A DNA stretch of 64,000 nucleotides from Escherichia phage 236Ecol005PP. Below the pieces are notes generated by a model that had not been told where the DNA came from, ran no database searches, and saw only the letters and a list, made by a program, of their open reading frames with translations. Below, piece by piece: positions 1 to 64,000 of this stretch (positions are counted from its first letter, which is position 1; every line of letters starts with the position of its first letter). Both the position numbers and the translations under genes were made by a program. The DNA lies in the sequence record PP434423.1. The stretch is one strand, 5' to 3'.

Positions 1-146
1 TAAATAGCGTTCAATAGGAGCTGTTTTAGCGTCAAAGCCGTTTCCTATGCGGTCAACGCCGTTTCCTCGGTAAGTCCACTCATCTTTATTAATGCCTTTA
101 GCCTTTTCCACAGAAGCTTCAGCGATAAATTCTTTATACGTTTTCA
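1..146 (-). CDS. internal head protein (ip family), N-terminal 48 codons; CDS runs past window start
   Basis: ATG at 144-146; N-terminus MKTYKEFIAEA matches T-even capsid targeting sequence (CTS); early promoter upstream. Confidence 0.6.
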
Positions 147-175
147 TGTGTTTCCTTGTTTGTTTTGATAGAATA

Positions 176-205
176 ATTATATCATATTAATACTTAAGCG
201 TAAAC
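176..205 (-). promoter_or_regulatory. T4-type early promoter (-35 GTTTAC, -10 TATAAT)
   Basis: minus strand GTTTAC-N18-TATAAT just upstream of ip start at 146. Confidence 0.5.
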
Positions 206-468
206 TGTTTAAGCTTTACCGCCAGAAATAATTCCGAAGTTGTTAAAATCATATCCAATATCGTCACATCTACTTTAGGGCTTGCTACAACATAAGCAAT
301 TTCACTACGTTTTGCATAGGTGTTTATTTCTCTACCATCGCCGCCTAGGAAAGAATACCCATTACGTTTTAATGAGCCAAAATCTTCGGCATCACCAACG
401 AAAGCTTTAACTTTAAATTTGGGGCCTTTGGCATCTGCTTCAGCGATAAATTCTTGATACATTTTCAT
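187..468 (-). CDS. internal head protein (ip family), 93 aa
   Basis: ATG start with AAGGA RBS; N-terminus MKMYQEFIAEA = CTS consensus. Confidence 0.7.
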   Translation of the reverse strand: MKMYQEFIAEADAKGPKFKVKAFVGDAEDFGSLKRNGYSFLGGDGREINTYAKRSEIAYVVASPKVDVTILDMILTTSELFLAVKLKQFTLKY

Positions 469-474
469 TTTTCC

Positions 475-888
475 TTAGTAAATTGATTTACCATAGTATT
501 TGTACCAAGTAGGGCGTTGAGCAATTTTTTCATCTAAGCGAGCTTGACTTATCGCAATGGACGCTTCGGACGGGACATAATTATTACGAAATTCGACAGG
601 GATGTCGGAAATATCCTGGACAGTCGTGTCCTTGATTTTGAAACCACGTTTCAAACATTCAGCGATTAGCTCGATTTGACGTAAACGTAAAAATTCGAGT
701 TTGTCGTAAAAGAATGTTACGTGACCTGTGCCTAAGATAAATGTTGGAGAGATTTTAAAATCCTTTACACGTTTACCGTTTTGAACATGTTTACGGACTG
801 CACCAAATACGCGTGGTAATTCACGATACTCAGCCATAAGATGTTGGTCGGTCAATTCAGAAACAAGTGTTAAATTGATACGGGTCAT
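475..888 (-). CDS. denV: endonuclease V, pyrimidine-dimer DNA glycosylase/AP lyase
   Basis: [12 protein letters not shown]...[11 protein letters not shown]... matches T4 EndoV as recalled; ATG at 888 with GGAGG RBS (track start at 900 is TTG). Confidence 0.9.
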
Positions 889-891
889 AAT

Positions 892-939
892 TTCCTCCAA
901 GTAGTCGATGAATGTATAGTATCAAAACCCTTGGAGGAA
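892..939 (-). promoter_or_regulatory. inverted repeat TTCCTCCAA/TTGGAGGAA able to sequester the denV RBS in read-through RNA
   Basis: 9-bp perfect inverted repeat; downstream arm contains the GGAGG Shine-Dalgarno. Confidence 0.45.
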
Positions 940-945
940 GTAAAC
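916..945 (-). promoter_or_regulatory. T4-type early promoter for denV (-35 GTTTAC, -10 TACTAT)
   Basis: GTTTAC-N18-TACTAT on minus strand, located inside the inverted repeat. Confidence 0.5.
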
Positions 946-947
946 AA

Positions 948-2188
<1,241 letters not shown>

Positions 2189-2192
<4 letters not shown>

Positions 2193-2551
2193 TTTAATTT
2201 CCTGCAATCAATCACAAACTCTTTCATTGATTCATTTTCAATATAAGACATGTAGCTATTATATTCTTTTAATTGTATTTTGTAATCCTTTTTTCTTTGC
2301 CAATTTATTTTAAAATTATCATAATGAAAATATAGAATGATACAAAAGAATGAAAATAATGAAATAATTTTAGTATAGCGAAGTTCACTCCAAACTTCTA
2401 TTATATTTACTGTGCCATCGATGTTTAAAATAAGACAGTCAATTAACAATCCAAAAAGACTACCCGCAAGAGCTGCAGCCAACGCCACAGCAAAAATTAA
2501 AAATGACTCAGGAAGCGAATATTTGACTTTATTTAGTTTTGGCTTTTGCAT
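2189..2551 (-). CDS. hypothetical membrane protein (e.2-like position)
   Basis: ATG start; two hydrophobic segments; positional. Confidence 0.6.
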
Positions 2552-2925
2552 CGTGATTCCTTAACAAATTTCATAATTTCATCAAATTCATACGCAGCAA
2601 GTTTAAGCTGATATTCCTTTTTAATCTTTTTACACTGTGCTTTCCAATCACGTACGCGTTTACGATAATGCCTTCCTTGATACCAGTATCCTACCCAATT
2701 TACAGGTATTAATAAAAGCGGAATTATTAATGGAAGAATTAGCGTTGCTCCAAATATTACACCGGATTCAATATCAGTCATAACGTCTATAACCATTCCA
2801 GCAATTAGCAGAATCACAAATGATACAGCTACCACAGGACCCATTAATACATCAGTAGAAATTATCTGGCGCTTTAGTTCATACTTCACAGGTTTACTTG
2901 GAAGGTATAGTGATGGCTTTGACAT
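2533..2925 (-). CDS. hypothetical membrane protein
   Basis: ATG at 2925 with AGGAA RBS (track start 2946 is TTG); multiple hydrophobic helices. Confidence 0.5.
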   Translation of the reverse strand: MSKPSLYLPSKPVKYELKRQIISTDVLMGPVVAVSFVILLIAGMVIDVMTDIESGVIFGATLILPLIIPLLLIPVNWVGYWYQGRHYRKRVRDWKAQCKKIKKEYQLKLAAYEFDEIMKFVKESRCKSQN

Positions 2926-3502
2926 ATTCTCTACATTCCTTAACAAATTTTTCTAATAATAAATCGCTTTCAAAATTAGGATTTTCTACGAATTTATCAA
3001 AAAGATCATCAATAATAGTCAAGATATTCTTTTTACTAAGAATACGCTTATTTTCATATTTTGTTTCAGAGTCAACTATAAGAGTAAAGAAATATTTCTT
3101 TCCCTGAAATTTTACTGTAGTATCAATATAAAATAAATTTGACTTTTGTAAATTACGTCTAAACCCCGCGTCACTTAAACTATAAATGCCAAGATAGTCA
3201 TAATCGTCGTTTAAATAGCATACCGTCCATTCAGGGGAAATGAAATCAGTAAATTCAACATCAAAATCACATGTCAATGAATGAATTGATTCAATACTGT
3301 TAATAAGTATTCCAGGACGTATTAAAGACTTTTTACCTCTATAAAATCTTCCAGAAAGACTTTCGTCAGTTTCATATGAAGACCCCCAATAGTAATTACG
3401 TCCTTCTGCCATACGTTTAAGAGCATTTAGTAATTGGTCTGGAACATCAACATGTCTTTGGAACTCTTCAAACATTGAATTGAAATCATTTTGCATTCTC
3501 AT
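2894..3502 (-). CDS. hypothetical protein, 202 aa
   Basis: ATG with GGAG RBS; long ORF in early-gene orientation. Confidence 0.6.
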   Translation of the reverse strand: MRMQNDFNSMFEEFQRHVDVPDQLLNALKRMAEGRNYYWGSSYETDESLSGRFYRGKKSLIRPGILINSIESIHSLTCDFDVEFTDFISPEWTVCYLNDDYDYLGIYSLSDAGFRRNLQKSNLFYIDTTVKFQGKKYFFTLIVDSETKYENKRILSKKNILTIIDDLFDKFVENPNFESDLLLEKFVKECREYVKAITIPSK

Positions 3503-3522
3503 TCCTATTTACTCCAGTAATA

Positions 3523-3536
3523 GGGGCCGAAGCCCC
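3523..3536. terminator. GC hairpin GGGGCCGAAGCCCC (GNRA-like tetraloop) between ORFs
   Basis: perfect 5-bp GC stem with CGAA loop; weak U-tract. Confidence 0.3.
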
Positions 3537-3542
3537 TTATCA

Positions 3543-4136
3543 TTATTTCAGAGAATTAATGTATTCCTGAACATCGGCAGAAGTGGTTTCAACCCCAGAA
3601 ATATTACCGTTAAAGGTTTCAACTCGAGCAAGGGTATCTTCAATATCAACCTTAGTTAGCGCTGCGATTTCAACTACATCATCGGCAGTACTAATTCCAA
3701 GGGCATTTGCCGCTCGAGTTTCACGGATATATTCCAATTTAACTGCAAGTTCTTGGCGAGCATCATCTAACTCAACTACTTTCTTGGCGATTTCAATTCG
3801 CATTTCAGCATAACCATCAGCCTTAGTAGTCAACTGCTCAGCTGTTCGACGATATAATAAACCGAGTTTAGCATGCATTGTTACATCTTGACCTTCGGAA
3901 AGAAGCTTGCGAATTTCACGCTCTTTTGATTCGGCTTGTCGATTCTTTTCGATAACAAGTTCACGAATACGCTTTTCTTCATTAATAGATTTAACAGAAG
4001 CAGTTTTTAGATCTTTAATTTTATCAAGTAGTTTTGCTGCTGCAGCAGTATACTGTTCTTCGACAGATAGATTTTTAGCCATAGCAGAACCAAGTTTAGT
4101 GCGAATAAACTCAACAATTTTCTTCAGTGTGTTCAT
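3543..4136 (-). CDS. coiled-coil protein with PspA/IM30-like character, 197 aa
   Basis: ATG start; long charged heptad-like region; resemblance to PspA judged by eye only. Confidence 0.6.
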
Positions 4137-4179
4137 AGTATTTCCTTAGGTTAATTGAGATTTAAAATCCATGGGAGTA

Positions 4180-4356
4180 TTATACTCCAAAGAGTTTATA
4201 AACTATTTTAACATCTCCTTTTGCTACTTTATAGCCTTCAGCCCAAGATACAACCGAGTTTTTATCTGAAGATTCAAAGTCAGGCATTGGACTTTCATCA
4301 ATGTTCACACAGTATGTTTCTTCATTTTCGTCAAACCAAATAGTTAAAGTAGTCAT
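4180..4356 (-). CDS. small hypothetical protein, 58 aa
   Basis: ATG at 4356 preceded by GGAGAAATAA; below the ORF-track length cutoff. Confidence 0.4.
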   Translation of the reverse strand: MTTLTIWFDENEETYCVNIDESPMPDFESSDKNSVVSWAEGYKVAKGDVKIVYKLFGV

Positions 4357-4424
4357 TTATTTCTCCGCTTCTGTGGTTGTTTTGATAAATCTATAATAAC
4401 ACCGTCCTTGGTGTTTGTATACAC

Positions 4425-4688
4425 TTATTTCATATTATTGAAATATTCTTCTGCGATTTCGTCGTTATCATGGTAAACTTTAGAAGACAGTTTAACATAA
4501 CCTTCAGCAGTGAACATGTTAATCACAACTTTTACAGTATACCACTGACCGTCTTCATTACCCATTACTGCGTAAGTTTCAAACATCGGATGGTCAGGAC
4601 CGATAACTTTAATATCATTCACTGTACGACCGAAATCTTCTGAAACGCATTTCATAAAGAAGTTGAACAGTTCGCCGTAATTATCCAT
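4425..4688 (-). CDS. hypothetical protein, 87 aa
   Basis: ATG at 4688 with GGAG RBS (track start 4700 is TTG). Confidence 0.6.
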   Translation of the reverse strand: MDNYGELFNFFMKCVSEDFGRTVNDIKVIGPDHPMFETYAVMGNEDGQWYTVKVVINMFTAEGYVKLSSKVYHDNDEIAEEYFNNMK

Positions 4689-4731
4689 TTCATTCTCCAA
4701 GTTGTTTTCTGTATCAGTAGTTGATATTGAT

Positions 4732-4761
4732 ATAGTACCATGGAAGAACAGGGATGTAAAC
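4732..4761 (-). promoter_or_regulatory. T4-type early promoter (-35 GTTTAC, -10 TACTAT)
   Basis: GGTTTACA-N17-TACTAT on minus strand upstream of ORF 4425-4688. Confidence 0.45.
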
Positions 4762-4894
4762 CATTTTGTGAAAAAATTTTTTTAAAAGTTTTAGGGAATT
4801 CTAGGGCAGGGAGGGGCAATTAAAGGATAGGATAATATATTATAAAGGGTAGAAACTAAATGATGCCTAGAGAGGTCCAAAAAGGCCTAGATAC

Positions 4895-4923
4895 TAAAAA
4901 GCCCCAACCTTTCGGCTGGGGCT
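4895..4923 (-). terminator. rho-independent terminator closing the tRNA/stable-RNA transcription unit
   Basis: minus strand AGCCCCAGCCGAAAGGUUGGGGCU followed by UUUUU. Confidence 0.6.
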
Positions 4924-4971
4924 AAGCCTTGCGGCAACCTTGTCGGGGTTCCACCTGCTAAGGCAAGTGTT

Positions 4972-5066
4972 TGTACGAAACGCCGGGATTTGAACCCGGT
5001 TATTGAGCAGTTGACGCTACTCAATATTTTTAAAAGGCCATATCTCGACCATATCCGAACGTTCCG
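4972..5066 (-). ncRNA. tRNA-like stable RNA (candidate equivalent of T4 RNA species 1/2)
   Basis: canonical T-arm CCGGG-TTCAAAT-CCCGG and 7-bp acceptor-like stem, but no standard anticodon arm. Confidence 0.3.
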
Positions 5067-5210
5067 TCAAAAACGCTACTCGGCTTACGGCAAAGATATT
5101 TCCTCGAATCGATAATTCGGTGCGCCGTTTCTGCTGTGATGTAAGAGGGCATCAATAAACGCAAAGATTATTAACGCAATTCCTTACTCAGGGAACATCA
5201 GTCCGACGAC

Positions 5211-5765
5211 TTACCGGTAGCGACCCGGTTTCTCATTTGGTATTTCAAATTGTGTAGATTTAGTATCTAATTTTTTAACTATGGAACTTATGTCATGAAA
5301 GAAAAACCATTCGCCATTTATATGGTCCTGATTATAAATGCTGTGCATATATTTTTCAAGTTCTACTGCATCCTGGGAATATCTAAATGATACTATTTTA
5401 AAACTTTTAAACGGTGAAAATGTATTTGCTGTTATAACTCTAACATCAGGTTCTATACTTCTTCCTATTTTATAATAATTAGGATTTGTAGTATCTACCA
5501 TTATGTATACGAAAGCCTGTCGATAGCTTTTTTCTATATCAAATTCATCTTTAAATTTCAAAAGATTTAGGGCGGCAGTCCTACAAAATACTTTCCATTT
5601 TGACAAGCGTTTGGCTTCAGTCATAGAAAAGAATTTTTTCTTATCTGTTATTTTAAGAAAAGCAACATTTTCAATTAGTTCTTGTGTTATTTCAAAATTA
5701 CCGCGGTATATTAATCCAGCTTTTATAGCCAAATTAATTTGGTCCCAGTCTACATCACTTCTCAT
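5211..5765 (-). CDS. T5orf172 / GIY-YIG-like domain protein, 184 aa (possible seg-type mobile endonuclease)
   Basis: C-terminal AFVYIMVD...NYYKIGRS...GEWFFF resembles the T5orf172 GIY-YIG-like fold; ATG start. Confidence 0.7.
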   Translation of the reverse strand: MRSDVDWDQINLAIKAGLIYRGNFEITQELIENVAFLKITDKKKFFSMTEAKRLSKWKVFCRTAALNLLKFKDEFDIEKSYRQAFVYIMVDTTNPNYYKIGRSIEPDVRVITANTFSPFKSFKIVSFRYSQDAVELEKYMHSIYNQDHINGEWFFFHDISSIVKKLDTKSTQFEIPNEKPGRYR

Positions 5766-5786
5766 AATATTATTCTCTCAATAATT

Positions 5787-5863
5787 TGGCCAGGGTGAAA
5801 GGATTCTAACCTTTAACCTGCGGTTTAGAGGACCGCTACTCTATACAATTGAGTTACACCCCG
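5787..5863 (-). tRNA. tRNA-Arg (anticodon UCU)
   Basis: hand-folded cloverleaf; anticodon loop CCTCTAA; T-loop TTAGAAT; encoded CCA. Confidence 0.55.
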
Positions 5864-5989
5864 TAATTAGTTCACAGCAATACCTACTCCAACAATCAAG
5901 ATGTCTTCACACGAAATTAAGAGAAGAGTGATCAGTTCAACCACTATAATCGCGTCAAGTAGATATTAATGTGACAACTGTCACAAGTT

Positions 5990-6064
5990 TGGCGGACATG
6001 CATGGATTCGAACCATGGACCAATTGATTAACAGTCAACTGCTCTACCACTGAGCTACACATCC
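5990..6064 (-). tRNA. tRNA-Asn (anticodon GUU)
   Basis: hand-folded: GGATGTG acceptor, GCTC/GAGC D-stem, loop CTGTTAA, T-loop TTCGAAT, encoded CCA. Confidence 0.7.
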
Positions 6065-6068
6065 AAAT

Positions 6069-6155
6069 TGGTGGGGAGTGATGGAGTCGAACCACCCGAG
6101 TCGCAATGACAATGGATTTACAGTCCACACCGCTACCTCTACGGGATAACTCCCC
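6069..6155 (-). tRNA. tRNA-Tyr (anticodon GUA), long variable arm
   Basis: anticodon arm GTGGA-CTGTAAA-TCCAT as in bacterial tRNA-Tyr; type II variable arm; encoded CCA. Confidence 0.7.
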
Positions 6156-6168
6156 TAATTCGTAATTT

Positions 6169-6243
6169 GGTGGCCCTGGGTGGAATTGAACCACCATCTG
6201 GCGATTATGAGTCGCTTGCTTGAACCTTCCAGCTACAGGGCCT
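6169..6243 (-). tRNA. tRNA with CAU anticodon (Ile-lysidine type as in T4, or Met)
   Basis: anticodon loop CTCATAA; T-arm GGTGG-TTCAATT-CCACC; encoded CCA. Confidence 0.7.
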
Positions 6244-6244
6244 T

Positions 6245-6319
6245 GGTGCTGATTGACGGAATCGAACCGCCGACCTTCTCATTACAAGTGAGTTGCTCTA
6301 CCTACTGAGCTAAATCAGC
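6245..6319 (-). tRNA. tRNA-Thr (anticodon UGU)
   Basis: GCTGATT acceptor, loop CTTGTAA, T-loop TTCGATT, encoded CCA. Confidence 0.8.
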
Positions 6320-6325
6320 AAAAAC

Positions 6326-6415
6326 TGGCGGAGGCGATAGGATTTGAACCTATGAGTCGCCGGAGCGACTGCCGGTTTTCAAGACCGGTGCATTAAACCA
6401 CTCTGCCACGCCTCC
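6326..6415 (-). tRNA. tRNA-Ser (anticodon UGA), long variable arm
   Basis: anticodon arm CCGGT-CTTGAAA-ACCGG; type II variable arm; encoded CCA. Confidence 0.8.
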
Positions 6416-6417
6416 AG

Positions 6418-6491
6418 TCTCCGCGGCAGGATTTGAACCTGCGACATTCTGCTCCCAAAGCAGACGCTCTACCAAACTGAGCTACACGGAG
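6418..6491 (-). tRNA. tRNA-Pro (anticodon UGG), CCA not encoded
   Basis: anticodon loop TTTGGGA; T-arm GCAGG-TTCAAAT-CCTGC; 3-prime end lacks CCA. Confidence 0.75.
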
Positions 6492-6501
6492 TAAATTAAA
6501 T

Positions 6502-6575
<74 letters not shown>

Positions 6576-6581
6576 AAACTT

Positions 6582-6668
6582 TGGTACGAGAAGTGGGACT
6601 CGAACCCACAAGGAAATCATTCCGCAGCATTTTAAGTGCTGTGCCTTTACCAATTTGACCATTCTCGC
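6582..6668 (-). tRNA. tRNA-Leu (anticodon UAA), long variable arm
   Basis: anticodon arm CAGCA-CTTAAAA-TGCTG; T-arm GTGGG-TTCGAGT-CCCAC; encoded CCA. Confidence 0.8.
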
Positions 6669-6669
6669 G

Positions 6670-6742
6670 CTGGGAATAAAGGACTCGAACCTTTGCATCT
6701 AGCAGTCAAAGTGCTATGCCTTATCAACTTGGCTAATTCCCA
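6670..6742 (-). tRNA. tRNA-Gln (anticodon UUG), CCA not encoded
   Basis: anticodon arm TAGCA-CTTTGAC-TGCTA; T-arm AAAGG-TTCGAGT-CCTTT. Confidence 0.75.
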
Positions 6743-6811
6743 ATTATTAACAAAGGCTCTCAAGCAAGAACCCTTGATGATAGAGGGTATTAATCAGTGC
6801 GATATGAGTTA

Positions 6812-6835
6812 ATAATAACAAATAATTCTTAAAGC
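6812..6835 (-). promoter_or_regulatory. middle-type promoter (MotA box TGCTTTA, -10 TATTAT) upstream of tRNA cluster
   Basis: minus strand TGCTTTA-N12-TATTAT. Confidence 0.45.
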
Positions 6836-6839
6836 ATAT

Positions 6840-7127
6840 TTACCATTTATGATAATACATGTTTACGATGCATTCAAGACCCAAAGGATTCTTGAAAATA
6901 TCATATTCAAGAGGACCTTTTTCTGTTTCAATAAAGAAATCAAAATTTACTGTATTAAATTTACGGTCTTCCTTCACTAATTTAACTTGAGAAGATGAAC
7001 GGTCAATGTAAACCTTTTCAACTTCAAAACATGTTAAAATGCCATAATCGTCAATCAAGGCTTTAGCCGCGTCTTGATCATATTTATATCCATTTTCAAT
7101 GGATGATACTTTCGCATAAAGAATCAT
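6840..7127 (-). CDS. hypothetical protein, 95 aa
   Basis: ATG start; compact ORF between tRNA cluster and ip locus. Confidence 0.6.
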   Translation of the reverse strand: MILYAKVSSIENGYKYDQDAAKALIDDYGILTCFEVEKVYIDRSSSQVKLVKEDRKFNTVNFDFFIETEKGPLEYDIFKNPLGLECIVNMYYHKW

Positions 7128-7129
7128 TA

Positions 7130-7510
7130 TCAGCCTTCATCAACAATAGTATGCGTATTGGCATTTACGATTTGCCACCAATCAAAGCGATTAGAACCAT
7201 AATCTGGTTTGTTTTCATTTTCTTTGATAATGTCACGAAGTTCATCTTCAGTAGCGGCTTTCGCGATTAAATCAGCATATCCACCACGAGGATAATAATT
7301 ATCACCTGCAAAAAGTAAAAAGTTTGGTTTAATGTCATTGAACTCTTCAAGAGTAATAACTTTTCCTGACGGTTGAACAATCTCTACATATTTATACCCC
7401 AATTTTTGAGCAGCATCTACTGCTTCAAGCAAAGTATCATGAGCCCATCCAATTTGACAACCTGGCTTTTCAGATGGATTAGCCTGATAATCCGCATACA
7501 CTTTGTACAT
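7130..7510 (-). CDS. hypothetical protein, 126 aa
   Basis: ATG at 7510 with AAGGTGA RBS (track start 7519 is GTG). Confidence 0.6.
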   Translation of the reverse strand: MYKVYADYQANPSEKPGCQIGWAHDTLLEAVDAAQKLGYKYVEIVQPSGKVITLEEFNDIKPNFLLFAGDNYYPRGGYADLIAKAATEDELRDIIKENENKPDYGSNRFDWWQIVNANTHTIVDEG

Positions 7511-7511
7511 T

Positions 7512-7697
7512 CTATTCACCTTTAGAAATTTTATCCATAACGATAGCGATTAAACCAATTAAAAATGCTACTACAAGTGAAAACACATTTTCTGCTGTAG
7601 TTAATAATCCGCATATAAATCCAACAAACATTGAAAAACTAAAAGCGGAAGCAGAAATTGCAATAGCAACATTTCGAATTAATTCACAACGTTTCAT
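7512..7697 (-). CDS. small hydrophobic (membrane) protein, 61 aa
   Basis: ATG start; two predicted transmembrane stretches. Confidence 0.5.
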   Translation of the reverse strand: MKRCELIRNVAIAISASAFSFSMFVGFICGLLTTAENVFSLVVAFLIGLIAIVMDKISKGE

Positions 7698-7725
7698 TTT
7701 ATTCTCCTCTGTAGTTGATAGGGTA

Positions 7726-7755
7726 ATAGTATCACTACCCTATCTAAAAGTAAAC
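7726..7755 (-). promoter_or_regulatory. T4-type early promoter (-35 GTTTAC, -10 TACTAT) inside inverted repeat GATAGGG/CCCTATC
   Basis: GTTTAC-N18-TACTAT; 7-bp inverted repeat arms bracket the -10. Confidence 0.5.
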
Positions 7756-7767
7756 TGTTTTTATAAA

Positions 7768-8076
7768 CTATTTTATTCCGCGTGATGCAATTGTATTCTG
7801 TCGTTTAGCACCAGTTTGTTTAAAGTCATGATTGTCGATTTGATCGGTACGAGCAACTCCGAATGATGATTTAATCTTAGCTTTAGATCCTTTAGTTATA
7901 GAAATAAACATCTCGGAAGCCCCTTTCTTAAAGTCCGAAGCAATTACTTCAACACCGTTCTTAGCAAGTGACTTCAGAATTGCCTCCGCGTATTCATCGT
8001 CAAGACTCGCCTGAGTATTAATAACGAATGTCTTTGGCGCAGCCGCTTCATTGATAAATTCTTTAAATGTTTTCAT
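7768..8076 (-). CDS. internal head protein (ip family), 102 aa
   Basis: N-terminus MKTFKEFINEA = CTS; ATG start. Confidence 0.7.
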   Translation of the reverse strand: MKTFKEFINEAAAPKTFVINTQASLDDEYAEAILKSLAKNGVEVIASDFKKGASEMFISITKGSKAKIKSSFGVARTDQIDNHDFKQTGAKRQNTIASRGIK

Positions 8077-8106
8077 TTTATTTTCCTAATTAATTTTGAT
8101 GAGATA

Positions 8107-8136
8107 ATAGTATCACTACCCTATCTAAAAGTAAAC
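8107..8136 (-). promoter_or_regulatory. T4-type early promoter (near-copy of the 7726-7755 element)
   Basis: atagtatcactaccctatctaaaagtaaac repeated; GTTTAC-N18-TACTAT on minus. Confidence 0.5.
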
Positions 8137-8409
8137 TCATTTTAAATAAATTGCGTATTTTTTATAGCCACCAGGCTCGTGTCGAAGACCCCTATCATTA
8201 GCAAAACGCTCAATGTTGTTAATTTGATTCTGGTCAAGTTCAGAGATGTCAAACACGAAATAGTTACGTTTGTTACCAACTGTTACATAGTCAGTTAAAT
8301 CAATACCATATAGGTAATTGATGTCAGCAATCATAGTCTTGACAGCTTTGCTAATTTTTACTTTTTCGTTAAAAGTAGCTTCATTGATAAATTCTTTAAA
8401 TGTTTTCAT
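8137..8409 (-). CDS. internal head protein (ip family), 90 aa
   Basis: N-terminus MKTFKEFINEA = CTS; ATG start. Confidence 0.7.
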   Translation of the reverse strand: MKTFKEFINEATFNEKVKISKAVKTMIADINYLYGIDLTDYVTVGNKRNYFVFDISELDQNQINNIERFANDRGLRHEPGGYKKYAIYLK

Positions 8410-8442
8410 TTTATCCTATCACTCATTTGTTTTGATATGGTA

Positions 8443-8472
8443 ATAGTATCACAACTAAAACCCTGTGTAAAT
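8443..8472 (-). promoter_or_regulatory. T4-type early promoter (-35 TTTACA, -10 TACTAT)
   Basis: third copy of the ggtaatagtatcac motif upstream of an ip gene. Confidence 0.45.
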
Positions 8473-8484
8473 AACTTTGTGAAA

Positions 8485-9181
<697 letters not shown>

Positions 9182-9182
<1 letters not shown>

Positions 9183-9907
9183 TATAGTACCTTTAGTGTA
9201 TTTTTAATTTTAGAAAAAAGTTCTTCAAGAGAACCATCGTTTGTAATTACTAAATCGCCATCACGAATTGGCAATCCAGCTTCTGTAATATGAGTATCAT
9301 TGGATTTTTGACCAGGACGAACTACATGAATTACTGTAGCACCCATCGCCCTAGCCGCATCCATTTCATGATCTTGACGAGTATCAGGAACGATATAATA
9401 ATCATAACCTGAGTTAAATTTATCAAGATAATCTAAAGCAAATAATTTTACCCAATACATGCGGTCGAAGTTATTAACAATCAAATCCGTACCTAGGGCT
9501 TGCATCAGACGACGGACTGACCATTGATCTTCAATATTATTTATAACGTCAGCAATCTTGTTAAATGCTACGAAAGTAACTGATTCTTTTCCTTCGTCAT
9601 CAAAAACAAACACGCCTTTAATTGGGCTTTTACTATTAAGATAGCAAAATGCTTGTTCCATAATCGTAATTACTTCTAATTTAGTCAGATTCAAATTAGT
9701 CTCACGATCATAGTCAATTCCTTCAAACTCTTTACGAGTTAAACAAGGATAGTCAGTGTTTGCTGCAAATACGCCCCATGCATAAGCCAATGCATCTTTA
9801 ATAGGACCAGCAAGTTGATATTTAACTGCAGAATAATTATTCATGATAAAATCTGCAGTAGTATCTTTTCCACTACGCTTTACACCGCTTAAAAAGATTA
9901 GTTTCAT
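9182..9907 (-). CDS. 1: deoxynucleoside monophosphate kinase
   Basis: P-loop GVKRSGKDT; 241 aa as T4 gp1; synteny. Confidence 0.9.
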
Positions 9908-9932
9908 ATGTTTCTCCTCAAATTTAGTTAAG

Positions 9933-9957
9933 ATTATAACACATGAAACTTAAGCAT
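9933..9957 (-). promoter_or_regulatory. middle-type promoter upstream of gene 1 (MotA box TGCTTAA, -10 TATAAT)
   Basis: minus strand TGCTTAA-N12-TATAAT. Confidence 0.45.
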
Positions 9958-10487
9958 TAAACTTCTGCTATAATTTTACCATCTTTTTCTACTTGAAAAT
10001 ACGTATAAGGAATCGTTGCTGTACATACTAAAGCTGGGTCTGAATCTTCTGTGTAGCTAAATTCTACTTCAGACAGGTCAGAAACCCAAGGCTTATAAAA
10101 ATTTATTGACATCACGATTTCAGTTTTACTATTATCTAAAATGTAAAGCGTAATGTATTCAGGACCTGTTTTTTGGGCAGTATTTTCGCCTGTAAGATAG
10201 TTACTAGTTCCTAACATCCATTCATACATTCCTATCCACGACTTAAGCTCTTCATCAACTATAAATCTCACGATGAGTGGGTCGTACTCAAATGTAACAC
10301 CTGGACGTTGTGCTCTGCCCAGTCCAAACGGCCCAGTCACGGTATCAGTAACAGGTATCCTAATTCCCGGAATAGGAACTGACTGAGCATTTAAAGTAAA
10401 AGCAGATGTAGTATTACTATGCGGTATTGATACTACAAAGTTAGTTGTATTTGCTTGGTTAAAAATTTGTTGTAGTGCTTGCGACAT
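9957..10487 (-). CDS. 3: gp3 tail tube terminator / sheath stabiliser
   Basis: ATG at 10487 with GAGGAA RBS gives 176 aa as T4 gp3; synteny 1-3-2-4. Confidence 0.8.
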   Translation of the reverse strand: MSQALQQIFNQANTTNFVVSIPHSNTTSAFTLNAQSVPIPGIRIPVTDTVTGPFGLGRAQRPGVTFEYDPLIVRFIVDEELKSWIGMYEWMLGTSNYLTGENTAQKTGPEYITLYILDNSKTEIVMSINFYKPWVSDLSEVEFSYTEDSDPALVCTATIPYTYFQVEKDGKIIAEV

Positions 10488-10593
10488 ATATTCCTCATAA
10501 TGCTTCATAAATGTTGGTGGTATAATGGGTCTAAGTCCCTTCCATTCAATTCCAATTAGAACAAACAATAGAAAAGAATGGAAGATAATAGAA

Positions 10594-11418
10594 TTAGATA
10601 TTTGACCAGACTTTGTTTGCAGAGAAACGTTTTCCTTTTGAAACGAACTGCTGAAGTGGCATTAACACAACGTTCGCCCAGTCTTTCGGGGCGATTTCAA
10701 CAAGGCTACCCATAATATTACCAGGTATATATGCCTTAATCATTTGGTCTGCACCCCTAAATCCTTTCACTTGACTCCAATCAATTTTTAATTTCGTTTT
10801 ATTAGTAATAGTAGGTGTATTTGAATATTGCTTTAAAAGCTCTTCTAGAAATTGCTGACGAGCTTTAGGTGGAATATAGTGCAAGTTTAATCCGTACATT
10901 AAATTATGCTTACCTAAACCAAGGTAAATTATCAAAGGAAATTTATCCCAGTAAGGAAGAGTTTCTTTGTGTTTAGCATCGTAAGCAAAAGCATATATTC
11001 GTCCCGGCTGCGGGCGAACAACTTTATGTCCTTTTACTTGCTTAATAGTTTCAGCAAACCACTTTCTGGTTTTATTATTAATTGCTGCACCTTCATTACG
11101 AATTTTATCACGCAACGTTTGCCTGAATGAATTTATCATAAGCAGTTGTCTTTCTTGCTTATTGAGTTTATTCATTGGTTTTGATTCAAGCTTTTGAATC
11201 TTTTCAGCCGTTTTAATTCCTGAAGCATATTTTGACATTGCCGAAGTAAACGTAGAATATTTAATTCCTCTTTCTTCAGCAAATTGCTTTCCTGTCATTC
11301 CTTTTGCTTTGGCCTTTTTGTATTCAAGACCTATCTGAATCCATTTCTTTTCGTTTAATGATTGCTTAACCTTTGGAACTTGGGGAGTGCTTTCATTAAT
11401 TATTTGAAAAATAGCCAT
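10594..11418 (-). CDS. 2: gp2 DNA end-protector protein
   Basis: 274 aa as T4 gp2; synteny. Confidence 0.85.
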
Positions 11419-11870
11419 TATGCCCCCTTAAAGCCAAGAGCTCGTAATCCATCTTCTGTTAGAATTCTAAATTTTATTCCACGCTTTTCAGCTAAAGCTT
11501 GAGCTGCTTTCCATTTATCAGTATTAACGGAATATGTATAAATTTCATTCATAAATCTTTTCTTCGCTGCAGTTGTTAGATGTGCCGGTTTAACTGGTGG
11601 TTGTGTTTCTTTTTTAGGTTTTATTTCAATAAAAAATTCTTGCCCAGAAGAATCTTTCATCCAAATATCCATGAAGTATCTACGTTTTTTCCCTTCTGCA
11701 TTACAAAAATAAGGAATTACTGCTGTTTCACTACCCCATGCAATAATTTCTGGATTTTTATCTAACCATTCAAAAAAGAATTTTTCCCAATTTGATCTAT
11801 ACGTAATTTTTTTAGGGTCACCTCTATATTTTGATATATTTTTAGGAACCCATTTTCCAGAATATGCCAT
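11418..11870 (-). CDS. 4: gp4 head completion protein
   Basis: 150 aa as T4 gp4; synteny. Confidence 0.85.
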
Positions 11871-11881
11871 TGGATTCTCCT

Positions 11882-11889
11882 TATAAATA
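11882..11889 (+). promoter_or_regulatory. late promoter TATAAATA for gene 53
   Basis: exact TATAAATA about 30 nt upstream of ATG 11918. Confidence 0.55.
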
Positions 11890-11896
11890 TATTATC

Positions 11897-11904
11897 TATT
11901 TATA
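11897..11904 (-). promoter_or_regulatory. late promoter TATAAATA for 4-2-3 (divergent from the gene 53 promoter)
   Basis: plus tatttata = minus TATAAATA upstream of gene 4 start. Confidence 0.55.
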
Positions 11905-11917
11905 AACAGGAGGGCCC

Positions 11918-12508
11918 ATGCTCTTTACATTTTTTGATCCGATTGAATATGCGGCCAAAACGGTGAATAAAAACGCGCCGACTATTCCTATGACAGATAT
12001 TTTTAGAAACTATAAAGACTATTTTAAACGCGCTCTTGCGGGATACCGCTTACGTACTTATTATATTAAAGGTTCACCACGCCCAGAAGAATTAGCAAAT
12101 GCTATATATGGAAATCCGCAGTTGTATTGGGTTTTATTGATGTGTAATGATAATTATGATCCGTATTATGGATGGATTACTTCGCAAGAAGCTGCTTATC
12201 AAGCATCTATACAAAAATACAAAAACGTAGGTGGAGACCAAATAGTATATCATGTAAATGAAAACGGTGAAAAATTTTATAATTTAATATCATACGATGA
12301 TAATCCATATGTTTGGTATGACAAAGGCGATAAAGCTAGAAAATATCCTCAATATGAAGGAGCACTTGCTGCGGTCGATACGTATGAAGCTGCTGTTCTT
12401 GAAAATGAAAAACTTCGTCAAATAAAAATAATAGCAAAATCAGACATCAATTCATTTATGAACGACCTTATACGTATAATGGAGAAATCTTATGGAAATG
12501 ATAAGTAA
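11918..12508 (+). CDS. 53: gp53 baseplate wedge protein
   Basis: 196 aa as T4 gp53; GGAGGG RBS; synteny. Confidence 0.85.
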   Translation: MLFTFFDPIEYAAKTVNKNAPTIPMTDIFRNYKDYFKRALAGYRLRTYYIKGSPRPEELANAIYGNPQLYWVLLMCNDNYDPYYGWITSQEAAYQASIQKYKNVGGDQIVYHVNENGEKFYNLISYDDNPYVWYDKGDKARKYPQYEGALAAVDTYEAAVLENEKLRQIKIIAKSDINSFMNDLIRIMEKSYGNDK

Positions 12509-14219
12509 TAACCTTAATTGGTTTGTTGGTGTTGTTGAAGATAGAATGGACCCATTAAAATTAGGTCGTGTTCGTGTTCGTGTGGTTGGTCTGCATCCAC
12601 CTCAAAGAGCGCAAGGCGACGTAATGGGTATTCCAACAGATAAATTACCATGGATGTCAGTTATTCAACCTATAACTTCTGCAGCAATGTCTGGAATTGG
12701 AGGCTCCGTTACTGGTCCGGTAGAAGGAACTAGAGTTTATGGTCATTTTTTAGACAAATGGAAAACTAATGGAATTGTCCTTGGCACGTATGGTGGAATA
12801 GTTCGCGAAAAGCCTAATAGACTTGAAGGATTTTCTGACCCGACTGGACAGTATCCTAGACGTCTAGGAAATGATACTAACGTATTAAACCAAGGCGGAG
12901 AAGTAGGATATGATTCGTCTTCTAATATTATCCAAGATAGTAATTTAGATACTGCGATAAATCCTGATGATAGACCACTATCAGAGATTCCAACTGATGA
13001 TAATCCAAATATGTCAATGGCTGAAATGCTTCGCCGTGATGAAGGATTAAGACTAAAAGTCTATTGGGATACAGAAGGATATCCGACAATTGGTATTGGT
13101 CATCTTATCATGAAGCAGCCAGTTCGTGATATGAACCAAATTAATAAAGTTTTATCAAAACAAGTTGGTCGTGAAATTACCGGAAATCCAGGTTCTATTA
13201 CAATGGAAGAAGCGGTAAATTTATTTGAACGCGATTTGGCTGATATGCAACGTGACATTAAATCACATTCTAAAGTTGGCCCAGTTTGGCAAGCAGTTAA
13301 TCGTTCTCGTCAAATGGCATTAGAAAATATGGCATTTCAGATGGGTGTTGGCGGTGTAGCTAAATTTAACACAATGTTAACTGCTATGTTAGCCGGAGAT
13401 TGGGAAAAGGCATATAAAGCTGGTCGTGATTCATTGTGGTATCAACAAACAAAAGGCCGTGCATCTCGTGTTACCATGATTATTCTTACAGGGAATTTGG
13501 AATCATACGGCATTGAAGTGAAAACACCGGCTAGGTCTTTGTCAGCAATGGCTGCTACTGTAGCAAAGTCTTCTGATCCAGCTGACCCTCCTATTCCGAA
13601 TGATTCGAGAATTTTATTCAAAGAACCTGTTTCTTCATATAAAGGTGAATATCCGTATGTTCACACAATGGAAACTGAAAGCGGTCATATTCAGGAATTT
13701 GACGATACCCCGGGACAAGAACGATACAGATTAGTTCATCCGACTGGAACATATGAGGAAGTATCACCGTCAGGAAGAAGAACAAGAAAAACTGTTGACA
13801 ATTTGTATGATATAACAAATGCTGATGGTAATTTTTTGGTAGCTGGCGATAAAAAGACTAACGTCGGTGGATCAGAAATTTATTACAACATGGATAATCG
13901 TCTCCACCAAATAGATGGAAGCAATACAATATTTGTGCGTGGCGATGAAACTAAGACGGTTGAAGGTAATGGAACTATCCTAGTCAAAGGTAATGTTACT
14001 ATTGTAGTTGAAGGTAATGCTGACATTACAGTTAAAGGGGATGCTACCACTTTAGTTGAAGGAAATCAGACTAATACAGTAAATGGAAATCTTTCTTGGA
14101 AAGTTGCTGGGACAGTTGATTGGGACGTTGGTGGTGATTGGACAGAAAAAATGGCATCTATGAGTTCTATTTCATCTGGTCAATACACAATTGATGGATC
14201 GAGGATTGACATTGGCTAA
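12492..14219 (+). CDS. 5: gp5 baseplate hub / cell-puncturing protein with lysozyme domain
   Basis: OB-fold N-term, lysozyme motif GLRLKVYWDTEGYPTIGIGHL, C-terminal VEGNxT beta-helix repeats; 575 aa. Confidence 0.95.
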   Translation: MEMISNNLNWFVGVVEDRMDPLKLGRVRVRVVGLHPPQRAQGDVMGIPTDKLPWMSVIQPITSAAMSGIGGSVTGPVEGTRVYGHFLDKWKTNGIVLGTYGGIVREKPNRLEGFSDPTGQYPRRLGNDTNVLNQGGEVGYDSSSNIIQDSNLDTAINPDDRPLSEIPTDDNPNMSMAEMLRRDEGLRLKVYWDTEGYPTIGIGHLIMKQPVRDMNQINKVLSKQVGREITGNPGSITMEEAVNLFERDLADMQRDIKSHSKVGPVWQAVNRSRQMALENMAFQMGVGGVAKFNTMLTAMLAGDWEKAYKAGRDSLWYQQTKGRASRVTMIILTGNLESYGIEVKTPARSLSAMAATVAKSSDPADPPIPNDSRILFKEPVSSYKGEYPYVHTMETESGHIQEFDDTPGQERYRLVHPTGTYEEVSPSGRRTRKTVDNLYDITNADGNFLVAGDKKTNVGGSEIYYNMDNRLHQIDGSNTIFVRGDETKTVEGNGTILVKGNVTIVVEGNADITVKGDATTLVEGNQTNTVNGNLSWKVAGTVDWDVGGDWTEKMASMSSISSGQYTIDGSRIDIG

Positions 14220-14250
14220 TATACTTCCAATGAGCGCTGATTTAGGAGAA

Positions 14251-14748
14251 TCCATGGAAGGTTCTTCTATCGACGTCACCTTTACCGCTCAATTAGAAAC
14301 AGGTGAAACGTTAGTATCTATAAATATAACTAGTTACGAAGAAACTCCTGGGGTTTTAGTAGAAGAAAATCGTTTATATGGAACGTATGAATCTGTGTTT
14401 GGATTTGGAAATGATGCGTTGAAATATCGTTTAGATAATGAATTTAAAACCGCTGCTTCATGGGAAGACCTTCCAACTGATTCTAATACTCAGTTATATC
14501 TATGGAAAGCTCCTCAAAACCTCCAGAAGACATTCACTTACGAAGTAACATTAATATATGACTACCAAGAACAAGGTGAATCTGGAGGTTCTGGCAGTAA
14601 TTCTAGGTCATCTTTTGATACTACTGAACCAACGAATCCTCCAGCTCCAATAAGAAAAACTCTTGTTAAAAATTATACAAAAACTATAGTTGGAAATTGG
14701 AGTCGTTGGGCTAATAAATTGAGAAGCTACGTGTATGAGAGGCCATAA
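14251..14748 (+). CDS. 5.1: gp5.1-like protein (start uncertain; TTG 14191 and ATG 14194 are alternatives)
   Basis: ATG 14251 has AGGAG RBS; positional between 5 and 5.4. Confidence 0.6.
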   Translation, partial: SMEGSSIDVTFTAQLETGETLVSINITSYEETPGVLVEENRLYGTYESVFGFGNDALKYRLDNEFKTAASWEDLPTDSNTQLYLWKAPQNLQKTFTYEVTLIYDYQEQGESGGSGSNSRSSFDTTEPTNPPAPIRKTLVKNYTKTIVGNWSRWANKLRSYVYERP

Positions 14749-15042
14749 ATGTCAGGATTAAGTTATGATAAGTGTGTTACTGCCGGCCATGAAGCATGGC
14801 CTCCAACAGTTGTGAATGCTACACAAAGTAAAGTATTCACTGGAGGAATTGCTGTTCTCGTAGCAGGTGATCCAATTACAGAACATACAGAAATTAAAAA
14901 GCCATATGAAACACATGGCGGAGTGACACAACCTAGAACTTCTAAGGTATATGTCACTGGAAAGAAAGCTGTTCAAATGGCTGATACAATATCATGCGGT
15001 GATACAGTGGCTCAGGCATCATCTAAAGTATTCATTAAATAG
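14749..15042 (+). CDS. 5.4: gp5.4 spike-tip protein (PAAR-like)
   Basis: 97 aa as T4 gp5.4; Cys/His-containing small beta protein; synteny. Confidence 0.8.
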
Positions 15043-15050
15043 GATTTAAA

Positions 15051-17033
15051 ATGGCAAATACCCCTGTAAATTATCAATTAACAAGAACAGCAAATGCTAT
15101 TCCCGAGATATTCGTCGGGGGTACATTTGCTGAAATAAAACAAAACCTCATTGAATGGCTTAATGGCCAAAATGAATTTTTGGATTATGATTTTGAAGGC
15201 TCAAGATTAAACGTTCTGTGCGACCTTTTGGCTTATAATACATTATACATTCAGCAGTTTGGTAATGCTGCCTTGTACGAAAGCTTTATGCGTACTGCTA
15301 ATTTGCGTAGTTCAGTAGTTCAAGCTGCACAAGATAATGGATATTTACCTACTTCAAAATCAGCTGCTCAAACTGAAATTATGCTAACTTGTACAGACGC
15401 ATTGAATAGAAATTACATTACTATTCCTCGTGGTACTCGCTTTTTAGCATATGCAAAAGATACTTCCGTTAATCCTTACAACTTTGTATCTACCGAAGAT
15501 GTTATTGCTATTCGCGATAAAAATAACCAATATTTTCCGCGTTTAAAATTAGCCCAGGGACGTATAGTAAGAACTGAAATCATTTATGATAAATTAACAC
15601 CTATTATCATTTATGACAAAAATATAGATAGAAACCAAGTTAAACTATACGTTGATGGAGCAGAATGGATTAACTGGACAAGAAAGTCAATGGTTCATGC
15701 TGGTTCTACATCAACAATTTACTACATGCGTGAAACTATTGATGGAAATACTGAGTTTTATTTTGGTGAAGGTGAGATTTCTGTTAATGCGGCAGAAGGA
15801 GCATTGACTGCTAATTATATTGGAGGTCTTAAACCTACTCAGAACTCTACGATTGTTATTGAGTACATCAGTACTAACGGTGCAGATGCGAATGGTGCAG
15901 TCGGATTTTCATATGCAGATACATTAACAAATATAACTGTCATCAACATTAATGAAAATCCAAACGATGACCCAGATTTTGTTGGGGCAGATGGCGGCGG
16001 CGATCCAGAAGATATTGAGCGTATTCGCGAATTGGGTACTATTAAACGCGAAACCCAGCAACGCTGCGTAACTGCAACTGACTATGATACATTCGTTTCA
16101 GAGAGATTTGGTTCTATTATTCAAGCAGTTCAGACGTTCACTGATTCTACTAAACCTGGTTATGCATTTATTGCTGCTAAACCTAAATCAGGTCTGTATT
16201 TAACTACCGTACAGCGCGAAGATATTAAAAATTATCTCAAAGACTATAATTTAGCTCCTATTACGCCATCAATTATTTCTCCTAATTATCTTTTTATTAA
16301 GACTAATTTAAAAGTCACATATGCTTTAAATAAGCTGCAAGAATCCGAACAGTGGCTCGAAGGTCAAATAATTGATAAAATTGATCGTTATTATACCGAA
16401 GATGTAGAAATTTTTAACTCGTCTTTCGCTAAATCTAAGATGTTGACATATGTAGATGATGCAGATCATTCTATCATTGGTTCATCAGCGACAATTCAAA
16501 TTGTTCGTGAAGTACAAAACTTCTATAAAACGCCTGAAGCAGGTATTAAATACAATAATCAAATAAAAGATCGTTCTATGGAATCTAATACGTTTTCATT
16601 TAATTCCGGACGAAAGGTTGTAAATCCTGATACTGGTTTAGAAGAAGATGTATTATATGACGTTCGCATAGTATCAACAGACCGAGATTCTAAAGGAATT
16701 GGTAAAGTTATTATTGGTCCATTTGCTTCTGGCGATGTTACAGAAAATGAAAACATTCAGCCGTATACAGGCAACGATTTTAACAAATTAGCAAATTCTG
16801 ATGGACGCGACAAATACTATGTTATCGGTGAAATAAATTATCCAGCTGATGTGATTTACTGGAATATCGCTAAAATTAATTTAACATCTGAAAAATTTGA
16901 AGTTCAGACCATTGAATTATATTCTGACCCAACAGATGATGTTATTTTTACTCGCGACGGTTCACTGATTGTATTTGAAAATGACTTACGTCCACAATAC
17001 TTAACTATCGATTTGGAGCCTATATCACAATGA
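15051..17033 (+). CDS. 6: gp6 baseplate wedge protein
   Basis: 660 aa as T4 gp6; synteny. Confidence 0.9.
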   Translation: MANTPVNYQLTRTANAIPEIFVGGTFAEIKQNLIEWLNGQNEFLDYDFEGSRLNVLCDLLAYNTLYIQQFGNAALYESFMRTANLRSSVVQAAQDNGYLPTSKSAAQTEIMLTCTDALNRNYITIPRGTRFLAYAKDTSVNPYNFVSTEDVIAIRDKNNQYFPRLKLAQGRIVRTEIIYDKLTPIIIYDKNIDRNQVKLYVDGAEWINWTRKSMVHAGSTSTIYYMRETIDGNTEFYFGEGEISVNAAEGALTANYIGGLKPTQNSTIVIEYISTNGADANGAVGFSYADTLTNITVININENPNDDPDFVGADGGGDPEDIERIRELGTIKRETQQRCVTATDYDTFVSERFGSIIQAVQTFTDSTKPGYAFIAAKPKSGLYLTTVQREDIKNYLKDYNLAPITPSIISPNYLFIKTNLKVTYALNKLQESEQWLEGQIIDKIDRYYTEDVEIFNSSFAKSKMLTYVDDADHSIIGSSATIQIVREVQNFYKTPEAGIKYNNQIKDRSMESNTFSFNSGRKVVNPDTGLEEDVLYDVRIVSTDRDSKGIGKVIIGPFASGDVTENENIQPYTGNDFNKLANSDGRDKYYVIGEINYPADVIYWNIAKINLTSEKFEVQTIELYSDPTDDVIFTRDGSLIVFENDLRPQYLTIDLEPISQ

Positions 17034-20000
17034 CAGTAAAAGCACCTTCAGTCACTAGTCTCAGAATTTCCAAGTTATCCGCAAATCAGGTGCAAGTACG
17101 CTGGGATGACGTTGGTGCTAATTTCTACTATTTTGTAGAAATCGCTGAGACAAAAACAAACTCGGGGGAAAATCTCCCGAGTAATCAATACAGATGGATT
17201 AACTTAGGATATACTGCAAATAACAGCTTCTTTTTTGATGATGCTGACCCATTGACATCATACGTTATTAGAGTAGCTACAGCTGCACAAGATTTTGAGC
17301 AGTCTGATTGGATTTATACCGAAGAGTTTGAAACTTTTGCTACAAATGCTTATACATTTCAAAACATGATTGAAATGCAATTAGCCAATAAATTCATTCA
17401 GGAAAAATTTACTCTTAATAATTCTGATTATGTCAATTTTAATAATGACACTATAATGGCTGCATTGATGAATGAATCATTTCAGTTCAGCCCGTCATAT
17501 GTTGATGTTTCATCAATAAGTAATTTTATTATTGGTGAAAATGAGTATCATGAAATACAAGGTTCTATTCAGCAAGTATGTAAGGATATTAACCGAGTTT
17601 ATTTGATGGAATCAGAAGGGATTCTATACCTTTTTGAGCGCTATCAACCTGTAGTTAAAGTATCCAATGATAAAGGACAAACTTGGAAAGCTGTAAAGCT
17701 CTTCAATGACCGCGTAGGATATCCTTTATCTAAGACAGTATATTACCAATCTGCTAACACAACATACGTTCTAGGATACGACAAGATTTTCTATGGCCGC
17801 AAATCGACTGATGTTAGATGGTCAGCTGATGATGTCAGATTTAGTTCTCAGGATATAACATTTGCTAAACTTGGCGACCAATTACATTTAGGATTTGATG
17901 TAGAAATTTTTGCCACTTACGCAACTTTACCAGCTAATGTATACCGTATTGCAGAAGCTATTACTTGCACCGATGATTACATTTACGTTGTCGCCAGAGA
18001 CAAAGTTAGATACATAAAAACGAGTAATGCACCTATAGATTCTGATCCATTATCTCCGACATATTCGGAAAGACTTTTTGAACCTGATACAATGACTATA
18101 ACCGGAAATCCTAAAGCAGTATGCTATAAAATGGATTCTGTCGGTGATAAAGTTTTTGCTCTTATTATTGGTGAAGTTGAAACATTAAATGCTAATCCTA
18201 GAACATCAAAAATAATTGATTCTGCTGATAAAGGAATATATGTTTTAAATCACGACACAAAAACGTGGAAAAGAGTTTTTGGCAATACTGAAGAAGAAAG
18301 AAGACGTATTCAACCAGGGTATGCGAATATGTCAACTGATGGCAAATTAGTTTCTCTATCATCGAGTAATTTTAAATTTTTAAGTGATAATGTTGTTAAT
18401 GACCCTGAAACTACAGCAAAATATCAGTTAATCGGTGCTGTTAAATATGAATTTCCTCGTGAATGGTTAGCTGATAAGCATTATCATATGATGGCATTTA
18501 TAGCAGATGAAAAGTCTGATTGGGAAACTTTTACTCCTCAGCCGATGAAATACTATGCAGAACCATTCTTTAACTGGTCTAAAAAATCTAACACACGTTG
18601 TTGGATAAACAACTCTGATAGGGTTGTAGTAGTTTATGCTGATTTAAAATACACTAAAGTTATAGAAAATATTCCGGAAACATCACCAGATAGATTAGTT
18701 CATGAATATTGGGATGATGGCGATTGTACTATAGTAATGCCAAATGTTAAATTCACTGGATTTAAAAAATATGCATCTGGGATGCTTTTCTATAAAGCCT
18801 CTGGCGAAATAATTTCTTACTATGATTTTAACTATCGTGTTAGAGACACTGTCGAAATTATTTGGAAGCCAACTGAAGTATTTTTAAAAGCATTTTTACA
18901 AAACCAAGAGCATGAAACCCCTTGGTCGCCTGAAGAAGAGCGTGGATTAGCTGACCCTGATTTAAGACCATTGATTGGCACAATGATGCCTGATTCTTAT
19001 TTGTTACAGGATTCGAATTTTGAGGCATTTTGCGAAGCATATATTCAGTATCTTTCTGATGGATATGGAACCCAGTATAATAATTTACGAAATTTAATTC
19101 GTAACAAATATCCACGAGAAGAGCATGCGTGGGAGTATTTGTGGTCAGAGATATATAAAAGAAACATTTATTTAAATGCTGACAAACGTGATGCTGTTGC
19201 AAGATTTTTCGAATCACGTAGCTATGATTTTTATTCTACTAAAGGAATTGAAGCATCATACAAATTTCTTTTTAAAGTTCTTTATAATGAAGAGGTTGAA
19301 ATTGAAATTGAATCTGGGGCTGGTACTGAATATGATATAATCGTTCAATCTGATTCTTTGACTGAAGACTTAGTAGGACAAACGATTTATACAGCTACAG
19401 GAAGATGTAATGTTACTTATATAGAAAGAAGCTATTCTAATGGTAAATTGCAATGGACCGTAACTATTCATAATCTTTTGGGAAGATTGATTGCTGGTCA
19501 AGAAGTTAAAGCAGAAAGACTTCCTAGTTTTGAAGGCGAAATTATTCGTGGGGTTAAAGGAAAGGATTTGCTTCAAAATAATATAGACTATATTAATAGA
19601 AGTCGATCATATTATGTAATGAAAATTAAATCCAATTTACCTTCTTCCCGCTGGAAATCTGACGTTATTCGTTTTGTTCATCCAGTAGGATTTGGATTTA
19701 TAGCAATTACCCTTTTAACGATGTTTATTAATGTTGGTTTAACTCTTAAACATACAGAGACCATAATTAATAAATACAAAAACTATAAATGGGATTCTGG
19801 ATTGCCTACTGAATATGCTGATAGAGTAGCTAAATTAACTCCAACCGGTGAAATTGAGCATGATTCGGTAACAGGCGAAGCAATTTATGAGCCTGGCCCA
19901 ATGGCTGGTGTAGAATATCCTCTTCCTGATGACTATAATGCTGAAAATAACAATTCAATATTTCAAGGTCAATTGCCGTCTGAACGACGCAAATTAATGA

Positions 20001-20128
20001 GTCCTCTATTTGACGCATCTGGAACAACATTTGCACAATTTAGGGATTTAGTTAATAAACGTCTAAAAGATAATATAGGAAATCCAAGAGACCCTGAAAA
20101 TCCAACACAGGTTAAAATAGATGAATGA
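17030..20128 (+). CDS. 7: gp7 baseplate wedge protein
   Basis: 1032 aa as T4 gp7; synteny. Confidence 0.9.
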   Translation: MTVKAPSVTSLRISKLSANQVQVRWDDVGANFYYFVEIAETKTNSGENLPSNQYRWINLGYTANNSFFFDDADPLTSYVIRVATAAQDFEQSDWIYTEEFETFATNAYTFQNMIEMQLANKFIQEKFTLNNSDYVNFNNDTIMAALMNESFQFSPSYVDVSSISNFIIGENEYHEIQGSIQQVCKDINRVYLMESEGILYLFERYQPVVKVSNDKGQTWKAVKLFNDRVGYPLSKTVYYQSANTTYVLGYDKIFYGRKSTDVRWSADDVRFSSQDITFAKLGDQLHLGFDVEIFATYATLPANVYRIAEAITCTDDYIYVVARDKVRYIKTSNAPIDSDPLSPTYSERLFEPDTMTITGNPKAVCYKMDSVGDKVFALIIGEVETLNANPRTSKIIDSADKGIYVLNHDTKTWKRVFGNTEEERRRIQPGYANMSTDGKLVSLSSSNFKFLSDNVVNDPETTAKYQLIGAVKYEFPREWLADKHYHMMAFIADEKSDWETFTPQPMKYYAEPFFNWSKKSNTRCWINNSDRVVVVYADLKYTKVIENIPETSPDRLVHEYWDDGDCTIVMPNVKFTGFKKYASGMLFYKASGEIISYYDFNYRVRDTVEIIWKPTEVFLKAFLQNQEHETPWSPEEERGLADPDLRPLIGTMMPDSYLLQDSNFEAFCEAYIQYLSDGYGTQYNNLRNLIRNKYPREEHAWEYLWSEIYKRNIYLNADKRDAVARFFESRSYDFYSTKGIEASYKFLFKVLYNEEVEIEIESGAGTEYDIIVQSDSLTEDLVGQTIYTATGRCNVTYIERSYSNGKLQWTVTIHNLLGRLIAGQEVKAERLPSFEGEIIRGVKGKDLLQNNIDYINRSRSYYVMKIKSNLPSSRWKSDVIRFVHPVGFGFIAITLLTMFINVGLTLKHTETIINKYKNYKWDSGLPTEYADRVAKLTPTGEIEHDSVTGEAIYEPGPMAGVEYPLPDDYNAENNNSIFQGQLPSERRKLMSPLFDASGTTFAQFRDLVNKRLKDNIGNPRDPENPTQVKIDE

Positions 20129-21125
20129 TTCAAGTGTTATCTATCGTGCGATAGTTACTTCAAAATTTAGAACAGAAAAAATGTTGAATTTTTATAATTC
20201 AATTGGAAGTGGTCCGGATAAAAACACTATCTTTATCACATTTGGAAGATCAGAACCGTGGTCATCAAATGAAAATGAGGTGGGCTTTGCTCCACCTTAT
20301 CCTACCGATTCCGTATTAGGTGTAACTGACATGTGGACTCATATGATGGGAACCGTAAAGGTTCTTCCATCTATGCTTGATGCAGTTATTCCTCGTAGAG
20401 ATTGGGGAGATACTAGATATCCGGATCCATACACATTTAGAATTAACGATATTGTAGTGTGTAACTCAGCTCCTTACAATGCTACTGAATCAGGCGCAGG
20501 CTGGTTAGTATATCGTTGTTTAGATGTTCCTGATACCGGAATGTGTTCAATAGCATCTTTAACTGATAAAGATGAATGCCTTAAGTTAGGTGGAAAATGG
20601 ACTCCTTCTGTTAGGTCAATGACTCCTCCTGAAGGTCGAGGAGACGCGGAAGGAACAATCGAACCCGGCGACGGATATGTTTGGGAATATCTTTTTGAGA
20701 TTCCGCCTGATGTATCTATAAATAGATGCACGAATGAATATATCGTGGTTCCTTGGCCTGAGGAATTAAAAGAAGACCCGGCTAGATGGGGGTATGAAGA
20801 TAATCTCACTTGGCAACAAGATGATTTTGGATTAATTTACCGTGTTAAGGCAAATACTATCCGTTTTAAAGCATATTTAGATTCAGTTTATTTTCCTGAG
20901 GCTGCATTGCCGGGAAATAAAGGATTTAGACAAATATCAATAATCACGAATCCTCTTGAAGCTAAAGCTCATCCAAATGACCCAAACGTTAAAGCTGAAA
21001 AGGATTATTATGATCCGGAAGATTTAATGAGGCATTCGGGCGAAATGATTTATATGGAAAATAGGCCACCTATTATCATGGCAATGGATCAAACAGAAGA
21101 AATCAATATTCTGTTTACATTTTAA
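20121..21125 (+). CDS. 8: gp8 baseplate wedge protein
   Basis: 334 aa as T4 gp8; synteny. Confidence 0.9.
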   Translation: MNDSSVIYRAIVTSKFRTEKMLNFYNSIGSGPDKNTIFITFGRSEPWSSNENEVGFAPPYPTDSVLGVTDMWTHMMGTVKVLPSMLDAVIPRRDWGDTRYPDPYTFRINDIVVCNSAPYNATESGAGWLVYRCLDVPDTGMCSIASLTDKDECLKLGGKWTPSVRSMTPPEGRGDAEGTIEPGDGYVWEYLFEIPPDVSINRCTNEYIVVPWPEELKEDPARWGYEDNLTWQQDDFGLIYRVKANTIRFKAYLDSVYFPEAALPGNKGFRQISIITNPLEAKAHPNDPNVKAEKDYYDPEDLMRHSGEMIYMENRPPIIMAMDQTEEINILFTF

Positions 21126-21130
21126 CTTAA

Positions 21131-21153
21131 GGGAGCCCATGGGCTCCCTTTTT
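21131..21153 (+). terminator. rho-independent terminator after gene 8
   Basis: GGGAGCCCATGGGCTCCC followed by TTTTT. Confidence 0.7.
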
Positions 21154-21156
21154 CTT

Positions 21157-21164
21157 TATAAATA
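21157..21164 (+). promoter_or_regulatory. late promoter TATAAATA for gene 9
   Basis: exact TATAAATA 25 nt upstream of ATG 21189. Confidence 0.6.
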
Positions 21165-21188
21165 CTATAAACTCATAAGGAAACCGCT

Positions 21189-22055
21189 ATGTTCATTCAA
21201 GAACCAAAGAAATTGATTGATACCGGCGAAATTGGTAACGCTTCTACTGGTGATATCTTATTCGACGGTGGTAATAAAATTAATAGTGATTTTAACGCAA
21301 TTTATAATGCGTTTGGCGATCAACGTAAAATGGCAGTAGCAAATGGAACTGGAGCAGATGGCCAAATTATCCATGCTACTGGATATTATCAAAAACACTC
21401 TATTGCAGAGTACGCAACTCCAGTAAAAGTTGGCACTAGGCATGATATTGATACCTCTACTGTAGGTGTTAAAGTTATCATTGAAAGAGGCGAACTTGGT
21501 GACTGCGTTGAATTTATTAACTCAAATGGATCTATATCAGTTACTAATCCTTTAACGATTCAAGCAATTGATTCAATTAAAGGTGTTTCGGGTAATTTAG
21601 TAGTAACTAGCCCATACAGTAAAGTAACTTTACGCTGTATTTCATCTGATAATTCTACATCGGTTTGGAATTATTCTATTGAAAGCATGTTTGGACAAAA
21701 GGAATCACCAGCTGAAGGTACATGGAATATTTCTACATCCGGATCAGTTAATATTCCACTATTTCATCGCACTGAATACAATATGGCTAAATTGCTAGTT
21801 ACATGCCAATCAGTAGATGGAAGAAAAATTAAAACAGCAGAAATAAATATTCTTGTGGATACTGTTAATTCAGAGGTCATTTCTTCTGAATATGCTGTCA
21901 TGCGAGTTGGGAATGAAACCGAAGAAGACGAAATCGCTAATATTGCATTTAGTATTAAAGAAAATTATGTAACGGCGACTATAAGTTCTCCAACTGTCGG
22001 TATGAGAGCAGCAGTTAAAGTTATCGCTACGCAGAAAATCGGGGTGGCTCAATAA
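21189..22055 (+). CDS. 9: gp9 baseplate protein (long tail fibre socket)
   Basis: 288 aa as T4 gp9; synteny. Confidence 0.9.
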   Translation: MFIQEPKKLIDTGEIGNASTGDILFDGGNKINSDFNAIYNAFGDQRKMAVANGTGADGQIIHATGYYQKHSIAEYATPVKVGTRHDIDTSTVGVKVIIERGELGDCVEFINSNGSISVTNPLTIQAIDSIKGVSGNLVVTSPYSKVTLRCISSDNSTSVWNYSIESMFGQKESPAEGTWNISTSGSVNIPLFHRTEYNMAKLLVTCQSVDGRKIKTAEINILVDTVNSEVISSEYAVMRVGNETEEDEIANIAFSIKENYVTATISSPTVGMRAAVKVIATQKIGVAQ

Positions 22056-23863
22056 TGAAACAAAATATTAATATCGGTAATGTTGTTGATGATGGTACCG
22101 GTGACTACCTGCGTAAAGGTGGTATAAAAATAAATGAAAACTTTGATGAGCTTTATTATGAGCTCGGTGATGGAGATGTTCCATATTCAGCCGGTGCCTG
22201 GAAAACTTATGATGCTTCATCTGGCCAAACACTAAAAGCTGAGTGGGGAAAATCATACGCTATTAATACCTCTTCTGGAAGAGTAACTATAAATCTTCCA
22301 AAAGGAACTGTCAATGATTACAACAAGGTAATTAGAGCTAGAGACGTATTTGCTACATGGAACGTCAACCCAGTTACATTAGTAGCTGCTTCCGGCGATA
22401 CGATTAAAGGGTCTGCAGTACCAGTTGAAATTAATGTTCAATTCAGCGATTTGGAATTAGTGTATTGCGCCCCAGGACGTTGGGAATATGTCAAAAATAA
22501 GCAAATTGACAAAATTACCAGTTCAGACATTAGTAATGTAGCTCGTAAAGAATTTTTAGTCGAAGTCCAAGGACAAACAGACTTTTTAGATGTTTTCCGT
22601 GGAACTAGTTATAATGTAAATAACATCAGAGTAAAACATCGTGGTAACGAATTGTACTACGGCGATGTATTTAGTGAAAACAGCGATTTTGGCTCTCCGG
22701 GCGAAAACGAAGGTGAATTAGTTCCTCTTGATGGATTTAATATTCGATTAAGACAGCCTTGTAATATTGGTGATACTGTTCAAATTGAAACATTTATGGA
22801 TGGCGTATCACAGTGGAGAAGTTCATATACAAGACGTCAAATTAGAGTGTTAGATTCAAAATTAACGTCAAAAACTTCTTTAGAAGGAAGCATTTACGTT
22901 ACTGATTTATCAACAATGAAATCAATTCCGTTTTCAGCTTTTGGATTAATTCCAGGTGAACCTATTAATCCTAATTCTCTCGAGGTCCGTTTTAATGGAA
23001 TTTTACAAGAATTGGCTGGAACAGTTGGAATGCCATTATTTCATTGCGTTGGTGCCGATTCAGACGATGAAGTAGAATGCTCTGTTTTAGGTGGAACTTG
23101 GGAACAGTCTCATACCGACTATTCAGTTGAAACTGATGAAAACGGCATACCAGAAACATTGCACTTCGATAGAGTATTTGAGCACGGCGACATTATTAAT
23201 ATCACTTGGTTTAATAATGATTTAGGTACATTATTAACAAAAGATGAGATTATTGATGAAACTGATAATCTCTATGTATCGCAAGGACCAGGAGTAGATA
23301 TTTCCGGTGATGTAAATTTAACAGACTTCGATAAAATTGGTTGGCCAAATGTAGAAGCAGTTCAATCCTATCAACGTGAATTTAATGCTGTTTCAAATAT
23401 CTTTGATACGATTTATCCTATTGGAACTATATATGAAAACGCTGTTAATCCAAATAACCCTGTTACATATATGGGATTCGGCTCATGGAAATTATTTGGG
23501 CAAGGAAAAGTTTTAGTTGGATGGAATGAAGATATTTCGGACCCTAACTTTGCTTTAAATAACAACGATTTAGATTCGGGCGGAAATCCTTCACATACTG
23601 CAGGCGGAACAGGTGGTTCTACTTCTGTTACATTGGAAAATGCTAATCTTCCTGCAACTGAGACAGATGAAGAAGTTCTAATAGTTGATGAAAATGGATC
23701 AGTCATTGTTGGTGGATGTCAATACGATCCAGATGAATCTGGTCCAGTTTACACGAAATACCGTGAAGCTAAAGCATCTACTAACTCTACTCACACTCCG
23801 CCAACATCAATAACTAACATTCAACCATATATTACAGTTTATCGTTGGATAAGGATTGCATAA
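22055..23863 (+). CDS. 10: gp10 baseplate wedge protein
   Basis: 602 aa as T4 gp10; synteny. Confidence 0.9.
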
Positions 23864-24522
23864 TGAGTTTACTTAATAATAAAGCGGGAGTTATTTCCCG
23901 CTTAGCCGATTTTCTTGGTTTTAGACCTAAAACTGGCGACATCGATGTAATGAATCGTCAATCAGTTGGGTCAGTGACAATTTCTCAATTAGCGAAAGGA
24001 TTTTATGAACCAAACGTAGAATCAGCTATTAATGACGTTCATAATTTTTCTATAAAAGACGTTGGTACAATTATTACTAATAAAACTGGTGTTTCTCCTG
24101 AGGGTGTTTCTCAAACTGATTATTGGGCATTTTCGGGAACTGTAACAGATGATTCGCTTCCTCCTGGTTCTCCTGTTACTGTATTAGTATTCGGTCTTCC
24201 AGTTTCAGCAACAACCGGAATGACAGCTATTGAGTTTGTCGCCAAAGTTCGTGTTGCACTGCAAGAAGCTATTGCGTCATTTACTGCTATCAATTCATAT
24301 AAAGACCATCCAACCGATGGTAGTAAATTAGAAGTTACTTATTTAGATAATCAGAAACATGTATTAAGCACATATTCCACATATGGAATAACTATTTCCC
24401 AAGAAATTATTTCAGAATCTAAGCCTGGATATGGCACATGGAATTTGCTTGGTGCACAAACTGTAACTTTAGATAATCAGCAAACTCCGATAGTACTTTA
24501 TCATTTTGAGAGAACAGCATGA
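23863..24522 (+). CDS. 11: gp11 baseplate wedge / short tail fibre attachment
   Basis: ATG 23863 overlaps gp10 stop (TAATG), 219 aa as T4 gp11; track start 23845 is TTG. Confidence 0.85.
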
Positions 24523-26102
24523 GTAATAATACATACCAACACGTTTCTAATGAATCTCGCTATGTAAAATTTGATCCAACTGGCACAAATTTTCCAGCAG
24601 AGATTACTGATGTTCAGGCTGCTATAGCAGCCATTTCTCCTGCTGGTGTAAATGGAGTTCCTGACGCATCATCAACAACAAAGGGAATTTTATTTCTTGC
24701 CACTGAACAGGAAGTTATCGACGGAACTGATAATACCAAAGCAGTTACACCAGCAACGTTGGCAACAAGATTATCTTATCCAAACGCAACTGAAACTGTT
24801 TACGGATTAACAAGATATTCAACCAATGATGAAGCGATTGCTGGAGTTAATAATGAATCTTCTATAACTCCTGCTAAATTTACTGTTGCCCTTAATAATG
24901 CCTTTGAAACTCGTGTTTCAACTGAATCAAAGAATGGAGTTATTAAAATTTCATCTCTACCGCAAGCATTAGCTGGCGCAGATGATACTACTGCAATGAC
25001 TCCATTAAAAACGCAGCAGTTAGCTATTAAACTAATTGCGCAAATCGCTCCTTCTGAATCCACAGCTACCGAATCGGCCCAAGGTGTTGTTCAATTAGCG
25101 ACAGTAGCTCAAGTTCGTCAAGGAACTTTAAGAGAAGGCTATGCAATTTCTCCTTATACGCTAATGAATTCTACTGCTACTGAAGAATATAAAGGCGTAA
25201 TTAAATTAGGAACACAATCAGAAGTTAACTCGAATAATGCTTCTGTTGCGGTTACTGGTGCAACTCTTAATGGTCGTGGTTCTACAACGTCAATGAGAGG
25301 CGTAGTTAAATTAACTACAACCGCCGGCTCACAGAGTGGAGGTGATGCTTCATCAGCACTAGCTTGGAATGCTGACGTTATCCACCAAAGAGGTGGTCAA
25401 ACGATTAATGGAACACTTCGCATTAATAATACGCTTACAATAGCTTCAGGTGGAGCAAATATTACCGGAACAGTTAACATGACCGGTGGTTATATTCAGG
25501 GTAAGCGTGTTGTAACACAGAATGAAATAGATAGAACTATTCCTGTCGGAGCTATTATGATGTGGGCGGCTGATAGCCTTCCTAGTGATGCTTGGCGCTT
25601 TTGTCATGGCGGAACTGTTTCAGCGTCGGATTGCCCATTATATGCTTCTAGAATTGGAACAAGATACGGCGGAAGCTCATCAAATCCTGGATTACCTGAT
25701 ATGCGTGGCCTTTTTGTTCGCGGCTCTGGTCGCGGCTCTCACTTAACAAATCCAAATGTTAATGGTAATGACCAATTTGGTAAGCCTAGATTAGGTGTAG
25801 GTTGTACTGGTGGATATGTTGGCGAAGTGCAAAAACAGCAGATGTCTTATCATAAACACGCTGGCGGATTCGGCGAGTCAGATGATTCTGGAGCATTTGG
25901 TAATACCCGTAGATCAAATTTTGTTGGTACACGTAAAGGACTTGACTGGGATAACCATTCATACTTCACCAATGATGGATATGAAATCGACCCAGCATCA
26001 CAACGAAATTCCAAATATACACTAAATCGTCCTGAATTAATTGGAAATGAAACACGTCCATGGAACATTTCTTTAAACTACATAATTAAGGTAAAAGAAT
26101 GA
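24519..26102 (+). CDS. 12: gp12 short tail fibre
   Basis: 527 aa as T4 gp12; repetitive fibrous sequence; synteny. Confidence 0.9.
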
Positions 26103-27562
26103 CAGATATTGTACTGAATGACTTACCATTCGTTGACGGCCCTCCTGCAGAGGGCCAGAGCCGCATTTCCTGGATTAAAAACGGCGAAGAAATATTAGGA
26201 GCTGACACACAGTATGGAAGTGAAGGCTCAATGAATAGACCTACAGTTTCTGTACTAAGAAATGTTGAAGTTCTTGATAAAAACATTGGAATACTTAAAA
26301 CATCTTTAGAATCCGCGAATAGTGATATTAAAACAATTCAGGGCATCTTAGATGTATCTGGTGATATTGAAGCTTTGGCCCAAATAAGTATCAATAAAAA
26401 GGATATTTCTGACCTTAAAACGCTAACCAGTGAACATACAGAAATATTAAATGGAACTAATAGTACAGTTGACAGCATTCTTGCTGATATTGGTCCATTT
26501 AACTCCGAGGCTAACTCTGTATACAGAACGATCAGAAATGATTTACTGTGGATAAAGCGTGAACTTGGACAATACACAGGCCAAGATATTAATGGTCTTC
26601 CTGTTGTAGGAAATCCTAGCACAGGAATGAAGCATCGCATTATTAATAATACTGATGTCATCACTTCACAGGGAATACGTTTAAGCGAATTAGAAACAAA
26701 ATTTATTGAATCTGATGTAGGTTCTTTAACTATTGAAGTTGGTAATCTCCGTGAAGAGCTTGGACCTAAACCACCGTCATTTTCACAAAACGTTTACAGC
26801 CGCTTAAATGAAATTGACACTAAACAGACAACAGTTGAGTCTGACATTAGTGCTATTAAGACCTCAATAGGATATCCAGGAAATAATTCGATTATTACGA
26901 GTGTTAATACAAACACTGATAATATTGCATCTATTAATTTAGAGCTAAATCAAAGTGGAGGTATTAAACAGCGTTTAACCGTTATTGAAACTTCTATTGG
27001 TTCAGATGATATTCCTTCGAGTATTAAAGGCCAAATCAAAGATAATACAACTTCAATCGAAGCTCTAAATGGAATCGTCGGTGAAAACACTTCATCCGGT
27101 TTAAGAGCGAATGTTTCGTGGTTAAACCAAATTGTTGGAACTGATTCTAGCGGTGGACAACCTTCTCCTCCTGGGTCTCTTTTAAACCGAGTTTCTACAA
27201 TTGAAACTTCTGTTTCAAGCTTGAACAACGATGTTCAGAACCTACAAGTAGAGATTGGTAATAACAGCACAGGAATTAAAGGGCAAGTTGTAGCGTTAAA
27301 TACCTTAGTAAATGGAACTAATCCAAACGGTTCAACTGTCGAAGAACGTGGATTAACCAATTCAATAAAAGCTAACGAAACTAACATTGCATCAGTTACA
27401 CAAGAAGTGAATACAGCCAAAGGTAGTATATCTTCTCTGCAAGGTGATGTTCAAGCTCTACAAGAAGCAGGTTATATTCCTGAAGCTCCAAAAGATGGCC
27501 AAGCTTACGTTCGTAAAGACGGCGAATGGGTATTACTTTCTACCTTTTTATCACCAGCATAA
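26099..27562 (+). CDS. wac: fibritin (whisker antigen control)
   Basis: coiled-coil repeats and C-terminal foldon [27 protein letters not shown]; 487 aa. Confidence 0.95.
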
Positions 27563-27566
27563 CATG

Positions 27567-27592
27567 GGGCCGCAAGGCCCCAAAGGATTTTT
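27567..27592 (+). terminator. hairpin GGGGCCGCAAGGCCCC with weak T-tract after wac
   Basis: perfect GC stem, GCAA loop. Confidence 0.45.
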
Positions 27593-27594
27593 AA

Positions 27595-29296
<1,702 letters not shown>

Positions 29297-29337
29297 TAAA
29301 TATTATAAACTAATTAAAGCCCAGATTAGGAGAAATC

Positions 29338-32478
<3,141 letters not shown>

Positions 32479-32506
32479 TATTAAAGCATATTAAAGAGGA
32501 TTAAAA

Positions 32507-34486
32507 ATGACTTTATTATCTCCGGGCATTGAGCTCAAAGAAACCACGGTTCAAAGCACCGTGGTTAATAACTCTACTGGTACAGCCGCTCTGGCCGGTA
32601 AATTCCAGTGGGGTCCTGCTTTTCAAATTAAACAGGTTACAAATGAAGTAGATTTAGTTAATACTTTTGGTCAACCTACAGCTGAAACTGCTGACTATTT
32701 TATGTCTGCAATGAATTTCTTGCAATACGGAAATGATTTGCGAGTTGTGCGTGCTGTCGATAGAGATACCGCTAAAAACTCATCTCCGATTGCCGGTAAT
32801 ATTGAATACACTATTTCTACCCCAGGTAGTAACTACGCGGTTGGAGATAAAATCACGGTCAAATATGTTTCAGATGCTATTGAAACTGAAGGTAAAATTA
32901 CTGAAGTAGACACAGATGGAAAAATTAAGAAAATTAATATTCCTACTGCAAAAATTATCGCTAAAGCTAAAGAAGTCGGTGAATATCCAGAATTAGGTTC
33001 TAACTGGACCGCGGAAATTTCTTCATCTTCCTCTGGTTTAGCTGCAGTAATAACTCTTGGAAAAATTATTACTGATTCTGGTATTTTATTAGCTGAAATT
33101 GAAAATGCTGAAGCTGCTATGACAGAGGTTGGCTTTCAAGCAAATCTCGAAAAATATGGAATTCCAGGAGTAGTAGCTCTTTATCCAGGCGAATTAGGCG
33201 ATAAAATTGAAATTGAAATCGTATCTAAAGCTGACTACGCAAAAGGGGCTTCTGCATTACTGCCAATTTATCCAGGCGGTGGTACTCGTGCATCTACTGC
33301 TAAAGCTGTGTTTGGATATGGACCACAAACTGATTCACAGTACGCTATTATAGTTCGTCGCAATGATGCTATTGTTCAAAGCGTTGTTCTTTCAACTAAG
33401 CGTGGTGAAAAAGATATTTACGATAGTAACATCTATATCGATGACTTTTTCGCAAAAGGTGGTTCAGAATATATTTTCGCAACTGCACAAAACTGGCCAG
33501 AAGGTTTCTCTGGAATTTTAACTTTGTCTGGCGGATTATCATCAAATGCTGAAGTAACAGCAGGAGATTTGATGGAAGCTTGGGACTTCTTTGCTGACCG
33601 CGAATCTGTTGATGTTCAGTTGTTTATTGCGGGTTCTTGCGCCGGCGAATCTTTAGAAACAGCATCTACTGTCCAAAAACACGTCGTTTCAATTGGTGAT
33701 GCTCGCCAAGATTGCTTAGTATTGTGCTCACCGCCGCGCGAAACTGTAGTTGGAATTCCTGTAACTCGTGCTGTCGATAACTTAGTCAATTGGAGAACTG
33801 CGACAGGTTCATATACTGATAATAACTTTAATATCAGTTCAACCTACGCAGCAATTGATGGTAACTACAAGTATCAGTATGACAAATATAATGATGTGAA
33901 TCGTTGGGTTCCATTAGCAGCTGATATTGCTGGTTTATGCGCGAGAACAGATAACGTTTCTCAGACTTGGATGTCTCCGGCTGGTTATAATCGTGGCCAG
34001 ATTCTTAATGTTATTAAACTTGCTATTGAAACTCGCCAGGCTCAGCGCGACCGTTTATACCAAGAAGCTATCAACCCGGTAACCGGTACAGGTGGTGATG
34101 GTTACGTATTGTATGGTGATAAAACAGCTACTTCTGTTCCTTCTCCATTTGATCGTATTAACGTTCGTCGTCTGTTTAATATGTTGAAAACGAATATCGG
34201 ACGTAGTTCAAAATATCGTTTGTTCGAATTAAACAACGCGTTTACCCGTTCATCATTCCGCACAGAAACTGCCCAGTACTTACAGGGAATTAAAGCTCTC
34301 GGTGGAATTTATGAATATCGTGTAGTTTGCGATACAACAAATAACACTCCGTCAGTAATTGATAGAAATGAGTTTGTTGCAACATTCTACATCCAACCGG
34401 CTAGAAGCATTAACTACATTACCTTGAACTTCGTAGCAACTGCTACTGGTGCAGATTTCGATGAGTTAACTGGTCTTGCAGGTTAA
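32507..34486 (+). CDS. 18: tail sheath protein
   Basis: 659 aa as T4 gp18; synteny. Confidence 0.95.
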   Translation: MTLLSPGIELKETTVQSTVVNNSTGTAALAGKFQWGPAFQIKQVTNEVDLVNTFGQPTAETADYFMSAMNFLQYGNDLRVVRAVDRDTAKNSSPIAGNIEYTISTPGSNYAVGDKITVKYVSDAIETEGKITEVDTDGKIKKINIPTAKIIAKAKEVGEYPELGSNWTAEISSSSSGLAAVITLGKIITDSGILLAEIENAEAAMTEVGFQANLEKYGIPGVVALYPGELGDKIEIEIVSKADYAKGASALLPIYPGGGTRASTAKAVFGYGPQTDSQYAIIVRRNDAIVQSVVLSTKRGEKDIYDSNIYIDDFFAKGGSEYIFATAQNWPEGFSGILTLSGGLSSNAEVTAGDLMEAWDFFADRESVDVQLFIAGSCAGESLETASTVQKHVVSIGDARQDCLVLCSPPRETVVGIPVTRAVDNLVNWRTATGSYTDNNFNISSTYAAIDGNYKYQYDKYNDVNRWVPLAADIAGLCARTDNVSQTWMSPAGYNRGQILNVIKLAIETRQAQRDRLYQEAINPVTGTGGDGYVLYGDKTATSVPSPFDRINVRRLFNMLKTNIGRSSKYRLFELNNAFTRSSFRTETAQYLQGIKALGGIYEYRVVCDTTNNTPSVIDRNEFVATFYIQPARSINYITLNFVATATGADFDELTGLAG

Positions 34487-34502
34487 TACAGTGCATTCTA
34501 AA

Positions 34503-34520
34503 GGCCTGTTTCGACAGGCC
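34503..34520 (+). terminator. hairpin GGCCTGTTTCGACAGGCC after gene 18
   Basis: 7-bp stem; weak U-tract. Confidence 0.4.
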
Positions 34521-34521
34521 A

Positions 34522-34529
34522 TATAAATA
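34522..34529 (+). promoter_or_regulatory. late promoter TATAAATA (distal) for gene 19
   Basis: exact TATAAATA. Confidence 0.5.
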
Positions 34530-34582
34530 CACTATATCCTTAATTCTTTAATTCTATATGCCCTAGGTTAAACATAGGGATA

Positions 34583-34590
34583 TATAAATA
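34583..34590 (+). promoter_or_regulatory. late promoter TATAAATA (proximal) for gene 19
   Basis: exact TATAAATA 15 nt upstream of ATG 34605. Confidence 0.6.
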
Positions 34591-34604
34591 CTACAGAGGC
34601 TAAT

Positions 34605-35096
34605 ATGTTTGTAGATGATGTAACACGAGCGTTTGAATCTGGTGATTTTGCTCGACCTAACTTATTCCAAGTAGAAATTTCTTATCTTGGACAAAATTTT
34701 ACGTTTCAATGTAAAGCCACTGCTTTACCAGCTGGTATTGTAGAAAAAATTCCAGTCGGATTTATGAACCGTAAAATTAACGTAGCAGGCGATCGTACAT
34801 TCGATGACTGGACTGTTACAGTAATGAACGATGAGGCACATGATGCTCGCCAGAAGTTTGTTGATTGGCAAAGCATTGCTGCTGGGCAAGGGAACGAAAT
34901 TACTGGTGGAAAACCAGCAGAGTATAAAAAGAGTGCTGTTGTTCGTCAATATGCTCGTGACGCTAAAACTGTAACAAAAGAAGTCGAAATTAAAGGCCTG
35001 TGGCCTACTAACGTGGGTGAACTTCAATTAGATTGGGATTCAAACAATGAAATCCAAACCTTTGAAGTAACTCTCGCTCTCGATTATTGGGAATAA
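34605..35096 (+). CDS. 19: tail tube protein
   Basis: 163 aa as T4 gp19; synteny. Confidence 0.95.
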   Translation: MFVDDVTRAFESGDFARPNLFQVEISYLGQNFTFQCKATALPAGIVEKIPVGFMNRKINVAGDRTFDDWTVTVMNDEAHDARQKFVDWQSIAAGQGNEITGGKPAEYKKSAVVRQYARDAKTVTKEVEIKGLWPTNVGELQLDWDSNNEIQTFEVTLALDYWE

Positions 35097-35103
35097 AATG
35101 AAT

Positions 35104-35117
35104 GGGGAGAAATCCCC
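35104..35117 (+). terminator. hairpin GGGGAGAAATCCCC after gene 19
   Basis: GC stem-loop directly after stop. Confidence 0.35.
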
Positions 35118-35128
35118 ATCCTGCTTAA

Positions 35129-36753
<1,625 letters not shown>

Positions 36754-36754
<1 letters not shown>

Positions 36755-36969
36755 TGGAAGGTTTAATTGAAGCTATTAAATCAAACGACCTCGTAGCCGC
36801 TCGTAAATTATTTGCTGAAGCCATGGCTACAAGAACGATTGATTTAATTAAAGAAGAAAAAATCGCTATCGCTCGTAATTTCTTAATCGAAGGTGAAGAA
36901 CCTGAAGACGACGAAGACGAGGATGATGACGAAGACGACGAAGACGACGAAGACGAGGATGATGAATAA
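36754..36969 (+). CDS. 67: prohead core protein with poly-acidic C-terminus
   Basis: 71 aa; C-terminal [24 protein letters not shown]; position between 20 and 68. Confidence 0.8.
36904..36966 (+). repeat. GA-rich tandem codon repeat (GAA/GAC/GAG/GAT) encoding the acidic tail of gp67
   Basis: gaagacgacgaagacgaggatgat unit repeated. Confidence 0.7.
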
Positions 36970-37394
36970 TGCTTCTGATCCCTGAAACTCATGAATTAGT
37001 TCTCGAGCATGTCGAAGCACTTATTCCTGAAGCACAGGGTCGCTTTGACGAATTGTCTTCTGCTTTAAATAAAGACGATATAAATACAATTGTCGAGAAT
37101 ATGCTTGATGATGAAACTGATTTAGCAGTTGCATTAGCTTCTATTAATGAAAATATGCCGTTAAATGAATTCATTGTTAAGCATGTTTCAGCTCGTGGTG
37201 AAATTACACGTACTAAAGACCGCAAAACACGCGAACGTAATGCATTTCAAACCACTGGGCTGTCTAAAGCAAAACGTAGACAAATTGCTCGCAAAGCTAC
37301 CAAAACGAAGATTGCCAATCCAGCAGGTCAATCTCGTGCTCAGCGTAAGCGTAAAAAAGCTCTTAAACGCCGTAAAGCATTAGGATTAAGCTAA
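36969..37394 (+). CDS. 68: prohead core protein
   Basis: 141 aa as T4 gp68; basic C-terminus; synteny. Confidence 0.85.
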
Positions 37395-38032
37395 TGAATG
37401 AACCCCAATTACTAATTGAAACTTGGGGTCAACCTGGCGAAATTATTGATGGTGTGCCAATGCTTGAATCCCACGATGGAAAAGACTTAGGTTTAAAGCC
37501 GGGTTTATACATCGAAGGAATATTCATGCAAGCGGAAGTCGTCAATAGAAATAAACGTCTTTATCCAAAACGCATATTAGAAAAAGCGGTAAAAGACTAT
37601 ATCAATGAGCAAGTTTTAACTAAACAAGCTCTCGGAGAATTAAATCATCCTCCACGCGCTAATGTTGACCCGATGCAAGCCGCTATCATTATAGAAGATA
37701 TGTGGTGGAAAGGAAATGACGTATACGGACGAGCTCGTGTTATTGAAGGTGACCACGGTCCTGGAGATAAATTAGCAGCTAATATTCGTGCCGGATGGAT
37801 TCCAGGAGTTTCTTCTCGTGGATTAGGTTCATTGACTGACACAAATAAAGGTTATCGTATCGTAAACGAAGGATTCAAATTAACTGTAGGTGTTGATGCA
37901 GTATGGGGTCCAAGTGCTCCAGATGCATGGGTAACTCCTAAGGAAATTACCGAATCACAGACGGCGGAAGCCGATACAAGTGCCGATGACGCCTATATGG
38001 CTCTCGCAGAGGCCATGAAAAAAGCGTTATAA
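37394..38032 (+). CDS. 21: prohead core protease
   Basis: 212 aa as T4 gp21; synteny. Confidence 0.9.
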   Translation: MNEPQLLIETWGQPGEIIDGVPMLESHDGKDLGLKPGLYIEGIFMQAEVVNRNKRLYPKRILEKAVKDYINEQVLTKQALGELNHPPRANVDPMQAAIIIEDMWWKGNDVYGRARVIEGDHGPGDKLAANIRAGWIPGVSSRGLGSLTDTNKGYRIVNEGFKLTVGVDAVWGPSAPDAWVTPKEITESQTAEADTSADDAYMALAEAMKKAL

Positions 38033-38035
38033 ATA
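38028..38035 (+). promoter_or_regulatory. late promoter TATAAATA for gene 22
   Basis: exact TATAAATA overlapping the gp21 stop. Confidence 0.55.
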
Positions 38036-38062
38036 TTATTATCTAAACAACAGGACTACAAA

Positions 38063-38872
38063 ATGCTTAAAGAACAACTGATTGCTGAAGCGCAAAAAAT
38101 TGATGCTTCCGTTGCTCTTGATAGTATTTTCGAATCAGTTAGTATTTCTCCGGAAGCAAAAGAAACTTTCGGCACTGTATTCGAAGCTACCGTCAAGCAG
38201 CACGCCGTTAAATTAGCTGAATCCCATATCGCTAAAATTGCTGAAAAAGCAGAAGAAGAAGTAGAAAAAAATAAAGAAGAAGCCGAAGAAAAAGCTGAGA
38301 AGAAAATCGCTGAGCAAGCTTCTAAATTCATCGACCATCTTGCGAAAGAATGGCTCGCTGAAAATAAATTAGCAGTTGATAAAGGCATCAAAGCCGAATT
38401 GTTTGAATCCATGCTTGGTGGATTAAAAGAGCTCTTTGTTGAACACAACGTTGTTGTTCCAGAAGAATCAGTTGATATTGTAGCTGAAATGGAAGAAGAG
38501 CTGCAAGAACATAAAGAAGAATCAGCTCGTCTGTTCGAAGAACTCAATATGCGCGACGCATATATCAATTATGTGCAGCGTGAAGTGGCATTGAGCGAAA
38601 GTACTAAAGATCTGACTGAGTCTCAAAAAGAAAAAGTCTCTGCTCTGGTCGAAGGTATGGATTATTCAGATGAATTCTCAAATAAATTGAGTGCCATCGT
38701 AGAAATGGTGAAGAAGTCTAATAAAGATGAAAGCACTATTACTGAGGGTATAAATACTCCTGATACTGAAGCAGCCGGACTGAATTTCGTCACTGAAGCT
38801 GTAGAAGATAAAGCTGCACCTGGTGCAGAAGATATTGTAAGTGTATATGCGAAAGTCGCATCTCGTTTCTAA
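38063..38872 (+). CDS. 22: prohead core scaffold protein
   Basis: 269 aa, highly acidic coiled-coil; synteny. Confidence 0.9.
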   Translation: MLKEQLIAEAQKIDASVALDSIFESVSISPEAKETFGTVFEATVKQHAVKLAESHIAKIAEKAEEEVEKNKEEAEEKAEKKIAEQASKFIDHLAKEWLAENKLAVDKGIKAELFESMLGGLKELFVEHNVVVPEESVDIVAEMEEELQEHKEESARLFEELNMRDAYINYVQREVALSESTKDLTESQKEKVSALVEGMDYSDEFSNKLSAIVEMVKKSNKDESTITEGINTPDTEAAGLNFVTEAVEDKAAPGAEDIVSVYAKVASRF

Positions 38873-38890
38873 TTTTAAAGGTTAACACAA

Positions 38891-40456
38891 ATGACTATCA
38901 AAACTAAAGCTGAACTTTTGAACAAATGGAAGCCATTACTGGAAGGTGAAGGTTTACCGGAAATTGCTAATAGCAAACAAGCGATTATCGCTAAAATCTT
39001 TGAAAACCAGGAAAAAGATTTCCAGACAGCTCCAGAGTACAAAGACGAAAAAATCGCTCAGGCGTTCGGTTCTTTCTTAACAGAAGCTGAAATCGGTGGT
39101 GACCACGGTTACAATGCTACTAACATCGCTGCAGGTCAGACTTCTGGCGCAGTAACTCAGATTGGCCCAGCTGTTATGGGTATGGTACGTCGTGCTATTC
39201 CTAACCTGATTGCTTTCGATATTTGCGGTGTTCAGCCGATGAACAGCCCGACTGGCCAGGTATTCGCACTGCGCGCAGTATACGGTAAAGACCCGGTCGC
39301 TTCCGGTGCTAAAGAAGCATTCCACCCAATGTATGGTCCAGATGCAATGTTCTCTGGTCAGGGTGCTGCTAAGAAATTCGCTGCTTTGAAAGCAAGTGAT
39401 ACTCTTGAAGTTGGAACTATTTACACCCACTTCTTCCAGGACACTGGTACTGTGTATCTGCAAGCTACAGAAGTTAAGCAAATTGATACTAGTGCAACTG
39501 ACGCAGCTAAATTAGATGCTGAAATTAAGAAACAAATGGAAGCTGGTGTACTGGTAGAAATCGCTGAAGGTATGGCTACTTCTGTCGCTGAACTTCAGGA
39601 AAGTTTCAACGGTTCTACCGATAACCCATGGAATGAAATGGGCTTCCGTATCGATAAACAAGTTATCGAAGCTAAATCTCGCCAGCTGAAAGCTGCTTAC
39701 TCTATCGAATTAGCACAAGACCTCCGCGCTGTTCACGGTATGGATGCTGATGCTGAACTGTCTGGTATTCTGGCTACAGAAATCATGCTGGAAATTAACC
39801 GTGAAGTTGTTGATTGGATTAACTACTCAGCTCAGGTTGGTAAATCTGGTATGACCCTGACTCCGGGTTCTAAAGCTGGTGTATTTGACTTCCAGGATCC
39901 GATTGATATTCGTGGTGCTCGCTGGGCGGGTGAATCCTTTAAAGCTCTGTTGTTCCAGATTGACAAAGAAGCAGTTGAAATTGCTCGTCAGACTGGTCGT
40001 GGTGAAGGTAACTTCATTATCGCTTCCCGTAACGTAGTTAACGTTCTGGCTTCAGTTGATACCGGCATTTCTTATGCTGCACAGGGTCTGGCTACCGGCT
40101 TTAACACTGATACTACCAAGTCAGTATTTGCTGGTGTTCTGGGTGGTAAATACCGTGTATATATCGACCAGTATGCTAAACAGGATTATTTCACTGTAGG
40201 TTATAAAGGTCCGAACGAAATGGATGCTGGTATTTACTATGCTCCATATGTAGCTCTGACTCCGCTGCGTGGTTCCGATCCGAAGAACTTCCAACCAGTA
40301 ATGGGATTCAAAACTCGTTACGGTATCGGTATCAACCCATTTGCAGAATCCGCTGCTCAGGCTCCGGCTTCTCGCATCCAGAGCGGTATGCCTTCTATTC
40401 TGAATAGCCTTGGTAAAAACGCTTACTTCCGCCGTGTATATGTTAAAGGTATCTAA
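38891..40456 (+). CDS. 23: major capsid protein
   Basis: MTIKTKAELLNKWKPLLEGEG... 521 aa, T4 gp23 sequence. Confidence 0.97.
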   Translation: MTIKTKAELLNKWKPLLEGEGLPEIANSKQAIIAKIFENQEKDFQTAPEYKDEKIAQAFGSFLTEAEIGGDHGYNATNIAAGQTSGAVTQIGPAVMGMVRRAIPNLIAFDICGVQPMNSPTGQVFALRAVYGKDPVASGAKEAFHPMYGPDAMFSGQGAAKKFAALKASDTLEVGTIYTHFFQDTGTVYLQATEVKQIDTSATDAAKLDAEIKKQMEAGVLVEIAEGMATSVAELQESFNGSTDNPWNEMGFRIDKQVIEAKSRQLKAAYSIELAQDLRAVHGMDADAELSGILATEIMLEINREVVDWINYSAQVGKSGMTLTPGSKAGVFDFQDPIDIRGARWAGESFKALLFQIDKEAVEIARQTGRGEGNFIIASRNVVNVLASVDTGISYAAQGLATGFNTDTTKSVFAGVLGGKYRVYIDQYAKQDYFTVGYKGPNEMDAGIYYAPYVALTPLRGSDPKNFQPVMGFKTRYGIGINPFAESAAQAPASRIQSGMPSILNSLGKNAYFRRVYVKGI

Positions 40457-40471
40457 TCTTTGACGATTTAA

Positions 40472-40500
40472 GGGACCTTCGGGTCCCTTTAGTTGTTTTT
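40472..40500 (+). terminator. rho-independent terminator after gene 23
   Basis: GGGACCTTCGGGTCCC followed by T-rich tract. Confidence 0.7.
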
Positions 40501-40504
40501 ATGG

Positions 40505-40512
40505 TATAAATA
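40505..40512 (+). promoter_or_regulatory. late promoter TATAAATA for gene 24
   Basis: exact TATAAATA 28 nt upstream of ATG 40540. Confidence 0.55.
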
Positions 40513-40539
40513 AATCATATAAACTGAAAGGAAAGCGCA

Positions 40540-41823
40540 ATGGCTAAAATCAACGAACTTTTGCGCGAATCAACCACAACGAATAGCAACTCAATCGGTC
40601 GCCCAAATCTCGTTGCTTTGACTCGCGCTACCACTAAATTAATATATTCTGACATTGTAGCAACGCAAAGAACTAATCAACCTGTTGCTGCTTTTTATGG
40701 TATCAAATACCTTAACCCAGATAATGAATTTACATTTAAAACTGGTGCTACTTACGCTGGCGAAGCTGGGTACGTAGATCGAGAACAAATCACAGAATTA
40801 ACAGAAGAGTCTAAATTAACTCTCAATAAAGGCGATTTATTCAAATATAATAATATCGTTTATAAAGTATTAGAAGATACACCATTTGCTGATATTGAAG
40901 AAAGCGATTTAGAATTAGCTCTTCAGATTGCAATTGTTCTTTTAAAGGTTCGTCTATTTTCTGATGCTGCAGTAACAAGCAAATTTGAAAGCTCTGATAG
41001 CGAAATTGCGGATGCTAGATTCCAGATTAATAAATGGCAAACCGCAGTTAAATCTCGTAAACTTAAAACTGGCATTACGGTTGAATTAGCACAAGATTTA
41101 GAAGCAAATGGATTCGATGCTCCTAATTTCTTGGAAGATTTGCTTGCAACTGAAATGGCAGATGAAATCAATAAAGATATTCTGCAATCTTTGATTACAG
41201 TATCAAAACGCTATAAAGTTACAGGAATTACTGATAGTGGATTCATCGATTTGAGTTATGCATCTGCTCCTGAAGCAGGTCGTTCATTATACCGAATGGT
41301 ATGTGAAATGGTTTCGCATATCCAAAAAGAATCAACTTATACAGCAACGTTCTGTGTTGCTTCTGCTCGTGCCGCTGCGATTCTTGCTGCATCAGGTTGG
41401 TTAAAACATAAACCAGAAGATGACAAATATCTTTCACAAAATGCCTACGGGTTATTAGCTAATGGTTTACCGCTTTATTGCGATACTAACAGCCCATTAG
41501 ATTATGTAATCGTTGGTGTAGTAGAAAATATCGGTGAAAAAGAAATTGTTGGATCAATTTTCTATGCTCCGTATACAGAAGGTCTTGACTTAGATGACCC
41601 TGAACATGTAGGTGCATTTAAAGTTGTAGTTGATCCAGAAAGCTTACAACCATCTATCGGTTTATTGGTTAGATATGCTTTATCTGCAAATCCTTACACT
41701 GTAGCAAAAGATGAAAAAGAAGCAAGAATAATTGATGGTGGAGACATGGATAAAATGGCGGGTCGTTCAGATTTGTCTGTTTTATTAGGTGTTAAACTGC
41801 CAAAAATTATCGTTGATGAATAA
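40540..41823 (+). CDS. 24: capsid vertex protein
   Basis: 427 aa as T4 gp24; gp23 paralogue. Confidence 0.95.
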   Translation: MAKINELLRESTTTNSNSIGRPNLVALTRATTKLIYSDIVATQRTNQPVAAFYGIKYLNPDNEFTFKTGATYAGEAGYVDREQITELTEESKLTLNKGDLFKYNNIVYKVLEDTPFADIEESDLELALQIAIVLLKVRLFSDAAVTSKFESSDSEIADARFQINKWQTAVKSRKLKTGITVELAQDLEANGFDAPNFLEDLLATEMADEINKDILQSLITVSKRYKVTGITDSGFIDLSYASAPEAGRSLYRMVCEMVSHIQKESTYTATFCVASARAAAILAASGWLKHKPEDDKYLSQNAYGLLANGLPLYCDTNSPLDYVIVGVVENIGEKEIVGSIFYAPYTEGLDLDDPEHVGAFKVVVDPESLQPSIGLLVRYALSANPYTVAKDEKEARIIDGGDMDKMAGRSDLSVLLGVKLPKIIVDE

Positions 41824-41829
41824 AACAAA

Positions 41830-41850
41830 GGGACCGAAAGGTCCCTTTTT
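41830..41850. terminator. bidirectional terminator between gene 24 (+) and rnlB (-)
   Basis: GGGACCGAAAGGTCCC flanked by T-run on plus and A-run upstream. Confidence 0.7.
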
Positions 41851-41852
41851 AT

Positions 41853-42857
41853 TTAACTTACCAATTCAATCCAAGCCGGACGAAGTACATCTTGTACCAT
41901 TTTAACTAATTCCTTTTTAATCAAAGAAGGATTATCCGCTTGAGTTAGAGTAATACCTTCACGAGAAGTTTCTTCCAAAATATCTTGAACAGTTAGCCCC
42001 ATCACCTTTCCAAAATCCTTTGGACCAATTTCGCCAATTTTAGAAATAACGTTATTTACTCGGTTCAGTGTAACGTAGCAAGCTAAAATTCCCAGCAATT
42101 TATTATCAGCTTCTGACAGCTCAACTTTAGCTTTAATAGGCTTATCAGACTTTTTCTTTTCGCTAAATTTAGAGTTCTTGCATTTAATAGCTACACGATT
42201 GCCATTAGGCATCCAAGAAGGATAACAAGGTTTCAATACATATCCTTCAGCAGTAAATACTTCGCCTTTTGCTTCGGCATTCCAAACGCATTTATTTGCA
42301 TCAACTAATCCAGCATGGTCTACTGTAAAATTATAATCCTGGACGACAGAATCTAAATCATTTGGCAATTTAATAAGTTCTTCAAATTTACCACGACCCA
42401 AAAGTGGAGCCGTTTTAAATTTGAATGTATTACAGAATGATTCCATCATATAATCATCGACATAAGTCACATCACCACTTTCTGTAGTAACAATAATGTC
42501 AAATACATAAAAATCTTTATCACCATAATCGACATTCTTCTGAATGCCAGGTCCAGCGAATTCGCCAAAAACTTGATAAGATACAACTGCTGAAGTTTCC
42601 ATAATATCTTGCACTGCTTTAATGGAATCAGCGTAATTCTTTAAAATAATTTCATACCCAAAGAAATCTTCAGCAGGAAGAATCGGTCCAGTACGTTTAG
42701 CACAAGTTGCTTTATCGCGTTCAATAATCAGTGAGAAATTTGTGCCATGAATCTTTTCACGAGCTACCCATTCGCCGTCAGTCAATCCTAAACTGTAAAG
42801 TTTTTCAATGAATTTAGAATTGTAATGATTTTCAAGACTGCTATACTTTTTAAACAT
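41853..42857 (-). CDS. rnlB: RNA ligase 2
   Basis: nucleotidyltransferase motif I KIHGTN; 334 aa as T4 Rnl2. Confidence 0.9.
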
Positions 42858-42866
42858 AATTAATCC

Positions 42867-43145
42867 TCAAAATGTAATTTCTAACCAATCACCATCACGC
42901 TGATCACTATTGACTTTAAAGCTAAATCCTTCTTTTCTCAGCCAATCACCAATTTCTTCAGTAATCAATTTATCGCGAGCGATACAATAATAACTAAAAT
43001 ATGTTTTACCTTGTTCAGCTGCTTTATTGGCAAGTTCCGAAAAATCTTTAATAAAACACTCTAGCTTAAACTGTTTACTTTTTAATGCTTTTTCGCGTAG
43101 TTGATTAGCAAAAGATTCATTTTCATAAAGATCATACTGTTCCAT
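42867..43145 (-). CDS. hypothetical protein (24.2 position), 92 aa
   Basis: ATG start; positional. Confidence 0.6.
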   Translation of the reverse strand: MEQYDLYENESFANQLREKALKSKQFKLECFIKDFSELANKAAEQGKTYFSYYCIARDKLITEEIGDWLRKEGFSFKVNSDQRDGDWLEITF

Positions 43146-43335
43146 TTTTCACCTTTTTATTGATATGTCTTTTTCTATAGACGACTTTTTCTCGAGTTTC
43201 AAATTTATTCTTAGCAGTCATAGCTCGAGCCCATAATACAGCCACTTCTTTCGCCTGTAAGTTCAATTCACGAGCAATTTCAATGAATGACTTTCCAGAC
43301 TCATGAAGAGTAAACACCACAACCTCAGTTCTCAT
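43132..43335 (-). CDS. small helix-turn-helix-like protein (24.3 position), 67 aa
   Basis: ATG 43335 (track start 43341 is TTG); HTH-like segment GKSFIEIARELNLQAKEVAVLWARA. Confidence 0.55.
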   Translation of the reverse strand: MRTEVVVFTLHESGKSFIEIARELNLQAKEVAVLWARAMTAKNKFETREKVVYRKRHINKKVKNGTV

Positions 43336-43403
43336 AATCAATCCCGTATTATTTGGTTTGTGCCATTATATACATCAATCTCAAGATGTGTTTTGTATGC
43401 TTT

Positions 43404-43430
43404 AAAAACGAAGAAAGGGGCCGAAGCCCC
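43404..43430 (-). terminator. rho-independent terminator after hoc
   Basis: minus GGGGCUUCGGCCCC followed by UUUCUUCGUUUUU. Confidence 0.65.
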
Positions 43431-43434
43431 ACGA

Positions 43435-44565
43435 TTATGGATAAGTATAGATGATACCAGTTTCTAAAGCAGTTTTATGAATGATGTATCCATTACGTGA
43501 TTCTTGAACATCAACTTCTGGATAATCTTGAATCATCTTCTGAAGAGTGTAACGATGCAGGTAATATTTACTATCTGGGTCGTCAGTTTTCCAATCTTTA
43601 CCTTCTTCGGTCATTTTTTGGATTTCATCCATAACCCACCAACCGCACCAGATATAAGCTGAAGTACGGTGTGGAAGAGGATGAACATAAGGCAATTCAC
43701 CTTCTGGTTCCGGAGCAACTTTATCAGTCACTTGAACTTGACCTTCTGCTGTAATAGTTTTGCTATCATAATCAGTAGCAGTAACAGTAGCAGTAACTTC
43801 AATGGTTTGACTTCCAACAGATGAGGTATCAACGGTATATACATTAGTTGACCCTTCTACAGGAGAAGAATCTTTCTTCCATGAATAAGTAATTTGCGCT
43901 TCTTCTGGAGCATCAGTAACATTAGCAGTAAATGTAGCCGAAGCATCTTGTTGAACGTTAATAGAAGGAGGAGTCAATGTAACCTGTGGATTCATTGTCT
44001 TCTTATTAACCGTTAATGATACTTCATTAGAAGTAACGCTTAGTGCATCATAATCTGTCGCGGTTACTTGAGCTACACACTTGATTTTTTTAACTCCGCT
44101 TGTGGTAGGAGTGTAATTGAATGTAGCGCTAGTTGCTTCGTCCACAGGAGAATCATCTACATACCACTGATACGTAGCAGATGCTCCATCAGGTTGAGAA
44201 GCTAAGGCAGCAGTAAATTGAACTGGGGTTCCGATTACTCCAGCGTCAGGGCTATCAGGAGTTACTGCTAAGGTGGTCGTTTGTGTCTTATTTTTAACCG
44301 TGATAGTCGTAGTAATTTCTGCTGTTTCGGGACTACTATCGGCAACTTGATTTGTTGCAACAACTTTAATTGTTTTTGTTCCAGCAGGTCCTTTTAATAC
44401 ATAATTAAAAGTTGCTTCAGCTCCATCTTGTGGAACATTATCTACGCTCCAAGCATATGTAATAGGTCCATCTCCAGTTTGACCACTGGGTGTAGCAGTA
44501 AACTGCTGAGTCTGATCTATAACTCCAGTAGGTGTTTTAGGAGTTATATCAACTGTAAAAGCCAT
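43435..44565 (-). CDS. hoc: highly immunogenic outer capsid protein (Ig-like domains)
   Basis: 376 aa as T4 Hoc; repeated Ig-like segments; synteny. Confidence 0.9.
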   Translation of the reverse strand: MAFTVDITPKTPTGVIDQTQQFTATPSGQTGDGPITYAWSVDNVPQDGAEATFNYVLKGPAGTKTIKVVATNQVADSSPETAEITTTITVKNKTQTTTLAVTPDSPDAGVIGTPVQFTAALASQPDGASATYQWYVDDSPVDEATSATFNYTPTTSGVKKIKCVAQVTATDYDALSVTSNEVSLTVNKKTMNPQVTLTPPSINVQQDASATFTANVTDAPEEAQITYSWKKDSSPVEGSTNVYTVDTSSVGSQTIEVTATVTATDYDSKTITAEGQVQVTDKVAPEPEGELPYVHPLPHRTSAYIWCGWWVMDEIQKMTEEGKDWKTDDPDSKYYLHRYTLQKMIQDYPEVDVQESRNGYIIHKTALETGIIYTYP

Positions 44566-44574
44566 AAGTTATCC

Positions 44575-45255
44575 TTATTTTAATGTTACGAAAGAAGAAT
44601 TGCGTGTTTCACGAATTAGAACTGATCCGTCGCGATTAATATAATAAATTAAGCTAAATAAAGTTTGGTGTGCCGACGCATGTTCAAAACTAGTTGGGTG
44701 AGATTTCCAATCCGGAGTTTCAGCTATCCATTGATAAATCCACCAAGGAACAGTGCAGAATCCTGGATTTTTTCCAATCAGCTGAAGATTCGGGCTAAAG
44801 TTTTCCGGAAGAGTAAATACAGACGGCTTTTCAGATTCAATAATCTCAGCTACAGCTTGCTCGAATTTTTCTTCAACAAAAGGAGTATCTTCAATCAAAA
44901 CATCGGTATTTTCGGGAATTTTATCCGTTTCGACTACTTCAATTTTAATGTCAGATTTAACCGGAGAATCAATCAGAAGTGCTGCTTCTGGATTGACTTC
45001 TTCATCGTCATATTTTAATCCCTCTGCGGCATCAGCAGCATTGATTAAGTCTTTAATAGATAACCCATCAGTCTCTGGCATAGGTTCACTAGCGAGCTTC
45101 TGGAGGGCTTCTTCAATATCAACAACGATATTATCAAAAGATTTATTCTTTTTGACCTTTATACCAAACTGTTCAGCGTATTCAGCTAATTTAGCTTTAG
45201 CTTCTTTATTATCATCAAGAGCCTTCAGCTCTGCAATATAATCTTTATCTATCAT
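44575..45255 (-). CDS. inh: inhibitor of prohead protease
   Basis: 226 aa as T4 Inh; synteny hoc-inh-segE. Confidence 0.85.
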   Translation of the reverse strand: MIDKDYIAELKALDDNKEAKAKLAEYAEQFGIKVKKNKSFDNIVVDIEEALQKLASEPMPETDGLSIKDLINAADAAEGLKYDDEEVNPEAALLIDSPVKSDIKIEVVETDKIPENTDVLIEDTPFVEEKFEQAVAEIIESEKPSVFTLPENFSPNLQLIGKNPGFCTVPWWIYQWIAETPDWKSHPTSFEHASAHQTLFSLIYYINRDGSVLIRETRNSSFVTLK

Positions 45256-45268
45256 AATATTTCCTCAG

Positions 45269-45276
45269 TATAAATA
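45269..45276 (+). promoter_or_regulatory. TATAAATA late-promoter motif upstream of segE
   Basis: exact TATAAATA 29 nt upstream of ATG 45305. Confidence 0.4.
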
Positions 45277-45304
45277 TAGATATATTTATTACTCGGAAAA
45301 TAGT

Positions 45305-45922
45305 ATGTACCACTTTGTATATGAAACGACAAATCTAATAAATGGTAAAAAGTATATAGGAAAACACTCTACTGATGACTTGAATGATGGCTACCTTGGT
45401 TCCGGTAAAGCAATTCAGCAGGCTATAAAGAAATATGGTGAAAAGAATTTCTCTAGAACAATACTAAAAGAGTTTAAAACTTCCGAAGAAGCGTACATGT
45501 ATGAAGAAGAAATTATAACTCCTGAACTAATAAAAAGCAAAAATTATTATAATATGAAACCTGGTGGAATTGGTGGAATTGTTATGACTGCAGAGGTTAT
45601 AGCAAAGATGAAAGAATCTTCCGCTAAGAGATTTGAAAACTCACCGGGCACGGTATTAGGTACAACTTGTTACACCAATGGAACTAAAAATATTTTTATT
45701 AAACCTGGAGAACTTGTTCCAGAAGGATTTGTAAAAGGGATGGTTCATCTTAATAGAAAGTCCAGAAAAGGATGTAAAGTCAAACCGACTACCACAGGAA
45801 CTTTTTGGGTCAATAATGGAGCAATAAATAAATTAATACAACCAGACGGTATTATTCCCGACGGATTTATTAAAGGTCGTCTCATGAAAAGAGACTCTAA
45901 AGGCAAATTTAGTAAGGCATAA
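45305..45922 (+). CDS. segE: GIY-YIG homing endonuclease
   Basis: N-terminal GIY-YIG motif (HFVYETTNLINGKKYIGK); 205 aa; position between inh and uvsW as in T4. Confidence 0.85.
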   Translation: MYHFVYETTNLINGKKYIGKHSTDDLNDGYLGSGKAIQQAIKKYGEKNFSRTILKEFKTSEEAYMYEEEIITPELIKSKNYYNMKPGGIGGIVMTAEVIAKMKESSAKRFENSPGTVLGTTCYTNGTKNIFIKPGELVPEGFVKGMVHLNRKSRKGCKVKPTTTGTFWVNNGAINKLIQPDGIIPDGFIKGRLMKRDSKGKFSKA

Positions 45923-45924
45923 TT

Positions 45925-47433
45925 ATGGATATTAAAGTACATTTTCACGACTTCAGTCATGTACGCATCGATTGTGAAGAGAGCACGTTCCACGAATTAA
46001 GAGATTTCTTTTCGTTTGAGGCCGATGGATATAGGTTTAATCCTCGCTTCAGATATGGCAACTGGGATGGACGAATCCGTCTTTTAGATTATAATCGCCT
46101 TCTTCCATTTGGCTTAGTCGGGCAAATTAAAAAGTTCTGTGATAACTTTGGCTATAAAGCCTGGATTGACCCGCAGATTAACGAAAAAGAAGAATTATCA
46201 AGAAAAGATTTTGATGAATGGCTTTCTAAATTAGAAATCTATTCAGGAAATAAAAGAATTGAACCACACTGGTATCAAAAAGATGCAGTGTTCGAAGGAT
46301 TAGTTAATCGTCGTAGAATTCTTAATCTTCCAACATCCGCAGGTAAATCTTTAATTCAAGCTTTGCTTGCTCGATATTATTTGGAAAATTATGAAGGTAA
46401 AATTCTTATCATTGTTCCAACAACTGCTCTGACAACTCAGATGGCTGATGACTTTGTTGACTATCGTTTATTCAGTCATGCAATGATAAAGAAAATCGGT
46501 GGTGGAGCATCAAAAGATGATAAATATAAAAATGATGCACCGGTCGTTGTTGGTACATGGCAAACTGTAGTAAAACAACCGAAAGAATGGTTCTCACAGT
46601 TTGGAATGATGATGAATGATGAATGCCATCTTGCTACAGGAAAAAGTATTTCATCTATCATATCAGGTTTAAATAACTGCATGTTTAAATTTGGTTTGTC
46701 CGGTTCATTGCGTGATGGCAAAGCTAATATCATGCAGTATGTTGGAATGTTTGGTGAAATATTTAAGCCAGTAACGACTTCTAAATTAATGGAAGATGGA
46801 CAAGTAACTGAGTTAAAAATTAATAGTATTTTTCTTCGCTATCCCGATGAGTTCACTACTAAATTAAAGGGAAAAACTTACCAAGAAGAAATAAAAATTA
46901 TTACTGGGCTCAGTAAAAGAAATAAATGGATCGCTAAATTAGCTATTAAGCTTGCGCAAAAAGATGAAAACGCTTTTGTCATGTTTAAGCATGTATCACA
47001 TGGTAAAGCTATTTTCGATTTAATTAAAAATGAATACGATAAAGTTTATTACGTATCAGGGGAAGTTGATACCGAAACCCGCAATATAATGAAAACCTTA
47101 GCTGAAAACGGTAAAGGAATAATTATAGTAGCTAGTTATGGTGTATTTTCTACTGGTATTTCAGTTAAAAATCTGCATCACGTTGTTTTAGCGCACGGTG
47201 TTAAATCTAAAATTATTGTATTGCAAACAATAGGTCGCGTATTACGTAAGCATGGTTCTAAAACAATCGCAACGGTCTGGGACCTCATAGATGATTGTGG
47301 CGTCAAGCCAAAATCTGCTAATACGAAAAAGAAATATGTTCATTTGAACTATCTTTTAAAACACGGCATTGATCGTATTCAGCGCTACGCAGATGAAAAA
47401 TTTAATTACGTAATGAAAACAGTTAATTTATAA
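45925..47433 (+). CDS. uvsW: UvsW DNA/RNA helicase (SF2)
   Basis: Walker A LPTSAGKS, DECH box; 502 aa. Confidence 0.9.
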   Translation: MDIKVHFHDFSHVRIDCEESTFHELRDFFSFEADGYRFNPRFRYGNWDGRIRLLDYNRLLPFGLVGQIKKFCDNFGYKAWIDPQINEKEELSRKDFDEWLSKLEIYSGNKRIEPHWYQKDAVFEGLVNRRRILNLPTSAGKSLIQALLARYYLENYEGKILIIVPTTALTTQMADDFVDYRLFSHAMIKKIGGGASKDDKYKNDAPVVVGTWQTVVKQPKEWFSQFGMMMNDECHLATGKSISSIISGLNNCMFKFGLSGSLRDGKANIMQYVGMFGEIFKPVTTSKLMEDGQVTELKINSIFLRYPDEFTTKLKGKTYQEEIKIITGLSKRNKWIAKLAIKLAQKDENAFVMFKHVSHGKAIFDLIKNEYDKVYYVSGEVDTETRNIMKTLAENGKGIIIVASYGVFSTGISVKNLHHVVLAHGVKSKIIVLQTIGRVLRKHGSKTIATVWDLIDDCGVKPKSANTKKKYVHLNYLLKHGIDRIQRYADEKFNYVMKTVNL

Positions 47434-47445
47434 GGGCTTCGGCCC
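47434..47445 (+). promoter_or_regulatory. hairpin GGGCTTCGGCCC between uvsW stop and uvsW.1 RBS
   Basis: GC stem with TTCG loop immediately upstream of GGAG RBS. Confidence 0.4.
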
Positions 47446-47458
47446 TTTGGAGAAAAAG

Positions 47459-47689
47459 ATGTTACTAGAATTTAAACAATTTCTTTATGAAGCTTCTATT
47501 GATGAATTTATGGGTAAAATTGCCTCTTGCCAAACATTAGAAGGTCTAGAAGAACTCGAAGCTTATTATAAGAAAAGAGTTAAAGAAACTGAATTAAAAG
47601 ATACTGATGACATCTCTGTGAGAGATGCTTTGGCAGGAAAAAGAGCTGAATTAGAAGATTCAGACGATGAAGTAGAAGAAAGCTTTTAA
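47459..47689 (+). CDS. uvsW.1: UvsW.1 small acidic protein, 76 aa
   Basis: ATG 47459 with GGAG RBS (track start 47447 is TTG); different frame from uvsW. Confidence 0.75.
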   Translation: MLLEFKQFLYEASIDEFMGKIASCQTLEGLEELEAYYKKRVKETELKDTDDISVRDALAGKRAELEDSDDEVEESF

Positions 47690-47742
47690 ATTAAAAAAGG
47701 CCCAACCAAAAAAGGAAGGGCCAAAACTATAGACTAAAGGTC

Positions 47743-47913
47743 ACACTATAGCAAAAGTTGTGTTTCATTTAATTGTTCTTCCGAACTTTCTGAAACTGGT
47801 AGTTCTTTAATGTAATTATAGCAAGGCCCAGGATGTACAGGACCTTTGTCTGTTTCAACAACCAATGCAGAATCGATTGGAGTTTTACAGACAACACAAA
47901 TCTTATCTGACAT
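47743..47913 (-). CDS. small Cys-rich protein (uvsY.-2 position), 56 aa
   Basis: ATG 47913 with GGAGA RBS; CxxC...C pattern; below ORF-track cutoff. Confidence 0.45.
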
Positions 47914-47938
47914 GATTGTCTCCTCTAAATTATATATC

Positions 47939-47946
47939 TATTTATA
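47939..47946 (-). promoter_or_regulatory. late promoter TATAAATA upstream of the small Cys-rich ORF
   Basis: minus strand TATAAATA. Confidence 0.4.
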
Positions 47947-48166
47947 TAACTCTCATATGCATATCAATGCCCATATCTTTAGAATAAAAATATTCATCAA
48001 GATATCCGGCAAATTTTCCTTTAATATAAAGTACATCTTCACCGCATGGGTGGTCGGCCAGGATACGAATATCCTGGCGCTTGAGATTATACTTTTTCAT
48101 TAAGAATTGAATTTCCGTTTCGAATTCTTCTTCATAATTAAAAGCATCATCAATGCTATATTTCAT
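47942..48166 (-). CDS. hypothetical protein (uvsY.-1 position), 74 aa
   Basis: ATG start; ATGA overlap with uvsY stop. Confidence 0.6.
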   Translation of the reverse strand: MKYSIDDAFNYEEEFETEIQFLMKKYNLKRQDIRILADHPCGEDVLYIKGKFAGYLDEYFYSKDMGIDMHMRVI

Positions 48167-48579
48167 TATTTTCCAGCCTCAAATGCTCGCATGTCTTGAA
48201 TATGCTTAATAGCAAATCCACGTGATTTAATAGCATCAAGAGCTCCGCTACAGAAATCCAGTAAAATTCCCCAATATTGTAATGAAGTATCAACTTTTAA
48301 AACATCCTTATCAGCTGATAGAACTGTCTTCATTTCTGATTTTTCATAACGATCCATACTAAATTCATCACCATCTCCTCGTCCCGAGTAGTAGTCTAAT
48401 TTAGCTTTAAGAGCAACTTTTTTCTGTGCGTCAATTCTAAGCATTTCCTTTTTAATACTTGAATGCTTATTAAGCCATTTACTATATAACATCACATTAT
48501 TAGCTGCTTCATACTGTAATTTAGTCGAATCTATAAACACATCTTTCTTCAATTCTTCTTGAAGATCTTCTAATTTCAT
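48166..48579 (-). CDS. uvsY: UvsY recombination mediator
   Basis: 137 aa as T4 UvsY; synteny uvsW-uvsY-25. Confidence 0.85.
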   Translation of the reverse strand: MKLEDLQEELKKDVFIDSTKLQYEAANNVMLYSKWLNKHSSIKKEMLRIDAQKKVALKAKLDYYSGRGDGDEFSMDRYEKSEMKTVLSADKDVLKVDTSLQYWGILLDFCSGALDAIKSRGFAIKHIQDMRAFEAGK

Positions 48580-48619
48580 ATTGTTCTCTATTCAATTGTT
48601 ATTGGATGGACTTAGATTC

Positions 48620-48645
48620 ATTATACCACGTTTATACGTGAAGCA
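48620..48645 (-). promoter_or_regulatory. uvsY middle promoter (MotA box TGCTTCA, -10 TATAAT); candidate oriF-type origin
   Basis: minus TAATGCTTCA-N13-TATAAT; T4 oriF maps to the uvsY middle promoter (from memory). Confidence 0.45.
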
Positions 48646-49044
48646 TTATACTCTATTACTGGAAGCCAATTGCAGTTTTATCTGCTCAATATCATCAGGG
48701 TTATCGATGACCGAAAAGCGTATTTCTACTATCAGAGTATAATCATCATAAACCGGTATTACATTAACTGCTAATTTATCAATACGTGGCTCGTAGTTTC
48801 TTACTGCGCTTTCGATGTTACGCTCAACTGTATCAGCAGTAAGAGGAGTCATATTCTCAAAAAGCTGGTCAGATAAATCGCATCCAAATTCTGGGTCAAA
48901 AGGTCTCGACCCTTTTCTGGTTGTAATAATTCCTAAAAGGCTATTTTTAATTGACCTTAATCCAAGAGATCTAGAAACATCTTTGTCCCAATCCATTTTC
49001 ATTTCTGGGTCAATGTCAGAATAAAGCTTATTAATATTTGCCAT
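48646..49044 (-). CDS. 25: gp25 baseplate wedge protein
   Basis: 132 aa as T4 gp25; synteny. Confidence 0.9.
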   Translation of the reverse strand: MANINKLYSDIDPEMKMDWDKDVSRSLGLRSIKNSLLGIITTRKGSRPFDPEFGCDLSDQLFENMTPLTADTVERNIESAVRNYEPRIDKLAVNVIPVYDDYTLIVEIRFSVIDNPDDIEQIKLQLASSNRV

Positions 49045-49670
49045 TACAATAGCTCAAAGAATTCTTTGAGTCCTCTTATTACATGAGCGTGAGTTTTTCC
49101 ACACTCTGGACACTTAATTGGAACAGCCAAATAAACAGTAGGCTTTAAAAGCATATCTTTTATAGCTACAATATCTGACTCTGTGATGATAGAATATAAA
49201 TCTTCCAGTTCCTTTTCATTTAAGTCTTCAACTGGAATGCTTTCCCCGTTAGCATGAATCGTTTCTATGCATGATACTATCATGTGGGCTATATTTTTAT
49301 CATCAAAAATTTTAGGGTAATGGAACTTAATTTTAATGTCACCCAGTGTATACCAGAGGTCTTCTGGTGCATCTATTTGTGTATGTAATAGATTTATATG
49401 GGTTGGTATTTCAGTTCCACAGGTGCACTTCCAGGAGTTTTCATGATTAACTTCTCCAAGAGAATGCGCCCATAAATGAATCAGCAGTAGTTCTGATTCT
49501 TGGCGGTTTAAATCTTTTGCATTTGTGCAGTCTTTGATTAGCTTTTTAACAATCTCTTCGACTGAACCGTTCTTTTTAGCAGTAATAAGTTCTAGATATT
49601 CTTTAAGAGTAAATGCGCGACAGTTGATTATTTTAGAACCAACTCTCACGTCAAATTTGTATTCATACAT
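49044..49670 (-). CDS. 26: gp26 baseplate hub protein
   Basis: 208 aa as T4 gp26; synteny. Confidence 0.85.
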
Positions 49671-49691
49671 ATTTAGCTCCTTTATTTATCA

Positions 49692-49699
49692 TATTTATA
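49692..49699 (-). promoter_or_regulatory. late promoter TATAAATA for 26-25
   Basis: minus TATAAATA overlapping the plus-strand motif. Confidence 0.5.
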
Positions 49700-49703
49700 A
49701 ATA
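49696..49703 (+). promoter_or_regulatory. late promoter TATAAATA for gene 51
   Basis: exact TATAAATA 18 nt upstream of ATG 49721. Confidence 0.55.
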
Positions 49704-49720
49704 GAATAAAAGGAGCATCT

Positions 49721-50470
49721 ATGGCAAACATTATTCGTTGTAAATTACCAGATGGTGTTCATCGTTTTAAACCATTTACGGTAGAAGATTATCGAGATTT
49801 TTTGTTAGTTCGAAACGATATAGAACATCGGTCACCACAAGAACAAAAAGAAATAATTGCTGATTTAATTGCTGATTATTTTGGAGACTATCCGAAGACT
49901 TGGCAACCATTTATATTTTTGCAGGTATTTGTAGGGTCGATAGGTAAAACTAAAGTACCGGTCACATTTGTATGTCCAAAATGTAAAAAAGAAAAGACAG
50001 TTCCATTTGAAATATATCAAAAAGAATTAAAGGAACCTGTTTTTGATGTAGCTAATGTTAAAATTAAATTAAAGTTTCCTTCTGAGTTTTATGAAAATAA
50101 AGCAAAGATGATTACTGAAAATATTCATTCTGTTCAAGTAGATGAAACTTGGTATGATTGGAAGGAAATTAGCGAATCAAGTCAAATAGAACTCGTTGAC
50201 GCCATCGAGATAGAAACATTAGAAAAAATTCTCGATGCAATGAATCCTATTAATTTAACTCTACATATGTCATGCTGTAATAAGTATGTAAAAAAATACA
50301 CTGATATAGTAGATGTGTTTAAGCTATTAGTTAACCCAGATGAAATATTTACTTTTTATCAAATCAATCACACGCTCGTAAAAAGTAATTATAGCTTAAA
50401 TTCAATAATGAAAATGATTCCTGCCGAGCGCGGATTCGTATTAAAACTGATTGAGAAGGATAAACAATAA
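49721..50470 (+). CDS. 51: gp51 baseplate hub assembly catalyst
   Basis: 249 aa as T4 gp51; AGGAG RBS. Confidence 0.85.
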
Positions 50471-51645
50471 TGAGTATGTTGCAACGCCCAGGATATCCAA
50501 ATCTCAGCGTTAAATTATTTGATAGCTACGACGCTTGGAGTAATAATAGATTTGTTGAATTAGCTGCTACTATTACCACATTAACTATGCGGGATTCTCT
50601 TTATGGACGAAATGAAGGAATGCTGCAGTTTTATGATTCTAAAAACATCCATACAAAAATGGATGGAAATGAAATAATTCAGATTTCTGTAGCTAATGCA
50701 AATGATATTAATAATGTTAAAACACGAATTTATGGATGTAAGCATTTTTCAGTGTCAGTAGATTCAAAAGGCGATAACATCATTGCTATTGAATTGGGAA
50801 CTATTCATTCTATAGAAAATCTTAAATTTGGCAGACCGTTTTTCCCTGATGCAGGTGAATCTATAAAGGAAATGCTTGGCGTCATTTATCAAGACCGTAC
50901 GCTATTGACTCCAGCAATAAATGCTATAAATGCTTATGTTCCTGATATTCCGTGGACTAGTACATTTGAAAACTATTTGTCGTATGTCAGAGAAGTTGCT
51001 CTAGCTGTAGGAAGTGACAAATTTGTATTTGTGTGGCAAGACATCATGGGAGTTAACATGATGGACTATGATATGATGATAAATCAAGAACCATATCCAA
51101 TGATTGTCGGTGAGCCATCTTTAATAGGTCAATTCATCCAAGAATTAAAATATCCATTAGCATATGATTTCGTTTGGTTGACTAAATCGAATCCTCACAA
51201 ACGTGACCCAATGAAAAATGCTACTATCTATGCACATTCATTTTTGGATTCTTCATTGCCAATGATTACTACAGGAAAGGGCGAAAACTCTATTGTAGTG
51301 TCAAGATCAGGTGCTTATTCTGAAATGACTTATAGGAATGGGTATGAAGAAGCTATTCGTCTTCAAACTATGGCACAATACGATGGCTATGCTAAATGTT
51401 CTACTGTCGGTAATTTTAACTTGACACCTGGCGTTAAAATTATTTTTAACGATAGTAAAAACCAATTTAAAACAGAATTTTACGTTGATGAAGTCATCCA
51501 TGAATTATCAAATAATAATTCAGTAACTCATCTATATATGTTCACTAATGCAACGAAACTGGAAACAATAGACCCAGTTAAGGTTAAAAATGAATTTAAA
51601 TCTGATACTACCACTGAAGAAAGTAGTTCTTCCAATAAGCAATAA
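50470..51645 (+). CDS. 27: gp27 baseplate hub protein
   Basis: 391 aa as T4 gp27; synteny. Confidence 0.9.
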
Positions 51646-52123
51646 AGAAGTTTCTATTCCTAAAATGGGTCTTAAACATTATAACATTTTAAAAGATGTT
51701 AAAGGTCCTGATGAAAATTTAAAACTTCTTATTGATTCTATTTGTCCGAATTTATCACCAGCAGAAGTTGATTTCGTTTCCATTCATTTATTGGAATTTA
51801 ATGGAAAGATTAAATCTCGTAAAGAAATAGATAGTTATACTTATGACATTAATGATGTTTATGTATGCCAAAGATTAGAATTTCAATACCAAGGAAATAC
51901 ATTTTATTTTAGACCGCCTGGAAAATTTGAACAATTTTTAACTGTGAGCGATATGTTATCCAAATGCTTGCTTAAGGTCAATGATGAAGTTAAAGAAATT
52001 AATTTTCTTGAGATGCCAGCATTCGTTTTAAAATGGGCAAATGATATTTTTACAACTTTAGCAATTCCTGGCCCTAATGGTCCAATAACCGGAATTGGCA
52101 ATATTATTGGATTATTTGAATGA
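51590..52123 (+). CDS. 28: gp28 baseplate hub distal subunit
   Basis: 177 aa as T4 gp28; overlaps 3-prime end of gene 27. Confidence 0.8.
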
Positions 52124-53892
52124 AAAAGCCACAAGAAATGCAAACGATGCGTAGAAAAGTTATTTCAGATAATAAACCAACACAGGAAGCGGCTAAATCC
52201 GCTTCTAACACTTTATCTGGACTTAACGATATATCTACGAAATTGGATGATGCTCAAGCTGCTTCTGAGTTAATTGCTCAAACTGTCGAAGAAAAATCGA
52301 ATGAAATAATTGGAGCAATTGACAACGTAGAAAGCGCAGTGAGTGATACTACCGCTGGTTCTGAGTTAATTGCTGAAACTGTTGAAATTGGCAATAATAT
52401 TAATAAAGAAATCGGTGAATCACTCGGGAGCAAATTAGATAAATTAACAAGTTTACTAGAGCAAAAAATTCAGACAGCCGGAATTCAACAAACAGGAACT
52501 AGTTTAGCTACGGTTGAAAGCGCTATTCCTGTTAAAGTTGTTGAGGACGATACAGCTGAATCTGTGGGTCCTTTATTACCGGCTCCTGAAGCAGTTAATA
52601 ATGATCCTGATGCTGATTTTTTCCCTACCCCTCAGCCAGTTGAACCCAAACAAGAATCACCAGAAGAAAAACAGAAAAAAGACGCATTTAACTTAAAATT
52701 ATCTCAAGCTTTAGATAAATTAACGAAGACTGTTGATTTTGGATTTAAGAAATCCATTTCAATTACTGATAAAATATCGAGCATGTTATTTAAGTATACT
52801 GTCAGTGCTGCTATTGAAGCTGCTAAAATGACTGCAATGATATTGGCTGTTGTTGTCGGAATAGATCTGTTGATGGTTCATTTCAAATATTGGTCAGATA
52901 AATTTTCGCAGGCTTGGGATTTGTTTAGTACAGACTTTACTAAATTCTCTAGCGAAACCGGAACATGGGGTCCTTTATTACAGAGCATCTTTGGTTCTAT
53001 TGATAAAATTAAGAAGCTGTGGGAAGCTGGAGATTGGGGCGGATTGACAGCAGCTATTGTAGAAGGGCTTGGAAAGGTTCTTTTTAATTTAGGAGAGCTT
53101 ATTCAACTTGGTATGGCTAAATTATCTGCGGCAATTCTTCGAGTCATTCCTGGTATGAAGGATACTGCTGATGAAGTAGAAGGAAGAGCACTAGAAAATT
53201 TCCAAAATACTACAAATGCTTCTCTTAACAAAGAAGACCAAGAAAAAGTTGCAAACTATCAATATAAAAGAATGAATGGAGAACTTGGTCCGATAGCAAA
53301 AGGACTCGACAAAATTGCGAACTGGAAAACTCGTGCATCTAACTGGATTCGTGGTGTTGATAATAAAGAAGCACTAACGACTGATGAAGAGAGAGCAGAG
53401 GAAGAAGAAAAATTAAAGCAACTTTCTCCGGAGGAAGCTAAAATTGCTTTAATGAAAGCTAATGAAGCTCGTGCTGCTATGAATCGTTTTGATGAATATG
53501 CTAATTCAGCTGATATGAGTAAAGACTCAACAGTTAAATCAGTTGAAGCTGCCTATGAAGACCTTAAAAAACGGATGGATGACCCGGATTTAAATAATTC
53601 ACCGGCAGTTAAAAAAGAACTTGCTGCTAGATTTTCTAAAATTGATGCTACTTATCAAGAGCTCAAGAAAAATCAGCCTAATGCCAAACCTCAAACTTCT
53701 GCTAAATCGCCAGAAGCAAAACAAGTCCAGGTAATAGAAAAGAACAAAGCGCAACAAGCTCCTGTTCAACAAGCATCTCCTTCGATCAATAATACTAATA
53801 ATGTTGTTAAGAAAAATACTGTCGTTCATAATATGACACCCGTAACGAGCACGACTGCTCCTGGTGTATTTGATGCGACTGGAGTTAATTAA
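52120..53892 (+). CDS. 29: gp29 tail tape measure / hub protein
   Basis: 590 aa as T4 gp29; synteny. Confidence 0.9.
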   Translation: MKKPQEMQTMRRKVISDNKPTQEAAKSASNTLSGLNDISTKLDDAQAASELIAQTVEEKSNEIIGAIDNVESAVSDTTAGSELIAETVEIGNNINKEIGESLGSKLDKLTSLLEQKIQTAGIQQTGTSLATVESAIPVKVVEDDTAESVGPLLPAPEAVNNDPDADFFPTPQPVEPKQESPEEKQKKDAFNLKLSQALDKLTKTVDFGFKKSISITDKISSMLFKYTVSAAIEAAKMTAMILAVVVGIDLLMVHFKYWSDKFSQAWDLFSTDFTKFSSETGTWGPLLQSIFGSIDKIKKLWEAGDWGGLTAAIVEGLGKVLFNLGELIQLGMAKLSAAILRVIPGMKDTADEVEGRALENFQNTTNASLNKEDQEKVANYQYKRMNGELGPIAKGLDKIANWKTRASNWIRGVDNKEALTTDEERAEEEEKLKQLSPEEAKIALMKANEARAAMNRFDEYANSADMSKDSTVKSVEAAYEDLKKRMDDPDLNNSPAVKKELAARFSKIDATYQELKKNQPNAKPQTSAKSPEAKQVQVIEKNKAQQAPVQQASPSINNTNNVVKKNTVVHNMTPVTSTTAPGVFDATGVN

Positions 53893-53900
53893 GGAATAAT

Positions 53901-54995
53901 ATGGCAATTGTTAAAGAAATAACTGCTGATTTAATTAAAAAGTCCGGTGAGAAAATTTCAGCCGGACAGAGTACTAAATCAGAAGTAGCAACTAAAACAT
54001 ACACTGCCCAGTTTCCAACTGGGCGTGCTAGTGGTAATGACACTACAGGGGACTTCCAGGTAACAGATCTATATAAGAATGGATTATTATTTACTGCATA
54101 CAATATGTCATCTAGGGATTCTGGAAGTCTTAGATCGATGAGATCTAACTACTCTTCTTCATCTTCGAGTATTTTAAGTACAGCTAGAAACACTATTAGT
54201 AGTACAGTATCAAAACTATCAAATGGATTAATATCAAACAATAATTCAGGAACAATAAGTAAAGCTCCTGTGGCAAATATTCTTTTACCGAGATCTAAAT
54301 CTGATGTTGATACATCATCACATAGATTTAATGATGTTCAAGAAAGTCTTATCAGCAGAGGCGGAGGTACTGCTACTGGTGTGCTAAGTAATATTGCTTC
54401 AACTGCAGTGTTTGGGGCACTGGAAAGTATAACGCAAGGTATAATGGCTGATAATAATGAACAGATTTATACAACAGCCAGAAGTATGTATGGTGGTGCT
54501 GAGAATAGAACTAAAGTGTTTACATGGGATTTGACTCCACGTTCAACAGAAGATTTAATGGCTATTATTAATATCTATCAATATTTTAACTATTTTTCTT
54601 ATGGCGAAACAGGTAAATCTCAATACGCTGCTGAAATAAAGGGGTATTTGGATGATTGGTATCGTTCTACGTTAATTGAACCTTTATCTCCGGAAGACGC
54701 AGCTAAAAATAAAACACTATTTGAGAAAATGACAGCAAGTTTAACGAACGTTCTAGTAGTTTCAAACCCGACAGTTTGGATGGTGAAAAACTTTGGTGCA
54801 ACATCTAAGTTTGATGGAAAAACGGAAATATTTGGCCCATGTCAAATACAGAGCATTAGATTTGATAAAACGCCTAACGGTAACTTTAATGGATTAGCTA
54901 TTGCTCCAAACCTCTCTAGTACATTTACTCTTGAGATTACTATGAGAGAAATTATCACGTTAAACCGTGCTTCTTTATATGCGGGGACTTTTTAA
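53901..54995 (+). CDS. 48: gp48 baseplate-tail tube junction protein
   Basis: 364 aa as T4 gp48; synteny. Confidence 0.9.
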   Translation: MAIVKEITADLIKKSGEKISAGQSTKSEVATKTYTAQFPTGRASGNDTTGDFQVTDLYKNGLLFTAYNMSSRDSGSLRSMRSNYSSSSSSILSTARNTISSTVSKLSNGLISNNNSGTISKAPVANILLPRSKSDVDTSSHRFNDVQESLISRGGGTATGVLSNIASTAVFGALESITQGIMADNNEQIYTTARSMYGGAENRTKVFTWDLTPRSTEDLMAIINIYQYFNYFSYGETGKSQYAAEIKGYLDDWYRSTLIEPLSPEDAAKNKTLFEKMTASLTNVLVVSNPTVWMVKNFGATSKFDGKTEIFGPCQIQSIRFDKTPNGNFNGLAIAPNLSSTFTLEITMREIITLNRASLYAGTF

Positions 54996-55960
54996 TGTAT
55001 TCTTTAGAGGAATTTAATAATCAAGCAATAAACGCAGATTTCCAACGTAATAATATGTTTAGCTGCGTTTTTGCGACAACTCCATCAACTAAAAGCTCTT
55101 CGTTGATAAGTTCAATTAGCAACTTTTCTTATAATAACTTGGGCCTAAATTCAAATTGGTTAGGATTAACTCAAGGTGATATTAATCAGGGAATTACCAC
55201 GCTAATTACAGCTGGCACACAAAAACTAATAAGAAAATCAGGAGTCAGTAAATATCTCATTGGTGCCATGAGTCAACGTACTGTCCAGAGTTTATTAGGC
55301 TCATTTACAGTTGGTACATATTTAATTGACTTCTTTAACATGGCATATAACTCATCTGGATTGATGATATACTCTGTAAAAATGCCAGAGAATAGATTAT
55401 CCTATGAAACTGACTGGAACTATAATTCTCCTAATATTCGTATAACTGGGAGAGAATTAGACCCTTTGGTTATTTCATTTAGAATGGATTCAGAAGCTTG
55501 TAACTATCGTGCAATGCAAGACTGGGTTAACGCTGTTCAAGACCCAGTAACTGGATTGCGTGCTTTGCCACAAGATGTCGAGGCAGATATTCAGGTTAAT
55601 CTTCATTCTCGCAATGGATTGCCTCATACTGCGGTGATGTTCACCGGATGCATTCCAATATCAGTGAGCGCTCCTGAGCTATCATATGATGGAGATAACC
55701 AAATAACTACATTTGATGTTACTTTTGCGTACAGAGTGATGCAGGCTGGAGCAGTTGATAGGCAAGCTGCGCTTGAATGGCTTGAATCTGCTGCTATAAA
55801 TGGTATTCAAAGCGTTCTCGGAAATAGTGGAGGTGTTACTGGACTATCTAATTCGCTTTCACGACTTAGTAGATTAGGAGGAACTGCGGGAAGCATTTCA
55901 AACATTAATACTATGACGGGAATTGTCAACTCGCAAAGTAAAATATTAGGAGCAATATAA
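54995..55960 (+). CDS. 54: gp54 tail tube initiator
   Basis: 321 aa; gp48 paralogue; synteny. Confidence 0.9.
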   Translation: MYSLEEFNNQAINADFQRNNMFSCVFATTPSTKSSSLISSISNFSYNNLGLNSNWLGLTQGDINQGITTLITAGTQKLIRKSGVSKYLIGAMSQRTVQSLLGSFTVGTYLIDFFNMAYNSSGLMIYSVKMPENRLSYETDWNYNSPNIRITGRELDPLVISFRMDSEACNYRAMQDWVNAVQDPVTGLRALPQDVEADIQVNLHSRNGLPHTAVMFTGCIPISVSAPELSYDGDNQITTFDVTFAYRVMQAGAVDRQAALEWLESAAINGIQSVLGNSGGVTGLSNSLSRLSRLGGTAGSISNINTMTGIVNSQSKILGAI

Positions 55961-55964
55961 CAAT

Positions 55965-55993
55965 GGGGACCTTTCGGTCCCCATATTTTTATT
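55965..55993 (+). terminator. rho-independent terminator after gene 54
   Basis: GGGGACCTTTCGGTCCCC followed by ATATTTTTATTT. Confidence 0.7.
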
Positions 55994-56279
55994 TACGGAA
56001 TGAAATAAAAGCAGCAACTGAAGCAACTAAACTGTCTTCAATATAAACTTCAATTTTTACCGGAGCTTCTGACTCAAATTTACCTGTTACTACACCTTGG
56101 AAAATACTTTCAGTCTGTTCTGGCTTTGAAAAATTTTCAGAAGGAAAAATTCCGAACTTTTTATCTGTTCCAAAAATTTTGATAAATTCATCATAAACTG
56201 CTTCATTAAAAGCATTATCAGCAGGAATAACGCCTTCAACTACAAGTTCTTGACCTAAAAAGCGCAAAGAAGATTTCAT
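55989..56279 (-). CDS. hypothetical protein (alt.-3 position), 96 aa
   Basis: ATG start; SD GAGG 8 nt upstream. Confidence 0.6.
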   Translation of the reverse strand: MKSSLRFLGQELVVEGVIPADNAFNEAVYDEFIKIFGTDKKFGIFPSENFSKPEQTESIFQGVVTGKFESEAPVKIEVYIEDSLVASVAAFISFRK

Positions 56280-56287
56280 TTTGTGTT

Positions 56288-56330
56288 CCTCATGTTATGT
56301 CAGTAAGATTACTATAACACAACATGAGGG
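56288..56330 (-). promoter_or_regulatory. inverted repeat CCTCATGTT/AACATGAGG able to sequester the alt.-3 RBS
   Basis: 9-bp perfect inverted repeat; downstream arm includes SD GAGG. Confidence 0.45.
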
Positions 56331-56340
56331 ACTTGTAAAC
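56311..56340 (-). promoter_or_regulatory. T4-type early promoter (-35 GTTTAC, -10 TATAGT) embedded in the hairpin
   Basis: GTTTAC-N18-TATAGT on minus strand. Confidence 0.45.
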
Positions 56341-56515
56341 TACATTTTGAACTTTTTAGTACGCGTAATAGGCATGCGTCGATTTTATACTGTTTCATTG
56401 TTTGAAGAGCAGTATCAAAAACAGCATTAATGACACCAATTGGATTTCCGCCCAAGTTTTTAAGCTTAACTAATGATAGTTTCTCATTAACACCTATCAT
56501 TACGATATGCATCAT
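56312..56515 (-). CDS. alt N-terminal paralogue fragment, downstream part (similar to Alt residues ~64-125)
   Basis: MMHIV...KLKNLGGNPIGVINAVFDTALQTMKQYKIDACLLRVLKS aligns with Alt MMHIV...KLKGLGPSPINYINSVFTVAMQTMRQYKIDACMLRILKS. Confidence 0.6.
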   Translation of the reverse strand: MMHIVMIGVNEKLSLVKLKNLGGNPIGVINAVFDTALQTMKQYKIDACLLRVLKSSKCSLQVPHVVL

Positions 56516-56697
56516 TTTATCGCCCGGCTTAACGTTTTATTCGTATCACCGCCAGAGGTGTATGTACAAAATCTAAATCCAGGAAGCACACTTTCTTCAC
56601 CGGCTTGAATAGCAAAAATTTGAGGTATTTTATGCTTAGGATTTAAGTTAACAACCGGCGCCGAAGCGCCGTCAAATAATTCTGTAATAAGTTCCAT
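56512..56697 (-). CDS. alt N-terminal paralogue fragment, upstream part (similar to Alt residues 1-60)
   Basis: MELITELFD...KIPQIF...PGFRFCTYTSGGDTN aligns with Alt N-terminus; frameshifted relative to the next ORF. Confidence 0.6.
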   Translation of the reverse strand: MELITELFDGASAPVVNLNPKHKIPQIFAIQAGEESVLPGFRFCTYTSGGDTNKTLSRAIK

Positions 56698-56700
56698 GAT

Positions 56701-58752
56701 TTATCCTTGAACGAACTTGTAAGGCATGTTTGCAATATCTATGCAAGACGCAATAATTCCAAGAGATGATTCTGCTTTCTGTTTAACATTTGATGAAACA
56801 AACGATGCAAAGTCAACTCTATCTTCTATATCACCTGTCATTGTAACCAATTCACCAGTTTCCATTAAACGGTCACCGTCATAAATTACCGATTCGGTGA
56901 GTTCTTCTGTGGTCATAACTTCAGCTTGAATAAGCTTGTTGTTAGTTCTAACTGTTCCATCGTTGTAAGATGCATCAGTTATTTTATTAACTTTGACCAT
57001 TAATCCACGTGGCAAAATGACTTCCATTTCATTTGAAGGCGCTAAACTTCCACCGGGTAAAACAACATTGACTTTATCAGCCCCAGTAATAACCCATCCA
57101 ATTCCAACTAAATTATCGCTAGAATTTACAAGTCCTTCATCAGTTTTATCAATAGAAACACTTAAACGCTTTTCGTCTGGTAAAACACCCACAGATGAAT
57201 CAGTCATCCAAGTACCAAAAATATTTGGATATAATGATGTTGACACAAAGTTTCTAAAATAAAAAACTCGATTTTTTACCATTGCTTCGTATATTGAAGG
57301 TAACATTCGTTGTGAACGATACAAAGTAATACCTTTTGGTAATCGTTCACCATTTTTAAAGGCTGAATCTAAATTATCAATGGCTTGTTCTATTTCAGGT
57401 GCTGTTAAAATACTTGTACGCTCATCTGGATTATATAATCCCAAAAGAGCATTATTCATGTCTACATATCCTGAACCTACATATTCACGAATTCCGCGTT
57501 TTTGCGCTGGTGTGTATTTAGATGAATCTTTATTTTCGACTATAGGATGTAATGACCATCCAGCGGTAAGAGCATATCCACGTAATTCTCTTCGAATAAT
57601 CTTTGTTTTTATTGCATTCCAAGAATTTTGTACTAACTCATTTGCAGCATCTTGGTTTAAATGCGAATGTCTGTTAATATTTCTTTCAAACCAAGCACCT
57701 TTATATTTTTCTAAAGTATCATCGACGATAGAAGCAATAGTTTCTAAAGTTTTTATTGAAGTAATAGATTCTTTTCGTAATTTTTCTAAAGCTTTATTTT
57801 TTATTTCTGCATTAATAATGGATTCTTTATCTTCAGGAATTATAGAAGCTTCTCTGAATGCCATCCCAGCTGTAACACTGCTAAGAGCATTCTCTAATGC
57901 AAATCCTGAAGTAGAAATAACAGTTAATTCGTTAGCATCAGAAATTAAAGGCGCGTCGGCGGGTTTATTTAATTCTGCTGCTGAAGCCTCAAATTTTTGA
58001 AACATTGGTGTTTCAAATCTAGAAGATTCCAATGACTGACTTTGTGCAATTGCTCTACGGGAAATTTTAACTTTAACAATAACAGCTTGGTCAGAACGTT
58101 TATCATTTTCTTGCGCAATAGATGCAGCAATTGCCTCATTTTTAGTTACTTGAGCTCCAGTATCTTTATTGATATAAACATCACCGACCTTCGATTCAAC
58201 TTTAGTAAAGAGCTCGGTGCTAATTTCCGGAACTCCTGGAATGTCTTCTAGTGATACATTTTTGCGATGTATAAGAATATATGCATACTTTTTATCGTAA
58301 TCCCAGAGTTCCTTAAGAAGGACGTATCTGCCACCTGAACGACTGCGGATAAGTCTATCAGCAATAACTTGAATTTGTCGAGCTTGACCAGCAGTTTTAG
58401 ACTTAAGAATACGAAGCATGCAGGCATCAATTTTATACTGACGCATCGTTTGCATCGCAACAGTAAAAACTGAATTGATGTAATTAATTGGGCTTGGACC
58501 GAGACCTTTTAATTTAGCAATTGAACCTTTAGCAGTTAATGTAAAAGGAACGATGTGCATCATTTTATCGCCCATCTTTAAATCACGGTTAGTATCACCT
58601 CCAGATGTATAAGTACATAAACGAAAGCCTGGTTGTTCTATTGCGTCATCAACATGAACTGAAAAAATTTGTGGTATTTTCTTCTTTGGATACAAATTTG
58701 TAATCGGAAGAGTAGTATTTTCGTCAAATAATTCTGTAATAAGTTCCATCAT
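56701..58752 (-). CDS. alt: Alt ADP-ribosyltransferase (virion-packaged)
   Basis: 683 aa; position between 54 and 30 and length as T4 Alt; two adjacent ATG starts. Confidence 0.85.
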   Translation of the reverse strand: MMELITELFDENTTLPITNLYPKKKIPQIFSVHVDDAIEQPGFRLCTYTSGGDTNRDLKMGDKMMHIVPFTLTAKGSIAKLKGLGPSPINYINSVFTVAMQTMRQYKIDACMLRILKSKTAGQARQIQVIADRLIRSRSGGRYVLLKELWDYDKKYAYILIHRKNVSLEDIPGVPEISTELFTKVESKVGDVYINKDTGAQVTKNEAIAASIAQENDKRSDQAVIVKVKISRRAIAQSQSLESSRFETPMFQKFEASAAELNKPADAPLISDANELTVISTSGFALENALSSVTAGMAFREASIIPEDKESIINAEIKNKALEKLRKESITSIKTLETIASIVDDTLEKYKGAWFERNINRHSHLNQDAANELVQNSWNAIKTKIIRRELRGYALTAGWSLHPIVENKDSSKYTPAQKRGIREYVGSGYVDMNNALLGLYNPDERTSILTAPEIEQAIDNLDSAFKNGERLPKGITLYRSQRMLPSIYEAMVKNRVFYFRNFVSTSLYPNIFGTWMTDSSVGVLPDEKRLSVSIDKTDEGLVNSSDNLVGIGWVITGADKVNVVLPGGSLAPSNEMEVILPRGLMVKVNKITDASYNDGTVRTNNKLIQAEVMTTEELTESVIYDGDRLMETGELVTMTGDIEDRVDFASFVSSNVKQKAESSLGIIASCIDIANMPYKFVQG

Positions 58753-58772
58753 ATCCTCTCTAGTGTTTATTC

Positions 58773-58780
58773 TATTTATA
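58773..58780 (-). promoter_or_regulatory. late promoter TATAAATA upstream of alt
   Basis: minus TATAAATA 21 nt upstream of alt ATG. Confidence 0.55.
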
Positions 58781-58786
58781 AAATTA

Positions 58787-58803
58787 AAGGCCCGAAGGCC
58801 TTT
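58787..58803 (-). terminator. hairpin AAGGCCTTCGGGCCTT between gene 30 operon and alt
   Basis: GC stem with TTCG loop overlapping the stop of ORF 58802-58990. Confidence 0.4.
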
Positions 58804-58990
58804 AATAATCTAATGGTAAGAGAGTACGATATATTTCAAACTTTGGCCCTTTTTCATAGGCATCAAATGTTTCTGAAAATTTATTATAAGCATATGCATC
58901 TACAAATTCGAGAATGATTTGTGATACAGAAGTAGAAACATCTCCACCTTCTTTTTGAGCAATGACAATTGTTTCTAAGTAAGCTTTCAT
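58802..58990 (-). CDS. hypothetical protein, 62 aa, translationally coupled to ligase
   Basis: ATG overlaps gene 30 stop (ATGA). Confidence 0.55.
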   Translation of the reverse strand: MKAYLETIVIAQKEGGDVSTSVSQIILEFVDAYAYNKFSETFDAYEKGPKFEIYRTLLPLDY

Positions 58991-60450
58991 AGACCAGTTA
59001 CCTCATGAAAATCGCCAAATACATCCTCGAATGTATTAGCTTTAGTTTTATCTTCACGTAAACGAATCGCAATCGGAAGAAATAATTTAACGTAATCAGT
59101 GCGGCCATCAGATTTTAACCAACCATTGCATTCGCACTCTAGAATTTTTCCAATATAATAATTTTGGTTTTCCATAATGCGAGTACGGTCAAGTTCATGC
59201 GATTTTACACCGGCTTTATCTTTTAAGCCTGAACCAGCATTTACTTTAATTTTTCCACACTCTGACTCAAGAATAAATCCACCTGCTTTAGTAGGGTCTT
59301 TACGGTGAGGATAAATTCCTACAATTTTTAAATCAACATCAATTACTTCTTTAAATTTATAGAGATTTTTTGAACGAGCATTTTCCCATAATCCATCGAT
59401 ATTTTTGAGAATAATACCTTCAAGACCTTGGTCAATATACTTTTTATAAATTACCTTAGCTTCATCTAGGTTATTTACTACCTGGTTTTCAATTAAAATT
59501 ACTTTATCATAGCCTGATGTCATTTGTTCTAGTTTAGAAAAACGTACATCATATTTCAAACGAAATGCAGGAAGACCGTATATTTCTACCAACGGGACAT
59601 AATCCCAGACCTGAAACTTCATGCATTGAGCTTCTTTTTCAGAAATGGTTCCCTTTAAAGATTTATTGGCGATGCCATTAGATGCAGTACGTGATTCAGC
59701 TACTTCTGTGAAGTCTTTAACTTTGCTGTTTTCAGGATGAGCATCAAAAAGAAAATCTAGGCCTTCTGGCTCCTTTTTAACTTGCTCATGGTATACCAAT
59801 TCGCCATCAATTAACACACCTTCTGGATGAATCTGGCGGGCTTCAGCAGTCATTTTGATTAACTCTTCCTTAAGAAGATCTAATCCTAGATATTCATTAC
59901 CGGCTCGTGATAAAAGACGAACATCATCTAATTCATCACCTCGGACTTCAGCAAAACACCGAGCTCCATCTGCTTTTAACTGTGCAAAGGCTGGAAACTT
60001 AATATTCTTATTAATGCCTTTTTCATCATAAGAACTTGCCAGCATTTGAGGTTGTTCAGGAATTAAACCTGACCAAACTTTGTTTGCAATAGATACTGAA
60101 GCACCGCATTCAAGGTCTCGCATCATAACTCGACGCAAAACTTCAACATCATTCTTTTTACCATCAGTGATATATCCAGTCAATTCCTCAATTGCAGCAT
60201 TTCCAGTCAATTTCCGAGTAGCTAATGTGAATTCAATGAAGTCAAGCATATCGGTAAGAGTCAACATTCCAAAACTCTGGGTAGTAATACCAGGTTTAGG
60301 CCATTTCTTGATATAATACTGCAACCCACGAGAATAAGTCAGACGATATACTCGTTTAAGCAATTCATTATCTTTATTCTTTTCAAGAATTGCTTGCTTC
60401 TGCTTAGTTGAACCAATAGATGCTATTTCGTTCAGAATTTTAAGAATCAT
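58987..60450 (-). CDS. 30: ATP-dependent DNA ligase
   Basis: MILKILNEIASIGSTKQKQAILEKNKDNELLKRVYRL... and KADG motif; 487 aa, T4 DNA ligase. Confidence 0.97.
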   Translation of the reverse strand: MILKILNEIASIGSTKQKQAILEKNKDNELLKRVYRLTYSRGLQYYIKKWPKPGITTQSFGMLTLTDMLDFIEFTLATRKLTGNAAIEELTGYITDGKKNDVEVLRRVMMRDLECGASVSIANKVWSGLIPEQPQMLASSYDEKGINKNIKFPAFAQLKADGARCFAEVRGDELDDVRLLSRAGNEYLGLDLLKEELIKMTAEARQIHPEGVLIDGELVYHEQVKKEPEGLDFLFDAHPENSKVKDFTEVAESRTASNGIANKSLKGTISEKEAQCMKFQVWDYVPLVEIYGLPAFRLKYDVRFSKLEQMTSGYDKVILIENQVVNNLDEAKVIYKKYIDQGLEGIILKNIDGLWENARSKNLYKFKEVIDVDLKIVGIYPHRKDPTKAGGFILESECGKIKVNAGSGLKDKAGVKSHELDRTRIMENQNYYIGKILECECNGWLKSDGRTDYVKLFLPIAIRLREDKTKANTFEDVFGDFHEVTGL

Positions 60451-60716
60451 TATTCATCCTTCAGAGTTTGGTTTACAGCTCTATTATAAATCAATTCATC
60501 ATTAAGCTCAGTCAAAGACTTATGATATGTGGTTCTAACTTTATTTCCTTGCATCCAGTGCTTGATATAAATGAAACCTTGCTCTACACATTTTTTAAAA
60601 ATTCGTTCGTCTTTTTGAGCTCGGAACTCTGGATTGCATCTAAAAAATTGATTTACGTGACCGTAATCACGTGTAGTATTACCTTCATTTTCATAAATAG
60701 TGTGAACAACAAACAT
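60450..60716 (-). CDS. hypothetical protein, 88 aa (first ORF upstream of ligase)
   Basis: ATG start; ATGA-type coupling. Confidence 0.6.
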   Translation of the reverse strand: MFVVHTIYENEGNTTRDYGHVNQFFRCNPEFRAQKDERIFKKCVEQGFIYIKHWMQGNKVRTTYHKSLTELNDELIYNRAVNQTLKDE

Positions 60717-61579
60717 TAGAATGCTCCTTGAAAAATATTATCACCACTAGTAAGTCTATTAAAATACCCTGCGTCGCCAGGCTTAATATAACTCCACGTG
60801 TGGAATGGATTCATATGATACGGGTGTGTATAATATGGATTATATGGATGTGTATAATATGGATGATATGGATTTAATCCAGGCGTTCTCCAGGTAGTGT
60901 TCCAAGGAAAAGAATCGTTTTTAACCATCTTCTCAATTACATCTTTTATAGCTTTTTCACTATCAAAACTTTCTTTATTTTCCTTTGGTGAAAAAAGCTT
61001 ATTCTCTACATCGTTCCATGTATAAACTCGCTGTGCAGTTTTTGGAATATTGTCACGCTCTCCTCGCGCCATCCAATAAACAGGAACATTTAATATTTCA
61101 TTCGCATGATCGCAATGGTGAGCAAGATCGTCAATATAACAAATTACGTTATATTTCTCTTTTGCCTTTTTGAATAACTCTTCTTTTGAAGAATCATGAC
61201 CACACATCATTACTTCTGAGAAGGCACCAGGAAAAAGAGCATTCAAATTAAATTGACGATTCAACAGAGCGTCAATAGAATCACCCAATGCTGTAACAGC
61301 TACAAAATTATAATCTTCTTTTAATTTGTTAATTACACACAGAGCATCTTTATACGGAGACAAGTAACGAATAAAATCTGAACGATTGTATTTTTCAATT
61401 AACTTGACGCCAAGTTCTTCATCACAATTAAATAGTTTACCTGGAGAAATAAATTTCTCATCTTGGATCATTTTTAAAATATGTTCTAACGGAAGATTAT
61501 ATTTCTGAGCAAAATAAGGAAGGCCTGATTGCCAGCTTAAACATACTCCATCAATATCAGTCAAAATAGTTGGCTTCAT
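60716..61579 (-). CDS. HAD-superfamily phosphatase (5-prime(3-prime)-deoxyribonucleotidase-like) with C-terminal Pro/Tyr/His repeat
   Basis: HAD motif I LTDIDGV near N-terminus; C-terminal NPYHPYYTHPYNPYYTHPYH. Confidence 0.7.
   Translation of the reverse strand: MKPTILTDIDGVCLSWQSGLPYFAQKYNLPLEHILKMIQDEKFISPGKLFNCDEELGVKLIEKYNRSDFIRYLSPYKDALCVINKLKEDYNFVAVTALGDSIDALLNRQFNLNALFPGAFSEVMMCGHDSSKEELFKKAKEKYNVICYIDDLAHHCDHANEILNVPVYWMARGERDNIPKTAQRVYTWNDVENKLFSPKENKESFDSEKAIKDVIEKMVKNDSFPWNTTWRTPGLNPYHPYYTHPYNPYYTHPYHMNPFHTWSYIKPGDAGYFNRLTSGDNIFQGAF
60825..60872 (-). repeat. 24-bp tandem direct repeat (x2) inside the HAD-like gene
   Basis: gtgtataatatggattatatggat / gtgtataatatggatgatatggat, one mismatch. 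Confidence 0.8.
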
Positions 61580-62034
61580 AGAGAGTCTCTTAATAGGTTT
61601 AACACATCAATAAATTCAGCTTCGGTTAGTATTGTATCATCTTTTGTTAGACCACTAGCCATGCTGTGCTTCAAAACTTTTCCTTTCGAGGCTTGTAATG
61701 CATCGCGAAAGCCCTTGTTTTGGAACGCTGCTTCAAAATATGCATTTGTGTATAATTCTTTCCACGCCGGAGAGTATCTTGAAAACGGAACTCCAAGCCA
61801 AAAGAGGGTCCCACGGTCCTGAGCTCTAGCATAAGACCTTCCAGCTTGTTGGGCGGCAAGCCCGGATAACCCAAATATACGACGCTGTTGTTCAACATTT
61901 TTCACCTTGCATCCTTGGAGGAATCCTTCGAGACCTCCAAATTGAATACCATCCATAACGAAAGGCCATTGGGCGAAATTACTTAATGCGCATGATGGCC
62001 ATCTAAAATTGCTTCTTATCTCTAACTCAGACAT
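61576..62034 (-). CDS. NADAR (YbiA/DUF1768)-like protein, 152 aa
   Basis: SNFAQWPF..DG..F...EGFLQGCK resembles the NADAR core by eye; ATG 62034 (track start 62040 is TTG). Confidence 0.55.
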   Translation of the reverse strand: MSELEIRSNFRWPSCALSNFAQWPFVMDGIQFGGLEGFLQGCKVKNVEQQRRIFGLSGLAAQQAGRSYARAQDRGTLFWLGVPFSRYSPAWKELYTNAYFEAAFQNKGFRDALQASKGKVLKHSMASGLTKDDTILTEAEFIDVLNLLRDSL

Positions 62035-62233
62035 TTTCAATACTTATAATTTCAACATCAGCCCAATGACCATAGCAAGGAAGACGAAATTCAACTGGCC
62101 AGTTAGGGTCCTTTTCTAATATAATAGACTGAACTTGTGGCTCTTCATGTTCATCGGTATACGGACCTTTATACGTTACTTTATATGTGACCTTAATGTA
62201 CTGAATTCCAAAAATCTTATTAATTATATTCAT
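62027..62233 (-). CDS. hypothetical protein, 68 aa
   Basis: ATG start; overlapping-stop coupling. Confidence 0.55.
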   Translation of the reverse strand: MNIINKIFGIQYIKVTYKVTYKGPYTDEHEEPQVQSIILEKDPNWPVEFRLPCYGHWADVEIISIENV

Positions 62234-62427
62234 ATTAATTCCTTTAATCCATAGATAGGAGATAATTCATCACCCATACGAAGGTCTTCATTTCCATCTA
62301 CCCAGGAAACAATATAAGCCTCTTTTATTTGAATACCACTCCATTTAAATGGAGGTAGAACCTTAGAAATTAATCCAGGTATACCAACTCCCTTTAATTC
62401 AACAGTTTGACCCGAAAAGAATTTCAT
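62230..62427 (-). CDS. hypothetical protein, 65 aa
   Basis: ATG start; coupled. Confidence 0.55.
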   Translation of the reverse strand: MKFFSGQTVELKGVGIPGLISKVLPPFKWSGIQIKEAYIVSWVDGNEDLRMGDELSPIYGLKELI

Positions 62428-62714
62428 TAGAACCTCATCTGAAAACCATGCGATTTAACATTACCGCCGCCAATATCAGAAATGTTAATTTCGCGCGCAA
62501 TTGAAGGGTCAATGTCAATTTCACGATTGAGTTTAGTGATAGCTAAAGTATCGCGTCCATTTACAGTACGGAACTCTAAAGGGCAGACTACATTAACGTA
62601 GTTTTTAATCGATTCACTGATAGGTTGCAAATGAGCAGGAAGGTCTTTAGGTGCCTTAGAGAAAACCACTTCACAGAAATTTTTGCGGGTATCAAAATAA
62701 GTAGTCATAAACAT
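62427..62714 (-). CDS. hypothetical protein, 95 aa
   Basis: ATG start; coupled. Confidence 0.55.
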   Translation of the reverse strand: MFMTTYFDTRKNFCEVVFSKAPKDLPAHLQPISESIKNYVNVVCPLEFRTVNGRDTLAITKLNREIDIDPSIAREINISDIGGGNVKSHGFQMRF

Positions 62715-62731
62715 AGTATTTTCCTCAGTAA

Positions 62732-62745
62732 GGGGCCGAAGCCCC
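62732..62745. terminator. GC hairpin GGGGCCGAAGCCCC
   Basis: same GNRA-hairpin sequence as at 3523 and 43417. Confidence 0.35.
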
Positions 62746-62755
62746 TCATTTTATT

Positions 62756-63121
62756 TTAAATATCAAATTCGTTAAGAACTACATCAAAGATCGCTTCAAG
62801 ATGCTCAGGTTTAGCTCTGTTACTCAGAATATGACGAATCCAAGTTTTAACCAGAAGCTTACGATTGACGCCATTCCAGCAAGGATGAGTCCCTAAATCA
62901 CGTTGACGGAAATCATCATCTAATGCGATTTTAAAAGAAGAACCTTCTTTCGTGATTGAAACCGTGATGCCATTTTCAAATCGCATATAAACGTAATTAG
63001 GAGTCATATACTGTTCAATTTCGCATACTGATCCATTTTGATGTTTCCAAAGGCAGATAGTATCAATAGAACCTGCAATACCGTTAGAAACATATTTACG
63101 TTCAAAGTTGATGTAGTTCAT
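62756..63121 (-). CDS. hypothetical protein, 121 aa
   Basis: ATG start; early promoter upstream. Confidence 0.6.
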   Translation of the reverse strand: MNYINFERKYVSNGIAGSIDTICLWKHQNGSVCEIEQYMTPNYVYMRFENGITVSITKEGSSFKIALDDDFRQRDLGTHPCWNGVNRKLLVKTWIRHILSNRAKPEHLEAIFDVVLNEFDI

Positions 63122-63158
63122 TTTTATTCTCCGAGATGTTTAATTGCGGTACAGGTAT

Positions 63159-63187
63159 ATAATATCATATCCTGTACCAAAGTAAAC
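63159..63187 (-). promoter_or_regulatory. T4-type early promoter (-35 GTTTAC, -10 TATTAT) bracketed by inverted repeat GGTACAGG/CCTGTACC
   Basis: GTTTAC-N17-TATTAT; 8-bp inverted repeat arms at 63149-63156 and 63171-63178. Confidence 0.5.
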
Positions 63188-63189
63188 AA

Positions 63190-63522
63190 TTATTTTACTA
63201 CTTTCCATTGCTGCATGTCAAGTTTACCAACTTTTTTCATCTTCTCAATTAAGCGTTCGACACGTTGGCGAGCTGTAACATAATACCATTCACCCAATTC
63301 ATTTTGTTCAATTTTTCCAACGATTACTGTATTCAATTCATAAATCCAACCAGTAAAGAAATTATGAACTTGAATTGTAAAGGTGAAATCTGTTCCCATA
63401 CCTTCTGTTGTTTCTACTTCAATAATATCACCTTCAACTGCCATTAAGAACCACATAGTTTCATCATATTTACCATTGAAGCATTTAATTTTAACTGTAG
63501 CGTTCAGATTAATCGTTTTCAT
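63190..63522 (-). CDS. hypothetical protein, 110 aa
   Basis: ATG with AAGGAG RBS. Confidence 0.65.
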   Translation of the reverse strand: MKTINLNATVKIKCFNGKYDETMWFLMAVEGDIIEVETTEGMGTDFTFTIQVHNFFTGWIYELNTVIVGKIEQNELGEWYYVTARQRVERLIEKMKKVGKLDMQQWKVVK

Positions 63523-63550
63523 TTTATTCTCCTTTGTTTGTGTAAGATAA

Positions 63551-63579
63551 TACTATTACAAAGGAACCATACTGTAAAC
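63551..63579 (-). promoter_or_regulatory. T4-type early promoter (-35 GTTTAC, -10 TAGTAT) bracketed by TGTAA/TTACA
   Basis: GTTTAC-N18-TAGTAT on minus strand. Confidence 0.4.
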
Positions 63580-63597
63580 AACTTTGTGCAATCTTTG

Positions 63598-63627
63598 GAA
63601 AATAAAAAAGGACTCCCGAAGGAGTCC
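63598..63627 (-). terminator. rho-independent terminator
   Basis: minus GGACUCCUUCGGGAGUCC followed by UUUUUUAUUUU. Confidence 0.7.
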
Positions 63628-63632
63628 TCAAC

Positions 63633-63809
63633 TTATGCTTTCTGCTTACCAAAACGAGAAGCATCATCTCGAAGAACCGCACGTGCTCGGCGCATGATCT
63701 TCTCAACAGTTTGATTGATACGAGAGTTCGACCCACGCTTGTAACCAGCGCGTTTAGAATCACCAACTTTCTTTTCAACTGCTTTCTTTGCTTTAGCTTG
63801 TTTTGCCAT
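63633..63809 (-). CDS. small highly basic protein, 58 aa
   Basis: ATG 63809 (M15 of track ORF 63633-63851); MAKQAKAKKAVEKK..., Lys/Arg-rich; terminator directly downstream. Confidence 0.5.
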   Translation of the reverse strand: MAKQAKAKKAVEKKVGDSKRAGYKRGSNSRINQTVEKIMRRARAVLRDDASRFGKQKA

Positions 63810-64000
63810 TATAAATTCTCTTTTAAATGAAAATGCAGGACTTATTGGCATTGCCTGCGCAAGCCCTCAAGGGGAACATAGGTTTTGGATATTTAACGAC
63901 AGGATAACCATAAACCCGTCATCATACCTTATAGCTCTTATCTGTTGCACACCGTTAGCTTAAAGGTTCCGGGTCCGATTTCTCGAGGATAAGATATATA

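What the first reader, a model, noticed from the sequence alone, without database searches (positions are those of the whole stretch)
892..945. denV early promoter embedded inside a hairpin that would occlude its own ribosome binding site
The 9-bp inverted repeat TTCCTCCAA ... TTGGAGGAA has its downstream arm on the GGAGG Shine-Dalgarno of denV. The early promoter (GTTTAC-N18-TACTAT) lies between the arms. Read-through RNA from upstream would fold and mask the RBS, whereas transcripts starting at the internal promoter lack the upstream arm and are translatable. This is the architecture classically described for T4 gene e, here applied to an early promoter.
Basis: partly seen in the sequence, partly recalled or inferred. 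Interest (0 to 1): 0.5.

Follow-up and report, generated by a model that had tools for sequence, protein, structure and literature searches.

The report
denV early promoter inside RBS-masking hairpin
In this T4-like phage the DNA-repair gene denV carries its own early promoter inside an RNA hairpin that would hide the gene's ribosome-binding site on longer transcripts from upstream; relatives keep this layout through compensating mutations, so the gene is probably translated only from its own short transcript.

Summary
On the minus strand a perfect 10-bp (not 9-bp) inverted repeat, TTCCTCCAAG (939-930) / CTTGGAGGAA (901-892), has its 3' arm on the denV Shine-Dalgarno GGAGG (898-894; ATG at 888). 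The T4-type early promoter is GTTTAC (945-940), N18, TGn-TACTAT (921-916). Its -35 lies just outside the 5' arm. The 5' arm fills the promoter spacer, and the -10 and predicted start (~909) lie in the loop.

- **Energetics.** Read-through RNA needs about 12-14 kcal/mol to open the SD. Promoter-initiated RNA needs about 2.
- **T4 itself.** T4 has the same layout with different arms (TCTCCTGTAG/CTACAGGAGA).
- **Relatives.** About 25 distinct denV leaders from T-even-type genera (Tequatrovirus, Winkler-, Gelderland-, Marfa-, Bragavirus) all pair the SD and/or AUG with sequence upstream of the predicted start. They use at least two layouts and show clear compensatory changes.
- **Limits of conservation.** RB43, Aeromonas and jumbo-phage denV loci lack it.

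The mechanism is the known T4 gene e / soc / 49 / I-TevI logic, but with an early rather than a late promoter. Reviews from 2010 describe all known cases as late genes. Nothing here is experimentally mapped. Verdict: real, selected, and a new variant of a known kind, of moderate interest.

The parts
940..945 (-). -35 hexamer GTTTAC of a T4-type early (sigma-70) promoter, immediately 5' of the hairpin
   Evidence: Read directly. Invariant in all T-even-type denV leaders. Phage Lutter annotates a promoter here.
930..939 (-). 5' arm of the hairpin, TTCCTCCAAG (anti-SD). It occupies the first 10 nt of the 18-nt promoter spacer and is present only in RNA coming from upstream.
   Evidence: the repeat finder 10/10 complementary. 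Covaries with the 3' arm across relatives.
916..924 (-). Extended -10: TG (924-923), A, then TACTAT (921-916), in the hairpin loop
   Evidence: Read directly. Identical TGATACTAT in T4 denV. A TGn-TAnnnT is present in all T-even-type leaders.
908..911 (-). Predicted transcription start (A at 909, 7 nt after the -10), inside the loop. RNA starting here lacks the 5' arm.
   Evidence: Inferred from promoter geometry only; not mapped. RNA folded from 909-912 is essentially unstructured, with ensemble energy -2.7 to -3.3 kcal/mol.
892..901 (-). 3' arm CTTGGAGGAA, containing the denV Shine-Dalgarno GGAGG (898-894), 5 nt before the ATG
   Evidence: SD opening energy is about 12 kcal/mol in read-through RNA and about 2 in promoter-initiated RNA.
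475..888 (-). denV coding sequence (endonuclease V / pyrimidine-dimer glycosylase, 137 aa; ATG 888-886). The ORF list's TTG at 900 is not the real start.
   Evidence: ORF list. 100% protein identity to annotated DenV of phages Av-05 and GRNsp7. The N-terminus MTRINL is shared by all homologues.
948..1229 (-). Upstream internal-head-protein-like gene ([10 protein letters not shown]... leader). Its stop TAG 950-948 lies 8 nt before the 5' arm, and its ATG overlaps the stop of gene e (ATGA). It is the source of read-through RNA.
   Evidence: Annotated 'internal head protein' in relatives. No terminator-like site between it and denV.
1710..1750 (-). Comparator in the same window: the gene e leader hairpin, with two late promoters TATAAATA (1728-1735, 1741-1748) inside it. 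These are the only late-promoter motifs on this strand in 1-7000, so late RNA entering denV starts here.
   Evidence: Fold, motif scan, opening energy 14-17 kcal/mol.

Best explanation
The denV leader is a transcript-specific translational switch. Its sequence logic is the mirror image of the T4 gene e leader.

RNA polymerase arriving from upstream transcribes the anti-SD segment TTCCTCCAAG, which is hidden in the spacer of the denV promoter, and about 38 nt later the SD segment CTTGGAGGAA. Such upstream RNA includes early read-through and late RNA from the two gene e late promoters. The two segments form a 10-bp helix, extended by a few pairs including weak pairs over the AUG, that sequesters the SD. 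denV is therefore poorly translated from polycistronic RNA.

RNA polymerase that initiates at denV's own early promoter starts about 20 nt after the 5' arm. That mRNA lacks the arm, has an open ribosome-binding site and is translated. The net effect is that DenV synthesis follows the activity of its own early promoter, even though the gene lies inside a transcription unit that is also read late for the flanking internal head protein genes.

What is shown and what is inferred:
- Shown here: the sequence elements, the thermodynamics, the conservation and the covariation.
- Taken from T4 literature: early RNA and early protein for denV, and the validated mechanism for gene e.
- Inferred: the start site, the existence and amount of read-through RNA in this phage, the size of the translational block, and the selective reason for it.
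For: - **Anatomy.**
- **Folding.** Read-through RNA folds at -21.1 kcal/mol (z = -2.35). The minimal hairpin is -18.6 and the 10-bp stem alone -13.9. SD opening costs 12-14 kcal/mol in read-through RNA and 1.6-2.8 in promoter-initiated RNA. The gene e read-through leader in the same window costs 14-17.
- **Shuffle test.** Promoter segment against TIR gives -18.6 against -7.9 +/- 2.4, p about 0.0015.
- **T4.** T4 denV reads GTTTAC-A-TCTCCTGTAG-GTATGA-TACTAT-...-CTACAGGAGA. It is the most extreme of 17 T4 early-promoter junctions tested, with 0 of 1000 shuffles reaching it.
- **Relatives.** All T-even-type denV loci from IMG/VR and GenBank pair the SD and/or AUG with sequence upstream of the predicted start. 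Read-through RNA is -16.5 to -30 kcal/mol and promoter-initiated RNA 0 to -3.4.
 - Layout A (5' arm in the spacer) has at least 4 full-length arm sequences, plus three leaders (L015, L019, L020) that pair only about 5 bp at the SD.
 - Layout B (5' arm over the -10 and discriminator) has at least 6 arm sequences.
 - Out-of-sample records: Kc304 (Winklervirus), CGG4-1 (Gelderlandvirus, 14-bp stem), F48 (Marfavirus) and SJ_PmiM (Bragavirus).
- **Covariation.**
 - Layout A: 82% of cells paired against 41-50% when partners are slid. Seven pairs have changes on both sides. Score 0.444 against at most 0.163.
 - Layout B: 88% against 42-64%. Six pairs have changes on both sides. Score 0.479 against at most 0.198.
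- **Read-through.** No terminator-like site between e and denV. Late promoters occur only upstream of e.
- **T4 omics.** denV is early RNA and early protein. e, ipIII and ipII are early RNA and late protein.
- **RegB study.** Durand et al. 2006 treated the dominant T4 denV mRNA as unstructured at GGAG, and grafting an A-rich box made it RegB-cleavable in vivo. This fits an open SD on the major, promoter-proximal mRNA.
Against: - No transcript 5' end, RNA structure probing or translation measurement exists for this phage, and none specific to the hairpin was found for T4.
- The start site is inferred from geometry only.
- The generic sigma-70 scan scores the promoter below its threshold.
- Hairpins that enclose early promoters without touching the SD also occur (window ORF starts 7697 and 63121; T4 ipII and ipIII). 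Part of the structure could therefore reflect a more general 'promoter in stem-loop' cassette.
- Three layout-A leaders (L015, L019, L020) pair only about 5 bp with the SD.
- My anchored alignments were built around the SD/anti-SD register, which leans towards the structure. The slid controls mitigate this but do not remove it.
- Cotranscriptional ribosome loading could outrun folding in vivo.
Confidence: 0.68

Rival explanations
1. The hairpin is a generic promoter/stem-loop cassette (PeSL-like). Its main role would be transcriptional attenuation or insulation, 3'-end stabilisation of the upstream message, or providing a recombination joint in the hyperplastic internal-protein locus. The overlap with the SD would be a by-product of a very short intergenic space.
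For: - PeSL cassettes (early promoter plus stem-loop plus SD plus start codon) are described for T4/PST with the consensus TTTACW-N17-TAYWAT, which this promoter fits (PMC4122927).
- T4 ipII and ipIII, and window promoters at ORF starts 7697 and 63121, sit in strong hairpins that do not include the SD.
- The denV leader and CDS are shuffled independently: L016 has the window-type leader with a 78%-identical DenV.
- The L020 leader resembles the T4 ipIII promoter hairpin.
Against: - There is no U-tract after the stem and no terminator call.
- In layout B the hairpin does not enclose the promoter at all. The only feature common to all variants is that the SD or AUG pairs with sequence upstream of the start.
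- An anti-SD (CTCC or CTTCC) is present in every T-even-type variant.
- In RB43 and jumbo phages, true terminator-plus-promoter cassettes precede denV and leave the SD unpaired.
Confidence: 0.14
2. The hairpin mainly shields the GGAG of the denV SD on long transcripts from RegB or other endonucleases. This would keep the polycistronic RNA that also encodes the downstream internal-protein genes intact. Translational silencing of denV would be secondary.
For: - RegB cuts GGAG in early SDs and is blocked by secondary structure (PMC3014915; PMC1702504).
- The window SD is GGAGG followed by an A-rich stretch (GGAGGAAATTA). G at position 5 enhances cleavage.
- The internal-protein-like gene at 187-468 has no late promoter of its own, so it depends on RNA crossing denV.
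Against: - T4's denV GGAG is RegB-resistant in vivo for sequence reasons, not structural ones, yet T4 keeps the hairpin.
- The window sequence departs from GGAGRAYARAA at positions 7, 9 and 10.
- The cited review reports that late transcripts are not RegB substrates anyway.
Confidence: 0.07
3. The hairpin acts as a translational coupling device. It would make denV translation on polycistronic RNA depend on ribosomes finishing the upstream internal-protein gene and melting the 5' arm.
For: In layout A the upstream stop codon lies only 7-9 nt before the 5' arm: window TAG 950-948 against the arm from 939, with similar spacing in T4, L005 and L010.
Against: - From general knowledge of ribosome geometry, a terminating ribosome would reach at most the first 1-2 nt of a 10-bp stem.
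- In layout B the 5' arm is 25 nt or more from the stop codon.
- The upstream gene differs between phages while the hairpin is kept.
Confidence: 0.05
4. The inverted repeat is a chance occurrence next to a purine-rich SD and has no function.
For: About 4 perfect 10-bp inverted repeats with short loops are expected by chance in 64 kb, and 9 are seen.
Against: Context-specific shuffle test gives p about 0.0015. T4 has independent arm sequences, and at least 10 other leaders show compensatory changes.
Confidence: 0.02

Closest known systems
T4 gene e (lysozyme) leader: late promoters inside an SD-sequestering hairpin (McPheeters et al. 1986, as summarised in PMC3014915)
   Same: A hairpin whose 3' arm is the SD. 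The promoter is placed so that its transcripts lack the 5' arm, and long transcripts from upstream are translationally silent. The window has its own copy of this leader 800 nt upstream (1710-1750), with a similar SD opening energy.
   Different: The internal promoter here is an early sigma-70-type promoter (GTTTAC-N18-TGnTACTAT), not a late TATAAATA promoter. The predicted outcome is therefore translation early only, rather than late only. The 5' arm sits inside the promoter spacer.
Other T4-family RBS-sequestering hairpins with an internal late promoter: soc, 49, I-TevI/II/III, segB, Aeh1 mobE (PMC2988022, PMC3014915)
   Same: The same transcript-specific translation logic on polycistronic RNA.
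   Different: The review states that all these are late genes on transcripts that also encode early and middle products. denV is an early gene on RNA that also serves late genes.
T4 denV's own leader (NC_000866, 65356-65415)
   Same: It is the homologous locus, with the same promoter hexamers and the same architecture. From my own recollection, not verifiable with the tools here, Valerie et al. 1986 (Nucleic Acids Res 14:8637) noted potential stem-loops preceding ipIII, ipII and denV.
   Different: The arm sequences differ at the positions outside CTCC/GGAG (TCTCCTGTAG/CTACAGGAGA against TTCCTCCAAG/CTTGGAGGAA), the spacer is 17 rather than 18 nt, and the upstream gene is ipII rather than the window's IP-like ORF. 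I found no paper that interprets the T4 structure as an early-promoter version of the gene e switch.
PeSL (promoter-early stem-loop) cassettes of T4-like phages (Arbiol et al. 2010, PMC2839356; Comeau et al. 2014, PMC4122927)
   Same: A compact cassette of early promoter, stem-loop, SD and start codon in hyperplastic regions. The promoter fits the T4/PST consensus TTTACW-N17-TAYWAT. The cassette appears to be shuffled as a unit.
   Different: PeSL stem-loops are described as lying just upstream of the promoter and acting as terminators. Here the stem spans the promoter, has no U-tract, and uses the SD as its 3' arm.

Membership tests
Promoter-internal RBS-sequestering hairpin (T4 e / soc / 49 / I-TevI class) | A stable RNA helix that includes the Shine-Dalgarno sequence and/or the start codon | tested here: met
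   10-bp perfect helix covering GGAGG. SD opening costs 12-14 kcal/mol in read-through RNA.
Promoter-internal RBS-sequestering hairpin (T4 e / soc / 49 / I-TevI class) | A promoter positioned so that its transcripts start 3' of the 5' arm | tested here: met
   By sequence only. The -10 at 921-916 puts the predicted start at about 909, 20 nt after the 5' arm. The same geometry is seen in all T-even-type relatives. The actual 5' end is not mapped.
Promoter-internal RBS-sequestering hairpin (T4 e / soc / 49 / I-TevI class) | Transcription from upstream reads through the element | tested here: inconclusive
   No terminator-like site lies between e and denV on this strand, and there are only 2 nt between the upstream stop codon and the -35. 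In T4, e, ipIII and ipII RNA is present early. Read-through was not measured in this phage.
Promoter-internal RBS-sequestering hairpin (T4 e / soc / 49 / I-TevI class) | The internal promoter is a late (gp55) promoter and the gene is a late gene. Reviews describe this as a commonality of all known members. | tested here: not met
   No TATAAATA lies near 890-950; the nearest on this strand are at 1728-1748. The promoter is of the early type. T4 denV is early RNA and early protein. Review statement read.
Promoter-internal RBS-sequestering hairpin (T4 e / soc / 49 / I-TevI class) | Demonstrated difference in translation between long and short transcripts | not testable with these tools
   Needs toeprinting, reporter fusions or ribosome profiling.
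PeSL (promoter-early stem-loop) cassette | Sigma-70-like early promoter followed by the SD and start codon of the downstream ORF | tested here: met
   TTTACT-N17-TACTAT fits TTTACW-N17-TAYWAT. The SD and ATG follow within 30 nt.
PeSL (promoter-early stem-loop) cassette | A stem-loop just upstream of the promoter that acts as a transcription terminator | tested here: not met
   The stem spans the promoter rather than preceding it, has no U-run and gets no terminator call.
PeSL (promoter-early stem-loop) cassette | Location in a hyperplastic region next to variable ORFs | tested here: met
   The flanking genes are internal-protein-like ORFs. The gene upstream of denV differs among relatives (ipII, e, others).
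Intrinsic (Rho-independent) terminator | A G+C-rich stem with a short loop, followed by a U-tract | tested here: not met
   The loop is 28 nt and the tail is AAATTATGACC. Not listed by the terminator scan.
Any curated RNA family (Rfam 15) | A covariance-model match at or near the gathering score | tested here: not met
   The only hit is a sub-threshold chance match on the opposite strand: 17 bits against a gathering score of 60, E = 0.85.

The most novel reading that the evidence does not exclude
Hiding an anti-SD or anti-AUG segment inside the promoter (in the spacer, or over the -10 and discriminator) may be a recurrent design rule of T-even early gene cassettes, not a denV peculiarity. Under this rule a cassette would be translated only from its own promoter and would stay silent on any read-through RNA. 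That would let promoter-plus-gene modules be shuffled between early and late transcription units without mis-timed expression.

In the window, 4 of 12 early-promoter/gene junctions show such pairing at p <= 0.025: denV, ORF starts 56279 and 63522, and gene 1 at 9907. In 55 kb of T4, 3 of 17 do: denV, modB and motB.2. About 0.3-0.4 would be expected by chance in each set.
Probability: 0.3. Interest if true: 0.6.

Novelty: new variant of a known kind. Interest (0 to 1): 0.45.

Why it matters
Transcript-specific translation through a promoter buried in an RBS-masking hairpin is a textbook T4 mechanism, but it has been described only for late genes read through by early RNA. The denV leader would be the reverse case. 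It would be an early gene kept silent on late or long RNA, explaining how an early repair enzyme can sit in the middle of a unit that must also be transcribed late for internal head proteins.

Two features make it a clean natural test case. It is maintained through compensatory substitutions in several genera. It also exists in two alternative layouts that share only the SD/AUG pairing and a 5' arm upstream of the start.

T4 carries the same element, so it is directly testable in the model phage. It also bears on how promoter-plus-gene cassettes can be shuffled in hyperplastic regions without being mis-expressed.

Tried and rejected
- **Generic sigma-70 scan.** It does not list the denV promoter, which matches 8 of 12 positions. 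I kept the promoter call on T4-type consensus, the extended -10, conservation and the Lutter annotation.
- **MAFFT alignment of full leaders (A1).** It put the arms out of structural register and was unusable for pair counting. I replaced it with SD/anti-SD-anchored mini-alignments (A2, A3), which lean towards the structure and were therefore checked with slid controls.
- **Crude window-wide criterion.** Requiring at least 7 of 11 SD nucleotides to pair with anything 21 nt or more upstream was uninformative: 26 of 76 candidate starts met it, many of them false ORFs. I replaced it with a duplex-energy shuffle test.
- **Plain count of perfect inverted repeats.** It showed that the repeat alone is not statistically remarkable.
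- **Rfam.** Nothing.
- **T4 records.** GenBank AF158101 and NC_000866 carry no promoter or structure features at denV.
- **Literature not held.** Miller et al. 2003, Valerie et al. 1986, McPheeters et al. 1986 and Gibb & Edgell 2009 could not be read. My statement about the 1986 stem-loop note therefore rests on memory.
- **T4 start sites.** A search for a T4 genome-wide transcription start map found none.
- **Rejected readings.** Intrinsic terminator (no U-tract), translational coupling (arm too far from the stop codon, and layout B is incompatible with it), and a conserved promoter element in the spacer (CTCC is absent from layout-B denV promoters and from other early promoters).

Full report
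**What the window is.** The first 2.2 kb of the window is the gene e / internal-protein / denV region of a Tequatrovirus (a T4-like coliphage). It is 98.3% identical over 1.4 kb to phage Pu-Krd-SF4 and 92-98% to many others. All genes here are on the minus strand:
- nudE, 1752-2207
- e lysozyme, 1226-1714
- an internal-head-protein-like ORF with the [10 protein letters not shown] leader, 948-1229
- denV, 475-888
- two more internal-protein-like ORFs, one at 187-468 and one starting at 147

The finding therefore has to be read on the minus strand.

**Observation.** Reading 950 to 886 on the minus strand gives:

TAG(stop) TT GTTTAC TTCCTCCAAG GGTTTTGA TACTAT ACATTCATCGACTA CTTGGAGGAA ATT ATG

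- The repeat finder reports one inverted repeat in 700-1300: arms 892-901 and 930-939, 10 nt, 100% complementary, 28 nt apart. The repeat is thus 10 bp, not 9.
- The 3' arm contains the SD GGAGG (898-894), 5 nt before the denV ATG (888).
- The -35 hexamer GTTTAC (945-940) abuts the 5' arm from outside.
- The 5' arm is the first 10 nt of the 18-nt spacer.
- TG(A) at 924-922 makes an extended -10 with TACTAT (921-916).
- The geometric start (about A909) lies in the loop.

The essential point, that the start lies between the arms, is right.

**Is it more than chance?**
- As a bare inverted repeat, no. There are nine perfect repeats of 10 bp or more with 3-40 nt loops in the window, against 3.95 +/- 2.0 in Markov simulations.
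- In context, yes. The best duplex between the promoter segment (-35 end to start) and the translation initiation region is -18.6 kcal/mol. Composition-preserving shuffles give -7.9 +/- 2.4, and 0.15% of them reach the observed value.
- The 91-nt read-through RNA folds at -21.1 kcal/mol, z = -2.35.
- Opening the SD costs 12-14 kcal/mol in read-through RNA and 1.6-2.8 in RNA starting at 909-912.
- The gene e leader in the same window (hairpin 1710-1750, with two TATAAATA promoters inside) costs 14-17 kcal/mol. Its T4 homologue is the experimentally established case (PMC3014915).

**Comparative evidence.** T4's own denV leader reads:

GTTTAC A TCTCCTGTAG GTATGA TACTAT AGACCTATCAA CTACAGGAGA ACACTAAA ATG

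The promoter and the architecture are the same, and the arms are different but mutually complementary. I then fetched 80 denV loci from IMG/VR, plus six named GenBank phages, and folded every leader.

Every T-even-type locus has GTTTAC-N17/18-TGnTAnnnT and a hairpin that pairs the SD and/or AUG with sequence upstream of the predicted start. Read-through RNA is -16.5 to -30 kcal/mol, and promoter-initiated RNA is 0 to -3.4.

Two layouts occur:
- **Layout A.** The 5' arm lies in the spacer, right after the -35. Arm sequences seen:
 - TTCCTCCAAG (the window)
 - TCTCCTGTAG (T4-like)
 - CTCCGTTTG
 - TCTCCTGTG
 - a 14-bp stem (TTCTCCTGTAGATG/CATCTACAGGAGAA) in Salmonella phage CGG4-1 (Gelderlandvirus)
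 - three weaker variants (L015, L019, L020)
- **Layout B.** The 5' arm overlaps the last bases of the -10 and the discriminator and ends at about +1. The 3' arm covers the SD, the spacer and part of the AUG. Arm sequences seen:
 - GATGTCTTCC/GGAGGACATC in Kosakonia phage Kc304 (Winklervirus)
 - TAGTAGCCTT/GGAGGCTACTA in Klebsiella phage F48 (Marfavirus)
 - ATGTCCTCCTA/TAGGAGGACAT
 - GTGTTCTC/GAGAACAC
 - others

Proteus phage SJ_PmiM (Bragavirus) pairs the spacer and -10 with the AUG and the first codons.

On alignments anchored only at the SD/anti-SD register, the pair counts were:

| Layout | Cells paired | Cells paired, partners slid | Pairs with changes on both sides | Covariation score | Score, slid |
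|---|---|---|---|---|---|
| A | 82% | 41-50% | 7 | 0.444 | at most 0.163 |
| B | 88% | 42-64% | 6 | 0.479 | at most 0.198 |

The only property common to all variants is that the ribosome-binding site is paired with a segment that promoter-initiated RNA cannot contain. That is the signature expected if RBS occlusion on read-through RNA is the selected trait.

The feature is absent from more distant denV loci:
- RB43 and the jumbo phages have a terminator hairpin containing the -35, and a free SD.
- Aeromonas phage 44RR has a promoter but no occlusion.
- In the marine homologues denV abuts the preceding ORF (upstream stop codon 1 nt before a TTG start), with no promoter.

**Context that gives the switch a purpose.**
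- No terminator-like site lies between e and denV on this strand.
- The only late-promoter motifs on this strand in 1-7000 are the two upstream of e.
- The IP-like ORF at 948-1229 is coupled to e (ATGA overlap), and the IP-like ORF at 187-468 has no late promoter of its own.
- Late RNA for these head proteins must therefore cross denV.
- In T4, denV is classed as early RNA and early protein. The three genes just upstream (e, ipIII, ipII) are early RNA and late protein (supplement of PMC9697503).
- Durand et al. 2006 treated T4 denV mRNA as unstructured at its GGAG. They could make it RegB-cleavable in vivo by grafting an A-rich box. This fits an open SD on the dominant promoter-proximal mRNA.

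**Most likely mechanism (confidence about 0.68).** RNA from upstream contains both arms, folds, and hides the SD. RNA from denV's own early promoter lacks the 5' arm and is translated. DenV synthesis therefore follows its early promoter, even though the gene is embedded in a unit that is also read late.
- Shown: sequence, energetics, conservation and covariation.
- Inferred: the start site, the read-through level, the size of the block and the selective reason.

**Rivals.**
- **Generic promoter/stem-loop (PeSL-type) cassette with incidental SD overlap (0.14).** This deserves weight because T4 ipII and ipIII, and two window promoters (ORF starts 7697 and 63121), sit in hairpins that do not touch the SD, and because the denV leader is shuffled as a cassette. 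Against it, layout B does not enclose the promoter at all, there is no U-tract, and an anti-SD is present in every variant.
- **Shielding of GGAG from RegB (0.07).** T4's denV site is resistant for sequence reasons, yet T4 keeps the hairpin.
- **Translational coupling to the upstream ORF (0.05).** The stop codon is 7-9 nt from the arm in layout A, but 25 nt or more away in layout B.
- **Chance (0.02).**

**Comparison with what is known.** The mechanism is that of T4 e, soc, 49, I-TevI/II/III, segB and Aeh1 mobE. The 2010 review states that all such genes are late genes. denV fails that one family commonality: its internal promoter is early, and there is no TATAAATA nearby. It meets the structural criteria, so it works like the family without being a canonical member.

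PeSL cassettes share the promoter consensus and the modularity. Their stem-loops, however, are described as upstream terminators.

From memory only, since the paper is not held, Valerie et al. 1986 noted potential stem-loops before ipIII, ipII and denV. I found no source that reads the denV structure as an early-promoter switch.

No Rfam family matches.

**Generality.** The same shuffle test flags 4 of 12 early-promoter junctions in the window: denV, ORF starts 56279 and 63522, and gene 1 at 9907, where the AUG is occluded. It flags 3 of 17 junctions in 55 kb of T4: denV, modB and motB.2. About 0.3-0.4 would be expected by chance in each set. denV is the strongest case in both sets. The architecture is recurrent but not universal.

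**Verdict.** This is a new variant of a known kind, of moderate interest (0.45). It needs 5'-end mapping and arm mutants with compensatory mutants, and both are feasible in T4 itself.

Noticed in passing
window 56279 (-), 63522 (-), 9907 (-): ORF starts and the roughly 60 nt upstream of each: Three more early-promoter junctions pair the translation initiation region with sequence upstream of the predicted start.
- A 96-aa ORF with arms CCTCATGTT/AACATGAGG.
- A 110-aa ORF with arms TTCCTTTGT/ACAAAGGAG.
- The gene 1 (dNMP kinase-like, 241 aa) leader, where a spacer segment pairs over the AUG.
Shuffle p = 0.0025, 0.0135 and 0.025 respectively.
   Followed up: partly
window, upstream of ORF starts 7697 (-) and 63121 (-); T4 ipII and ipIII promoters (L002): Early promoters sit in strong hairpins that enclose the -10 but leave the SD unpaired, for example ATAGGGTAGTGATACTATTACCCTAT. 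T4 ipII and ipIII have the same kind of structure. Their function is unexplained; they are PeSL-like.
   Followed up: partly
window 1710-1750 (-): The classical gene e leader is present: an SD-sequestering hairpin with two TATAAATA late promoters (1728-1735, 1741-1748) inside it.
   Followed up: yes
window 1226-1231 (-); ORFs 948-1229, 187-468 and one starting at 147: Three ORFs carry the internal-protein capsid-targeting leader (MK[TM]Y.EF[IL].E). The first overlaps the gene e stop codon (ATGA), which suggests translational coupling to e. denV is thus sandwiched between head internal-protein genes.
   Followed up: no
L016 compared with the window; L020 compared with the T4 ipIII promoter: The denV leader and the denV CDS are shuffled independently. 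L016 has the window-type leader but a DenV only 78% identical. L020's leader resembles the T4 ipIII promoter hairpin. The roughly 55-nt unit of promoter, both arms and SD seems to move as one cassette.
   Followed up: partly
window 4717-4726 (-), 7711-7720 (-); denV 903-912 has CATCGACTAC: A box TATCAACTAC lies just downstream of several early -10 elements, at roughly +1 to +15 of the transcript. With up to 1 mismatch there are 13 matches in the window against 5.0 +/- 2.3 expected. Its role is unknown.
   Followed up: no
L025, L028, L032, L033 (jumbo phages) and L088 (RB43), upstream of denV: denV is preceded by a G+C-rich terminator hairpin, followed by a T-run and a -10, with no SD occlusion. 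In the jumbo phages the hairpin contains the -35 (GGGTTGACTTCGGTCAGCCCTTTTT); in RB43 the stem sequence is different. This is a different promoter/stem-loop solution, like the RB49-type PeSL.
   Followed up: no
T4 NC_000866 13130 (modB) and 8161 (motB.2): In T4 these two early-promoter junctions also show significant promoter-segment/TIR complementarity. modB has layout B (GATAGCTTC/GGAGGCTATC) and motB.2 has layout A.
   Followed up: no

Follow-up and report, generated by a model that had tools for sequence, protein, structure and literature searches.

Gene e.6 of T4-like phages probably encodes a compact, divergent relative of PspA/IM30

It is very probable that gene e.6 of T4-like phages specifies a homologue of PspA/IM30, a family of the ESCRT-III superfamily. 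The copy considered here is on the minus strand of a 64,000-nucleotide stretch of DNA from Escherichia phage 236Ecol005PP (PP434423.1), the whole of which is termed the window. The explanation that best accounts for the observations overall is that its 197-aa product is a divergent, compact PspA with a membrane-stabilising role, and this is assigned a probability of roughly 0.6. That homology had been reported before, in a single sentence of a genome announcement from 2021 (PMC7862958), and so the finding is correct, not new. The shortened architecture of the protein, its spread through Straboviridae and Ackermannviridae, and its lack of partners were not found in the literature searched, and phage-encoded members of the family are not discussed in two broad surveys of PSP or in a 2025 review of ESCRT-III.

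Identity, distribution and expression of the gene

3543..4136, minus strand: gene e.6, candidate 197-aa divergent PspA/IM30 (ESCRT-III superfamily) homologue, from the ORF, the T2 annotation, phrog_1203, PF04012 via the family, hhalign and Foldseek

The ORF is 594 nts long, with its ATG at 4136 and a TAA at 3543-3545, and an AAGGAAA resembling a Shine Dalgarno sequence is 5 nts upstream of the ATG. D, E, K and R make up 34% of the protein. The initial annotation had described a helical, charged product of 197 aa, which is what is found, and the two peptides that it quoted are residues 53-79 and 111-141 of the product.

The phage T2 record annotates the same ORF as e.6, and many T-even phages of Escherichia, Shigella and Salmonella share 95-97.5% identity with the 1.7-kb segment round it. 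Judged by these sequences, the window genome is T4-like (Tequatrovirus) and the ORF is gene e.6. The window protein matches phrog_1203 ('unknown function') over its full length (E 1.6e-87), and tblastn gave 1,106 phage records with e.6, all except 8 of them (1,098) covering at least 80% of the query, with identities ranging from 100% down to ~32%. In T4 itself, time-resolved omics places e.6 (T4p129, UniProt P39224) among genes with early RNA and middle protein (PMC9697503 supplement). That the ORF is not a chance one follows from the phrog_1203 match, the ~1,100 full-length phage records, the T2 annotation and the T4 expression taken together. Though T4 is the best-studied virulent phage, current functional-genomics tables still carry e.6 as a conserved hypothetical gene of 'unknown function', with its essentiality given as 'UNKNOWN'; its knockdown by dCas13d (CRISPRi-ART) in a laboratory host received the score 'Not Fit', which denotes the absence of an effect on fitness (PMC11879866 supplements).

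Evidence for homology to PspA and Vipp1

The window sequence alone gave no PspA signal in searches of Pfam, NCBIfam and PDB sequences (the last with phmmer), and PF04012 (PspA_IM30) did not match it at E values up to 10. Nor was bacterial PspA reached when 1.8 billion representatives were searched exhaustively with an HMM profile from a narrow, Tequatrovirus alignment of close e.6 homologues (A1); the same search returned only 45 clusters, all of ~200-aa e.6-like proteins. The e.6 family appears from this to be small and far from cellular PspA.

The bridge to PspA is provided by the more distant members of the family. A broader alignment, A2, has 38 sequences with identity down to 18%, and among its members the most frequent Pfam family is PF04012 (5 of the 38, best E 8.9e-10). 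Two of them, P0065 and P0066, score 35.1 and 39.0 bits against PF04012, both above the Pfam gathering score of 33.9, and their residues 6/7-146 align in register to profile positions 2/3-143. Both match the A1 profile over the full length (E 1.4e-21 and 2.9e-20), and a BLASTP alignment of P0066 with the window protein spans 194 residues, with an E of 1.2e-13. Membership of PF04012 is accordingly a property found at the level of the family, through P0065, P0066 and hhalign, while the window sequence by itself falls short of it. Several distant A2 members start with MSIFQRLK, MGILSRIK or MGIKSFF, like the start of PspA. The linker between α0 and α1 is S/T-P-E in many of the distant members, D-P-E in PspA/Vipp1 and S-V-E in the window protein.

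When the A2 profile was compared with PDB sequences, Vipp1 came first (E 1e-4), with 1-146 of the profile aligned to 1-147, and eight of the nine top sequences were Vipp1 or PspA; these matches carried large composition-bias corrections, however, and a prefoldin coiled coil scored nearly as well (E 1e-3). Hhalign of A2 against A4, a PspA plus Vipp1 alignment assembled from two database searches, gave a probability of 95.1%, an E of 3e-8 and a score of 58.2 over 194 columns, running from residue 1 to the C-terminus of both. Reversed alignments and column-shuffled alignments are the valid nulls for this comparison; the former scored 15.8-17.0 and the highest of 30 of the latter was 19.3. Circularly shifted alignments found the true register again, and thus do not constitute a null. 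With removal of the four most PspA-like rows, those that match PF04012 themselves, the probability was still 91.7%.

The hhalign score climbs steadily as the e.6 alignment is diversified, with 10 rows at the start and 38 at the end, just as it should if the homology is remote but genuine. The narrow Tequatrovirus alignment gave a probability of just 10.8% against PspA plus Vipp1, with its 62 aligned N-terminal columns in register, and gave nothing against a narrow enterobacterial PspA alignment. As signals from shallow profiles are weak or absent, diversity is needed on both sides of the comparison. For the T4 e.6 homologue of Klebsiella phage Metamorpho, an HHpred probability of 99.9% to E. 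coli PspA (4WHE_A) has been reported (the 2021 genome announcement, PMC7862958).

On the side of sequence, support for the PspA reading of e.6 comes only from profile methods. The initial annotation had proposed resemblance to the PspA/IM30 and ESCRT-III-like family and had named, as what would count against it, profile searches yielding generic coiled-coil similarity with no PspA-family match. The searches did not come out in that way, and its proposal is upheld by PF04012 via P0065 and P0066, hhalign at 95.1% with its controls, Foldseek matches to Vipp1 (below) and the published HHpred at 99.9%.

Predicted structure and architecture

AlphaFold2 (AF2), supplied with alignment A1, modelled e.6 with a mean pLDDT of 76.9 and helices at residues 3-22, 25-80, 86-145, 166-174 and 186-196. 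Residues 1-20 (α0) and 146-185 are regions of low confidence. The elements distinguished by the model and the alignments are:

4071..4130, minus strand: α0, predicted N-terminal amphipathic helix and putative membrane anchor, residues 3-22 (AF2 pLDDT 50-53; aligns with PspA/Vipp1 1-22)
3702..4064, minus strand: predicted α1 + α2/3 helical hairpin, the ESCRT-III/PspA hallmark, residues 25-145 (AF2 pLDDT mostly 82-96; aligns with Vipp1 1-147)
3609..3641, minus strand: putative shortened α4, residues 166-176 (hhalign to EAMARFESFE of PspA, the FERME motif; short AF2 helix at 166-174, low pLDDT)
3546..3581, minus strand: α5C-like C-terminal helix, residues 186-197 (hhalign to α5C of PspA/Vipp1; AF2 helix at 186-196, pLDDT 79-89)

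The check by structure prediction that the initial annotation had suggested thus came out as α0 plus a long hairpin, with Vipp1 at the head of the structural matches. In a Foldseek search of the PDB, the top 8 matches of the e.6 model were all Vipp1 (best E 5.6e-4, probability 1.00); these were followed by the archaeal ESCRT-III protein CdvB2 and, lower, by PspA (7abk) at a probability of 0.97. Once past the e.6 family, the leading matches in a viral structure library include a protein of Acinetobacter phage ME3 annotated as PspA/IM30 and a Snf7 of Megaviridae.

An α0 and a short linker (AEDPEK in PspA/Vipp1) are seen in e.6 in the AF2 model, at low pLDDT, and in the alignment. The N-terminal segment is amphipathic, as the initial annotation had pointed out. 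For residues 2-19 the hydrophobic moment comes to 0.45, and for those of E. coli PspA to 0.42, but 6.8% of shuffles of the same residues reach 0.45, so that the amphipathicity of α0 is consistent with the proposal and not significant alone.

The long hairpin of α1 and α2/3 that typifies ESCRT-III is present in the e.6 model. Its tip, V85-T98, is conserved, with V85, K90, L91, L94 and R96 invariant in A1, and the hairpin-loop sequence is placed by hhalign opposite LKEREDLARAALIEKQ of PspA/Vipp1. Further on, TLARVETFN of e.6 lies opposite AMARFESFE of PspA, the FERME motif of α4 (hhalign); T174 and F175 are invariant in A1. It is in this region that e.6 is shorter. Hhalign finds 13 PspA residues of α4 (DQMEAEAESHSFG) missing, as are 8 further ones (DDQFAELK) which constitute α5N and include the equivalents of Vipp1 F197 and L200. 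The e.6 C-terminus then falls opposite AISEQLAQLK of PspA, with the C-terminal LK motif included. Conservation in the C-terminal third is, across the whole family, at least as high as in the hairpin: no two positions vary less than G147 and Y192, and L196, like Y192, also ranks near the top.

In this superfamily the defining polymer contact is Interface 1, made via α5C, and deletion of α5 abolishes rings and filaments; α5N makes the inter-rung Interface 3 in Vipp1 (PMC8281802). By alignment and model, e.6 is a compact PspA, which appears to keep α0, the hairpin and the α5C motif and to lack α5N along with part of α4; it has no α6. The missing α5N and part of α4 could alter or abolish assembly of rings or rods by e.6.

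Comparison with known members of the superfamily

E. coli PspA (PF04012, PDB 4WHE) has the same order of elements as e.6, α0, hairpin, α4 and α5C, in 222 rather than 197 aa, with end-to-end alignment by hhalign, and its N-terminal helix is likewise amphipathic with a similar hydrophobic moment. However, its identity to e.6 is ~13%, which is not detectable from a single e.6 sequence, e.6 is without ~13 residues of α4 and the 8 of α5N, and the α0 of e.6 is cationic. The setting also differs, since e.6 is a solitary gene of a lytic phage, without pspBCDE or pspF, and is on the phage early programme instead of being induced under stress by σ54/PspF.

Vipp1 (IM30; Synechocystis sll0617, Nostoc punctiforme; PDB 7O3W, 6ZVR, 8QFV) provides the best profile matches (E 1e-4) and the best Foldseek match (E 5.6e-4). 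Its α5C, the Interface 1 element, is aligned by the C-terminal motif of e.6. In contrast to e.6, it has an α6 extension, is of ~260 aa rather than 197 and functions in a thylakoid context, and its F197 and L200 (α5N, inter-rung Interface 3) have equivalents that are missing in e.6.

Closer at hand are the Ackermannviridae e.6-like proteins (Klebsiella phage May gp064, Taipeivirus; P0065/P0066). They are of ~200 aa, belong to the same family as e.6 (profile E 1e-20 to 1e-21) and, like it, are encoded by solitary genes in early or replication regions. Unlike the window protein, to which their identity is ~22-25%, they are nearer to canonical PspA and pass PF04012 themselves; a further difference is that the Taipeivirus genes are followed by one for a predicted membrane protein of 185 aa.

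The best structural matches outside the family, at a probability of 1.00, are the PspA/IM30 protein of Acinetobacter phage vB_AbaM_ME3 and the Snf7 of Megaviridae. At 229-268 aa they are longer than e.6, they are recognisable by ordinary annotation, and their identity to it in the structural alignment is 16%. Their existence means that viruses do carry members of the ESCRT-III superfamily.

Genomic context and the lysis genes

The genes round e.6 on the same strand are denV, internal-protein-like genes, e, nudE, e.3, e.4, e.5, e.6 itself, e.7, e.8 and a tRNA cluster. The lysozyme gene e (1226-1714) is ~1.8 kb downstream of e.6, with e.5, e.4, e.3 and nudE between, so that the earlier description of e.6 as being next to the lysozyme region is true in a loose sense of strand and neighbourhood and not of adjacency. 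The small membrane proteins also noted at that time are there; e.3 (2189-2551) and e.4 (2533-2946) have predicted transmembrane segments. No match to PspB or PspC, nor any other significant Pfam match, was found for e.3, e.4, e.5, e.7 or e.8. A further element is:

3522..3537, minus strand: GGGGC-UUCG-GCCCC stem-loop immediately past the stop codon of e.6, candidate weak terminator, or hairpin for RNA stability, between e.6 and e.5 (scan and folding)

Its centroid energy is -12.7 kcal/mol, with a z-score of just -1.26 for the 61-nt context. Phage UFV13 has the same hairpin behind its e.6, where it is given as a predicted terminator (PMC5931544).

The surroundings of e.6 differ elsewhere. In RB43 and an Aeromonas Biquartavirus phage it is between nrdD and nrdG, while in Taipeivirus the homologue is among replication genes and precedes the gene for the 185-aa predicted membrane protein; in phage SonariX e.8 alone is shared near e.6. 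No conserved neighbour was found across five diverse loci, and no homologues of e.3, e.4 or e.5 near e.6 in the RB43, Biquartavirus and Taipeivirus loci. A conserved membrane partner of the kind of PspB/PspC or LiaI was sought in the loci compared, with none seen: among the neighbours in RB43, Biquartavirus and SonariX, none has transmembrane segments or resembles e.5, and e.5 and the downstream membrane protein of Taipeivirus proved to be unrelated. Gene e.6 stands alone, in regions that vary.

It had been suggested that e.6 acts with lysozyme and the small membrane proteins on the timing of lysis or the integrity of the envelope. Such a role late in infection, in concert with e, e.3 and e.4, has some appeal in the window, where the four genes are co-oriented within 3 kb and two of the products have predicted transmembrane segments, and preservation of the proton-motive force in the manner of PspA could in principle delay holin triggering. 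But the linkage is lost in RB43 and Biquartavirus, with their nrdD/nrdG location, and among the replication genes of Taipeivirus, and e.3, e.4 and e.5 homologues do not accompany e.6 there. With no conserved neighbour across loci, the link to lysozyme and lysis is unsupported by synteny. Early RNA and middle protein do not fit a late function either; the stem-loop separates e.6 from e.5, the lack of PspB/PspC matches extends to e.3, e.4 and e.5, and the knockdown was without effect on fitness. A place for e.6 in lysis timing is consequently improbable.

The context of a Psp operon, pspB/pspC, PspF and a σ54 promoter, is likewise absent from e.6, a phage early gene. With no Psp partners, no conserved neighbour and early expression, e.6 is best filed under the PspA/IM30 family and not as an orthologue of the PspA of the Psp system.

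Proposed function

Most likely e.6 is supplied by the phage to stabilise the inner membrane and the proton-motive force, as family membership, the elements retained and the timing of expression suggest. PspA reportedly binds membranes and repairs proton leakage, as Kobayashi et al. are said to have found in 2007. Made early to mid infection, e.6 would use α0 and the hairpin to attach to the inner membrane on its cytoplasmic side, and may polymerise by side-by-side packing of hairpins and contact of α5C with the tip of a neighbouring hairpin. The polymer would then limit leakage of protons and keep the membrane energised in the face of phage-caused damage, for which DNA injection, superinfection, holin accumulation and membrane-targeting host defences are candidate sources. 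The Psp response of the host itself is only weakly induced by T4 (PMC12795941). So conceived, e.6 would be an accessory fitness factor whose contribution depends on conditions, outside the lysis machinery. For the specific proposition that e.6 is a membrane-stabilising polymer the odds are put at even or a shade under. Against the overall explanation are the lack of a membrane partner, the lack of a conserved neighbour and the lack of a phenotype on laboratory knockdown.

In a bolder version, T-even and Ackermannviridae phages would deploy a minimal ESCRT-III/PspA polymer of their own early in infection, and e.6 would serve as both a membrane-repair and an anti-defence factor, resealing membrane damaged by the phages themselves, by superinfecting phages or by depolarising abortive-infection effectors; it would also be the smallest natural polymerising PspA, functioning without α5N. 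This composite is tentative and, taken whole, rather doubtful.

E. coli PspA not only acts as an effector but also negatively regulates PspF, and this dual nature invites another explanation, in which e.6 has no effector role at the membrane and its partners are the host's PspF, or PspB/PspC, bound so that the Psp response is held off or redirected. The N-terminal half of PspA is covered by the alignment with e.6. The psp operon of the host is induced weakly on T4 infection in comparison with ΦX174 (PMC12795941), which counts for this reading too. However, e.6 is ~13% identical to E. coli PspA, and the BLASTP matches between them are short and out of register, with E values of at least 0.07, which makes conservation of a PspF-binding surface on e.6 unlikely. 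T4 shuts off host transcription globally, and by this textbook feature a dedicated repressor would be redundant. Members of the family, widely diverged in sequence, also occur in Aeromonas phages and Ackermannviridae, and the full PspA architecture, α0 and α5C included, is kept although a pure binder of PspF would not need it. Mimicry for regulatory ends is thus an outside chance, and the membrane-stabilising compact PspA is the reading retained.

Least credible of all, with very little left in its favour, is that e.6 is a generic coiled coil, an adaptor or scaffold whose likeness to PspA is convergent from hairpin geometry and charged heptads, given an alignment collinear from residue 1 to the C-terminus that takes in α0, linker, hairpin loop, a FERME-like motif and the C-terminal LK motif, the failure of reversed and shuffled controls to reproduce it, the passing of the curated Pfam threshold by P0065 and P0066, an hhalign score that grows with family diversity from 10 to 38 rows, and the published HHpred value of 99.9% (PMC7862958).

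Significance and annotation

Were the function to be confirmed, a shortened, partner-less phage PspA would bring bacteriophages into the ESCRT-III superfamily, and e.6 would be a compact natural variant with which to dissect the helices needed for polymerisation and for membrane protection. It would also open to testing the means by which a lytic phage maintains an energised host membrane up to programmed lysis, or withstands defences aimed at the membrane. A paper linking heat stress and pspA to phage tolerance (PMC12234005) deals with truncation of host pspA affecting the capsule and is irrelevant to e.6.

There is a practical consequence for databases, where relatives of e.6 are otherwise entered as hypothetical. 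Many GenBank records label the e.6-family protein 'host specificity protein' or 'tail completion protein', the latter being the mis-annotation carried by the Ackermannviridae members. The evidence contradicts both labels; sequence, structure, time of expression and genomic context all leave a virion or tail role without support.

Homologues of e.6 and their database names

Many GenBank and UniRef records of e.6 homologues carry the name 'host specificity protein', in Tequatrovirus and its relatives, or 'tail completion protein', in the Klebsiella Taipeivirus phages. Neither name is supported for e.6 by sequence, fold, expression time or context, and both look like propagated annotation errors.

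In RB43 (locus L003, 3001–3447) the gene annotated as e.6 encodes 97 aa only (3154–3447). A tblastn search of RB43 with the 197-aa window protein matched its residues 52–197 at 3001–3441; this may reflect either an N-terminal truncation of the RB43 gene or a misplaced start in its annotation. In Klebsiella phage May, a Taipeivirus, the PspA-like gene is directly followed by one for a 185-aa protein (locus L002, 5651–6208) that has an N-terminal transmembrane segment and is unrelated to e.5. The 185-aa protein may serve the PspA-like one as a lineage-specific membrane partner, much as anchors go with bacterial PspA homologues.

Among the matches to the e.6 model in the viral structure library BFVD are an annotated PspA/IM30 protein of 229 aa from Acinetobacter phage vB_AbaM_ME3 and a Snf7-family protein encoded by a Megaviridae environmental sequence. 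Given these two, viruses may have gained genes of the ESCRT-III superfamily in more than one event.

Neighbouring genes and RNAs

Two neighbouring small membrane-protein genes of the e.6 block have overlapping ends, and neither product has a Pfam family:
2189–2551, minus strand, e.3, 120 aa, one predicted transmembrane segment
2533–2946, minus strand, e.4, 137 aa, two predicted transmembrane segments

The products of e.3 and e.4 may be diverged paralogues: BLASTP finds a weak similarity between the N-terminal regions (E 0.001), and the C-terminal tails of the two are alike in charged character.

The region from e.8 to the tRNA genes holds:
4900–4923, minus strand, strong intrinsic-terminator-like hairpin (10 bp, 7 of them G-C, then TTTTT)
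5211–5765, minus strand, 184-aa ORF with a MUG113/T5orf172 domain (E 2.6e-9)
5787–6742, minus strand, cluster of 10 tRNA genes (Arg-TCT, Asn, Tyr, Met-CAT, Thr, Ser, Pro, Gly, Leu, Gln)

The hairpin sequence is that given as the 'RNA C' terminator of phage UFV13 (PMC5931544), a match that points to a position between e.8 and the T5orf172 gene for the small stable RNA C/D region; no Rfam family matched the hairpin region. The 184-aa ORF adjoins tRNA-Arg, on the e.8 side of it, and because its domain is related to GIY-YIG-type nucleases it is probably a mobile, homing-endonuclease-like gene of the variable tRNA region. The Asn, Tyr and Met tRNA genes are also annotated in the tRNA cluster of the T2 record, whose annotation lists no tRNA-Thr; tRNA-Tyr is barely above the Rfam tRNA threshold (30.2 bits against 29).

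Four small ORFs share an N-terminal motif, MK(M/T)(Y/F)(Q/S/K)EF(I/L)..(A/S):
187–468, minus strand
948–1244, minus strand
7768–8076, minus strand
8137–8409, minus strand

This motif is similar to the capsid-targeting sequence at the N terminus of T-even internal head proteins, and ip genes are annotated in the T2 record at the corresponding places.

Follow-up and report, generated by a model that had tools for sequence, protein, structure and literature searches.

Comparative structure of rnaC, a tRNA-like stable RNA at the end of a T4-type phage tRNA operon

What can a phage encode in some 290 nucleotides that lie between a transcription terminator and the stop codon of the nearest open reading frame? 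The question arises in Escherichia phage 236Ecol005PP (sequence record PP434423.1), of which we analysed one stretch of 64,000 nucleotides, called the window below. An earlier note, made from the letters of the window alone, had singled out positions 4924 to 5210: it saw a tRNA-like element with a perfect T-arm on the minus strand, and placed here the stable RNA species that phage T4 co-transcribes with its tRNAs.

The window comes from a T4-like (Tequatrovirus) phage. In a megablast search of 50,697 phage records with positions 4880-5230, 759 records matched, nearly all of them T4-like phages of enterobacteria. T4 itself is 97.1% identical over the interval 4924-5210, and its record, like that of RB6, annotates rnaD (species 2 RNA) and rnaC (species 1 RNA) at the homologous positions; the locus is thus indeed that of the T4 stable RNAs. 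In both records rnaD directly follows tRNA-Arg, and rnaC begins six bases further on. Mapped to the window, the features of the T4 RefSeq record (NC_000866.4) fall on the minus strand, with rnaD at 5236..5119, a spacer at 5118..5113 and rnaC at 5112..4974. The 5' and 3' ends that we give for both RNAs in this phage are transferred from the T4 annotation. Altogether, we hold with a probability of about 0.88 that the interval encodes rnaD and then rnaC of T-even phages, and that rnaC adopts a conserved tRNA-like fold, identity and fold being taken jointly. The two genes form a pair already known from T4 for about 50 years; the addition made here is a comparative structure model.

With these boundaries, the limits 4924-5210 turn out to cut rnaD. 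Its start lies at 5236, and its first 26 nt are inside the open reading frame at 5211-5765.

It is extremely unlikely that the interval encodes a small protein instead. The absence of a credible reading frame had been noted before, and our own search agrees: the interval holds no ORF with an ATG start, only TTG-started ones of 41-45 amino acids, which occur on both strands. Hypothetical proteins are listed under the match in many GenBank records, which would speak for a coding function, but the curated T4 and RB6 records give RNAs and not CDSs at this place. In addition, substitutions in the stems are compensatory, and the T4 RNA has been detected by northern blot (PMC9697503).

Upstream of the pair, ARAGORN and Rfam identify an array of 10 tRNA genes (5787..6742, minus strand), namely Gln, Leu, Gly, Pro, Ser, Thr, a tRNA with the anticodon CAU, Tyr, Asn and Arg, all in the same orientation as rnaD and rnaC. 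The gene order tRNA-Arg, rnaD, rnaC, terminator and e.8-like gene is shared with T4. The phage differs from T4 in its tRNA-Arg allele and in an ORF of 184 amino acids inserted between tRNA-Arg and rnaD. No T4 late promoter (TATAAATA) separates rnaD from the tRNA array; the nearest lies at 7081-7088, upstream of the array.

Downstream of the pair, a terminator scan places an intrinsic terminator on the minus strand at 4891..4923, read as AGCCCCAGCC-GAAA-GGTTGGGGCT and then TTTTT. The stem spans 4923-4900 and the T-run extends to about 4891, which bears out the terminator previously proposed at 4895-4923. Its 10 pairs, 7 of them G-C, close the tRNA/stable-RNA operon and are conserved in T4 and RB6. 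Between this terminator and the annotated end of rnaC lies a 3' trailer of 50 nt (4924..4973, minus strand), outside the T4 rnaC annotation. It contains two small predicted hairpins and is near-identical in T4 and RB6; in genera where a tRNA follows rnaC, the trailer is missing. The tRNA operon ends with rnaD and rnaC, followed by this trailer and the terminator.

The first of the two RNAs, rnaD, measures 118 nt here (5119..5236, minus strand, mapped from the T4 RefSeq annotation) and aligns to the 119-nt rnaD of T4 with a single indel. At its 5' end stands a hairpin, ACCGG-GUCGCUA-CCGGU (5229-5213), whose loop is invariant and whose pairs co-vary. The closing stem, which hardly varies, joins GUCGUCG (5210-5204, minus strand) to CGGCG-C-AC (5127-5120); the structure further has an internal helix, where changes are compensatory, and an apical hairpin that varies. 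Folded as a single sequence, rnaD gives only a weak signal (z = -1.3). RNAalifold recovers a consensus with compensatory changes that is common to 15 homologues. We considered whether rnaD might be a CCA-ended tRNA-like RNA and rejected the idea: the CACCA of T4 is CACCG here and CACAG or CACCU in relatives.

The inserted ORF (5211..5765, 184 amino acids) carries a MUG113/T5orf172 (GIY-YIG-like) domain and belongs to PHROG 5032, with Pfam matches at 2.6e-9 for MUG113 and 3.4e-6 for T5orf172. It is absent from this site in T4 and RB6, and present in phage REP2. Its last 26 nt form the 5' end of rnaD, its stop codon being placed in the 3' strand of the hairpin 5229-5213. Unlike in T4, rnaD does not directly follow the CCA end of tRNA-Arg in this phage: of a T4-type tRNA-Arg, only the last 6 nt, ATACCA, remain. 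The upstream neighbour of rnaD is variable in general: T4 and RB6 have tRNA-Arg there, this phage has the 184-aa ORF, and several others have small ORFs that end 1-3 nt before it. Adjacency to tRNA-Arg is a trait of the T4 layout rather than of rnaD.

The second RNA, rnaC, is 139 nt long within the T4 RefSeq boundaries (4974..5112, minus strand) and matches the rnaC of NC_000866.4 at 135 of 139 positions, with no gaps. All four changes are neutral with respect to structure: one affects a bulged base, a second turns a U-A pair into U.G, a third turns G.U into G-C, and the fourth exchanges one T-loop purine for another. At this last site, the purine-57 position, A replaces G, and the UUCGAAU of T4 reads UUCAAAU. 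The sequence scores 165 bits with the rnaC covariance model, and its minimum free energy of -52.4 kcal/mol stands well below that of shuffled sequences (z = -4.4).

The molecule is closed by an acceptor stem. Its 5' strand, CGAUUCG (5105..5111, minus strand), pairs with the 3' strand CGUUUCG at 4976-4982, which is followed by a U at the discriminator position (4975) and an A (4974). This is the acceptor-like stem of seven positions that had been seen joined to the T-arm, and it co-varies. In this phage it consists of five Watson-Crick pairs and two central U.U mismatches. The mismatches recur in 34 of the 36 rnaC sequences. Yersinia phage phiR1-RT has a perfect stem of 7 bp, CAGUCCG/CGGACUG, in which the two U.U positions become U-A and C-G. 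Pair 3:70 alternates between A-U and G-C among homologues.

Beyond the acceptor stem, all homologues continue with U-[A/U/C]-C-A. The C and A of this sequence (4973-4972) are invariant and fall at the positions of C75 and A76 of a tRNA. Klebsiella Marfavirus-like phages encode U-CCA, the present phage U-A-C-A.

In place of the D and anticodon arms, rnaC has an extended arm of about 70 nt (5035..5104, minus strand), made of four helical segments closed by AGG/CCU and capped by the apical hexaloop UUGACG (5065..5070). An A/U-rich linker of 8 nt follows, UUUAAAAA (5027..5034, minus strand); it is unpaired in both the minimum free energy and the consensus structure, and its AAAAU core is conserved. 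Next comes a hairpin of 10 bp that resembles a variable arm (5001..5026, minus strand), with the hexaloop CGUCAA at 5011-5016. Directly 3' of it stands the T-arm, CCGGG-UUCAAAU-CCCGG (4983..4999, minus strand), found exactly as the earlier note had given it, and now assigned to rnaC by alignment. The same note had placed a loop of 12 nt where the anticodon arm should be. The order found 5' of the T-arm is instead that of the long arm (5104-5035), the linker (5034-5027) and the hairpin (5026-5001), whose loop has 6 nt.

Two anticodon-like readings were tried on these elements and abandoned. In Tequatrovirus rnaC, the linker region contains the heptamer CUUUUAA, which we take to match the anticodon loop of E. 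coli tRNA-Lys; this mimicry is not conserved in other genera. The apical loop could be read as an anticodon (UGA, or UGG in Marfavirus-like phages), but it is a hexaloop that pairs with the other hexaloop.

A further hairpin, CGAAT-TATCG-ATTCG, had been described as an additional element of the interval. The hairpin can indeed be drawn at 5119-5105, but not as a separate element: it straddles the boundary of rnaD and rnaC, which are separated by only 6 nt (5113..5118, minus strand; GAAUUA here, AAAUUA in T4 by mapping), and it is not conserved. The 5' strand of the rnaC acceptor stem serves as its 3' arm. In T4 the hairpin contains a mismatch (CAAAT), and it is absent from genera in which a tRNA precedes rnaC. 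We read it as a competitor of the rnaC acceptor stem, an alternative pairing with relevance at most in the precursor.

How well is the rnaC fold supported by comparison? Structure prediction with covariance analysis had been proposed as the means of checking the locus, and it yields a conserved and co-varying fold across 36 homologues. These were collected by BLAST at lower stringency and by pattern scans of IMG/VR and metagenomes. The collection was not biased towards complementary hexaloops: one scan ran with both loops free and another with the two central, co-varying bases free.

The model comprises 53 pairs and was tested on 30 distinct rnaC sequences aligned by MAFFT. In this alignment 91.5% of cells are paired, against 82% in shuffled controls, and a shift of the partners by one to three columns lowers pairing to 37-48%. 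Changes on both sides occur at 29 of the 53 pairs, a count reached by none of 500 shuffles. The outcome was the same on a 36-sequence alignment obtained from a covariance model that was built on the MAFFT alignment.

All helices of rnaC are supported by the comparison. The T-stem is paired throughout (100%) and shows covariation at two pairs. In the variable-arm-like hairpin (helix 5), 8 of 10 pairs have changes on both sides; the extended arm (helices 2 and 3) has such changes at 15 of 25. Acceptor stem, T-arm, variable-arm-like hairpin, arm of about 70 nt and complementary hexaloops are common to the 36 distinct homologues, which come from at least nine named genera.

The two hexaloops deserve a closer look. 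The apical loop UUGACG (5070-5065) and the variable-arm loop CGUCAA (5016-5011) are each the exact reverse complement of the other. The two Tegunavirus sequences have UUGAUG and CAUCAA instead, a change from C-G to U-A; six sequences of Marfavirus-like phages have UUGGCG and CGCCAA, a change from A-U to G-C. All 36 sequences therefore keep the six loop positions complementary; two double changes arose independently, a single-sided change does not occur, and the variable-arm loop is conserved save for the two positions that co-vary with the apical loop. This complementarity indicates an intramolecular kissing-loop contact that would close rnaC, and the indication comes from only two evolutionary events.

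Counting base pairs, we find about 20 in the lower part of the extended arm and about 21 in the apical stem, kissing helix and variable-arm hairpin together. Since the two counts are so close, the contact would probably shape a closed body of two antiparallel stacks, similar in length; these may lie side by side, with about 20 bp in each. Loop pairing of this kind has precedents: in ColE1 RNA I/RNA II and in the HIV-1 DIS, hairpin loops of six or seven bases pair by Watson-Crick complementarity. The putative contact in rnaC differs from them in being intramolecular, in that it would close a tRNA-like body, and in being deduced from covariation only. In the literature searched, a set to which the 1975-1985 papers and the Miller 2003 review do not belong, neither a comparative model of rnaC nor a kissing loop is mentioned.

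Seen as DNA, the TTGACG words at 5065-5070 and 5011-5016 form an inverted repeat, and they might be half-sites read by one dimeric protein, or elements resembling a -35 box. Each strand carries the same word, the sigma-70 -35 hexamer has TTGAC as its core, and identical half-sites that co-vary would give the same picture in an alignment. Nevertheless, each word exactly fills the 6-nt loop of a hairpin supported by covariation (helices 3 and 5), the promoter scan gives no matching -10 element there, and both words depart from the -35 consensus in variant phages. We consider this interpretation very unlikely, and retain that of an RNA contact.

What is the relation of such a molecule to tRNA? 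Canonical tRNA (RF00005), above all class II tRNA with its long variable arm, shares with rnaC an acceptor stem of seven positions that stacks on a T-stem of 5 bp, with UUCRAAU as the loop. In rnaC, N-C-A comes after the base at the discriminator position, and a long hairpin occupies the place of the variable arm. As tRNA genes do, it sits in tRNA arrays in several genera. It differs in having no D-arm and no anticodon arm, replaced by the arm of about 70 nt, and in the two U.U mismatches that most sequences have in the acceptor stem. ARAGORN finds 10 tRNAs in the window and none within 4974-5236, where the Rfam tRNA model has no match at its gathering score or at E up to 10. From its sequence and predicted fold, rnaC appears to be a remodelled tRNA that has kept the acceptor stem, the T-arm and a variable-arm-like hairpin and has exchanged its D and anticodon arms for another structure.

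This likeness has its limits. Winklervirus and related phages have a non-canonical T-loop in rnaC, UGCAUYC, so the classical T-loop is not strictly required; strict tRNA mimicry is not universal among rnaC homologues.

Another analogue in topology is the tRNA-like domain of tmRNA (SsrA), in which an acceptor stem formed by the 5' and 3' ends lies by a T-arm, the D-stem is missing and a long helix stands at the place of the anticodon stem. The topology of rnaC is similar. rnaC differs from tmRNA in lacking an mRNA-like reading frame and a chain of pseudoknots, and in lacking the alanine identity pair G3.U70, its own pair 3:70 being A-U or G-C. Neither ARAGORN nor Rfam calls a tmRNA at rnaC or rnaD.

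We also asked whether rnaC could derive from a tRNA of the phage itself, and discarded this origin: aligned with all 10 tRNAs, rnaC shows similarity in the T-loop only.

One might still see in rnaC a tRNA pseudogene in decay, formerly a class II tRNA with an insertion, whose T-arm and acceptor stem are mere relics. Such a view would account for the failure of ARAGORN and Rfam to recognise a tRNA, for the two U.U mismatches of the acceptor stem and for the non-canonical T-loop of some homologues. It is difficult to reconcile with 29 compensatory pairs out of 53 and pairing kept at 91.5%, which denote purifying selection on the structure; moreover, the best-conserved parts are the ones foreign to tRNA, the extended arm and the hexaloops, and beyond the T-loop no similarity to the phage's own tRNAs is detectable. 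We regard decay as highly improbable, and a remodelled tRNA under selection as the better description of rnaC.

The distribution of the two RNAs was followed across phages and hosts. rnaC occurs in Tequatrovirus, Mosigvirus, Dhakavirus, Gaprivervirus, Karamvirus, Winklervirus, Tegunavirus, Kanagawavirus and the Marfavirus-like Klebsiella phages. In Karamvirus and Winklervirus it lies between tRNA genes with tRNA-like spacers, and in Karamvirus phages its neighbours are tRNA-Trp and tRNA-Gly. In Serratia phage LC53, tRNA-Phe and tRNA-Trp flank it, and it takes up the gap between them apart from spacers of about nine bases.

The RNAs do not always travel together. The loci of IME08 and VR20 gave no rnaC with nhmmer, nor did IME08 with the covariance model, and both phages have rnaD. 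Conversely, rnaC occurs without rnaD in five genera, Karamvirus and Winklervirus included. A full-length copy of rnaD adjoins a tRNA in one phage outside the T4 family, A5-4 of the Vequintavirinae. Each RNA being found without the other, and rnaD in A5-4 as well, the two are therefore independent modules.

Outside phages, 5,426 E. coli genomes and the PLSDB plasmids yielded no homologue, nor did 185,579 species genomes of bacteria and archaea in a pattern scan. Rfam 15 has no family that matches rnaC or rnaD at gathering or permissive thresholds; its matches are at chance level only (isrK, anti-hemB and others), the best with E = 1.9. In bases 50-99 kb of RB49, there is neither an rnaC match nor an annotated tRNA gene.

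The place of the pair as the 3'-terminal genes of the operon, ahead of the terminator, raises the possibility that neither RNA has a function of its own. They could be structured operon ends or spacers that guide processing and shield the upstream tRNAs from 3' exonucleases, accumulating through stability alone. We treat this as a possibility to be weighed seriously, though not as the probable answer. Each RNA can be missing somewhere, rnaC in IME08 and VR20, rnaD in Karamvirus and Winklervirus; RB49, in the 49 kb examined, has no annotated tRNA gene and no rnaC; and no phenotype is reported in PMC3014915, PMC12685909 or PMC9697503. On the other hand, at least nine named genera have kept the 145-nt architecture of rnaC, its invariant loop sequences and the co-varying complementarity of its loops. 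It is conserved whatever its neighbours, be they flanking tRNAs, an upstream ORF or a downstream terminator, and a mere protective hairpin needs none of this. Furthermore, all three lines of a T4-like phage in an evolution experiment on E. coli ECOR34 convergently acquired a single SNP in rnaD (PMC12685909), a hint at a host-dependent role.

In T4 both RNAs are made late in infection, and the RNAC transcript was seen by northern blot as a stable RNA of about 140 nt (PMC9697503). The earlier note called their function undefined, as it has been since the 1970s; it is still so described in PMC3014915 (2010), PMC9697503 (2022) and PMC12685909 (2025), and the literature searched assigns none to either RNA.

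The fold of rnaC suggests how it may mature. In T4, species 2 and species 1 build up together as a dimeric precursor when RNase P is defective. In the route that we envisage, RNase P would cut at the base of the rnaC acceptor stem, which would also free the 3' end of rnaD, and exonucleases would then trim rnaD back to its closing stem. To arrive at the rnaC 3' end of the T4 annotation, the trailer at 4924-4973 would have to come off; its removal could follow the tRNA pattern, and CCA might be repaired or added. The T4 annotation gives rnaC one extra base (U) 5' of the predicted acceptor stem and a U-A end that lacks CCA; the database record thus does not agree in full with tRNA-type maturation of the ends.

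Once mature, the acceptor/T-arm half may let tRNA-binding proteins handle rnaC, while the locked body would bar it from decoding. On this basis we tentatively suggest that rnaC is a tRNA mimic that occupies or diverts a host or phage factor recognising tRNA, a role we consider possible, at about the same probability as the reading of both RNAs as stable processing by-products with a cis role only.

A more specific form of this proposal makes rnaC a decoy: its acceptor/T-arm half would be bound by a tRNA-targeting immune nuclease or sensor of the host, or by some other factor, which would thus be titrated or blocked, and rnaD would be a mobile host-range module. This version is rather unlikely. 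If true, it would explain why rnaC travels inside phage tRNA arrays, why both RNAs are dispensable in laboratory hosts, and why the rnaD SNP arose convergently on a natural isolate of E. coli. Deletions of the T4 tRNA region are viable in laboratory hosts; any function of rnaC and rnaD is hence conditional.

The rnaC model, with its acceptor/T-arm core and its loop-closed body, and the rnaD consensus offer direct handles for the design of mutants. The modularity of the two RNAs, and the place of rnaC in the tRNA arrays of other genera, point to two current questions: why phages have clusters of tRNA genes, and how they cope with host defences that target tRNA.

Finally, a word on the annotation of these genes. 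In phage PG7, the 3' part of rnaC is annotated as a tRNA-Met of 95 nt. The labelling of the rnaC/rnaD region as hypothetical proteins in many GenBank records is a routine annotation error.

In 236Ecol005PP, the tRNA-Arg gene and the stable RNA gene rnaD are separated by a 184-aa ORF (5211-5765, minus strand) with a MUG113/T5orf172 domain, of the GIY-YIG-like nuclease type. T4 and RB6 have no counterpart at this position; phage REP2 shows the same layout as 236Ecol005PP. The first 26 nt of rnaD double as the last eight codons and the stop codon of the ORF. Just upstream of this overlap, the ORF retains the remnant ATACCA, which is how a T4-type tRNA-Arg ends (its final 6 nt). Altogether, the 184-aa ORF looks like a homing-endonuclease-like insertion. 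Some Tequatroviruses carry an additional 157-aa ORF on the other side, 3' of rnaC, the second stable RNA gene: examples are Shigella phage Sf21 (L057:682-1155 in our set of compared loci) and REP2 (L042:2197-2670). Given these downstream insertions, the rnaD-rnaC pair seems to be flanked by insertion hot spots on both sides. In Sf21, where both RNAs were checked, rnaC and rnaD are intact despite the 157-aa ORF.

A promoter scan found a strong sigma-70-like match inside the 184-aa ORF (5331-5359, minus strand; TTGAAA and TATAAT with a 17-nt spacing, 11/12), some 95 nt before rnaD begins. From this predicted promoter, rnaD and rnaC could be transcribed separately in 236Ecol005PP.

The tRNA-Arg(UCU) locus itself (5787-5863, minus strand) is occupied by three clearly different sequences in the three phages compared, 236Ecol005PP, T4 (L001:2419-2493) and RB6 (L002:2416-2491). 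This divergence might come from co-conversion with mobile endonuclease genes, or from selection by tRNA-targeting defences. The non-coding spacer between tRNA-Asn and tRNA-Arg (5864-5989, minus strand) measures 126 nt, compared with just 4 nt in RB6, and contains on the minus strand the inverted repeat TGTGACA-GT-TGTCACA. Within the array, tRNA-Tyr (6069-6155, minus strand) reaches only 30.2 bits with the Rfam tRNA model (threshold 29), whereas scores for the remaining nine tRNAs lie between 57 and 73 bits. In cells infected with T6, according to a 2026 paper (PMC13096335), the Septu defence cuts tRNA-Tyr in its variable loop.

In Winklervirus and a related clade (L003:1509-1654, L026:405-550, L027:396-541, L033 and L041), the seven-base T-loop of rnaC is non-canonical, reading UGCAUCC, UGCAUUC or UGCAUGC, with all other features of the RNA retained. 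In Tequatrovirus, the rnaC linker includes the heptamer CUUUUAA (5028-5036, minus strand), an exact match to the E. coli tRNA-Lys anticodon loop. The A/U-rich sequence probably produced this match by chance, because among the rnaC homologues compared the motif is not conserved in genera other than Tequatrovirus.

Rfam has no family for rnaC or rnaD, and both are widely mis-annotated in phage records. The record of Enterobacter phage PG7 labels the 3' portion of rnaC a 95-nt tRNA-Met (L004:1554-1648), and in many other records 'hypothetical protein' CDSs are drawn over rnaC/rnaD.

Among the matches listed, the sole record with rnaD that is not T4-like is Escherichia phage A5-4, from a different subfamily (Vequintavirinae). 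Its homologue is full-length (L059:606-726), lies directly 3' of a tRNA gene and shows compensatory changes in two helices. This copy would reflect either horizontal transfer or an assembly chimera.

What the first reader, a model, noticed from the sequence alone, without database searches (positions are those of the whole stretch)
5211..5765. T5orf172 (GIY-YIG-like) ORF placed between tRNA-Arg and the tRNA-like RNA
The C-terminal half (AFVYIMVDTTNPNYYKIGRS...GEWFFFHD) looks like the T5orf172 GIY-YIG-like nuclease fold, while the N-terminal ~90 aa is unrelated. The position inside the tRNA region is where T4 carries segB (from memory), but this protein is shorter and has the nuclease-like domain at the C-terminus rather than the N-terminus. 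It may be a distinct mobile endonuclease that has invaded the tRNA locus, or a tRNA-processing or tRNA-targeting factor.
Basis: partly seen in the sequence, partly recalled or inferred. Interest (0 to 1): 0.55.

Follow-up and report, generated by a model that had tools for sequence, protein, structure and literature searches.

The report
Mobile nuclease gene carrying tRNA-Arg
A small nuclease gene of the T5 Orf172 (GIY-YIG-like) family sits in the tRNA cluster of this T4-like phage and has evidently moved between phage genera together with its own, oddly mutated tRNA-Arg gene, so it is most likely a selfish homing endonuclease that also reshuffles phage tRNA genes.

Summary
The ORF is real: 5765..5211 on the minus strand, 184 aa. 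Residues 85-155 pass the Pfam cut-offs for T5orf172 and MUG113, the model has a GIY-YIG fold, and dN/dS is about 0.1.

It is not SegB. It is a full-length homologue of the 172-aa tRNA-region ORF of T5/BF23, which is probably the domain's namesake.

It lies between tRNA-Arg(UCU) and the stable RNA rnaD, which are 1 nt apart in T4. Its last 8 codons and its stop codon lie inside rnaD.

Only 10 of 1075 matching phage records carry it. A 628-968 bp block (tRNA-Arg, 21 nt, ORF) is 93-95% identical in other genera whose flanks are only 70-80% identical.

Best reading: a free-standing homing endonuclease that works like SegB and carries a tRNA gene along. Cleavage and homing are inferred, not shown.

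Two family-wide patterns are new:
- Nearly all sampled relatives are wedged between tRNA genes, often with the stop codon inside the next tRNA.
- The tRNA touching the ORF often has C33 or G32 instead of the canonical C32-U33 (17/32 versus 10/194). This is unexplained. It could be self-immunity of the nuclease's target.

The parts
5211..5765 (-). ORF of 184 aa, a two-domain nuclease of the T5 Orf172 family (PHROG 5032)
   Evidence: Found. Pfam T5orf172 and MUG113 pass their cut-offs. PHROG 5032 matches at 2.7e-59 over the full length. dN/dS is about 0.11. The ORF is intact in all 18 close copies.
5517..5765 (-). N-terminal domain, aa 1-83: four helices including a long basic helix with the motif CRTAALNLLKFK. 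Presumed to recognise nucleic acid.
5256..5516 (-). C-terminal nuclease domain with a GIY-YIG fold (T5orf172/MUG113), aa 84-170. Invariant residues: Y87, K99, G101, R109, P118, E137, E152, W153.
5766..5786 (-). 21-nt spacer between the tRNA-Arg 3' end and the ATG. It contains a GAGAG Shine-Dalgarno-like run.
   Evidence: Read directly from the sequence. Spacing of 19-21 nt in VR7/VR26/ESCO10, KpV477 and metagenomic L019; about 9 nt in PS2 and Muldoon. No significant hairpin hides the start codon (z = -1.3).
5787..5863 (-). tRNA-Arg(UCU), the cassette allele. Its anticodon loop reads C-C-U-C-U-A-A, so it has C33 instead of U33.
   Evidence: ARAGORN and Rfam at 59.3 bits. It is unlike the T4, ZZ23 and KpV477 alleles. 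In Tequatrovirus it occurs only in the records that also carry the ORF.
5237..5864 (-). Minimal mobile block: tRNA-Arg, spacer and ORF codons 1-176
   Evidence: 95.1% nucleotide identity to VR26 over 628 bp, while the flanks are 70-80% identical. The block extends to 4896 in VR7 (968 bp at 93.3%) and to 5116 in ESCO10. It is about 100% identical among ORF-carrying Tequatroviruses, whose flanks are 92-98% identical.
5237..5243 (-). Junction ATACCAA, the 3' edge of the cassette. It is identical to the last 6 nt of T4-type tRNA-Arg plus the 1-nt spacer before rnaD.
   Evidence: Three-way alignment of the window, VR26 and T4. T4 homology runs from 4420 to 5243. VR7/VR25 homology resumes at the same point.
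5118..5236 (-). rnaD (species 2 stable RNA). The ORF's last 8 codons (NEKPGRYR) and its stop codon lie inside the 5' 26 nt of rnaD.
   Evidence: Mapped from the T4 annotation at 95.5% identity. The overlap is read from the sequence. Relatives whose 3' flank is not rnaD end about 7-8 codons earlier.
4973..5111 (-). rnaC (species 1 stable RNA, with a tRNA-like T-arm)
   Evidence: Mapped from the T4 annotation. The rnaD+rnaC stretch folds with z = -4.0.
4900..4923 (-). Intrinsic terminator that ends the tRNA operon
   Evidence: A 10-bp stem followed by a T-run. This agrees with the T4 transcript map as described in PMC2330249.
5331..5359 (-). Sigma-70-like promoter match inside the ORF (TTGAAA-17-TATAAT, 11 of 12), pointing at rnaD and rnaC
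   Evidence: Consensus match only. The total number of matches in the region equals the chance expectation, and function was not tested.

Best explanation
The ORF is a free-standing homing-endonuclease gene of the T5 Orf172 branch of the GIY-YIG superfamily. It lives in the phage tRNA operon and travels as a cassette of about 0.63 kb together with its own tRNA-Arg(UCU) gene.

Proposed mechanism:
1. The gene is transcribed as part of the long tRNA precursor and translated at a low level. Its stop codon lies inside rnaD, so maturation of rnaD would cut the message in front of the stop codon.
2. In a mixed infection, the N-terminal helical domain binds tRNA-gene DNA of a phage that lacks the ORF. 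The C-terminal domain, using Y87, K99, R109 and E152, cuts in or next to the resident tRNA-Arg gene.
3. Repair from the ORF-carrying genome copies in the ORF and the adjacent tRNA-Arg allele. That replaces whatever was there: tRNA-Arg alone in T4 and VR25, or tRNA-His, tRNA-Arg and orf116 in the ZZ23 type.

Shown here: the nuclease fold and an intact active site, purifying selection, patchy distribution, and a sharply bounded block transferred between genera. Inferred: DNA cleavage, its site, and homing itself.
For: Nuclease: the Pfam hits, the GIY-YIG fold, catalytic-type residues invariant in 40 of 40 diverse relatives, and dN/dS of about 0.11.

Patchy distribution: 10 of 1075 matching records (8 Tequatrovirus phages) carry the ORF. 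Single or few members of Gaprivervirus, Dhakavirus, Mosigvirus and Jiaodavirus, and some Serratia phages, also carry it.

Empty alleles: in T4, tRNA-Arg lies 1 nt from rnaD. In VR25, which is 97% identical to the ORF-carrying VR7 in the flanks, tRNA-Arg abuts rnaD.

Transfer: the block is 93-95% identical to VR26, VR7 and ESCO10 while the flanks are 70-80% identical. It is about 100% identical among ORF-carrying Tequatroviruses whose flanks are 92-98% identical.

The cassette's tRNA-Arg allele is found in Tequatrovirus only together with the ORF.

The tRNA-Arg 3' end / rnaD 5' end junction is a recurrent breakpoint in six comparisons.

Precedents: SegB in the same operon recognises the tRNA T-arm, cuts at tRNA 3' ends, carries tRNA genes along, and has its stop codon removed by tRNA maturation (PMC2330249). 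T5orf172 genes are regarded as homing endonuclease genes in ICP1 and T5-like phages (PMC10448857).

Family habit: 16 of 17 distinct contexts, from T4-like, T5-like and metagenomic phages, lie within 25 nt of a tRNA gene or overlap one.
Against: No cleavage or homing experiment exists for any member of this two-domain family. The N-terminal domain has no recognisable DNA-binding fold, and it lacks the zinc-finger domains found in 87% of T5orf172 homing endonuclease genes. Strong purifying selection across deep divergence, together with strict residence in tRNA arrays, would also fit a useful tRNA-related function. Sharp block edges at RNA-gene ends could come from recombination started by other nucleases of these phages, with the ORF as a passenger. 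In Mosigvirus ESh27 the ORF occurs without tRNA-Arg, so the pairing is not obligatory.
Confidence: 0.65

Rival explanations
1. The protein acts on tRNA itself rather than on DNA, for example by cutting host or competitor tRNA-Arg(UCU) in the anticodon loop near position 33. The neighbouring phage tRNA, with C33 or G32, would then be the resistant replacement. The unit would be a nuclease plus an immune tRNA.
For: The tRNA touching a family ORF carries C33 or G32 far more often than other tRNAs in the same loci: 17/32 against 10/194. The same loop position changes in Arg, Lys, Asn, Glu and Ile partners. The closest ORF-less relatives of each Arg allele have the canonical CUUCUAA loop. Clades of the protein track the identity of the partner tRNA, giving an Arg clade and a Lys clade. 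Both protein domains are under purifying selection.
Against: All top structural matches are DNA nucleases, and I know of no GIY-YIG RNase (my own knowledge). A resistant tRNA would be shared by every genome in the cell, so this model does not explain the block's spread between genera or its 1% frequency. Five ORF lineages have no variant partner tRNA. Conversely, the C33 tRNA-Ile of four phages has no adjacent family ORF.
Confidence: 0.1
2. The ORF is a passive passenger. The tRNA region is a recombination hot spot driven by other homing endonucleases (SegB-like and others) or by tRNA sequence repeats. On this view the nuclease-like protein has another role, or a decayed or regulatory one such as DNA binding only, like the domesticated CapR.
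For: The same junction also holds unrelated ORFs in other phages: orf116 (phrog_3355) in ZZ23 and ESh27, and gp150 in SP18. Relatives carry a 157-aa ORF flanked by a duplicated terminator that this window lacks. Domestication of T5orf172 relatives is documented.
Against: The full catalytic residue set is invariant in 40 of 40 representatives, which argues against a protein that only binds. The ORF lies in every transferred block, whatever the flanks are. Unrelated phage families show the same tight placement between tRNAs.
Confidence: 0.15
3. The cassette is chiefly an anti-defence cargo. The variant tRNA-Arg would resist a host anticodon nuclease, and the nuclease gene would merely supply mobility. 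Selection would then act on the tRNA rather than on the homing drive.
For: Anticodon-loop variants of phage tRNAs have been proposed to evade host tRNases (PMC10264068). The GenBank record notes that BF23 tRNA-Lys, which has C33, works as a suppressor when its anticodon is changed, so such tRNAs are functional.
Against: Known host nucleases cut at positions that differ by tRNA. Here one position changes across five tRNA identities, and the change tracks the adjacent ORF. If the tRNA alone were beneficial, it should also be common without the ORF, yet in Tequatrovirus it never is. This reading is compatible with the best explanation and does not exclude it.
Confidence: 0.1

Closest known systems
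T4 SegB (free-standing GIY-YIG homing endonuclease of the T4 tRNA cluster; PMC2330249)
   Same: It sits in the same operon and is wedged between tRNA genes. It is co-transcribed with the tRNAs, and its stop codon is separated from the ORF by maturation of the next RNA. It is absent from close relatives. It transfers itself together with neighbouring tRNA genes. It belongs to the GIY-YIG superfamily.
   Different: There is no sequence similarity (E=0.57). SegB has an N-terminal PF01541 domain and a C-terminal NUMOD3-type binding region, whereas this protein has an N-terminal helical domain and a C-terminal T5orf172 domain. The slot differs: Ile/Arg for SegB, Arg/rnaD here. SegB's activity has been demonstrated; this protein's has not.
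T5 ORF065 / BF23 ORF trn 2.8 ('Orf172', 172 aa) and BF23 ORF trn 2.12.1, in the T5-type tRNA region
   Same: These are full-length homologues: 29% identity, E=7e-15, aa 14-170. They share the two-domain model, with TM about 0.7 to T5-like phage proteins. They have the same Pfam hits. Their placement is the same, about 21 nt after one tRNA with the stop codon inside the next. The VR7 record already notes similarity to 'BF23 ORF172c'.
   Different: The phage family differs (Demerecviridae) and the partner tRNAs differ (Cys/Asn, Lys). No function has been reported for them either. That this 172-aa ORF gave the Pfam domain its name is my inference from its length and the VR7 note.
T5orf172 homing endonuclease genes of ICP1 and other phages, and the nuclease Odn (Barth, Dunham and Seed 2023, PMC10448857)
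   Same: They share the catalytic domain. Their distribution is patchy and sits at the boundaries of genetic exchange. In one member, nuclease activity depends on the conserved glutamate.
   Different: About 87% of those proteins carry CapR, DUF723 or DUF4397 zinc-finger domains, and they sit near terminase, ribonucleotide reductase or capsid genes. This protein has no zinc finger and lives only in tRNA arrays. That paper states that T4 has no T5orf172 gene.
[quoted passage not shown]
   Same: They are nuclease ORFs interspersed among phage tRNA genes. Processing of the transcript has been proposed to limit their expression.
   Different: They have an unrelated HNH fold.

Membership tests
T5orf172 / MUG113 branch of the GIY-YIG superfamily | Profile score above the curated Pfam cut-off | tested here: met
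   PF13455 scores 38 bits against 22.3. PF10544 scores 27.9 bits against 20.
T5orf172 / MUG113 branch of the GIY-YIG superfamily | GIY-YIG alpha/beta fold | tested here: met
T5orf172 / MUG113 branch of the GIY-YIG superfamily | Catalytic Tyr (GIY), Arg and metal-binding Glu are present | tested here: met
   Y87, R109 and E152 are invariant in 40 of 40 relatives. R109 lies 8 residues after G101, the same spacing as I-TevI G19 to R27 as I recall it. The second Tyr of the 'YIG' motif is Lys (K99).
Canonical GIY-YIG domain (PF01541) / Seg family including SegB | N-terminal PF01541 domain, C-terminal NUMOD-type DNA-binding region, and sequence similarity to Seg proteins | tested here: not met
   PF01541 scores E=0.13, below the cut-off. 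BLASTP against SegB gives E=0.57. The domain order is reversed.
Free-standing homing endonuclease gene | Patchy presence among close relatives, with an identifiable empty allele | tested here: met
   10 of 1075 records carry it. The empty alleles are T4 and VR25.
Free-standing homing endonuclease gene | Horizontal transfer: the block is far more similar than the flanks | tested here: met
   93-95% identity in the block against 70-80% in the flanks. Among ORF-carrying Tequatroviruses the block is about 100% identical.
Free-standing homing endonuclease gene | Site-specific double-strand cleavage of the allele that lacks the gene | not testable with these tools
   This needs purified protein and DNA substrates.
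Free-standing homing endonuclease gene | Preferential inheritance in mixed infection that depends on an intact gene | not testable with these tools
   This needs phage crosses.
T5orf172 homing endonuclease genes as described by Barth et al. 2023 | CapR, DUF723 or DUF4397 zinc-finger DNA-binding domain(s) joined to T5orf172 | tested here: not met
   There is no such Pfam hit. The N-domain has a single conserved Cys and is all-helical. About 13% of the genes in that survey also lack these domains.
T5/BF23 Orf172 two-domain family (PHROG 5032 and relatives) | Full-length similarity: N-terminal helical domain plus C-terminal T5orf172, 157-192 aa | tested here: met
   PHROG 5032 matches at 2.7e-59 over 1-176. 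BF23 trn 2.8 matches at E=7e-15. BFVD full-length matches have TM about 0.7. There are 23 representatives at E<=1e-10.
T5/BF23 Orf172 two-domain family (PHROG 5032 and relatives) | Location inside a phage tRNA array, on the same strand, abutting tRNA genes | tested here: met
   Here the ORF starts 21 nt after tRNA-Arg and overlaps rnaD by 26 nt. 16 of 17 contexts of relatives abut a tRNA gene in the same way.
Anti-phage defence nucleases with a T5orf172 domain (PD-Lambda-1, PDC-S57) | Full-length match to the defence protein models | tested here: not met
   Only weak matches limited to the nuclease domain (3.5e-5 and 3.4e-4, aa 81-173 of much longer models).

The most novel reading that the evidence does not exclude
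The Orf172 family may be a set of nucleases that each recognise one particular tRNA gene, or the tRNA itself, and act at the anticodon loop around position 33. Each would travel with an 'immune' copy of that tRNA whose otherwise near-universal U33 (or C32) has been changed. If so, these cassettes would be a general vehicle that swaps individual tRNA genes between unrelated phage families. They would also explain some of the anticodon-loop variants of phage tRNAs that are now attributed to escape from host nucleases.
Probability: 0.3. Interest if true: 0.8.

Novelty: new variant of a known kind. Interest (0 to 1): 0.58.

Why it matters
Homing endonucleases in phage tRNA clusters are known (SegB), and T5orf172 genes are already suspected homing endonuclease genes. 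The gene as such is therefore not a surprise.

What this case adds is a clean natural example of a tRNA gene moving between phage genera as cargo of a nuclease gene. It also assigns a probable role to the 172-aa ORF of the T5/BF23 tRNA region, whose function is unreported, and it gives a family-wide rule that these nucleases live only between tRNA genes.

The link between the nuclease and C33/G32 variants of the adjacent tRNA makes two things testable. One is where these enzymes cut. The other is why phage tRNAs carry unusual anticodon loops. That bears on how phages assemble and exchange their tRNA sets, and on the current idea that such variants evade host anticodon nucleases.

Tried and rejected
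- **SegB orthology.** Rejected: there is no similarity and the architecture differs.
- **Search against solved structures with the family profile.** No hit, even at E<=10.
- **NCBIfam.** No family.
- **PADLOC.** Only weak matches limited to the nuclease domain, so the protein is not a defence-system member.
- **A hairpin hiding the ribosome site and start codon, as proposed for segB.** Only a weak fold, z = -1.3, so not supported.
- **Rfam scan of 4300-7000.** It found tRNAs only, and no family for rnaC, rnaD or the 126-nt spacer.
- **The idea that the cassette's tRNA-Arg came with the ORF from KpV477-type or T5-type relatives.** Rejected: those tRNA-Arg genes are only 41-49% identical to it (My1 64%), so different ORF lineages sit beside unrelated tRNA-Arg(UCU) genes.
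- **The 186-aa CDS after the Gelderlandvirus tRNA-Arg.** It is DUF7338, not a family member.
- **The ORF upstream of the C33 tRNA-Ile in S132.** It is unrelated to the family.
- **IMG/VR locus search.** It returned only three loci, all already known isolates.
- **The afdb50 fold library.** It was unavailable.

Full report
**What is there.** The window is a T4-like phage (Tequatrovirus). It is 96-97% identical to phages REP2, REP3, BCH953P2 and teqskov over this region. The tRNA operon runs on the minus strand in this order: tRNA-Gln, Leu, Gly, Pro, Ser, Thr, Ile (read as Met-CAT by ARAGORN), Tyr, Asn, a 126-nt spacer, tRNA-Arg(UCU) at 5787-5863, the ORF at 5765..5211, rnaD (about 5118-5236), rnaC (about 4973-5111), and an intrinsic terminator at 4900-4923. 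rnaD and rnaC are placed by 95.5% identity to the annotated T4 record. In T4, tRNA-Arg and rnaD are 1 nt apart, and segB lies on the other side of tRNA-Arg.

**The protein.**
- The ORF encodes 184 aa. Residues 85-155 pass the Pfam cut-offs for MUG113 and T5orf172. The generic GIY-YIG model does not reach significance.
- The AlphaFold model is confident: pLDDT 90, pTM 0.84. It shows an N-terminal four-helix domain (aa 7-73) and a C-terminal beta-beta-alpha-beta-alpha domain.
- An exhaustive profile search found 2286 proteins sharing the nuclease domain. Only 23 reach E<=1e-10, and many of the best hits are 157-192 aa and align from the N-terminal domain onward.
- In 40 such representatives, mutually less than 50% identical, Y87, K99, G101, R109, P118, E137, E152 and W153 are invariant. 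This is the GIY-YIG catalytic set with Lys in place of the second Tyr.
- dN/dS is about 0.11 in both halves.

**Which family it belongs to.** The protein is unrelated to SegB (E=0.57). It is a full-length homologue of BF23 ORF trn 2.8, which equals T5 ORF065 and is 172 aa long (29% identity, E=7e-15). The VR7 record already calls its copy 'similar to BF23 ORF172c'. This is probably the ORF after which the Pfam domain was named, which is my inference.

**Evidence that it is mobile.**
- *Frequency.* Of 1075 phage records that match the 2.8-kb region, only 10 (8 phages) contain the ORF.
- *Linked tRNA.* Those same records, and no other Tequatrovirus, carry the tRNA-Arg allele that lies next to it. 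That allele is unlike the T4 allele or the ZZ23/T2-type allele.
- *Other genera.* VR26 (a VR-group phage whose flanks here are 70-80% identical to the window) shares window 5864..5237 at 95.1% (628 bp: tRNA-Arg, 21-nt spacer, ORF codons 1-176). Its flanks are 70-80% identical. Gaprivervirus VR7 shares 5864..4896 at 93.3%, so its block also includes rnaD and rnaC. Dhakavirus ESCO10 shares 5864..5116 at 90.4%.
- *Edges.* The 5' edge of the block is the first base of the tRNA. The 3' edge is ATACCAA, which is also the 3' end of T4-type tRNA-Arg plus the spacer before rnaD.
- *Empty allele.* VR25 is 97% identical to VR7 in the flanks and has an ordinary tRNA-Arg abutting rnaD.
- *Recent spread.* Among ORF-carrying Tequatroviruses the cassette is about 100% identical, while neighbouring DNA is 92-98% identical.
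- *A busy junction.* The tRNA-Arg/rnaD junction also holds other, unrelated small ORFs in other phages: orf116 (phrog_3355) and SP18 gp150. This fits the published picture of nuclease genes sitting at boundaries of exchange.

**How it probably works.** SegB, in the same operon, is the working precedent. It recognises the T-arm motif of tRNA genes and cuts at tRNA 3' ends after CCAR. It drives its own inheritance together with the surrounding tRNA genes. Its authors proposed that its expression is restrained because tRNA-Arg maturation cuts the message between the last codon and the stop codon.

The present ORF has the same layout. Its last 8 codons (NEKPGRYR) and its stop codon are rnaD sequence, and relatives with a different 3' flank end about 7-8 codons earlier. 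I therefore propose a SegB-like homing cycle: low-level translation from the tRNA precursor, cleavage of the ORF-less tRNA-Arg region in a co-infecting phage, and repair that copies in the ORF and its tRNA-Arg. The fold, the active site, the selection and the transfer are shown. Cleavage, its site and homing are inferred.

**A family-wide habit.** I sampled 11 distant representatives from metagenomes. To these I added T5, BF23, Aeromonas phages 44RR and phiAS4, My1, phiR2-01, S132, Riker, KpV477 and Serratia phages. In 16 of 17 distinct contexts, the ORF lies in a tRNA array on the same strand as the tRNAs. It starts 4-25 nt after a tRNA, or its stop codon lies inside the next tRNA (overlap 9-39 nt) or 0-15 nt before it, or both.

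Clades of the protein track the identity of the neighbouring tRNA. The window's cluster and representatives P0013, P0014 and P0015 (all E<=1e-38) touch a tRNA-Arg(UCU), upstream in T4-like phages and downstream in T5-like phages. A second group always precedes tRNA-Lys(UUU). The tRNA-Arg genes involved are unrelated lineages, 40-70% identical. The adjacency is therefore not simple shared descent of one cassette.

**An unexplained pattern.** Every tRNA-Arg(UCU) next to a family ORF has a non-canonical anticodon loop.
- The window type and metagenomic L019 read C-C-U-C-U-A-A, which has C33.
- KpV477, PS2, K36, My1 and L028 read G-U-U-C-U-A-A, which has G32.
- The ORF-less alleles read the canonical C-U-U-C-U-A-A. 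These are T4, ZZ23, VR25 and SP18, plus the Gelderlandvirus allele that is the closest relative of the window type.

C33 also appears in the tRNA-Lys after BF23 trn 2.12.1, S132, 44RR, phiAS4 and L029. It appears as well in an Asn, a Glu and an Ile partner. T5, which lacks the ORF before its tRNA-Lys, has U33 there.

Over 226 unique tRNAs in all loci held:
- Non-U33 occurs in 11 of 32 ORF-adjacent tRNAs against 9 of 194 others (Fisher p=6e-6).
- Non-U33 or purine-32 occurs in 17 of 32 against 10 of 194 (p=1.5e-10).

The test has three caveats. The sequences are not phylogenetically independent. Five ORF lineages have no variant partner. A C33 tRNA-Ile in four phages has no adjacent family ORF.

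Three readings are possible: self-immunity of a nuclease that reads or cuts the anticodon-loop DNA, a tRNA-directed nuclease paired with a resistant tRNA, or anti-defence tRNA cargo in the sense of PMC10264068. The GenBank note that BF23 tRNA-Lys becomes an effective suppressor when its anticodon is changed shows that a C33 tRNA can function.

**Novelty and verdict.** The gene is annotated only as 'hypothetical protein' in the public records. T5orf172 homing endonuclease genes and a tRNA-cluster homing endonuclease are both known, and Barth et al. state that T4 itself has no T5orf172 gene.

Three things go beyond the literature I could search: the tRNA-plus-nuclease cassette with exact edges, the strict residence of this subfamily in tRNA arrays, and the position-32/33 variants of the partner tRNA. 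I rate it a new variant of a known kind, of moderate interest. It would be of higher interest if the anticodon-loop link proves mechanistic.

Noticed in passing
window 5787-5863 (tRNA-Arg); also L011, L008, L012, L019: The cassette's tRNA-Arg(UCU) has the anticodon loop C-C-U-C-U-A-A, with C33 instead of the near-universal U33. Its closest ORF-less relative, in Gelderlandvirus STP4-a and SEA1, has the canonical C-U-U-C-U-A-A.
   Followed up: yes
L014 3423-3500, L035 7459-7533, L015 2972-3047, L029 799-876, L026 1393-1468, L023 643-717, L030 863-939: C33 recurs in the tRNA-Lys, Asn, Glu and Ile genes that overlap the stop codon of a family ORF. Across 226 unique tRNAs it is enriched beside these ORFs. 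The test is not corrected for phylogeny.
   Followed up: partly
L035 11254-11329, L036 3693-3768, L037 9495-9570, L015 5051-5126: tRNA-Ile(GAU) with the loop C-C-G-A-U-A-A (C33) occurs in T5-like phages and Aeromonas T4-like phages with no adjacent Orf172-family ORF. It may be a relic of a lost ORF or an independent phenomenon.
   Followed up: partly
window 4891-4926: Relatives (REP2, ZZ23, teqskov) carry an extra 519 bp here with a 157-aa ORF (phrog_2280, function unknown). It is flanked by a 36-bp direct repeat that includes the operon terminator. This window and T4 lack it, so it is another presence/absence cassette.
   Followed up: partly
L002 1891-2241; L013 3042-3386; L017 1317-1556: The same tRNA-Arg/rnaD junction holds other small ORFs in other phages: orf116 (phrog_3355), whose TGA stop is rnaD nt 2-4, and SP18 gp150 (phrog_33509). 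The junction is a hot spot for ORF insertion.
   Followed up: partly
window 5331-5359 (minus strand): The best sigma-70-like match of the region (TTGAAA-17-TATAAT, 11 of 12) lies inside the ORF and points at rnaD and rnaC. It might restore their expression after the insertion. This is a consensus match only.
   Followed up: no
window 5864-5989: A 126-nt spacer between tRNA-Asn and the cassette is conserved at about 95% in hundreds of Tequatroviruses. It folds somewhat better than shuffles (z = -2.4) and has no Rfam hit. It could be an unannotated processed RNA or a tRNA remnant.
   Followed up: partly
L008 3001-3660 (VR26): In VR26, a different 89-bp sequence replaces rnaD and part of rnaC downstream of the cassette. 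The ORF therefore reads on to 219 aa.
   Followed up: partly
window 6168-6242: ARAGORN calls this tRNA-Met(CAT). It is the homologue of T4 tRNA-Ile, annotated tRNA-Ile_CAT in REP2. The window phage has a T2-like tRNA set (Tyr and Asn present, no segB), so it carries the tRNA-Asn site that SegB prefers.
   Followed up: partly
L022 2501-2989 and 3985-4506; L014 643-1161 and 2959-3432: T5-like tRNA regions hold two or more paralogues of the family, each beside a different tRNA. This suggests expansion within the array.
   Followed up: no

Follow-up and report, generated by a model that had tools for sequence, protein, structure and literature searches.

Introduction

The tRNA clusters of T-even bacteriophages that come closest to the locus described here are those of T2L, T6 and T4, in which the genes are laid out as Met-Tyr-Asn-Arg (T2L), Met-Tyr-segB-Arg (T6) and Ile-segB-Arg-rnaD-rnaC (T4). 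The deposited T2L cluster (AJ880101) already annotates tRNAY(GUA) and tRNA-Asn(GUU). The segB gene is absent from T2L, RB1 and RB3 (PMC2330249; Brok-Volchanskaya et al., 2008). The main, preferred cleavage site of SegB is the tRNA-Asn gene of T2L, the 3' ends of other tRNA genes being weaker sites, and in crosses between T4 and T2L the homing of SegB almost completely excludes about 1250 bp of T2L DNA containing the Met, Tyr, Asn and Arg genes (PMC2330249).

Several bacterial defences that destroy tRNAs act on the two species that are carried by T2L. PtuAB of retron-Eco7 depletes the tRNA-Tyr of E. coli (PMC11555353; Azam et al., 2024), and under this retron infection is restored by the tRNA-Tyr of T5-like phages. 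Even the tRNA-Tyr of E. coli rescues infection when it is placed on a strong phage promoter (PMC11555353), so the rescue is one of dosage. Septu EcB88 cuts within the variable arm, at C48/A49 in E. coli tRNA-Tyr and at C48 in T6 tRNA-Tyr, and is said to do so 'indiscriminately' (PMC13096335; Chihara et al., 2026). The phages range from T2, which is resistant to Septu, through the intermediate T6 to the strongly restricted T4, which has no tRNA-Tyr; deletion of the tRNA region of T6 raises the sensitivity to Septu, and plating is restored by over-expression of T6 tRNA-Tyr or by its SegB-driven tandem amplification (PMC13096335). The same paper states that the tRNA-Tyr of T5 resists retron-Eco7 owing to its variable loop.

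For tRNA-Asn, the relevant system is PARIS, the AriB nuclease of which depletes tRNA-Asn(GUU) as a secondary target (PMC12409363; published in 2025). Cleavage of tRNA-Asn by AriB in vitro is weak, the substitution of U39 by A abolishes the cleavage of tRNA-Lys, and the tRNA-Asn of T5 contributes to rescue from AriB (PMC12409363). We found no paper in which a T-even tRNA-Asn was tested against any defence system, and PMC13096335 does not mention tRNA-Asn. Bacterial Schlafen nucleases were considered as a further threat to the two tRNAs and were set aside, as the Schlafen paper mentions neither of them. The Tyr/Asn pair and the defence role of tRNA-Tyr are thus already known from the T2L deposit AJ880101, from hundreds of GenBank records and from papers of 2024–2026. 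Here, we describe how the pair found in Escherichia phage 236Ecol005PP compares with these systems and which of its possible roles is best supported.

Organization of the tRNA array

The window, by which we mean the whole 64-kb stretch of sequence record PP434423.1 that was analysed, belongs to a Tequatrovirus. ARAGORN calls ten tRNA genes in total in the window, all on the minus strand between positions 5787 and 6742, and all ten reach the gathering score of the Rfam family RF00005. In the order of transcription these are tRNA-Gln(UUG) (6669–6742), tRNA-Leu(UAA) (6582–6668), tRNA-Gly(UCC) (6502–6575), tRNA-Pro(UGG) (6417–6491), tRNA-Ser(UGA) (6326–6415), tRNA-Thr(UGU) (6244–6319), a tRNA with a CAU anticodon, here called the CAU-tRNA (6168–6242), tRNA-Tyr(GUA) (6069–6155), tRNA-Asn(GUU) (5990–6064; Rfam score 72.6 bits), a spacer of 126 nt (5864–5989) and tRNA-Arg(UCU) (5787–5863; 59.3 bits). 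The initial annotation had arrived at the same ten tRNAs, with the same identities and order, by folding them by hand, and the interval that it singled out, 5990–6155, consists of exactly the Asn and Tyr genes; both programs agree with it.

Downstream of the array on the same strand lie a 184-residue ORF with a MUG113/T5orf172 (GIY-YIG-like) domain (5211–5765) and, as identified by blastn against the T4 features, homologues of rnaD (T4 stable RNA species 2; 5119–5236; 99.2% identity) and rnaC (T4 stable RNA species 1; 4974–5112; 97.1% identity). The ORF sits between tRNA-Arg and rnaD, matches the Pfam families PF13455 (2.6e-9) and PF10544 (3.4e-6) as well as PHROG 5032, and is a candidate mobile nuclease gene. 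Together with the Arg gene it forms a cassette that is present in 18 records (at least 80% coverage), including VR7 and VR26.

The 1.1-kb tRNA region is 98.1% identical to that of Shigella phage TB004 and 95–97% identical to that of many Tequatrovirus genomes, in the majority of which both tRNA-Tyr and tRNA-Asn are annotated. Compared with the corresponding T4 genes, the matched positions number 72 for Gln (73 nt in T4), 86 for Leu (87 nt), 73 for Gly (74 nt), 62 for Pro (74 nt), 87 for Ser (87 nt) and 73 for Thr (76 nt). The CAU-tRNA has just 47 matched positions in a pairwise alignment to the 74-nt tRNA-Ile of T4. It is identical to tRNAM(CAU) of T2L, which is annotated as Met; despite that label it is probably a tRNA-Ile2 of the lysidine type, since its acceptor stem and its anticodon stem-loop GCGACUCAUAAUCGC are those of E. 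coli ileY. The tRNA-Arg is a third, atypical allele. Position 33 in its anticodon loop, CCUCUAA, is a C, its T-loop reads UUAGAAU and its D-loop has no GG; the gene has no BLAST-level similarity to either the T4/T6 or the T2L/Sf21 Arg allele. Across phages the array is a mosaic, in which two Asn, three Arg, two CAU-tRNA and two Pro alleles are found.

The spacer between Asn and Arg begins with the hairpin GUGACAGUUGUCAC and is conserved, with 98.4% identity to REP2 and 94.9% identity to Sf21; in Sf21 it is followed by tRNA-His. It could not be assigned to a known RNA, promoter or terminator: Rfam gave no match, consensus sites were absent, and the fold z-score was no more than mild at -2.37. 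A scan for the sigma-70 consensus, which covers T4-type promoters poorly, matched no promoter within the array or the spacer and no strong consensus in or beside the cluster, and over 5600–7000 its matches were no more numerous than in shuffled sequences.

Structure of the tRNA-Asn and tRNA-Tyr genes

The tRNA-Asn folds into a canonical cloverleaf with the anticodon loop CUGUUAA, which is identical to that of E. coli asnT, the discriminator G73 and an encoded CCA end. The GUU anticodon and G73 are identity elements for AsnRS, and the gene in the window has both. Across seven homologues, 97.3% of the cells at cloverleaf pairs are paired and two-sided changes occur in 16 of the 21 pairs; such values were reached in 0 of 500 shuffles, and slid controls paired in only 33–52% of cells.

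Two alleles of this gene occur among T-even phages, and the window carries the minor one, in which the anticodon arm reads U36-A-A-U-C-A41. The corresponding stretch is U36AAGCG41 in the T2L-type Asn and U-A-A-G-U-U in T5, and the host tRNA-Asn has C41. The window and T2L-type genes are identical at 63 of 75 positions and differ at the remaining 12. These differences include six fully compensated pairs, half of them in the T-stem and half in the anticodon stem, and leave the identity elements intact, which points to selection for a working tRNA. An apparent switch of the anticodon from Asn to His in JLBYU22, where a tRNA-His is annotated at the Asn position, proved to be a misannotation, as ARAGORN reads GTT.

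The tRNA-Tyr carries its GUA anticodon in the 7-nt loop CUGUAAA, with U33 and A37, and this loop is identical to that of E. coli tyrU. The tRNA belongs to class II: its variable arm, UGUCAUUGCGACUCG, is 15 nt long and consists of a GUC/GAC stem and a 5-nt loop. It has the discriminator A73 and an encoded CCA end. A long variable arm and A73 are identity elements for TyrRS, and the tRNA-Tyr of the window possesses both. The variable arm of the host tRNA-Tyr, CGUCACAGACUUC, has a 3-nt loop, so that the phage and host arms differ in loop sequence (AUUGC versus ACA) and in length (15 versus 13 nt). Over its 87 nt the gene is identical to the tRNA-Tyr of T2L at 86 positions and to that of T6 at 85, and the window, T2L, T6, T5 and a 109-kb plasmid of E. 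coli share one sequence in the variable arm, in the T-loop and in the 5' strand of the T-stem. A match of the gene to the tRNA-Sec model (34.4 bits, against a cut-off of 47 bits) is an artefact of the long variable arm.

Prevalence and mobility of the two genes

Prevalence was counted over a set of 50,697 phage records, of which 537 contain the core Gln-Leu-Gly-Pro block. The Tyr gene, counted at the level of megablast, is present in 637, with at least 95% identity in 508. The carriers of the Tyr gene comprise Tequatrovirus genomes such as RB5, AR1 and wV7, coliphages of about 136 kb, Enterobacter phages (Karamvirus-type) and Salmonella and Escherichia phages of about 110 kb. The T2L-type Asn allele was found in 352 records and the allele of the window in 62, including RB51, RB68 and the Dhakavirus phages JS10 and IME08, which gives about 414 records with an Asn gene. 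T4-type segB is present in 183 records. From these counts and from the annotation of AJ880101, most of the genus carries Tyr and Asn, and the pair was annotated long ago; T4 departs from this pattern and is unrepresentative of the genus at this locus.

Of 5,426 complete E. coli genomes, 269 also have the phage-type tRNA-Tyr on plasmids. These plasmid copies are the only ones in that set; no chromosomal match was found, and an origin of the gene from the host was therefore rejected. In pEC881_2, the only plasmid examined, the block reads Asn-Tyr-Thr-Ser and lies beside DNA ligase and integrase genes, and in a Pectobacterium phage of the Ounavirinae the order Met(CAU)-Tyr-Asn is the same as in the window. 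The plasmid copies and the gene order of the Pectobacterium phage indicate that the Tyr gene, often together with the Asn gene, circulates among unrelated mobile elements.

Proposed role of the two genes

Taking the above together with the published work, we consider it probable that the two genes are functional elongator tRNA-Tyr(GUA) and tRNA-Asn(GUU) genes of a standard, segB-free array, which act through supply and dosage, both for codon demand and for replenishment under defence. As they lie in the same orientation in a compact array with the other eight genes, they are probably transcribed together with them, and through them the infected cell would have a larger supply of tRNA-Tyr and tRNA-Asn that can be charged. 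One purpose of this may be to meet the Tyr and Asn codon demand, and a second purpose, compatible with the first, may be to replenish tRNAs that are destroyed by defence nucleases: PtuAB, of Septu and retron-Eco7, in the case of tRNA-Tyr, and AriB of PARIS as a candidate in the case of tRNA-Asn. The benefit would come from dosage or from action as a decoy rather than from sequence changes that confer resistance to a nuclease. We infer from the tRNA-Tyr of T6 and T5 that the tRNA-Tyr of this phage would rescue infection, and by the same reasoning tRNA-Asn may have a comparable role; expression, charging and the defence phenotype are likewise presumed for both genes. T4 grows well without either gene, and neither is essential.

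If this reading is right, a phage with this array is expected to be less restricted than T4 by Septu and retron-Eco7, as T2 and T6 are. Such an expectation is relevant to the prediction of host range, for example for therapeutic T4-like phages.

Codon demand

Codon use was counted over 57 non-overlapping ORFs of the window, comprising 17,881 codons. Per 1000 codons there are 42.1 for Tyr, 59.8 for Asn and 13.0 for His, and for both Tyr and Asn the U-ending codons (UAU and AAU) outnumber the C-ending ones about three to one. In E. coli K-12 the values are about 28.5 for Tyr, 39.5 for Asn and 22.7 for His. The demand for Tyr and Asn is thus about 1.5 times that of E. coli and is a genuine contributing explanation for the two genes.

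It could further be argued that the genes serve this high codon use of an AT-rich phage and nothing else, with no role in defence, and the classical ascription of the other eight T4-type tRNAs to codon usage would agree with such a view as well as the counts do. In this exclusive form we regard the explanation as rather unlikely. K-12 has three tyr and four asn genes, whereas the eight tRNAs of T4 correspond to rare isoacceptors. Heavier use is made of Lys and Asp, yet neither has a supplementary tRNA in this genus; in many relatives the third accessory tRNA is tRNA-His, though the window uses His codons less often than E. coli does. The sensitivity to Septu of T6 lacking its tRNA region, together with the strong restriction of T4, also argues against a purely translational role (PMC13096335). 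The combined role in supply and in replenishment therefore remains our preferred explanation.

Spare copies or nuclease-resistant variants

The initial annotation had proposed that the two tRNAs, as members of the class with G/Q34-U35 anticodons that is targeted by some anticodon nucleases (of the colicin E5 type or associated with retrons), might be counter-defence replacements rather than supplements for codon usage. For tRNA-Tyr a counter-defence role is borne out by the published work, with the amendment that PtuAB cuts the variable arm and not the anticodon and that the rescue is one of dosage; for tRNA-Asn, a secondary target of AriB, the proposal is plausible at most. The comparison of the anticodon loops with those of the host, which it had recommended as a way to detect changes at nuclease sites, turned out negative, the loops CUGUAAA and CUGUUAA being identical to those of E. 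coli.

The idea that changes at recognition positions let the phage copies survive nucleases that destroy the host tRNAs has several points in its favour. The variable arm of the phage tRNA-Tyr is unlike that of the host, and it is identical to the variable arm of T5 tRNA-Tyr, which is credited with resistance to retron-Eco7 (PMC13096335). The T2L-type tRNA-Asn, in turn, has U39 changed to G, and a change at position 39 abolishes the cleavage of tRNA-Lys by AriB (PMC12409363). Other observations speak against it. The tRNA-Tyr of T6 has the same variable arm as that of the window and is cut by Septu at C48, from which its authors concluded that cleavage is indiscriminate (PMC13096335). The tRNA-Tyr of the window keeps GUC|A at positions 46–49 (linear numbering), as do those of T6 and E. 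coli, and should therefore be cleavable by Septu, which would leave dose or decoy action as its only possible means of protection. The tRNA-Asn of the window presents U36AAUC|A41, the preferred AriB sequence and the best AriB site, as in tRNA-Lys, and so does not qualify as an escape variant. As for colicin E5, its determinants are the anticodon bases themselves, G/Q34-U35, and a copy that is competent in decoding could not escape by a change of sequence without the loss of that function. Nuclease-resistant replacement is accordingly an unlikely explanation for this pair.

The sequence comparison supports instead the view that the Tyr and Asn genes of the window are spare copies. The tRNA-Tyr, identical at 85 of 87 positions to the T6 tRNA-Tyr, belongs with a molecule that has been validated in rescue. 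Of the known means to a high dosage, there is no adjacent segB, and because segB is not beside tRNA-Tyr the route of amplification in cis that T6 takes is unavailable; nor is there a sigma-70 promoter match, a weak negative given that the scan omits T4-type promoters.

The same comparison raises a broader possibility, namely that the two T-even Asn alleles are a balanced polymorphism driven by tRNA-cleaving nucleases and that the accessory Tyr, Asn and His genes reflect pressure from nucleases and not translation efficiency. The T2L-type allele lacks U39, as does the T5 variant, whereas the allele of the window, U36AAUCA41, is an ideal AriB site; and the accessory tRNAs seen in Tequatrovirus arrays beyond the eight of T4 are Tyr, Asn and His only, all with G/Q34-U35, and codon demand does not account for His. 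We regard this possibility as speculative and improbable at present; if true, the Asn allele of the window could act only as a decoy or as an extra dose.

SegB and the direction of change

The two genes had initially been described as additions to the canonical set of T4 tRNAs. The direction is probably the reverse, as most members of the genus have Tyr and Asn and T4 has segB at the site; the absence of the pair from T4 is probably due to the segB homing endonuclease cassette that takes up their place. No remnants of Tyr or Asn beyond generic tRNA similarity were found next to segB in T4 or T6, so that the polarity rests on the prevalence and on the published homing experiment.

The window has the segB-free array of the T2L type: its CAU-tRNA is followed by Tyr, Asn and Arg, and segB does not intervene. 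A tblastn search with SegB of T4 and T6 gave no match in 5700–6800, and its sole match in the window is a GIY-YIG paralogue with 31% identity at 45359–45889. The candidate SegB recognition sequence in the Asn gene, GGTTCGAATCCATGCATGTCCGCCAAA, matches that of T2L, GGTTCGAATCCTATCACGTCCGCCAAA, at 23 of 27 positions. Five nucleotides have been tied to preferential cleavage by SegB (PMC2330249), and all five (G6, A16, G18, A26 and A27, in a numbering that we deduced from the text of that paper) are present in the window. We had considered that the Asn allele of the window might be a SegB-resistant variant; with these five kept and only four of the 27 positions changed, this found no support.

This candidate site gives some substance to an account in which the genes persist through a hotspot of homing and recombination, the Asn gene being an empty target of SegB and the alleles being shuffled without selection for tRNA function. 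The mosaic composition of the cluster, with its two Asn, three Arg, two CAU-tRNA and two Pro alleles, fits such an account, as does the MUG113/T5orf172 ORF that adjoins the Arg gene. The compensated stem changes of tRNA-Asn with its identity elements kept, which indicate purifying selection on a working tRNA, and the near invariance of tRNA-Tyr across hundreds of genomes nevertheless make it very unlikely.

The tRNA-Tyr departs from the canonical form in its D-arm, in which the acceptor stem is followed by a 4-nt connector (against the usual two) and then by a 3-bp CCG/CGG helix. The gene and eight homologues were split into their arms. The acceptor, anticodon and T stems are intact, with compensatory changes among the copies of T-even, T5, Klebsiella and Pectobacterium phages and of E. 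coli phage-plasmids. The atypical D-arm itself is kept in T6, in T5, where its helix has co-varied to CUG/CAG, in Klebsiella and Pectobacterium phages and in E. coli phage-plasmids. The low Rfam score of the gene, 30.2 bits against a cut-off of 29, is thus ascribed to the 15-nt variable arm and the unusual D-arm and not to decay.

That tRNA-Tyr is a decaying pseudogene, as this score, the impossibility of a canonical 4-bp D-stem, the labels tRNA-OTHER, Pseudo-GTA, 'putative tRNA pseudogene' or Val given to homologues in some records and the failure of ARAGORN to call the Karamvirus copy might suggest, is extremely unlikely, because, according to its annotation, the T5 homologue can be converted into an effective amber suppressor, and the T6 tRNA-Tyr, with 2 differences in 87 positions and a reported northern blot, rescues infection (PMC13096335), besides which the D-arm is kept with covariation in several phage families and 508 records hold the gene at 95% identity or above.

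Comparison with known systems

In conclusion, the array of the window is closest to that of T2L (AJ880101; PMC2330249), with which it shares the CAU-tRNA-Tyr-Asn-Arg block without segB, an identical CAU-tRNA, a tRNA-Tyr identical at 86 of 87 positions, the downstream rnaD and rnaC and an ORF between Arg and rnaD. It differs from T2L in that its Asn (63 of 75 positions identical) and Arg genes are other alleles, in that Asn and Arg are separated by the 126-nt spacer rather than by 4 nt, in the presence of the Thr gene, which T2L lacks, and in having the MUG113-domain ORF where T2L has trna.2.

With T6 the array has in common a tRNA-Tyr that is identical at 85 of 87 positions, with an identical variable arm including the C48 cut site and the same position after the CAU-tRNA. 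In T6, segB lies directly downstream of Tyr in place of Asn, and the protective dose is reached by SegB-driven tandem amplification (PMC13096335). From T5 the same atypical design of the D-arm and an exact match of the variable arm, the 5' strand of the T-stem and the T-loop of tRNA-Tyr can be recognized, and the published role of the T5 tRNAs is to replace host tRNAs that are destroyed by retron-Eco7 or PARIS (PMC11555353, PMC12409363). T5, however, has about 24 tRNAs with strong promoters of their own, and the anticodon arm of its tRNA-Asn is altered (U32, G39 and a mismatched stem), whereas that of the window is host-like.

T4, with eight tRNAs as well as rnaC and rnaD, shares with the window nearly identical Gln, Leu, Gly, Ser and Thr genes in the same order, and the rnaD and rnaC of the window are 99% and 97% identical to those of T4. 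The CAU-tRNA, Pro and Arg genes are different alleles, and where T4 carries segB the window carries Tyr and Asn.

Composition of the tRNA cluster

The tRNA cluster of the window is a mosaic of alleles and not, as the initial annotation had it, the set of T4 with two genes added. When the CAU-tRNA (6168–6242, minus strand) was aligned with the 74-nt tRNA-Ile of T4, only 47 positions were matched; the 'tRNA-Met' of T2L is identical to it. On the basis of the acceptor stem and anticodon arm that it has in common with E. coli ileY, the CAU-tRNA is probably a tRNA-Ile2. The tRNA-Pro (6417–6491, minus strand) matches the 74-nt T4 gene at 62 positions. The tRNA-Arg(UCU) (5787–5863, minus strand) is an atypical third allele, which scores 59.3 bits with the Rfam tRNA model and has no BLAST-level similarity to either the T4/T6 or the T2L/Sf21 Arg alleles. 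Its anticodon loop, CCUCUAA, has C at position 33, which is near-universally U elsewhere, and the combination of A56 in its T-loop (UUAGAAU) with a D-loop lacking GG suggests a possible U19:A56 swap.

Between tRNA-Arg and the homologue of rnaD lies an ORF of 184 aa (5211–5765, minus strand) that encodes a MUG113/T5orf172 (GIY-YIG-like) domain. At this site T2L carries another ORF (trna.2), and in T4 no ORF is present. The MUG113 ORF and the atypical Arg gene make up a cassette that only 18 phage records contain, those of VR7 and VR26 among them; possibly the ORF is a mobile nuclease gene and brought its flanking tRNA allele along. The 3' end of the ORF overlaps by 26 nt with the rnaD homologue (T4 stable RNA species 2; 5119–5236, minus strand; 99.2% identical), beyond which lies the homologue of rnaC (T4 stable RNA species 1; 4974–5112, minus strand; 97.1% identical). 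A search of 4974–5236, which holds both homologues, with Rfam gave no family match.

The tRNA-Asn is followed by a 126-nt spacer (5864–5989, minus strand), which starts with the hairpin GUGACAGUUGUCAC, has a fold z-score of −2.37 and is kept at 98% in REP2 and 95% in Sf21, whereas T2L lacks it. Neither an Rfam hit nor a promoter or terminator consensus was found in the spacer. An eleventh tRNA, His(GUG), follows the spacer and precedes tRNA-Arg in Sf21 (2428–2503 of the stretch L003) and JLBYU22 (517–592 of the stretch L012), and other relatives also carry a tRNA-His annotation. Three accessory tRNAs were seen in these arrays, Tyr, Asn and His, and each is a G/Q34–U35 tRNA. Since His codons, at 13.0 per 1000 in the window, are rarer than in E. 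coli, codon demand does not explain the His gene.

SegB-like sequence and annotation errors

With T4 and T6 SegB as tblastn queries, a stretch with approximately 31% identity to them (E of about 1e-20) was found at 45359–45889 (plus strand), at a great distance from the tRNA cluster. This stretch probably encodes a further GIY-YIG homing endonuclease of the Seg type. The GenBank record of T6 (AP018814) labels segB (2757–3422 of the stretch L006) a 'serine recombinase', and the annotation of JLBYU22 lists the tRNA-Asn as a second tRNA-His. Both labels are annotation errors, which could mislead automated surveys of the tRNA locus.

Occurrence in plasmids and other phages

Of 5,426 complete E. 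coli genomes, 269 have plasmids that carry a phage-type tRNA-Tyr, with 94% identity in nearly all cases, and in none of the 5,426 was this gene found on a chromosome. The plasmid context, taken from one plasmid, the ~109-kb pEC881_2, is an Asn-Tyr-Thr-Ser tRNA block (3921–4747 of the stretch L009) that adjoins DNA ligase and integrase genes. The unrelated Pectobacterium myovirus Wc4 (Ounavirinae) has Met(CAU), Tyr and Asn (887–1152 of the stretch L015) in the same order as the window, which suggests that this three-gene block moves between phage families.
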